Part shown: piece by piece, positions 1 through 32,000 of the stretch | Layout of the letters: each line of letters begins with the position of its first letter | Position numbering within the stretch: the first letter of the stretch is position 1 | NCBI RefSeq assembly: GCF_000400465.1 | Contig: NW_008806276.1 | Location: 450,001-482,000 of the forward strand | From: Wallemia ichthyophaga EXF-994 | Taxonomy: Eukaryota > Fungi > Basidiomycota | DNA: 32,000 bases | Direction of reading: 5' to 3' | The notes under the pieces: model-generated | Databases searched by the model: none | What the model saw: the letters and a program-made list of their open reading frames with translations, nothing else | What the model was told of the DNA's origin: nothing | Made by a program: the position numbers and the translations under genes

Positions 1-235
1 TGGGGTGGAGAGTCGGGTGTGTGGGAGAGTGTTTGGGTGAATGTGGCTGTGAATATGCTTCTGCCTCTGCTTTTGCCTCCGCCTCCGCCTGATTACCTCT
101 ACTTGCACGCCGGCTACGTCTAAATCGCCTTAAACGACGTCTAAAAGAGAGGAAAAAGCGGGAGAAGGAAGAATTTTTATTGTTTGGGCTGTCAGAGGTA
201 GAAGAAGGACGACATAGGATGGATATAAAATGCAT
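1..235 (-). CDS. Possible 5' end of a gene running off the window start (Arg-rich, low-complexity N-terminus)
   Basis: Stop-free frame from ATG at 235 to the window edge: MHFISILCRPSSTSDSPNNKNSSFSRFFLSFRRRLRRFRRSRRASRGNQAEAEAKAEAEAYSQPHSPKHSPTHPTLHP. No recognisable domain. Confidence 0.4.
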   Translation of the reverse strand, partial: MHFISILCRPSSTSDSPNNKNSSFSRFFLSFRRRLRRFRRSRRASRGNQAEAEAKAEAEAYSQPHSPKHSPTHPTLHP

Positions 236-301
236 TAGAGCATTTGAGTTGGTGGAAGTACAACAAGAACCAACAATAAGGAAACAAGGAAACAAGGTCA
301 A

Positions 302-872
302 TTACTCATTTATGAGGGCTACAATCAATTTGTATAAGTAGAAAAAGAAAGAAATCAAGTAGAAAGCAAGCTTGATAAAGCTCTCCTTCTTGTGGGTGGA
401 AAGAGTTCTAAATATCTCTGTTGCGTCGTACGAGTAGTTTGAGTGATATACTTTACGGGCGTTGTGTATAGCTAGAGGTGTATTGATTAGGAGTGTAATC
501 CACTGCCCAGATACCAAGAATAACGCCGTCAAAAAGCCATGGAATCCAATCTCTGGTTTAATGAATTTATTCAATTTGTTGCATAAGTCTATTGGGTTTA
601 TATAATCGCACTCTAAATCACTGAACATGATTATCTGGATTTTTATTAGTATGAACTACTAGTGATTTACTAGTATCTATGGTTAGGATTTACTAGTGTT
701 GATTGCTAGTAATTTACTAATAACCATGACTAGTAATACCTTAATCAAACTCACAAAGAATACCATGGTAAACAACAACCCAGCCGCTGCTAGCACACTA
801 AACAAATATAACCAGGCTAATAATTCATTAGCTTCACCCTTGAAATATTCAACGCGCACCTTCTCCACCCAT
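302..872 (-). CDS. ERV14: Cornichon-family ER cargo receptor (3 exons: 860-872, 755-816, 302-634)
   Basis: Spliced protein MGGEAWLYLFSVLAAAGLLFTMVFFIIMFSDLECDYINPIDLCNKLN... contains the cornichon motif DLECDYINP. GT-AG introns at 817-859 and 635-754 keep the frame. Confidence 0.93.
635..754 (-). repeat. Degenerate ACTAGT(AAATC) repeats inside the long second intron of ERV14
   Basis: Four ACTAGT plus one ACTAGC in a 120-nt intron; ACTAGTAAATC occurs twice exactly. Confidence 0.6.
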
Positions 873-907
873 TTCTGACGTTGACCGTTTATTCAAAACC
901 CTTGAAA

Positions 908-1314
908 ATGAATAGAACTCCTATAATTCAAATTATACTGCGAGTTGATTTATTGGATGTGAGTCGATGGCTCTTGTGGATACCCCTCTAACTCACCCCC
1001 TGCGCTCCTGGACTCACGGGATGCTCGCCGCTCAAGCCGCACACGCAGCAACTGCAATTATACAGAGTACAAATCAAGACATTCTCACTCAACAGTACAC
1101 GAACCCTGATAACATTCCTAACATGCGTAAAGTCGTTTTGAAGACATTGGACCAAGACTCCCTCATTTCCCTCCACTCGCACCTATCTCAGCACGTCAAG
1201 ACGTTTTTGTGGACAGAGCAGCCAGAGAATATACCCACTGCCATAGCAACTGCACCCAACAATTCAAGTCACGTAAAGAATGTATTGAGATTACACAACT
1301 GTGATTTCTATTGA
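908..1314 (+). CDS. PTH2-superfamily peptidyl-tRNA hydrolase domain protein (PTRHD1-like); first intron lacks a canonical acceptor
   Basis: ORF 967-1314 has W-x-x-G-x-x-x-AQAAHA, MRKVVL and LWTEQPENIPTAIATAP. Upstream exon 908-958 (MNRTPIIQIILRVDLLD) supplies the family's first strand and is followed by GTGAGT. Confidence 0.8.
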
Positions 1315-1330
1315 TGTTGCCATCACCTTA

Positions 1331-2195
1331 TCAATATCCAGCTGCTCCAGGTGCTCTATCACCCTGCTTACGTAATCCCATCAACACCTCCTTAAACCTA
1401 TACATGTCCTTGCGATTGAGTTGTTTGTTGTGCGGATTATCCACATCCAACAAGCCACAAATACCTGTGCCGTATGTATTAGTATGAGGTATATGCACGC
1501 AAACACCCCAACCCACGCTCCCAGGTTGTCCCCTTTCCGAGTCCATCAGTCCTCTCGTTCATAAACTTCTCCTCCTCTTGCTTGTTTTCCTTAATTTTAG
1601 TCTCTTTGCGCGTATTGTAGTCCTTGTAAAAGCTGTCAATTGCACGCTCTGCCTTGAGACGTATGTCCTCCTTCTCTTTCTCCGATGCTGCGTCACGCGT
1701 AGCTATTTCAGAAGCACGTTTCTCGCCCCACTCGCGCACTGCTTCTGACTCTGGTTCACTATCTTGCTTAGCGGAGAATAATGGTGCGGAGACGGGTGTT
1801 TTTGGAGCAGTTGCAGCGTGTACGGAGAGCGCAGAGGGTGCGGAAGATATAGCAGGTTCAGTAGGCTCAGCAGGTGCAGCAAGCACACCACTATCCACCT
1901 CCTCACCTTCCAACGCCGGGAATGAGGATTCAAACTGAGTTATTTCATCCGGTTGTGCTCCAGATGGTGATATACCCCGTGTGCTGCTATCCATTTGGGT
2001 ATCACCACCAACACCGCCAATATCGCCGATATCTGGGTATTTCTCTCCGGCGCCGTCTACGCCATCGATGCTGGACTGCGTTAGATCGTCCTCCGGCGAC
2101 ATGGCTGAATATTCTGCTCACTCTGGAAACGCACTCGCTGCGACATTTGGATCGAGACGCTGGTCGTTCTCATCGCCTAGTAAATCTGCGCTCAT
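1331..2195 (-). CDS. CLC1: Clathrin light chain (exons 2122-2195, 1517-2070, 1331-1464)
   Basis: Acidic N-terminus with FPD motif, central helix (EWGEKRASEIATRDAASEKEKE...AIDSFYKDYN), then GTTWERI...RFKEVLMGLRK. Exons total 762 nt, in frame. Confidence 0.9.
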
Positions 2196-2302
2196 TTCTC
2201 TTGCGTCTTGTGTGCTGCGTGTTGGTTGTAATACCGCTAGCACCGGTAGCAGCCATCAAGACGTCATGAACCAAGTATAAAATATAAAATCCATTTAATT
2301 CC

Positions 2303-3983
2303 CTACAGCTTACTCATCTTATCATTTAGTCCACTCAATCTCTCGTAATTTCCAGTAAAAAGATAATCTTTGGGTATATCAGCGCTTCCGAGATTAGAGC
2401 AATTGACCATCTCCGGCGTGACCTCATCAAGCGACCTGGCGCCGAGCAATCTCAAGCACATCTCAAACTCATCGCGCAGTATCTCCATTGCCCGGTCCAC
2501 TCCTTCCTCTCCATACGCCGAATAAGCGTAGATGAATGGTCTGCCTATGCCGACCGCCTTGGCACCCAGTGCGACAGCCTTGATGATGTCACTTGCACGA
2601 CGAACCCCTCCATCCACAAAGACTTGGAACTTATCAGTTGACACGCCGTGGTCTCTCAAAGCACTCATAACTTCCGGCAGTATCTCCACACCAGAAGGTG
2701 CGAAATCTAGTTGTCGTCCGCCATGGTTACTCAGTACAACTCCAGCGCAACCGTGCTACATATGAGTTTTAGTGTTAGCGCTGTTATTAGCATCAACAAC
2801 ACCACCAACCCACCTGCGCAGCTAGCACGGCATCCTGCCAGCACTGAACGCCCTTGAGAACAATGGGCATATTAGTGATGCTCTTCAGCCACCCCATATC
2901 GTTCCAATTGAGAGAGGGATCGATGAAAGACGAGATTGCGCGTGCAGCTCCCTGACTCCTATCGATTTTCTCCCCTGACTCTTTCTGCTCATCCGTACCA
3001 ACATCGTCGAACTTCATCCGCATATCCTTCTCGCGTCTGCCCAGCTGCGGTGCGTCAACGGTAACGAAGAGGCCTTTAACGCCACTACTTTCAGCACGGC
3101 GTACGATCTGCCACGCTTGTTAGCCATGCGATATTGCACCATCACCACTACCGCTACCCACCTTCTCAGTAATATCGCGATTGCGATTAACGTAAAGCTG
3201 CAGCCACTGAGTCTGATTTTCCAATGCAGCGCTGCGAATTTCGTCAAAACTGCATGAGGCGAGTGTAGGAATCATCTGAATGACACCATGCTTGGCAGCG
3301 CTGCGAGTGAGGTTAAGTTCACCCATCGGGTGACCCAATTTACCTAAAGCAGTTGCGGTGACATAGAGGGGCATGCTAGACTTTTGTCCCAACAAGCTCG
3401 TACTGAAGTGCACCCTACTCACATCGCGCATGACGCGAGGCCGGAACCAGATGCGGTGGTATGCCGAGTGGTTAGCGCGCAGGGTTATCTCGTCGTCGGC
3501 TCCTGAGCTGTAGTACATCCACGCTTTGCTGGGCATTACGTGCCGCGCGACTGTTTCAAGATCGTGGAGTGATATACATTCCGATAAGGCGGGTTTGGTG
3601 GAGTGGCGGTGGGCCATCTCGCGCTCTTCTTCTGTCGGGATGCGCTGTTCCTGTTTGATACTCTCCACACTCCCTTCATCTAGCCTGCCGAGGTGCTTCG
3701 ATGGCGGCAGATTATCCACTATCGCGTCAGGAGGATGTATCGGATCGTACTCCTCAGTCGCATCTTGGCCAGCGTACTTGAGTATAATGCGCATTCCACC
3801 TGGATGATCTGGCAGGAATTCTGTCACGTCGTACACTCGCCCGTCTATATCATGTATCACGCTTAGATCGCCTTATCGCTGATTGGCTGGACACCCACGG
3901 ACGATTATCCAGCACGATTCTCTCGTGTTGTGCTGTGCGACTTGATCGGCAGTGATTATCTTCTCTGGGTTATTCTTGGACAT
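2303..3983 (-). CDS. Flavocytochrome b2-like L-2-hydroxy-acid dehydrogenase (cytochrome b5 domain + FMN domain), 4 exons, C-terminal SKL
   Basis: HPGG heme motif, [30 protein letters not shown] and DGGVRR. Three GT-AG introns join the ORF-track fragments. CYB2-like. Confidence 0.92.
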
Positions 3984-4061
3984 GGTTGGCTGTGGTTAAA
4001 CACCTCAACCACACAATCATATGACACAAGCGGGGGAATATAAAATAAAATAAATTCAATT

Positions 4062-5703
4062 CTACGCACTATCACTGGCGCTATACACCCTTACAGCCCT
4101 ATCCATTCCTGTAGCGATGAGCTCCTTACCGGCATTGCCCCAGACCAGCGACTCTATCTCACCCGTGTTATCCTCCAGCCTAGCGAGCTGTTCCCAGGTC
4201 TTGTTCGCCAGTATCCTCACATCGCTCCCACCAACAGCAAGGAACTGCGCTGTAGGATCGAACGCGACGACGGTAGGCGCAGACTGGCCCTCATCCGCCG
4301 TATAAGTGTGGACAGATTTCAGTTTACGCAGGTCGAATACCTCCACTGACGCACTACCAGTGTAAGCTGCAGCCAAATAGTAGCCATTCTCCGAGAAAGA
4401 TAGTGAGCTAACAGCGCCATGTGAAGACGACACTTGGAAATTAGCAGCCATCTTGGCGCTCTTCAAATCCCATACTCTAACCAATCCGGCTTGTGTGCCA
4501 GTAGCGAAAATGCCACCGTCGGGATGCACGTCGAGAGCCGTGTATTCAAAGTCACCTTTCTCGCCCTCAACGGGGCCAATATCGAGCAGAGTTTCCAACG
4601 TGTCTAGATCGTGCAGCGACCAAGTCTGATTAGTGCCCACACTAACCGCGTACTGCTGAGTAGGGTGAACCTTAACACCCGTAACTTCCCCACTAGATCT
4701 GTTTTTGAACTCGCCAATCATTTTCCACCCTTTCTCCTCCTCGCCGTAGACGCGCACGCGCTTGTCTCCGCCCGACACCACGACCGTCTTGCATCCCTCT
4801 TTTTCTCTCCACTGGAGTGCATTCACCTTCTTCGTGTGGCCCTTGAGTGTTGCAATTGTCTTGCCTGCGTCGCGGTCGTACAGCTGCACATGCTTGTCGT
4901 TGCCGCCTGTGAGGAGGAGGTTGTTCGCCGTCGACAACCCAACGGCATTCACACCAGCTGGTGACGCCGAATGGAAGGAAGTGAGTGTGTCGTGCACACC
5001 GAATGCGCGGATCGTCGCCGCTGTCGCTGATCCTTCTGCCACCTTTCGCTTCTTGCGCTCGGCAGTCAGAGCCGCTGCGACTGTGTCGATGTTCGCAGTG
5101 ACGTGGAGTGGAAGAGCGTGCTTAGTCTCCTCTTGCATTTCTACATCACCATTCTCAGTTTGGGCGGCGTGACTAGAATCAGTAGTAGCTGCACCAGTAG
5201 CTGCATTAATGTTGCTGAGCGCCTCTCTGGCCTGATCGCGCTCCACCATGAGCCTGGCTATAACGCGATGTGCTGCATCCACCTGATACAAGGCATGCGC
5301 AAGATCCTTCCTCCCGTTAACGTACTGTTCGCGAAGAGAATGAGTCTCCAAAACGAGAGAATCCCATTCAGATTGCAGAGTGGAGAGTAGAGAAGGTACA
5401 GAAGTGAGCGTAGGTGGGCGTGGAGGTACATTTGTTGGTTCTGTGGGTGTGTGAATGGTACTAACCTCGAATCAACTCAAAAACGAACCAATTTTAAGCT
5501 GAACCAAATCATCAGCAGTCAGCGAATCCCCGGAGATAGGATCTTTGCCATTTTCATTCAAGTACTTTTCAATCAAACGCTTTTCAAATAGATGGCCAGA
5601 TTTAACAGATACAACTGGCTGCTGTGGTGGTTCACCAGATACTGTCGAATATTAGCTTACATCTCTTTTATTTCTTCGTCTTCCACTCACTTGCGCAGAA
5701 CAT
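4062..5703 (-). CDS. PRP19: Pre-mRNA splicing factor Prp19 (U-box, coiled coil, WD40), 3 exons
   Basis: [31 protein letters not shown]...KDPISG U-box, PPRPPTLTSVPSLL...QSEWD, RKDLAHALYQVDAAHRVIARL, then WD40 repeats. Confidence 0.95.
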
Positions 5704-5916
5704 GGTGACTGTGTGGAGACAAGAAGGTGCAAGATGAGATAATTCGTTGGAAATGGGATATTTGCCATTTATACACGTACTGATACATATACACCCTCAA
5801 ATCACTCATACCAAACCAACAAACACGCGTTAAACTCACTGAAAATTCTCACAATCAGGACTCAAGACATGATATTAAAGGCTGGGTTGACAAAATATTC
5901 TCGAAAGACAATCAAA

Positions 5917-6817
5917 TTAGTTCTTGCGTTGCTTCTTAGCTTCTGGGGCCTGTGATATCTCCTGTGAGTTATAATTTTACCAAAAGAACTACCAACACAC
6001 CTCCAAATCAATCTCTGCAGAAGGGTCTTCATCGTTGTCCTCCTCATCGTCGCTGTCTTCCATAATGCCCTCTTCAAGACCCATGAATATGTCAATTGCG
6101 CCTGGGTAAACCTCATCTGCGATGATTGAACCAACTTCAAGTGCATCCTTCTCCTCTGCGATAAAGTTGAAGAAAGATCCTGGATCACCTGCTGCATCTG
6201 GGTCAACATCCTCCACATTAAGCGTACGTGGGTGCTTCTTTGACAAATTTTTATCCTCAGATTTCCAGTTGATTTCACACTTATTCGTAGTCAAATCACG
6301 TTCTGGATCAAAGTTTATGATATCATCCGCAGAAGGTGCACCTTCACCGCCTCCAACGACTTTATATGACTTTGTGAATGTCTTGTTATCGAAGAAATCA
6401 TTTTCACCGAATGTGAAGACAATGTCGAATTCTCTGCTATCCTTCTCATTTCTCTCTACTTTAACATTCTCTAATGACTTAAGCGCGTCTGCATCACCAG
6501 GTGCTGCTGATGCAACACTAAGGAATGAGTGGTTGCGGAAGACGACTGGCCAGACTGTTACGTCGTATAAGAAGGCTATCCCACCCAAAGCAGCCACCAC
6601 TCACACTGTGGAACTCCCTTCAGTTTCTCTTCACGCTTCTCAAAGTATGGCTTGAATATCTTGTGGTGCTCGTTCTGTGCGTTCCAAGCCGAAACTTCAG
6701 ATTCCTTCTTCAATTCAACCAGCGTCTCTACTTGGGCGTCTTCAAGTTTAACTTCTCTGTAGCGTGGGTGTGTAAGACGTGTTTATATTCCTCTAATATC
6801 ACTCACTCTGCTGTCAT
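5917..6817 (-). CDS. NAP/SET/Vps75-family histone chaperone, 4 exons
   Basis: Spliced PQFWPVVFRNH, FTFGENDFFDNKTFTKSY, CEINWK, GSFFNF, DEVYPGAIDIF, an acidic tail and a basic C-terminus PEAKKQRKN. Confidence 0.85.
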
Positions 6818-6902
6818 TTTTGTAAGTGATTGTACTAGAGAGAGAAAGAAGGCGCGAAGAATGAAGAGGTTGAAGGCCGTTTAGAGTGATTTTATTATAA
6901 AT

Positions 6903-6988
6903 ACGCGATGATTTACTAGAAGCAGCACATATACCACCTACTCTCCACTTGATTTCAAACCAATTTTCATTACGCTTCGAATACGCGT
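6903..6988. promoter_or_regulatory. MCB-like elements upstream of the NAP-family gene
   Basis: ACGCGA at 6903-6908 and ACGCGT at 6983-6988, about 85 and 165 bp upstream of the ATG. Short motif, function not shown. Confidence 0.3.
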
Positions 6989-7298
6989 CATAGAACAGAG
7001 TGCCGTGAGGGTTGTGCGATTGAGGGCTATGAGTGATTGATTGTGCTATATCGTTTATGACTTAGTTCATATCACTACAATATTAAATCCCTTTCACACA
7101 AAGATCGTGTTAGAAAATATTCAGCAAAACTCAACATATCCATAACACATCCAACAGACATAAACACAAACACACGTCACTCTATCAACACACTCCAGTC
7201 TCTTCACTTGGAACGAAATGACATCAATGACTTGGAAAATTTGTTAATCTTGATGTTGTCAGCTGGTCTTGAAGCCAGAACAACGCAAAGCGTAGCTC

Positions 7299-7924
7299 TT
7301 AAGATCTTGGCTTCTCCTGTAGCATAAAGTCAGTGAAGCCCTTGAGACAAAAATAGTATAAACTCACCTTGATACCTCTCCTGTGATTGCAGTGGTTAGT
7401 ATTCGTCAGTCACGCAAGCCTAATAGTAAATTACCATCTGCAGTAAGGTTAGTAGGTTTTCTGAATGAATTATTGTAACTTGCAATGCTGAAATACCAAC
7501 CTGAGCAAAACGTTAGCACCATTTTTCAGTGAAAGCACTTAACACTCACACCGGAGACCTTAACGACCTTGAAACGGACACCAGGACAATCACCCCTGGC
7601 TTTACCTTTCTTACCGAAACCAGAGATAAGTACCTCGTCGTTCTCGTCGACAAAGTTGAGACCACCATCGTTTGGTACGAAAGCAGTAACCTTCTTGCCG
7701 TTCTTGATGAGCTGAACACGCACACACTTTCTGATAGCACTGTTTGGCTGCTTAGCCTCAACACCGACCTTCTCAAGGACAATTCCCTTTGCGTGAGAGG
7801 AACCACCGGTTGGCGAGGTCTTCCAGAAGTTACCAAGGGCCTTCTTGTTGTACTGCAAGTCAGCCCAACGGTTGTCTCTTCTGATGGTCTTGAGCTTGCG
7901 TGCTGTTTGAAGTCCGCGTGGCAT
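7299..7924 (-). CDS. RPS23: 40S ribosomal protein uS12 (S23); exons 7550-7924, 7484-7500, 7435-7437, 7368-7380, 7299-7316
   Basis: [25 protein letters not shown] signature. The C-terminus VGISALWRGIKEKPRS is recovered with four short introns. Confidence 0.96.
7435..7437 (-). other. 3-nt microexon (ATG) of RPS23, preceded by GC-AG intron 7438-7483
   Basis: Upstream intron GCAAGT...ACTAAC-CTTACTGCAG and downstream intron GTAATT...ACTAAC...CACAG. Only this combination yields L-W in the conserved ALWxxxKEKPRS tail. Confidence 0.8.
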
Positions 7925-8586
7925 TGTACTCTACTTGGTCGCTGAAGAGAAGTTGCGACGCTCATCAGAAATTCTCATCACCAAATTTTAAAATTTCGAA
8001 TAGCGTAAAATTGTGCCTAAATGGTGTAAATTGGAATACGTCGATTTCTTTGTTTCGCTTCTTTTCCTTCTTCTATTTCCCAATTTGGCTTCTGGTCTGC
8101 TTTCGCCTTGGCTCTGTGCCGTGTTTTCAACGGCGGAAGGTTGATAACTTGCATGAATTAACACGTCCATTATATATCAACTTGTTCGTACGCCATCAAT
8201 ATCTGCTAATTATCTTTTCTGCCTAGACATAGCTTTGATTTCTAGTATGTAATCCTACTATAACATCTGAAGCAGCTTCAGATACGCATAGAGCTAGGGC
8301 TCCTCTCAAAACACATCCTTGTACACCCCATACACACGCCAGTCACAAGAAATGATATATTTGCTCATGTCTAAATGAGAAGAGAAATAGATAAAAATGC
8401 GATAGAATAATTGTAGTGTGAGCATTGATAGTAGTGAGAGGGTTTAGGGTGGTGGACGTTGGCATAAGCATCATTTTTCATTAGCATCGACAAGTGGTAT
8501 CAAGATTAGCACTAAGAATGGCATCACCTGCCAAACCTGCGACCTCACTCGAACCACTCTCGAAGCACCTAAAACGCTGACGCATC

Positions 8587-9435
8587 TCATGCTACAATCT
8601 TACCTCTAGCCCTCTGCTTCCTTTCACCCTCCTTGTGACCGACGAACTCAACTTCAGTAGCCAATCCACCACCTAACTTCTGGCCTTCAGTGAAACCAAG
8701 CACATCGTGTTTCCATATCTTTCCGAGTCTTTCTATCCTCTCATGCAGATCATTCTCCTCCTGGGTGAGTTCTGTGTTAACAGAGGTCGTCTGTCTTGTC
8801 CAGATGGCCAATCTGAAGAAATTAGGGCGAGTCGAAATGATTACACCTGTAATGAGATCATTGGTTGCATCCTCGCTGAGGTCGCCTTCGAGAGTCTCAC
8901 CAATGGCAGACAACATAGTGTCCAACCAAAGTCTATCAATTCTGTCTCTCCACTTCTCTCTAGGGAACTGGACACTCCACTTACCACCGTCGGCATTAGC
9001 TTCGTCCTCCCAAGCAGGACGAATACCGCGCTTGAAGAGGTAGTAGTTAGCTTTCTGAGGAAGGTGAGTTGGCGGGAGTATGTTGTTGTAAAGACCCCAG
9101 AATTCTTCAACAGAGTCAAAAGTGATGACTTCTTTTGTATCATCGAGCCAGTTGTGAGCGCCTGATGACTTTTTCGAAGGATTATCGAACCAGAGCGTCC
9201 ACGCGTTGAATAGTGGGTGCTTAACGTTAAACCCTGTAGCATCATCAAACACCGTCTTCATATCTTCTGGGCTTATATCCTCCTCCTTTATCTCGCCTTC
9301 CTCCAAATCTGACTTATCAGTCTTGTCCTTCAATTTCAAGTTATCCACTGAATCGCTGATGGCTTGCACTGACGCGGATATCGCAGGCTCTGGCAGCGTG
9401 CTTTTGCTTTTATCGTTGCTCGTTGTGCTCGTCAT
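8587..9435 (-). CDS. CDC33: Translation initiation factor eIF4E
   Basis: KHPLFNAWTLWFD, FDSVEEFWGLYN, IRPAWED.ANADGGKW and FRLAIWT. Single exon; first ATG at 9435. Confidence 0.93.
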   Translation of the reverse strand: MTSTTSNDKSKSTLPEPAISASVQAISDSVDNLKLKDKTDKSDLEEGEIKEEDISPEDMKTVFDDATGFNVKHPLFNAWTLWFDNPSKKSSGAHNWLDDTKEVITFDSVEEFWGLYNNILPPTHLPQKANYYLFKRGIRPAWEDEANADGGKWSVQFPREKWRDRIDRLWLDTMLSAIGETLEGDLSEDATNDLITGVIISTRPNFFRLAIWTRQTTSVNTELTQEENDLHERIERLGKIWKHDVLGFTEGQKLGGGLATEVEFVGHKEGERKQRARGKIVA

Positions 9436-9702
9436 TGGATGATGATTGATCGTAAACAACCTGAGATCTGCGTGGGTGCTGCTTCATTTACAAAATTTTT
9501 AATCCCAACAGCAGACACTATCTGCCAATACTACCAGCCTCCTTTTCCCCGTCTTCTTCGTTGGTGCAAAATTTGTCATCACAGTTGACAGCCGTTGTGA
9601 TTTACATTGGGCGGTTGAATCTAGCATACATGCACTCAGTATGGCTTAACACGTTTTTACAAGCGCCTGTCTACCACCAGACCGCCCGTTCGGCTCCCTC
9701 AA

Positions 9703-10852
9703 ATGGACAACGATGACCAAATACACCGGGCAGCTGTAGCGACAGCGGCGACGACCCCAGCAACGGCAGCCGCACCACCACTTCCAATTATCCCGCCTTC
9801 TGCGAAGCTCATAGCTGCCAGTGTCGGGGCGATAGTGACTTCTCTTTCCAGTGCGTCGTTGTATCACCAGCTATCACTTTCTTACACCGCCCAGTGACGC
9901 CATTTGACGTGATAAAAGTCCGGCTCCAGACGCAGTCACAGTGGCATTCTCAGCGACGAACGCACTCAGCCCATCCGCCACAGAAGCTGCCACACCACGC
10001 ACACCCCATATCAGACCATATTACATCGAGCAACAAACGCCTTAACGGTAGTTTAGATGCCGTCATCAAGATAAGCAAGTTTGAAGGCCCCAGCGCACTC
10101 TGGAAGGGCTTAACGCCTACTCTGTGAGTTGTCTCACTTCAACAAACTTAAACTTAAACGTCCTAACACGACCTAGTCTTATGGCTATCCCATCCAATGC
10201 CGTCTACATGCTTGGATATGAGTCTCTTCACCGCACGCTCCTCGAGAGCGGTCTCAACACTGCTCTCTCCCCTCTCCTTGCTGGTGCCATTGCGCGCACT
10301 TTCTCCGCCACTGTCATCTCTCCCTTGGAGCTGCTGCGAACGCGTCTACAAGCCAGCTCGACGCAATCGCCCGCTCAGATAGTCCAAACCCTTCGTCAGT
10401 CCGTGCGTAAATCAGGTCTGCGTGTGCTATGGCGTGGTTTGGATTGGACGCTAGCTCGCGATGTGCCCTTCAGCTCCTTCTACTGGGCCGGTTTCGAGCT
10501 GATCAAGAGAAGCATGATACGGTATGAGGGTATAGAAGCACCGATTCGTACACCTTTTGTCGCAGGTGCGGCCAGTGGTATCTGCGCTGCTCTTGTCACT
10601 TCTCCTTTCGACGTACTCAAAACTCGCAGGCAGGCACTGGTCGATGCTTCTCATGAGGTTACTCTGCCGAGACAGCTGGCTAAGAAAAACCCTTCGATGG
10701 TCTCCCTCTTTTTTAATATCCTTCGCGTCGAAGGTCCAAAAGCTCTCTTCGCCGGTTTGAGCCCTCGCGTCGCTAAAATTGCCCCCGCTTGCGGTATACA
10801 GATTGCAACTTATTCGCAGGTCTCAAAATATTGGTCTAATAGATATCCATAA
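9703..10852 (+). CDS. MTM1: Mitochondrial carrier, MTM1/SLC25A39-40-like, 3 exons
   Basis: Three carrier signatures (TPFDVIKVRLQ, SPLELLRTRLQ, SPFDVLKTRRQ) plus MAIPSNAVYMLGYE and RDVPFSSFYW. Subfamily assignment is from remembered motifs. Confidence 0.8.
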
Positions 10853-11124
10853 AAAGGAGCATCGGTAAATTTATTTCTGTTTCTGTTCCATAGAAGTATC
10901 TTAATTTATGAGTGTATTTTACGAGTGTGTAATGAGTAGACTGCTGAGTGTTGAGTGGTATGTGAGACACACAGACAAACGTAACATGCTACAAAAAACA
11001 CGCAACAAAGATTGCAATAAAATGATAAACTATCTGTTGAGAGACTTCTTTTACATACATGACATATTCAGCAAATCAAACATATCCTTCATAATTTCAC
11101 AATTTCACGACTTGACAACTTGGT

Positions 11125-12997
11125 TTAGTGATGGAAAAGGCGCAATGGGAGGGCAGAGTAGACAATACCATACTCATTAGCAGCTTTGATGACCTCTTCA
11201 TCCATGACGCTACCAATAGAAGCAGCGACGTATTTGACGCCTGATCTGTGAGCTCTGTGGACGTTATCAGGGAAGGGGAAGAAGGCATCTGAGCAGCAAG
11301 CGACGCCTAGCTGAGCAAACTCTTTTGCATGACTCTTAACTTCCTCTTCAGACAAAGGAGCAGGGACTTCTTCGAACATGCTCTCCCATTGTGCACGCTC
11401 CGAGCCTGTCGCCTTCCACGCTTCACCGGTGACGAAGAGATCGATAGCGTTCGCCTTCTCTGCACGCTTGACGCTCTTCTTCCATGGCAGAGCGAGTACG
11501 CGAGGATGGTGACGCAACCACCAATTGTCAGCCTTATCGCCGGCAAGACGAGTACAGTGGATGCGTGATTGCTGACCAGCACCTAGACCGACGACAGCAC
11601 CGTTCACAGCATAGCCGACTGAGTTGGATTGGGTGTACTTGACAGCTATAGTCGCTACTGTGAGATCAATCAGTGCTTGCTTCGAAAGCGCCTTCTCATT
11701 CGAGACGACATTGGCGAACGTCTCATTGGTGATCTTAGCGTCGTTTCTGCGTTGCTCAAGTGTAATGCCGTACACAGAACGTGTCTCAATGTCTGAGGGG
11801 GTAAACGCAGGGTCGATCTGCATCCACGTTAGTAACGTTCTACAGCTCAATACACAACACACCTGCAGCATGCAGTATTTTCCGCCCTTCTTCTTCTGCA
11901 GAATCTCAAGCGCTTCTTGAGAGTACGCAGGCGCAATGACACCGTCTGACACCTCTCTGTTGATGATACGGGCGGTTGCGTAGTCGACTTCGTGGGATAA
12001 TGCTATAAAGTCACCGAAGGATGACATCCTGTCTGCTCCTCTGGCTCTAGCGTATGCAGTTGCAAGTGGGGACATTTGCTTAAGATCGTCGACCATGAAT
12101 ACCTTCTTCTCGACATCGTTGAGTGGCACACCGACAGCAGCACCTGCTGGTGAGACGTGCTTGAATGATGCGGCTGCTGGGAGGGAAAGGGCTTCAGCTA
12201 ACTCCTTAACGAGACCCCAAGAATTGAGGCCATCAAGGAGGTTGATGTAGCCTGGAGAACCGCTGAGAACTTTGATAGGCATCTCACCTTGAGTGACGTA
12301 AGCCTGTGCTGGCTTCTGGTGTGGGTTGGCACCATATCTCAAAGGGAAGCGCTGGACAAGATCGTTGGAGGTGTCCAAAGAGGCGTACTGCTGACGGAAG
12401 TAGTTGCTGATAGCGTTGTCGTAGTCTGCTGTGTGAGAGAAGGCCTGTGAGTGTTAGTGAAGCGAAAACGTAATAAGAATGACTCACTTTCAGAGCCCAC
12501 TTGTTGCGCAAAGACTGGTCTACGCCATTCTTATAAGACTCAACAAAGCTCTTGTAATCGGTTGGATCAGACAGAATGGAGACTCTTTCGTGATTCTTGG
12601 CAGCTGCACGCAACAGAGTCACACCACCAATATCGATCTCCTCTACAGCGTTAGGGAGAGAAACGTCTGGCTTTGCGACGGTCTCTTTGAATGGGTAGAG
12701 GTTACAGACGACCAAGTCGATCTTGGTGTAGGCCTGCTTCTCGAGGTCGGCATTGTCGGAGGCGGAATTGGTTGCGAGAATACCACCGTGCACAGCGGGA
12801 TGCAAAGTTTTAACTCTACCGCCCAACATTTCCGGAGCATTTGTGATGTCTTGTACGTCAGATATCGGGATTCCGGCATCACGAATTTTCTTGGAAGTAC
12901 CACCGGAGCCGAGGAGATTGAAACCCAAGGCTTGTAGATCAGAAGCCAATTCAAGGAGATTAGATTTATCGTAAACGCTGAGAATGGCGGAAGGCAT
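11125..12997 (-). CDS. ADE16: Bifunctional AICAR transformylase / IMP cyclohydrolase (PurH/ATIC), 3 exons
   Basis: [55 protein letters not shown] and SDAFFPF. ADE16 and ADE17 cannot be distinguished. Confidence 0.96.
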
Positions 12998-13027
12998 GGT
13001 GATGGTGGGTGATGTAAATGATGTACG

Positions 13028-13597
13028 TCAAACGATTAATTTATGCTTAAACTTTTTATTTAAACGATCGACGTTTCTGAACTTGAAGTTGTTGGCGTGT
13101 AGATGAAGCGTGAACATATCGCTCTGTATCGCAAACACACAGCCATTCTTGGGGATAGACTTATGTGTCGAATCTGGGGTTATTATAGCAAATGAGTTCT
13201 CTGTCTCGAGAATACAAATTCCTTCTTTGCCGACTAAGCTTGCGTTGTTTGAGCTGTGAACGATTAGCCGGCATCCACACAGATCAGCTTTGAGCATTTT
13301 ACTCTGAATTGAGTTTATATCACCCGCAATGATATCTTTTATGTACTCATTCCACAGCTTATTCATCTTTACAGCGGTTTCATATGACATTGCACATTTC
13401 TTTACTGAGTACTGAAGTTGCTGCCTCCGACGCTTTGATTTCGTTGGTTTCGCTGGTTTCGCTGCTGGCTTTGAAGCTTTCAATGGGTTATCAAGCATCA
13501 CTGTACTATCCTCCAACTTGCTGCTATAAACCTTTGAAGCTTTCTCCTCGTTGTCCTCATTTAGCCTCGACCTCAATAGCTTCTCAGCGAATGACAT
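13028..13597 (-). CDS. POP4: RNase P/MRP subunit Pop4/Rpp29
   Basis: MNKLWNEYI...KMLKADLCGC...GKEGICILETENSF...IPKNGCVF...FKFRNVDRLNKKFK, typical of UPF0086/Rpp29. Confidence 0.88.
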   Translation of the reverse strand: MSFAEKLLRSRLNEDNEEKASKVYSSKLEDSTVMLDNPLKASKPAAKPAKPTKSKRRRQQLQYSVKKCAMSYETAVKMNKLWNEYIKDIIAGDINSIQSKMLKADLCGCRLIVHSSNNASLVGKEGICILETENSFAIITPDSTHKSIPKNGCVFAIQSDMFTLHLHANNFKFRNVDRLNKKFKHKLIV

Positions 13598-13799
13598 TGT
13601 GATGGTTAAGGTTAGAGTTCTAACTGCAGCTGGTGAAAGGAGCTGCTGATTTTAAACTGTAACGGCTACAACGACTCCCCCTCCCCTTTATCCTCCTCGC
13701 CGCCTTCAATTGTACCTCCCGTCAAGCATGTCGTAACTGAGTGCCTTGTTCTAAAGAAGTTCTCGCTTGCATTCATTCTATATCCCCTTTTACTCTCAA

Positions 13800-14388
13800 A
13801 TGGACAAAAACTTCCGCTGCGACTATCCCAACTGCCATTCCACCTTTACTAGACCCGAGAACATGATGAGACACAAACGGAACATCCGTATGTTGACTTG
13901 ATTTCACCGCAACTTTCCTCACCTCTTCACCCAGATCGCCAAAACTCTAATCCACACATCTGCAAGTGCGGTAAGGCGTACAGCCGTTCGTGCGTCACTT
14001 GTTCACTCGAGGACCGTTCCAGCTCTAACTGTATCCCAGCGACATCCTTCTGCGTCACCAGAGAGTATGCGCTGTGAATCTGAGTGTTGACGGGAGTTTG
14101 CCCCCGAAACATGCTCTTCCGCCACAGCCGGTTCATCCTCAGGGATATTACAGCTACTATCCGACGCCGGTACCTGTCGTAACCGCAGGTCCTTCTGCAT
14201 TCTCAAATCCGCTCACTCCGTCTGCTCTGTCTGCATCAAACGAACAGCACCACGAGCAGCACCGGGAGTACTACCAGCTTCACCAGCCTAACTACAGCTA
14301 TCAATACCCACCGCAAAATCAATCTTCCGACGGTGCTTACTTAAGCACGCAGAACGCGCCACAACATCCATACCAATATTATTATTAG
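13800..14388 (+). CDS. C2H2 zinc-finger transcription factor (two fingers, P/Q/Y-rich tail), 3 exons
   Basis: Spliced: MDKNFRCDYPNCHSTFTRPENMMRHKRNIH-RQNSNPHICKCGKAYSRSDILLRHQRVC, continuing into ORF 14074-14388. Introns begin GTATGT and GTGCGT. Confidence 0.85.
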
Positions 14389-14551
14389 TGCTATTGTTAC
14401 TGTTATTGCTATTGTTATTACTAGTCAATTCCGCTTGTGTATTTTATAGGTCAACACGTTCCTGTGAGTGGGTCTGAGTGCATCTGAGTGCATCTATCGG
14501 AGCAAGAAATGTAGACTTAGAGACTCCGTACGAAATTTGCATGTTCTACTT

Positions 14552-14699
14552 TCAGCTTTGTCTGGTGGCGGCTTTCGCTCGATTTTACCATTCCAGGTAT
14601 ATGCGCACTACCCAGTTAACCAACGGAGTATGGCTGCTTTATCCCCCTTCTGGCTATTCAACCATTTAACGGCTTCTCTTCCTTACTGTTAATCATCAC
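14552..14699 (-). ncRNA. Candidate box C/D snoRNA
   Basis: C box GTGATGA (14699-14693) and D box CTGA (14555-14552). The 10 nt near D (ACCAGACAAA) are complementary to an 18S segment recalled as GAUUUGUCUGGUUAAU. No terminal stem seen. Confidence 0.25.
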
Positions 14700-15009
14700 A
14701 TTCTTTCGGTCAAGATTAACACCCTCAAATTGTAATCGTAATCGTAACCGATCGATGTGCCTGAGTACGGCACTTGAGATCGCTTCGACTGGCGCGCATG
14801 TGTGATGAGTGTATCTGCATATTGTATTTCGATGTATTCATCACCCTTCGCAACTCAGATCGATCTTCCCTCCCCGCACACATTTGATTCCGTCTGTAGT
14901 AAGATAACAATAAATTCTTTAACTTATCACAAATGTGAATTCAGATAAATAGCAACTTATGTGATTTTTGTAGGAGCCGCCCAGTCCAAAAATAAAAGGA
15001 TGAAAGTGC

Positions 15010-15013
15010 AAAA
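15010..15013 (-). terminator. Putative RNA polymerase III terminator (T4) of tRNA-Ser
   Basis: TTTT begins 6 nt after the tRNA discriminator on the minus strand. Confidence 0.55.
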
Positions 15014-15018
15014 GTATT

Positions 15019-15131
15019 CGTCAGCTGTAGGATTCGAACCTACGCACTACAAGAGTACTTGATAGTATGCTTTGGAAGAACTTCACTTATGAAATTCTAA
15101 TCAAGCGCCTTAACCACTCGGCCAAACTGAC
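15019..15131 (-). tRNA. tRNA-Ser(AGA) with 31-nt intron (15064-15094)
   Basis: Acceptor GTCAGTT/AGCTGAC, D arm TGGCCGAGTGGTTAAGGCG, anticodon stem CTTGA/TCAAG with TT-AGA-A loop and an intron after position 37, long variable arm, T arm GTAGG-TTCGAAT-CCTAC, G discriminator. Mature length 82 nt. Confidence 0.93.
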
Positions 15132-16202
15132 ATGTCATCTCTTTCTCTTTGCCACTATATATTCTTGTCGTTTTGAATAACAAGAAAATCAATCAGTTGA
15201 GGCCTGTTTGTATCTATATTCAGCGTTTTCATGTTGTCGTAATCCTATCAATAATACTTGGAAGCGCACCTCGACTGTTCGTTAGGAGGCTGTCTAAGCT
15301 ACTTTTTTGGGCGCTTTTGTGGGTTTTCATTATCTACTGTTTGCCGCGGTGATTGAGCTGCAATTCTGATTGCCATGATTTACTCTTTTGGAGGTTGGTC
15401 GAGAGAGGGAATGACGTGAGGTGACGGATAAGCGCTTCAAGGGATGACACAAAGATTAAAGTAACAACTAATTAGACGTTAATGATTGTCTCAAATACCT
15501 TCTAAGCCACTCTCTGTACGCATCATTACATCACCAAAGTTCAGATCTTTGTAGTGCACATTTCACCACTAAGCCATTAATATCAAGCTGAGAATATGTA
15601 AGGGTACTTAAATGATCTTGTCACTCACAAAACTAATCTAGTGTAATTTTCGAATGCATTTTATGAATCTGCCGTCTTTGTACTGCCCCTTACAACCAGA
15701 AGGAAGGTCGATTAGAACTTCAATCTAGGAATAAATACTTTTTCAAAAAATGATCTCTAGGATTACACAATGTTAGTCAGCCAGGAGTTATCTACCTAAT
15801 CCACTCCTACAAGATAACACAACCTTATTATGAATAGAGCACTCAATACAACTACAAAAATCAAGATTCCGGTACACTCAAGAATGGCACAGCTCATCTC
15901 CATCCTCACACTGGCATTGAGGCGTGAAACGGTTCTATGATATGCATTGACATGTTGTGGCATGTGTGAGAATACATAGTAAGATACGAAGCAAACCATC
16001 GCCTGACTGGTCCCTACGATCAGCAGGCTAGATCCGAAGACATAACTAAAACGGCTAGTGAAAAACTTCAACCGCAACCAAATTAATCAAAGACGAACGG
16101 AAGGTCAGATTAACGTGACTCTAACATTAATAAAGACCGTTAATAACTCTAATAACTGAAAAGGAAAGTAAATGCGTCACCTGCCTACCGCTTTTGGTAG
16201 TT

Positions 16203-16208
16203 ACGCGT
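16203..16208. promoter_or_regulatory. MCB-like element upstream of the PCL cyclin
   Basis: ACGCGT about 250 bp upstream of the ATG. PCL1-type cyclins are G1/S genes in yeasts. Confidence 0.3.
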
Positions 16209-16456
16209 TTGATTTTAGCGCGATTTTCCAAATCGAATAATTTTGCGTATTTAATACAGATCTCTCTGAGTAGCGTTCATCAGACCTATCAAACGGAAAG
16301 CTTGAACAAACTAGACGCCGGCCGTCCCACTTATAAGCTTTTCAAAACAAAGAATAAAAGTTCAGCTCTGGTTAGCTAGAAAGAAACTCTGGTAGTTACA
16401 AAACACATACTTCATTATACACACAAGTACTCTCTTTATCACAGCAAATACATACA

Positions 16457-17731
16457 ATGCCAGCACTCAGAAATGCAACATCAACACCGTCATTCGGAGC
16501 TACTCAGCGCAGACATCCTGCCTCATTGATGCCAGTTTCAAGTCATGCGCCGGCGCTAGTGGATCTCATGCGCTCTCCGATTTCTGAACGTATGGTTGAA
16601 GCACTCGCTCAAAAAGTCTCAGAAATCATTCCAGTAAGACCAGAAAGCAACGGCAACAACAGCCCAGAATACTCACACAACAGCGGTTATCCAAGTCCAC
16701 CACCTAGTCCAGTCAAGCCGCGCTTGGCAAAGGTGGGACATGTTGCTGCCGAAATGTCCAGAGGTCCGCCACCACTCAAGCAATTTATCAAGACGGTTCT
16801 CATCGAGTCTGGCTGTCAAGTGGCTACAGTACTGTGTACTTTGGTGCTCTTAGATAGGTTGGGATCGAAGCTACCACCAGCTGCCAAAGGTATGTTTACT
16901 TTAAGCACCGATTAACTGGAATATTCTGACAATTCCTGTGTAGGCATGCCATGTACTCGTCACAGAGTCTTTTTCGCAGCTATGATCATAACCGCAAAGT
17001 CACTTAATGACTGTTGTCCTAAGAATCGTCACTGGAGAAAATATGCTTGGTCGTCTGTTAGATTTGCATTGGAGGAAATTCATTTGATGGAGATCCAGCT
17101 ACTCGACCTTCTTGAATTCAATATCGGGTTTAGCGAAGCCGAGTTGATAAGACATTCTAAACAATTCATGAGAATGCCACTGTCTAATCCAAATAAATCG
17201 CCACCGCAATTCAAGCCAATACCTTCAGCCAAGGCTCCATCTCCACTGAAACCAGCACTGAAGACTGCCAAGTCTATGCCAGCAGTTCGTCAAGCGCAAA
17301 CGCAACCACCCATGGTGTCTAGAAATACGGGAATGCCTGGAGCATTCTCACCTAGTGCTTTGGACAATGCGTTGAAGTCTCAGCTCCCTTCAGATTTGGT
17401 TAGTAAGAGGGCGTCTAAAGACATGTCGGTGTCTTCTTCATCCGATGGTGGTAGCAGTCTGCCTGCAACGCCATCAGATGTTGCAAGCGTCAGCAAGCCT
17501 ACACTGGCACTTGCTATGGCTTTGGAAAATCGGAAGGGTAGCGGAGGTGCTGCAAAAGACGAAGATGTGGACGAAAGTCTCACTATGCTTCCAGCCCATC
17601 TCACAGCTCCAGCTAAATCAATGCACGCTCCAGGTATTGCTGGTTTGATCTCGCGTATAATGAAGCATCCTGGTGGTCACGCACAGCACCAACCAAACAG
17701 ACGGAATCAAGATACTGCTCCGTTAGTCTAA
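16457..17731 (+). CDS. Pho85-type (PCL1/2-like) cyclin, 2 exons
   Basis: TVLCTLVLLDRL...LPPAAKGMPCTRHRVFFAAMIITAKSLND..PKNRHW...EIHLMEIQLLDLLEF cyclin box. A GTATGT...TAG intron joins the two ORFs. Confidence 0.88.
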
Positions 17732-17874
17732 ATTATTTAAATTATTTTTGTAAACTATCAACTGTTAATGCACATTCTTTGTTTTGATGGAAAAAGATTA
17801 AATTCATTATTTTATACACACAAGATATGTTCTCATTTTTTGTACTAAGTATCGACTTTTATTGCTGTTTAATT

Positions 17875-20800
17875 CTACGAAGGCTGATAGTCCTCTTTTG
17901 GCGATTCTTCCTGTGATTGTGGTTGTTGTGGAGGTGTAGATTGTGGCTGTGGTGAAGATGTAGGTTGAGTTTGCTGCAGTTGTGGTTGTGTTTGTGACTG
18001 TGTTGGTGCTGATGCTTCCACTGGTTGAGGAGCAGGGATTTGAGCTGGTTGATCTCCTGCGGCTGTTTGAGATTCTTCACTTGGCTCAATTTCCAAAGAT
18101 GGTTGATCTTGCACAGGTGTTGGAGATTGTACACCTGTTACAGCCTCGCGCGACTCAGGCTTAATGTCTGCTGATGGATTTGATTGCGGTTGTTGAAGAG
18201 GTTGAGCGAGAAGAGCTGGGACATTTTCAGCACTGGGCGTTGGTAATGTTGGTACTTGGCTTGGCTCTAATTTGATTTCCGCCTTCTGCTCATTAAGGTG
18301 ATGCACGTGCTGCTGTTGAGCCTGATTGATAGCCTTGGCTTCCTCATGCACGGGCGTAGACGCATCATTCTGCAGCTGAATTTGAGCATTCTTTGGCAAT
18401 CCACTAGCCAGCGCCTTGGCCTGCACACCCTCTGGTAGCTGGTTATTTACTTCAAGCTGTTTGATAAACTCAGATTGTGATGCTGCTGGATCGGCTCCTT
18501 CTTCAGGCTGACCTCCCTGATCTAATCTGTTACGGATAGATTGGAGTAGAGAAGATTTGACCACTTTCTCAGTAGATTCAGCGTTACCCTCTTCTTCAGC
18601 TCCGACGCCGTATTCTCCTTCACCGCCTCCGACTGCCTTGTCAAGCTTCAGCTTTGTCTCTGCGAGTCGCAACATATCCTCTTCGATTGTACCCTTGGAT
18701 ACAAATTTGTGTATTGTAACATCTTTCGTCTGACCAATACGGAATGCTCTGTCTCCCGCTTGACGATCTGCATGTGGATTCCAATCTGAATCAAAGATTA
18801 CTACGACGTTTGCAGCCGTCAAGTTAATACCCAGACCACCAGCTTTTGTAGACAGAAGGAAGACCTGAATATCGGTGTTTTCGAAAAATTCATCAACGAG
18901 GATCTGTCTCTCTTCGACTTGCGTCTGGCCTGTAAACATGAGGTATCTGATAGTGTGCTGATCGAGGACTTTCTTGAGAATTTCTAACATCATCGTAAAT
19001 TGAGAGAAAACCAAGACTCTGTCACCACGTTCCCTAGATTCTTTTAGTATCTTCATCAGCGCTGTGATCTTTCCTGAATCCATGTATACGCTTTCTGGTA
19101 AAGTATACTTGTTAACGGTCTAAGTTGGGTTAGCTAAACGAATTATTTACGCAACTTTACTACAGACCTGGAAATTTTTGGAGAAGTTTTGCAATTCAGA
19201 ATCAGTCATGATCTCCATATCTTCAACGACGAGCTCATAAACGCTCTCCTTGAAGTCAGGCTCTTTCAAACAATCTTTTGCCATTTCTCGAACTATTGAG
19301 GTGTTGAAATGACGTCTGAACAATAGTGGGTGATTTGCAGCTTTTCTCAAATCCATGAGAACATGATTGGAAGACTCTGAAGGATCTTTGCCCTTTGATG
19401 AACCTGCCTTACCTCTCTTTCTTCCTCGTGTTGACTCTGTGCCAGACTCTGAAGGAGTTGAAGCTTCAGTCTTGTCTGTCTCCACAATAGCCTTGCGTGA
19501 TCTAGACATGGTCTCTGTGTAAATATTCCTTTGGCTATCTGTCAAATCGCAGTATGTTATCAATTCCCTTTTACTTGGTAAATCTGTCAACACTTGTGCT
19601 TTCTTTCTGCGCAATACGAATGGCTGCATCATTTTCTCTGTGGATTGATTAGTTGCGAGAGTTGGAATACATCAATACCTACTAGCTCTTGAAACACGCT
19701 CTCTTGAAAGCATGGAAGCGTGAACGCCGGGCTTGACCTTGAACACAACACGCAGCGCTTCTTCAGTGTCTTGGAAATACTCAGGCAAGATAAAGTTAAG
19801 CAACGAAACAAGTTCTTGAAGGTTGTTCTGAAGCGGTGTACCAGTAAGCAGTAATCTCCAAGGCACCTTCAATTCAGCCAAGTACTTGTATGACTTTGTT
19901 TCACGATTTTTCAACATGTGTCCTTCATCGAAAACAGCAGTGCGGAACTTCATCTTGCGTAAGAACTTTCTATCTTGGGGAGAACCTTGAGCAAGATTGT
20001 AAGTGGTGATAAGTACATCCATGTCGTTTCTTGAAGGTAATAAGTCATCCCTGAGTATAGATCTTTCATGTTGATCGCCATAATAAGACTTGACAACCAA
20101 TGATGGAGCAAATCGTGAAAACTCTCTCAGCCAATTTTCAAGTGTAGATGAAGGTACAACGATGAGGTTTGGACCAGGTTGCTGAGTGTTTTTGAGGGCG
20201 GCAATGAAAACAATTACTTGGAGTGTCTTACCAAGCCCCATCTCGTCTGCCAAAATACCGGAAACCTTCTGCTTATGTAAATGTTCTAACCATCTTACAC
20301 CTTCAAATTGATAGCTCTTCAATTTTATTGAGCTTTCGATGAGTGCAGGTGGGGTCTCGTCGTTCTTCTCCATCTGAGAGAAGATGGAAGATATTCTACC
20401 ACCAACTTGTTCACACTTGTCGAGAACCTGGTCAACCTGCTTGTAGGAAGCTATCAAATCCAAGTAAAAGTCAAAGATGGTGGTAGAGACACCTTTTGTA
20501 GCTTTAAGTTTTGCTCTTAAAGTGTTTGCATTTTGGAAAGGCCTCATGGACATGATAGCTTCCAACGCCCTTTCAGAGAGGGCTAATATTTCTTGTATCT
20601 CTTTAGGTTCTGCTTTGTTGAACCACTTGACGGCCTCAGACTCGTCGTAAACAGAGACGGTAGATTCTCTGACACCATTATCGTCGTCTGAATCGCTGTC
20701 ACCACCGAAATCACCTTCATCGTCTGAGCTATTGTACTGCTTTTTCGATTGTCTCTTGACGGAAGTCATATTATTCTCTCTAATCTTAGACTGAGTTGGA

Positions 20801-21300
20801 AGAGTGGTCATCTGTCTAAACCTGAGTGGCTGGGGAGGCATTTGAGGCTGTCTGATGAACTGAGGCTGCTGTCTCTGTATAACTTGAGGAGGGAGTGGTT
20901 GAATGTGACGCTGCTGTTGAAATTGCTGTTGCTGAGCTTGTTGCTGAGCTTGCTGCTGCTGAAGAGCATTCAAAGAAAGCAAAGTATCAGTCGCTGTCCT
21001 GTAATCTTGATTACAATCAGCCAAAACCCGTTCAACGAGTGGAAGTTGATCAGGTCTAAAGCCAAGAGTGCGAACAAAGCGCTGAGCCATAGATTCCTCT
21101 ACAACGGGTCTATAAAATGAGGGATTTGGCATTAAATTTAGCGGTTGTTGAGGAGGTGGCTGCATGAGGTTTGGGTTGAAGATGGGGAATGAGTTAGTCA
21201 TATAATCATAATTCTGTTGATCTGGCTGCTGTGGAACTTGCGGCTGATTAGGATCAAAGTAAGTCGGAAACCCGAACGGATTATAGTTGTTGAAATTCAT
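17875..21300 (-). CDS. FUN30: SNF2-family chromatin remodeller Fun30/SMARCAD1, 3 exons
   Basis: GILADEMGLGKT, FDEGHMLKN, LLLTGTPLQNNL, PFVLRRKK, LRKAANHPLLFR, FLLSTKAGGLGINL and QAGDRAFRIGQ, plus a CUE-like segment in the N-terminal region. Confidence 0.85.
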
Positions 21301-21377
21301 CCTAGCTGCTGGTCACCGTTGAAAGCAGAGAGAGAGATGCATGCGTAGACATATCAATGTAAAAATATTAAAACATT

Positions 21378-22124
21378 TTATTTATCTTCTAAGCTTAACG
21401 CTGAGTTGTCTGCTCTATTTCCAGTTTTCTTCTGCGCTGGTGAAGCCTCTGAGCCATACCGCAAAAGTCCAGCGAATCCAAAGAGTAGCCCAAATAAGCT
21501 GAAAGTGTGCATATATCTCCAGAATGTTGAGTCCTTAAGAAATTTGTTATCAACCGATCCATCTTCTCTCTTCCCCGGCCGACTTCGACGCTGATAAATA
21601 TCTGTCCACCACGCGTGAGAGCGAGCTGAGTCATTAAAATAGCTCGATTCCTGCTGGTATTTCTTCCAATTACTCCTCTGTTGTGCTTGATGCTTTCCTT
21701 GCTGTGTCCACGCGTAATTTGCTCTCTGCCTGCGCCTATTATCTAAACCTGCATTTGAAGGATATCCGTATGGTGTAATAGGTGTGCTATCCATCTGCCT
21801 ATCATAATTACGCCTATTTATCCCTTAATAACTCGGAAATGGTGAATACTAGCACCACTTACCTCGACGGCGCATCACCGAGTATCGAATAAGCTTCAGT
21901 AATGGACTGATACACACGCTTAGCATCTGGGCTGTCATTCTTATCTGGGTGATACTCCTTGCTTAACTAGGCCGCGTTAGTATTCTCCCCATAGCCAAAG
22001 GAAAACTCACCGTGTAAAATGCTGTCTTTATCTGCTGTGGCGTTGCAGAAGCGCTCAAATTGAGCGTCTCATAATGATTAAGAATTCTTCTGCTTATGCT
22101 TAAATATCTCCGCCACTCGTTCAT
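21378..22124 (-). CDS. J-domain (DnaJ) protein with likely mitochondrial presequence and C-terminal hydrophobic segment, 3 exons
   Basis: Spliced NHYETLNLSASATPQQIKTAFYTLSKEYHPDKN...ITEAYSILGD with the HPD motif. N-terminus MNEWRRYLSISRRIL; FSLFGLLFGFAGLL near the end. Confidence 0.85.
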
Positions 22125-22219
22125 TTTCCAAGCAGACGACGTCACTGTAAGAGATCCATCTTGCTCCTTGACGACGATCATCTAACAAATTATATCCACT
22201 GAAACGCCTTTAATAAAAA

Positions 22220-22684
22220 ATGTCCGATTATAACTACAATGACGTTCTCCTCCTCACCATTTCTGATCCAAATCCTGTCTACAATATCGTTCAGGTTTTC
22301 GGCGCAGTTTTCGAGTCAACCGTTGAGGATCTTAGCAGACCTTCTTCTCCTGTCTCCGCTCAGGCTCCTGCTTTCGGCATGTCCTCTCTTAAAATTGAAG
22401 ACAAGGCTTCCGACCCTTCTGAGGAAATAAAAAAGAGATCAGAGAGGTATCGCGAGAGAGCTCTCGACAGGCTAAAGGAAGCCGCTAGAGAAAAGGGTGG
22501 AAACGGCGTTATCGGCGTCAAGTGCGAATATACCCCTTCAGGCGTACGTCTTGGTTGTTCAACTACGTCATTTGCTAACTCCGACTTTCAGTTCGACGGT
22601 GACGTACAGCTCTTCGAATGGGTGGCCTCCGGAACTGTTGTTTTGCTCAAGCTTAAGCAACAAATGGTTAGAATGGGTCAATAA
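22220..22684 (+). CDS. YbjQ/UPF0145-family (putative heavy-metal-binding) protein; probable in-frame intron 22544-22591
   Basis: RERALDRLKEAAREKGGNGVIGVK...WVASGTVV matches the UPF0145 core. GTACGT...GCTAAC...TTTCAG 48-nt intron. Confidence 0.8.
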   Translation: MSDYNYNDVLLLTISDPNPVYNIVQVFGAVFESTVEDLSRPSSPVSAQAPAFGMSSLKIEDKASDPSEEIKKRSERYRERALDRLKEAAREKGGNGVIGVKCEYTPSGVRLGCSTTSFANSDFQFDGDVQLFEWVASGTVVLLKLKQQMVRMGQ

Positions 22685-22730
22685 AACTAAACTTTCCATA
22701 GTTTACAATCTTTTTCATCATGTATTAACT

Positions 22731-24991
22731 TCATTCGGCTTCTTCGTTACCGTTGTGTTGCTTTTGTGTCTTCCAAGCATGTGCCATTTCTAAGAACTTG
22801 AGTGATGCTGGGTTACTCTGTGTCTCGTCATCTGCAAACAGCATATCAAAGTACTCTTCAACTCCATCGTCTGTGTTGCGCCATTTCTTCACTACCCTTG
22901 GCATTTTACTTTGTACTTTTTCAACCGTTGTATTGTCACCATTCTCACTTTCAAACTCCTTCCATGACTCCAGCAAAACAACTCTCTTAAATATCTCGTT
23001 AATATAATTCTTCCTCCGTAATGCAAACATACCTCTTCTTTAAGTCCACGCTCCTTGAGGCTGTTGTAGCCTCTCTCGTAAACCCTCCGTGCCTTCTCCT
23101 CTCTAGGCTCATCATCTTCACCTTGCTCATTATCAATTTCATTCTTTTCAAAATGTGCATATGCGATCCAGACTTTGACGTGACTGGTGCGATCAAGTAG
23201 TCTATCATACAGACTCCTAACCGTGTTTCTACTTGACTCGCCCTCTTCAATCGCCTCTGTCTCAAAGTCGATATAGGCCTTCCATAGTACTAAATGAGAC
23301 TGTTAACAATCTTATAGAAATGCATGGCTTTGACCTACGTTCTGGCATATCCAACGCATCTTGACCTACTGCCAACTCGAATATGGATCGAGCACGACCT
23401 GTGTCACCGAGCTCTGCTTCTAGCTGTGCAAACCGTATCCATGCTGAGCAATTAGAGTAGTCGAACTCCAGATACTTTTCATAAAGTGCTCTAATTCTGT
23501 CGAATTCCCTTAACTCAAACTCCAGATCTATGTATGCTTTAAACAGTCTCTCCTTTGGACACATTCCAATAGCTTGACCGAATATTTTCCTTGCTCCAAT
23601 TAAATTCAATCTTCTTATCTCAAATCTCGCATATTGATTCCAGAGCTTGGCAAAAGTAAATTGCTTGTGTGGAACGAGAGCAATCGCAGTCTGATAAACG
23701 ACTCTAGCCCTATCAAAATCCTTAACATCAGCCTCTTCAAAGATTGCATAAGATAGCCAGATAAAGATGTACCTCCGCCAATGTCTCTTCTCGTTGGATG
23801 GTGGAACTTGCGATACCGCCCTCTCATACAATTCTCTCGTCCTAGCGAGAGCGTCCTCTTTAGTAGCATCTTCTTCCATCCTGTAAGAGTACTCCTCCAG
23901 CTTGAGGTACTCGAACCAAGTATCATAATTGCTAGGCTCTGCAGTGACCTCCGCCTCATATTGCAACCTCCGCTTACCCAGAACTGTGGCCTCTACACCA
24001 CTCCTGGATCCATATTGCTTCTCGAATCTAGTGTACGCTCCGAAAAGATCAGCGCTCTTGCTCTGCGGTAATCTCGACAGTGCGTATTTATAAATAACTC
24101 TAGCTCTATCAAATTCCTTAGCTCTCGTCTCCATTTTCGCGAATGCATTGAATACGCTCTGCGCTTTCTCTATCTGTTCTTCAGAATCACCGAAAAACTC
24201 TAAAGCCATCTGAAATATCTCTCTAGCACGATCGAATTTGCCTCTATCTTCCTCGTAACGCGCCCATTTCACCCACAACTTTGGTTCTGGCCGTATACCG
24301 ATGAGACGCTCGTAGAGGCCGCTAACACGCTCCCACTCTTGGTAGCGCTCTTCAAGCTTGATATAGGCTGACCATGCCTTATCGTCCGGCTGCCACGACA
24401 TCCATCGCTCGAATACCTGACGCGCACCTGCGATATTACCAATGAGCTCTTCCATGTGGACATACTTGTACCAGAATTGATTGATGCGCGGGAGGAGGGT
24501 GACTACACGATCGAAAAGATTACGAGCGTGGTTGATGTTTCTAGCTTTGAGCTCCTGGGGTTGTTGAGTGAGATTGGTGGATAGTCAGAGGTATATAGCT
24601 CACCATATCAATGTACTGCAACCATAATTGGTGAGCGACGGGCTCGACATCAAGAGCTCTCTCCCAAACAGAACGTGCACGGTCATACTCGCCCTGTGTA
24701 GCCTCCCATTTAGCGTAAGTAGCCCACGTTTTGAGCTGCCCGATTGGTTAGAAAGAAAGACGCCAAGGAAGATAAACTCACGTCTATTCTGAGCATACGG
24801 ATACGCTCTTCAAACTCTCTCCTTTTGCGTCCCTGGAATTCATTGAGCTCCTCAAAATCCTGCAGACGCTGTCTGGAAGGCTGGAGCTGTGGATCTTGTC
24901 GCTCATTGGCCTCACGCAGAAGCTGCTCTGCAGTGATTTGTACATTGGCTGGGAGCCTGTTCTTTACTCTCGGTGCGCGTTCCTCTTGCAT
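22731..24991 (-). CDS. CLF1: Crooked-neck HAT-repeat splicing factor Clf1/Syf3, 5 exons
   Basis: [47 protein letters not shown] and FLEMAHAWK, with HAT repeats throughout. Confidence 0.95.
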
Positions 24992-25171
24992 CTCGCAAAT
25001 GAGCGTCGATGAGCAAGATGTAAATTGGCGTTTAAATTGATTTGATTGGTTTTTACGGTAGATTGAGATCATTTGGCTAATCTGATTTATTCATTCCAAT
25101 CCAAATTCAATCCACATTGGAATGCACGTTTTCCATATTGGCTCATTAGCATATTGACTCGTTTACATACT

Positions 25172-26440
25172 ATGAAGACATTCTCTTTTGCCTTTTTAGG
25201 CGCATTAGCTACTGCTGCATCTGCTTCATCCGATCTTCTCTTGGAGAAAGTCGGCAAGCCTGACTTCGGTGGTCAATTTGGTCCTTCTCTGAAAGTAGAG
25301 CATCTCTTCTACGATCTCTTCCCAGCCGGTGTGGCTGTCACACAATCTGGAAGAATGTTCTCTACATTCCCACGCGGTCCTGGAAACAACTACACTCTGG
25401 CTGAGTTGGTCAATATCGGGATGGACGAGGCTTTTCCTTCTTTGGAAGCAAACACCCTCCCTGCATTACAAAATGCTTCTAACCCTGGCTACTCCGCTTC
25501 TTACGACGACCTGCTCGTTAGTTGTCAGGGAATCGTAGTCGATGCGATGGACCGTTTGTGGGTATTAGATACAGGACGCGCAAGTGGAGCACAGCTACAG
25601 CCATGGGGAAGCAAGTTATTGGCTTACGATACTGGTAAAGATGCATCCACCGAGCCTGTCGAGAGTAAGTTTAATTTTCACTTGTGAGACACTCAATTTA
25701 GTCTCTTAGAAATCATTCTATCCCCAGATGTCGCCTTCCCAAGCACCTATCTCAACGACTTGCGTATAGATCTCTCAAAGAATGACAAAGGTGTTGTCTA
25801 TATAACTGATTCTTCAGATGAAGGAAGAACGGGTATGATAGTAGTAGACATAGCCACCGGCGAGGCATGGCGTCACCTCGATATCCACCCATCCACACGT
25901 CCAGACACAGATGCCATTTTCTCATTCAAAGGTCAATCCGTTTATGCCACTTCGGACACCAACAAAGGGTTCTGGACGACAGGTATTGATGGAATTGCAC
26001 TAAGTGCAGATGGCGAGTGGATATACTACACACCCATGACTTCTCGCAAGGTATACAGAGTCCCAAGTGAGAAGCTGCGCACAAAGCCAAGTACTTTAAA
26101 CACAAACGCTAAACATGCCGCGGATGCAGCAGTCGAGTTCCTCGGTCAGAAGGGTAGCTGCAACGATGGTATGGAGACCGACAGTAACGGGCTCATATAT
26201 TTCGGCGCACCCGAACAAGATGGCATACAAACCTACGATCCATCTACTGGATTATTTGGAGACTTAATCCACAATCACCACATCACATGGCCTGATACTC
26301 TCTCTATTGCGGACCACAAGCTCTATTGGATTGATAACCAATTCTATCTTCAGGACAGGTTCTGGAATGGTACTGATAGGACGGTCAAGCCATACACACT
26401 TTACAGTATCGATATTAATGCTACGTCAGTACACATGTAA
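25172..26440 (+). CDS. Secreted major-royal-jelly/yellow-family beta-propeller protein, 2 exons
   Basis: Signal peptide MKTFSFAFLGALATAASA; GVAVTQSGRMFSTFPR, VVDAMDRLWVLDTG, YLNDLRIDL...YITDSS, GIDGIALSADGEWIYY and WPDTLSI. Confidence 0.85.
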
Positions 26441-26469
26441 ACGGCGTAATTTCATGATATACATAACGT

Positions 26470-27219
26470 TTAATCTAAATCATCGTAATCTCTTTCGTCT
26501 TCATTAAGGTCTATGAATTCGCGTCGGTATGTTCGACTAGGAGGATTATCGCTGACTATGTGTGCATCTGGAGGTGATCTTTTAGGCAGAAATCTCTCTT
26601 TAGGCATACTGGAATTTGGTGAGCTAACCAATTGAGGATAGACAAGAAAGGGTATAACATACAGTACTATTCTGTGCTGGTGAGCTGAAGAATCACTAGA
26701 TAAGAGCCATTGTTCTACCAAATTAAGATTGCGGAGGTTGGCTTTAAACAAGAAGTCAAAAAAGGCTCCGACCCAGGGCACTAGTCCCACCAAAACGTCA
26801 AACACAACGTTGATCCACTTGAGAACGTCATCAGCAACATAATAAACTGCGCTTATTCTCACCATTCTATAAACTACCATTCTAGGCGGACCTAGTAAGG
26901 AAGCCAACCATATTTGATAAATACTTATCAACCCTGTTATCAAATCTCCCAAAATTGGAATTGCGAGTAAGTCGTCTAAACCGATGCGAACATTGATTCC
27001 TAGATCACTTATAATAGGCAAAGCATCCAAGTAAAAAGCATAAGTTCGGATTGCGTTATAAATCGCTTGAGCCTCTTTATGATTACGGGGTCGCCTTGGA
27101 AGTACGAGAAACGTTGGCTTAAACTCGTACCATCGTCTAAATGGGTTCCTAAGACTACTAAAGCTGATTTCGTTCCGGAAGAACTGCAAAACAAGCTGGA
27201 TGATACCCCAAGATGTCAT
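26470..27219 (-). CDS. DUF4112-family membrane protein; probable in-frame introns 26818-26862 and 26609-26662
   Basis: AFYLDA...RIGLDDLLAIPILGDLI...VGLVPWVGAFFDFLFKANLRNLNLVE. An alternative ATG lies at 27264. Confidence 0.8.
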   Translation of the reverse strand: MTSWGIIQLVLQFFRNEISFSSLRNPFRRWYEFKPTFLVLPRRPRNHKEAQAIYNAIRTYAFYLDALPIISDLGINVRIGLDDLLAIPILGDLITGLISIYQIWLASLLGPPRMVVYRMVRISAVYYVADDVLKWINVVFDVLVGLVPWVGAFFDFLFKANLRNLNLVEQWLLSSDSSAHQHRIVLYVIPFLVYPQLVSSPNSSMPKERFLPKRSPPDAHIVSDNPPSRTYRREFIDLNEDERDYDDLD

Positions 27220-27269
27220 AGTTACGTAATAAGAATGAATTTCTATAAAATAAGTTACAGTCATGGAGT

Positions 27270-30259
27270 TTACTTTTTCTTCTTGGTTGGACGAGCGTTC
27301 TTCTCTTTACGCTTGTTAGCCATTTCACGCTGCTTCCTGATAGCATCGACGCTCTTAATTTCACTCTTCTTGTTAGACGCATTACCGCCTCTCCTAGCTT
27401 TGCCATCAGAAGCAGCGCCATCTGGATTATTCTTCTTGTTGCGGTTCTGTACCTTCTTTTCGTAATTCTTATCCTTCTTATCGAGTGGTTTTGCTTCTGT
27501 CGTCTTGTGGTGTCTGTACTTCTTTCCACCAAGGCCACCGTTCATGTTCATTGCTAAGGCTTTGTGATTTTTCTCCTCTGTCTCTCCTGTACGTGGTAGC
27601 TCCATCTTGTGTTTCTTTCTCCATTCGTCAAACTTGCCAGATTTAAATGTTGCCGGTAAGCGTGTACCTGATTCTGTCTTGATAAGCTTCTGGTTGTCTG
27701 AACCAACACCTCCACCTCGGACAAAGTTCTTTTTCTTTTTGTCCCACTTTACCTGCGATGGTGCTGTTTTGTTCACCTTCAGTTGCTCGTCATCCATCAA
27801 GTTAACTTCAGCGGAGCGTGCTTGCTCTGCAAATGTTACACCGTCTTGTAAAGAATATCTGGTGAATAAATGGTTAGCCTTGTAATACTTTATTTATAAC
27901 AGCCTACCCTTTGTCAGTGTGAGCATCTGCGTGTTCATAGCCCATGTAGAAATTTGGATCACGGAAGTCCTTCTTCTGCTTTTTCTTACTACCAGTATCG
28001 AAAACAGCCTGTATTGGGCGTCAGATGAGTACAAAGAGACAGACCACAACCTACCTCTATATCATCTTCATCAGCTTGCTCCTGCTCTTGCACATCTCTG
28101 TCTGCCTCCTTGGTGGTGTCACCTGGCGCAACTTCACCGTCCGCTTCTTCAGCAATAGCTTTCTCTTTCTCCTTCAAATGTAATCTATACTCAGCTTTAG
28201 CGAGATCCTTTCTTCTCTCTTTCATCAGCTTAGCACTGTCGTTGTTACCACGATGGCCAATCTCGAAAACAGTCTCATTAGGTCTGAAGCCATTTACAAC
28301 CGAAAGTAAATCAGCTCTTTTCTGGGCAGTTTCATCGTCAACTTGCATAGTTTCTGCAGCTGTACCTTCAAATGCTGGATGCATTGCTCGATCTTCTCCT
28401 GATGTTCCAGCAAATCCCCATCTCGCATCTTTGATGATATCCTTTGCACGTCTATATGATTCTGTTGAAGCCTTACCCTGACTGCGTTCATATAGACCAT
28501 GACCACGCATCATGACACCGTGCAAAGCTGTGAGGTTTGGTGCTTCGTTGAGTATTGGTGCACCAAGGTACTCCACGTAAGGATCAAGTGTATCTCTTGG
28601 GATAGTACCGATTGTAAGTGTATTCTTGGATGCAAGCTCTTCAGCTTTGTCTCTGTTAGTGGGCGAGGTTGGTGATACCAACGGTCTGGCCAAGAAGAGC
28701 GAGAGGTCGAGCAAGTAAGGCAATTCGGAGTTTGTGATAAATGACCAAGCAGTACCCTTTCTACCTGCTCTTGCTGTTCTACCAACTCTGTGGACGAAAA
28801 TTCTAGCACCAGTAGGGAAATCGTAGTTGCTATAGTTTATGAGCTTTATTCATAGCTTAGCAATACCTCAAACTCACATAACGTTTTCACATCCAGGCAA
28901 ATCTATACCTCTCGCGGCAACATCAGTAACAACCAGAATGGTTGATATACCCCTCCTAAATTGATCCATTTGCATCTGACGAGCAGTTTGATCTAGGGAA
29001 CCATAAATGTGTGCAACTGCAAAACCAGCAGCTTTGAGTAATGTGTTGAGATATTCGACGTGATGCTTTGTAGCCGTGAAGATCATGGTTTGGAATGGTT
29101 TCAAAAATGAAGGCATAGGTGTTTTTTTGCGCTTTTTTTCCTTGTCATCTTTACTGGATACTTTCTGAGCATCCTGAAAACCGGGTGGAACCTTGATAAC
29201 ATCCTTTAGTAAAGCCAGTAAGGCGCTGTCCTTGTCTGAAGGCTTGACGCTTAAGAAAGCCATCTCTAAATCTTCGCTGACTTTAGACTCTGCGTCTAAT
29301 CTGACCAGCTTGGGGTCAACAAGACCAGCTTTAGCAAACTCGACGAGGGTCTTTGGTAAGGTAGCTGAGAAGAGCAGTGTTTGACGGTTTGTAGGAAGCC
29401 TTGAAATGAGTTCATGAAGTTGAAGCTGAAAACCCATTTCGAACAAGCGATCAGCTTCATCGAAGACAACATACTCAACACTCTTCAAGTCCAGGTTCAT
29501 CTCTACAACCAAGTGGAGTAATCTACCAGGTGTTGCGATGATTACGTCAGGATTGCTAGCAATTAAAGAGAATTGATCGTCTAAGCTCTCACCACCGACA
29601 ATAACAGACCAGCGTATCTCTTCTTGGCCTTCTCCCATTTCTTTCTTGTAGCCTTTGACAAGTTCCTTACCTACACGCAATATCTGCAAGGCTAATTCAC
29701 GAGAAGGTGCGAGGATCAGCGACCTTGCACCGAATCTTATAGAGTGCTGAGCGCCTAGCTTTTGTACCAGAGGGATAAGATATGCAAGAGTCTTACCAGA
29801 GCCCGTACGAGCCATACCGACGAGATCCCTGGGAGGTGTAGACAAAATTGGGGGGATAGTCTGACGCTGAATGGGTGTAGGCTGATTGAAACCGCGCAAG
29901 AAGAGTGAACGCAGGAGAGAAGGATTCAATCCTGAGGGCATGTGAGCTGAGTGTGATTAGCTACACCGCAAAAACTCACCCATCGACTGGAAGCTGCCAC
30001 CGCCGACTTGAGCTTTAGCTTTTGGGCCTTTAGCTTTGCCTTTGTTGAGCTCCTTTGCAACTTCCTTTCCTTTGTTTTTATTGGCAGATTGCATAACATC
30101 GAGAATAAACTGATCGTCATCATCGTCGTCCACCGTCTTCTTGGATGAAGATGGGAGCAAAGCGCTGGAGATATCGATATCTCTGTCATCGTTAAGTCCT
30201 TGCCCGGAATTATCAACGTCCTCGTCGTCGCTATTCATAAAATCTAAATTTCCCTTCAT
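27270..30259 (-). CDS. DBP10: DEAD-box RNA helicase Dbp10/DDX54, 5 exons
   Basis: [49 protein letters not shown] and the C-terminal [10 protein letters not shown]...[16 protein letters not shown] domain. Confidence 0.95.
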
Positions 30260-30297
30260 GACTGTCTGCGTTAAAGATTGGTTAAGCTTGAGCTGCC

Positions 30298-31531
30298 ATG
30301 TTTACAAAATATTTTGGCAGGGGATACAGCGTTGCGAGGAATACTCTACAATTTGCATATACTCAAATAACTCAATCACCAGATGATCAGCCTGCAGAAA
30401 TAAATCGTGAGACTGAGCACCAAGATAACGACTTTGAACGCGGCTCTGTGGATTCCAATTCGCAGGCAGACAGCGTGACCCACACTATCAGAGCTGGTAA
30501 TCGAAAGAACTTGCGCGCGAACCCACAGATAGAGTCGGGTCCAAGTGCGATGCCTGGCGAGACGAATGACGTAGAATACACTTATAGACCCCAATTTGCG
30601 ATAAACGAGTCCGAAGAGCTTGTCAATGGTGGGTAATATCGTATTGCACTGTTATTTGCTCATAAAATCTCAAGTCAAGTACACCACCCTTATCTGGCTA
30701 CATATCGTAACTCCAATATCCCTGCTCGTGCATTTCTCAATATTGGCTGGTATCATATTACATGCCTTTCCGACACATTTCAACCCCTTCATACCCATCT
30801 TCATTGGTGTCAGCGCTTGGATTGTTGCACAATCGCTGAAGCAGCCAATCTACCAATTTGTGGCGGCAGTTTCAAATTCAAGAAAGCTGCAAAACTCAAT
30901 TAATACTGTCATTCACACTTTTGCGTTGGATTTGGTTCGCTGGCAATCCCTTCTTATCGCCGTTCCTGATATAAGGGAAAATAGGGGTAATCATTCCAGC
31001 AGCTCATTCACAAGCCTCTCATGGTTTACGTTCGGATGGATCGCAGTCTCGCTCACGTTTTCAACATTTCAAGAATTTAAGAATCTCGCCTTGTATAAGG
31101 ATTTGCTGCCTATTCAGAAGCCGTTGCTGCCAATGGTAGACAACGAGAGTGAATACAGCACCGAGACGGCTTCATCCGCTACTCAAGAGCCTGATGACCT
31201 TGAGCACCAATTAATCACACTTCATAGCATGCGTGACAGGTGCACTTTAAGCGCTACATACGGACAACCATTTCCAAACATTCCCCTTCCAGGTTTTCTT
31301 TTCCCATTGTGGAGACTGGACACCCTGTTACTCGGTAGTGGCGTAACGCTCATTCTCGGTGCGCGCCCCAATTGGATAACCTACTTAACCGTTGCTTTGA
31401 TCAATACAGTTCATTCTTTCATCTGGCAGTTACTCCTACCTAAATTTGGACTGGGTGGACTGACGTGGATTAGTTTCATGTTTGCGACTATTATCTTCTT
31501 CATAGGTTTGGATCAATTTGGAATTGTTTAG
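30298..31531 (+). CDS. Uncharacterised multi-pass membrane protein, 2 exons (intron 30629-30674)
   Basis: The GTGGGT...CTCAAG intron joins ORF 30298-30636 in frame to ORF 30620-31531. About 6-8 hydrophobic segments follow a polar N-terminus. Start codon uncertain. Confidence 0.7.
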
Positions 31532-31608
31532 CTATTTGGTTGAGCTACCTTGTTTTGATTTACTTTCACTGTTGTAATTTTTACATGTATGATCGTACAA
31601 ATGCGCGT

Positions 31609-32000
31609 TTATATGCTTCCATGCGTGCGTAACTCTATATACCAATTATCTTTTTCGTATCCTTCTTGTACCACCTGTATCTTCACCTTGGATTGTACAC
31701 TAGCCTCCTCTGTGATGCATCTGAGCTCGCCCCTTTCAAACAAATGGTAGTAGCGGTTGTACACTCTTCCATCAGCCTTGTTCACCCAAGGTACCCAAAC
31801 ATCCAGCCCTTTGGAATTTGACGATGTCGTCGAATTTTCAGGAACAGCTCGCCTGCTATCTTCGCCTTGCTCTAAGGCCCAGACGTATACGAGAATTCTG
31901 CCTCCATTGAGGCATACCGAGTTTAATAAAGACTGTACTGACTCCACCCGACGTTTTTCAGTGGCTAAATGATGAATTGTCGCAATACTAATGGCGTAGT
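31609..32000 (-). CDS. TRM9: tRNA wobble-uridine methyltransferase Trm9-like (3' part; 5' end outside window)
   Basis: DYAISIATIHHLAT..RR...GGRILVYVWALEQ...DVWVPW...YNRYYHLF..GEL. Confidence 0.88.
   Translation of the reverse strand, partial: YAISIATIHHLATEKRRVESVQSLLNSVCLNGGRILVYVWALEQGEDSRRAVPENSTTSSNSKGLDVWVPWVNKADGRVYNRYYHLFERGELRCITEEASVQSKVKIQVVQEGYEKDNWYIELRTHGSI

Follow-up and report, generated by a model that had tools for sequence, protein, structure and literature searches.

A predicted three-nucleotide exon behind a GC-AG intron at the 3' end of the RPS23 gene of Wallemia ichthyophaga

Long-read sequencing of the basidiomycete Coprinopsis cinerea has documented 27 exons of 3 nt, 57 of 2 nt and 13 of 1 nt, and the authors of that work describe fungal microexons as barely studied (PMC12230235). 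In plants, microexons no longer than 15 nt are pervasively mis-annotated (PMC8831610). Introns bounded by GC and AG make up about 1% of fungal introns, as compared with 98.7% for GT-AG (PMC7072748). In the stwintrons of filamentous fungi two closely adjoining spliceosomal introns are probably removed sequentially (PMC6616335, PMC5587772).

The 3' part of the gene for ribosomal protein uS12 (RPS23) of the salt-loving fungus W. ichthyophaga, as modeled here, has features in common with each of these systems. Like the C. cinerea cases, it contains a basidiomycete internal exon in the range of 1–3 nt whose omission breaks or alters the protein and which earlier annotation had missed (PMC12230235). 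The C. cinerea exons are supported by transcripts, whereas the RPS23 microexon is read from DNA; and while the C. cinerea genome is intron-rich, with microexons enriched in P450s among others, the RPS23 microexon lies in a ribosomal protein gene of a compact 9.6-Mb genome and follows immediately after a GC-AG intron. As in plants, the exon would be a very short constitutive coding exon that specifies a conserved residue and is systematically overlooked by pipelines (PMC8831610), although plant microexons are conserved across species and the one in RPS23 is confined to a single Wallemia species among those sampled. The intron upstream has the features of U2-type GC-AG introns, namely GC followed by AAGT at positions +3 to +6, a 3' AG, and interchange of GC and GT at homologous sites, but here GC and GT alternate within a single species, and only 3 nt separate the end of the intron from the next donor. 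Introns 2 and 3 of RPS23 were also considered as a stwintron, an arrangement in which one intron interrupts the splice signal of the other and nothing is left in the mRNA; this classification was rejected because each of the two introns carries a full set of signals and 3 nt would have to be left in the mRNA. The RPS23 tail represents no new mechanism, exons of 3 nt or less and GC-AG introns being already documented. What is distinctive is the combination of a ribosomal protein gene, a compact genome, a donor polymorphic for GC and GT, a correctable annotation error, and a lineage-restricted origin.

Exon structure and uniqueness of the splice path

The DNA analyzed (the window) is a stretch of 32,000 nt from W. 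ichthyophaga EXF-994. RPS23 lies on the minus strand, with its start ATG at 7924-7922 and an in-frame TAG three codons upstream of that ATG. The uninterrupted open reading frame from the ATG is 375 nt long and ends ...FKVVKVSG; if it is continued without splicing, the frame closes at VSVKCFH* just past KVSG. The original prediction placed four introns and exons of 17, 3, 13 and 18 nt beyond this point, and all of its coordinates and sequences proved correct on the minus strand. The resulting structure is as follows.

7550..7924, minus strand: exon 1, codons 1-125, ending ...KVSG, from translation; 0/375 sites variable in 4 strains
7501..7549, minus strand: intron 1, 49 nt, GTGAGT...GCTAAC...CTCAG, phase 0 after Gly125; 3/49 sites variable
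7484..7500, minus strand: exon 2, 17 nt, GTTGGTATTTCAGCATT, coding for V G I S A L-, from the unique path; one S/A polymorphism
7438..7483, minus strand: intron 2, 46 nt, GC-AG, GCAAGT...TACTAAC...CTGCAG, phase 2 in Leu131
7435..7437, minus strand: exon 3, the 3-nt microexon ATG, from the unique path; invariant in 4 strains
7381..7434, minus strand: intron 3, 54 nt, GTAATT...TACTAAC...CACAG, phase 2 in Trp132; 1/54 sites variable
7368..7380, minus strand: exon 4, 13 nt, GAGAGGTATCAAG, coding for -W R G I K; same as uninterrupted W. hederae DNA
7317..7367, minus strand: intron 4, 51 nt, GTGAGT...CACTGAC...TACAG, phase 0 between Lys136 and Glu137
7299..7316, minus strand: exon 5, 18 nt including TAA, GAGAAGCCAAGATCTTAA, coding for E K P R S and the stop, from the unique path

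Joining of these exons yields a coding sequence of 426 nt and a protein of 141 aa with the C-terminus VGISALWRGIKEKPRS*. The microexon supplies the third base of Leu131 (TT/A) and the first two bases of Trp132 (TG/G). The coordinates bear out the earlier statement that 200 of the 251 nt between 7299 and 7549 are intron. Each of the four introns has the characteristics of short fungal U2-type introns, i.e., a GT or GC donor, a branch-like CTRAY motif near the 3' end, a YAG acceptor and an appropriate length, and the acceptor trinucleotide is CAG in all four. Their lengths of 46–54 nt compare with the 40–58 nt obtained for probable introns in other parts of the window, a survey by an ORF-joining heuristic that is noisy and was used solely for size range and donor diversity; the mean intron length reported for W. 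ichthyophaga is 61 bp (PMC3849046). Intron 2 has GC at +1/+2, AAGT at +3 to +6 and a 3' AG, as expected of the GC-AG class, and the microexon is bounded as CAG/ATG/GTAATT, such that leaving out ATG removes an invariant aromatic residue.

All GT/GC-AG routes downstream of Gly125 with intron lengths of 35–150 nt were enumerated. A 16-residue tail ending EKPRS* is reached by 54 paths and one ending KEKPRS* by 22, whereas the tail VG..AL[WF]...KEKPRS* is reached by exactly one, which is the predicted four-intron model; removal of the four introns along this unique path restores the orthologous frame and length exactly. With donors limited to GT, no path in the window sequence leads to VG..AL[WF]...KEKPRS*, and the GCAAGT donor is therefore required, consistent with the earlier claim that the second intron can start only there. 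The same GT-only search does recover the four-intron model in strain GCA_004918895.1. A strict regular expression for short introns matches 10 times in the window as compared with 5.4 times expected from simulated sequence. Splice motifs alone are thus weak statistics that do not discriminate, and the strength of the case is comparative rather than motif-based. The great majority of the 99 homologue tails compared have the form V[GSA]L.AL[WFY]KEKKEKPRS, and the position of Trp132 is occupied by W, F or Y in all 99. From this conserved protein tail we infer that the microexon is included in RPS23 mRNA.

Orthologues, deposited models and strain variation

Both family profiles score the 141-aa model above their curated cut-offs: Pfam PF00164 gives 151.8 bits (cut-off 22.3) with profile positions 3-109 of 110 covered, and TIGR00982 (NCBIfam uS12_E_A) gives 178.7 bits (cut-off 140.2) with positions 1-138 of 139 covered. 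Residues 2-141 of the spliced model align end to end with Chaetomium uS12 (PDB 5oql chain x, residues 6-145), and the model is of full length, including the tail V[GS]..AL[WFY]...KEKPRS. Exons 1 and 2 together (131 residues) are 100% identical to one set of W. ichthyophaga GenBank proteins and exon 1 (125 residues) is 100% identical to the other set; the DNA is 98% identical to contigs of three W. ichthyophaga strains.

The other Wallemia species provide controls resembling cDNA. In W. hederae, the sister species of W. ichthyophaga (PMC6738226), RPS23 (TIA91278.1) encodes 141 aa and is syntenic, and its tail GTTGGTTTGGCCGCTCTCTGGAGAGGTATCAAGGAGAAGCCACGTTCTTAA is encoded in uninterrupted DNA (GTT GGT TTG GCC GCT CTC TGG AGA GGT ATC AAG GAG AAG CCA CGT TCT TAA, translated as VGLAALWRGIKEKPRS). 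RPS23 of the outgroup W. mellicola likewise encodes 141 aa, and past its Gly125 intron the sequence VGLMALWRGIKEKPRS is uninterrupted. The spliced W. ichthyophaga tail corresponds codon for codon to the uninterrupted DNA of both species, with equal length and, as compared with W. hederae, 14 of 16 residues identical, and the equivalent of Trp132 is W in both congeners. The three genes are orthologous and syntenic, are all 141 codons long and have the tail ...ALWRGIKEKPRS in common; those of W. hederae and W. mellicola differ in being without introns at Leu131, Trp132 and Lys136. The uninterrupted tails of the congeners may be taken to stand in for cDNA, and on this comparison the structural model is strongly supported. 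The uS12 tail that was predicted to be restored by splicing thus finds counterparts of the same length in uninterrupted congener DNA, and only the four-intron model gives end-to-end profile coverage.

The unusually dense interruptions in the last 51 coding bases might be taken for those of a decaying pseudogene, with a functional RPS23 elsewhere in the genome. No second W. ichthyophaga RPS23 is present among the homologues found, however, and the order of genes at the locus (mitochondrial carrier, eIF4E, RPS23, NAP, Prp19) is common to W. ichthyophaga, W. hederae and W. mellicola. No site in exon 1 varies among the four strains, splice signals bound every interruption, and removal of the interruptions restores the exact frame and length, all of which leaves a pseudogene with a negligible probability. 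The locus is very probably the single-copy uS12/RPS23 gene of W. ichthyophaga, with the last 16 codons assembled by ordinary U2-type splicing of four short introns.

The original prediction anticipated that pipelines would mis-call this region, and all GenBank models of RPS23 for W. ichthyophaga do have a wrong tail, with 188 or 166 aa instead of 141. In the reference EXF-994 (EOR03732.1) and most resequenced strains, the 188-aa model reads through intron 2 and terminates within the 3' flank in a wrong frame. In one strain (TIB65293.1, 166 aa) VSG is joined out of frame to exon 4, skipping exons 2 and 3. The open reading frame of the Logan assembly is a plain unspliced read-through. That the deposited models are correct, and that W. 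ichthyophaga uS12 has a longer, divergent C-terminus of 188 or 166 aa, is favored by their deposition for EXF-994 and for resequenced strains alike. Nevertheless, these models lose the universally conserved tail to an out-of-frame run into the 3' flank, the two lengths conflict on near-identical DNA, and both models score lower than the 141-aa model without reaching the ends of the profiles (3-98 and 3-101 for PF00164, 1-129 and 1-123 for TIGR00982). MAKER annotation of the population genomes drew on the EXF-994 proteome as evidence (PMC6738226), which accounts for the spread of the error. It is extremely unlikely that either deposited form is the true protein. A collection of 15 billion proteins contains neither the 141-aa sequence as modeled nor its S/A variant nor a microexon-skipped form of 140 aa, and when the spliced 46-aa C-terminus was used as a query, the best match had 83% identity. 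These searches yielded no RNA-derived protein with the spliced tail, a point against the four-intron model. The reference and all resequenced genomes carry a wrong version of an essential, universally conserved ribosomal protein, an error that affects orthologue sets, phylogenomic alignments, and counts of domain gain and loss.

Variation within the species was assessed by aligning the window with three further W. ichthyophaga sequences, one from a Logan assembly and two from GenBank strains. Variable sites number 13 of 200 in the predicted introns as compared with 2 of 426 in the exons (Fisher p=1.5e-5). The two exonic differences are an S/A polymorphism in exon 2 (TCA/GCA at 7491) and GAG/GAA at 7314 in exon 5, the latter synonymous solely in the frame of the four-intron model. 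Among the strains the in-frame stop in intron 1 changes from TGA to TTA and the branch motif of intron 4 from CACTGAC to CACTCAC; since both vary, the predicted introns behave as introns and not as conserved elements. Strain variation supports the intron assignment, while four strains are too few to establish purifying selection on the microexon or on its flanking AG and GT. At position +2 of the intron 2 donor (window position 7482), C is found in the window and in the sequences L001 and L002, and T, giving GTAAGT, in GCA_004918895.1. The GC donor is present on each of the two haplotype backgrounds and the GT donor on just one of them, suggesting that GC is probably the older allele at intron 2.

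Proposed order of splicing and possible alternatives to it

All four introns would be removed constitutively by the major spliceosome, with recognition probably by intron definition, each intron of ~50 nt being treated as one unit. Introns 2 and 3 are only 3 nt apart, so that the 3-nt exon ATG must be kept between them. Both have off-consensus donors (GCAAGT and GTAATT) that may be offset by their perfect TACTAAC branch sites. Only ~14 nt separate the intron 2 branch point from the intron 3 donor, so that splicing complexes could probably not occupy both introns at once. Removal of introns 2 and 3 would then probably be sequential, with the microexon fused first to one of its neighbors. The string predicted across the spliced tail junctions is TTTCAGCATT-ATG-GAGAGGTATCAAG-GAGAAGCC, that predicted if the microexon is skipped is CAGCATT-GAGAGGTAT, and that predicted if intron 2 is retained is CAGCATTGCAAGTTAC.

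Mostly skipping the microexon would amount to treating introns 2 and 3 together with ATG as one GC-AG intron of 103 nt (GCAAGT...CACAG), giving a protein of 140 aa without Trp132 that ends …VGISALRGIKEKPRS. The outer splice sites are usable, a 3-nt exon lacks any exon-definition signal, and the product is in frame, the last point having been predicted correctly from the sequence. On the other hand, the residue lost is the one that is aromatic in every homologue tail and W in both other Wallemia species, and an intron of 103 nt would be roughly double the length usual at this locus. In addition, a second TACTAAC lies 10 nt upstream of the internal CAG and a GT donor follows after 3 nt, which is the signature of two introns. 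A genome-wide analysis with TopHat found one exon-skipping event in W. ichthyophaga, although the program is blind to a 3-nt exon (PMC3849046). Given the invariant aromatic residue and the complete second set of signals, skipping is expected to be minor at most, and it is quite unlikely to be the main outcome.

Ribosomal-protein genes of other fungi are known to autoregulate through their introns, and this precedent lends some plausibility to the suggestion, made in the original prediction, that the microexon marks a point of splicing fidelity or autoregulation, with its inclusion or the retention of an intron tuned by uS12, growth or salt. An mRNA that kept any one of these introns would have an altered tail or a stop, and intron retention is the commonest class of alternative splicing in W. 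ichthyophaga (PMC3849046). An autoregulatory element would be expected to have a conserved structure or sequence common to relatives, and none was found: a scan of 6900-8300 gave no Rfam match, the fold of the 262-nt region is no better than that of shuffled sequences (z=-1.13), and introns vary freely among strains, including the branch motif of intron 4 and the in-frame stop of intron 1. Neither W. hederae nor W. mellicola has the arrangement, and it is therefore not a conserved regulatory device. The suggestion is left unsupported by these results, and a regulatory function here is very unlikely. As a system for splicing itself, the RPS23 tail offers a compact test case in which an intron-definition spliceosome faces a 3-nt exon behind a GC donor, with natural controls at hand in a conspecific strain having the GT donor and in two congeners without the introns flanking the microexon.

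Intron positions and origin of the microexon

Intron positions were mapped onto Wallemia residue numbering, with the following result.

W. ichthyophaga RPS23: Gly125 phase 0, Leu131 phase 2, Trp132 phase 2, Lys136 phase 0
W. hederae RPS23: Lys58 phase 0 only
W. mellicola RPS23: Gly87 phase 2, Gly125 phase 1
Irpex lacteus RPS23: positions include Lys136 phase 0
Cutaneotrichosporon RPS23: positions include Lys136 phase 2

The survey covered 80 metagenome loci and named fungi; 22 loci are without a parsable tail, and most are intronless in the tail. An intron at Lys136 in phase 0 also occurs in four metagenome loci. GenBank models of Lactarius, Collybiopsis, Athelia, Mrakia and Russula end …WKEKKVR… or similarly, and such ...KEKKVR... 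tails in models from Agaricomycotina point to read-through of a donor at the position of intron 4. This position is old and widespread in basidiomycetes, and intron 4 was most likely inherited and then lost from W. hederae and W. mellicola. The W. mellicola intron at Gly125 is 49 nt long, the same length as intron 1, and its site is 2 nt upstream. Introns at Leu131 or Trp132 are found in none of the ~69 other loci with a parsable tail, suggesting that introns 2 and 3 arose within the Wallemia lineage. The comparison with related basidiomycetes that had been proposed along with the gene model therefore separates an intron position that is found elsewhere, Lys136 phase 0, from two that are seen in W. 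ichthyophaga only. Two further sequences were considered in this context: L071 was rejected as a Wallemia, being GC-rich and from an unrelated basidiomycete, and RPS23 is absent from the eIF4E-linked contig L006.

One explanation of this distribution is that, following its split from W. hederae, the W. ichthyophaga lineage gained introns 2 and 3 at sites separated by 3 nt, in which case the microexon would be young; we give this slightly less than an even chance. Alternatively, introns 2 and 3 may be older within Wallemia and may have disappeared from both congeners through 3'-biased loss. Intron loss has demonstrably been active in this gene, as intron 4, which looks ancestral, is gone from both congeners. 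In terms of events, recent gain requires two insertions 3 nt apart, and an earlier gain requires that W. hederae and W. mellicola each underwent a single 3'-biased loss, losses that intron 4 needs anyway.

Introns 2 and 3 have in common the 3' stretch TACTAACC(TT)ACTGCA, which includes the branch consensus (shuffle p about 0.002). Pairwise local alignments of the four introns reveal no other notable similarity. A resemblance of the junction of intron 1 and exon 2 to that of intron 2, microexon and intron 3 was examined and rejected (p=0.71). None of the four introns recurs elsewhere in the window, and there is no trace there of duplication or of an introner-like element.

The arrangement around the microexon has the appearance of a by-product that is tolerated as introns turn over, not of a regulatory device. 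Should recent gain in the W. ichthyophaga lineage be the correct explanation, the locus would represent a rare dated case of microexon birth by double intron gain, with the GC donor still segregating against GT. No RPS23 intron position recurs identically among the three Wallemia species, and with no position in common across a coding sequence of 426 nt, Wallemia may be a suitable genus for studies of intron turnover.

Ends of RPS23 models and the unspliced frame

Five GenBank RPS23 models, from Lactarius, Russula, Collybiopsis, Athelia, and Mrakia (homologous proteins P0015, P0018, P0029, P0031, and P0083), are missing the final EKPRS and continue past …WKEKK as …VR… or …KQGRK…. They apparently overlook the short final intron located at Lys|Glu, so this kind of mis-annotation is widespread in Agaricomycotina.

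The deposited RPS23 model of Sympodiomycopsis kandeliae (locus L011:742-1036) requires a 6-nt exon (L011:865-870) flanked by 123- and 166-nt introns, in the codons that correspond to Val79 and Ala81. A second basidiomycete RPS23 thus contains a tiny exon, in a position unrelated to that of the W. ichthyophaga microexon.

Within intron 1 of W. ichthyophaga, the stop codon TGA at window 7526-7528 (minus strand) closes the unspliced VSVKCFH* frame. Two of the four strains compared (W. ichthyophaga sequences L001 and L003) carry TTA here. In them the unspliced RPS23 open reading frame extends to 172 aa, and a Logan assembly lists this unspliced product among its called proteins (P0003).

Regions flanking RPS23

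A possible 5'-UTR intron of 40 nt lies upstream of the gene:

Window 7942-7981, minus strand: putative intron GTGATG...TTCTGATGA...TCTTCAG, with its 3' end 17 nt upstream of the ATG.

Acceptor-like motifs are also found close upstream of the RPS23 ATG in W. hederae (…cttctctcag|cgacttcatcATG) and in W. mellicola (…gctaacgcacttcag|aaccaacATG). RPS23 of other basidiomycetes has a phase-1 intron after Met-Gly. The Wallemia proteins begin with MPRGL and are without this N-terminal extension.

Downstream, nucleosome assembly protein (NAP) and Prp19 are annotated as a single fused product in W. hederae (L004:4077-6474, 755 aa or more) and W. mellicola (L005:7622-8913, 1226 aa), but they are two separate genes in W. 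ichthyophaga; the fused products probably reflect the merging of two gene models.

Intron positions in Wallemia RPS23

Within the 426 nt of RPS23, no identical intron position is common to W. ichthyophaga, its sister species W. hederae, and the outgroup W. mellicola.

Intron positions in RPS23 of three Wallemia species
Window 7299-7924, minus strand, W. ichthyophaga: introns at G125 (phase 0), L131, W132, and K136
L004:3001-3474, W. hederae: intron at K58
L005:5375-5894, W. mellicola: introns at G87 and G125 (phase 1)

Intron sliding is a candidate explanation for one pair: intron 1 of W. ichthyophaga (window 7501-7549), which follows Gly125 in phase 0, and the phase-1 intron within Gly125 of W. 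mellicola (L005:5795-5843). Both are 49 nt long and their positions differ by 2 nt, but their sequences are otherwise dissimilar.

The Leu131 codon, TT|A (window 7484-7500 and 7435), is split by intron 2. No other leucine codon of W. ichthyophaga RPS23 is TTA, those of exon 1 being CTT, CTC, and TTG, and the equivalent of Leu131 is CTC in both relatives. The junction bases may have been shaped by splicing or an insertion event rather than by codon preference.

The adjoining eIF4E gene spans 849 nt in W. ichthyophaga (282 aa), 874 nt in W. hederae (274 aa), and 913 nt in W. mellicola (274 aa). Together with the differing RPS23 intron positions, these unequal spans suggest rapid intron turnover across the genus Wallemia.
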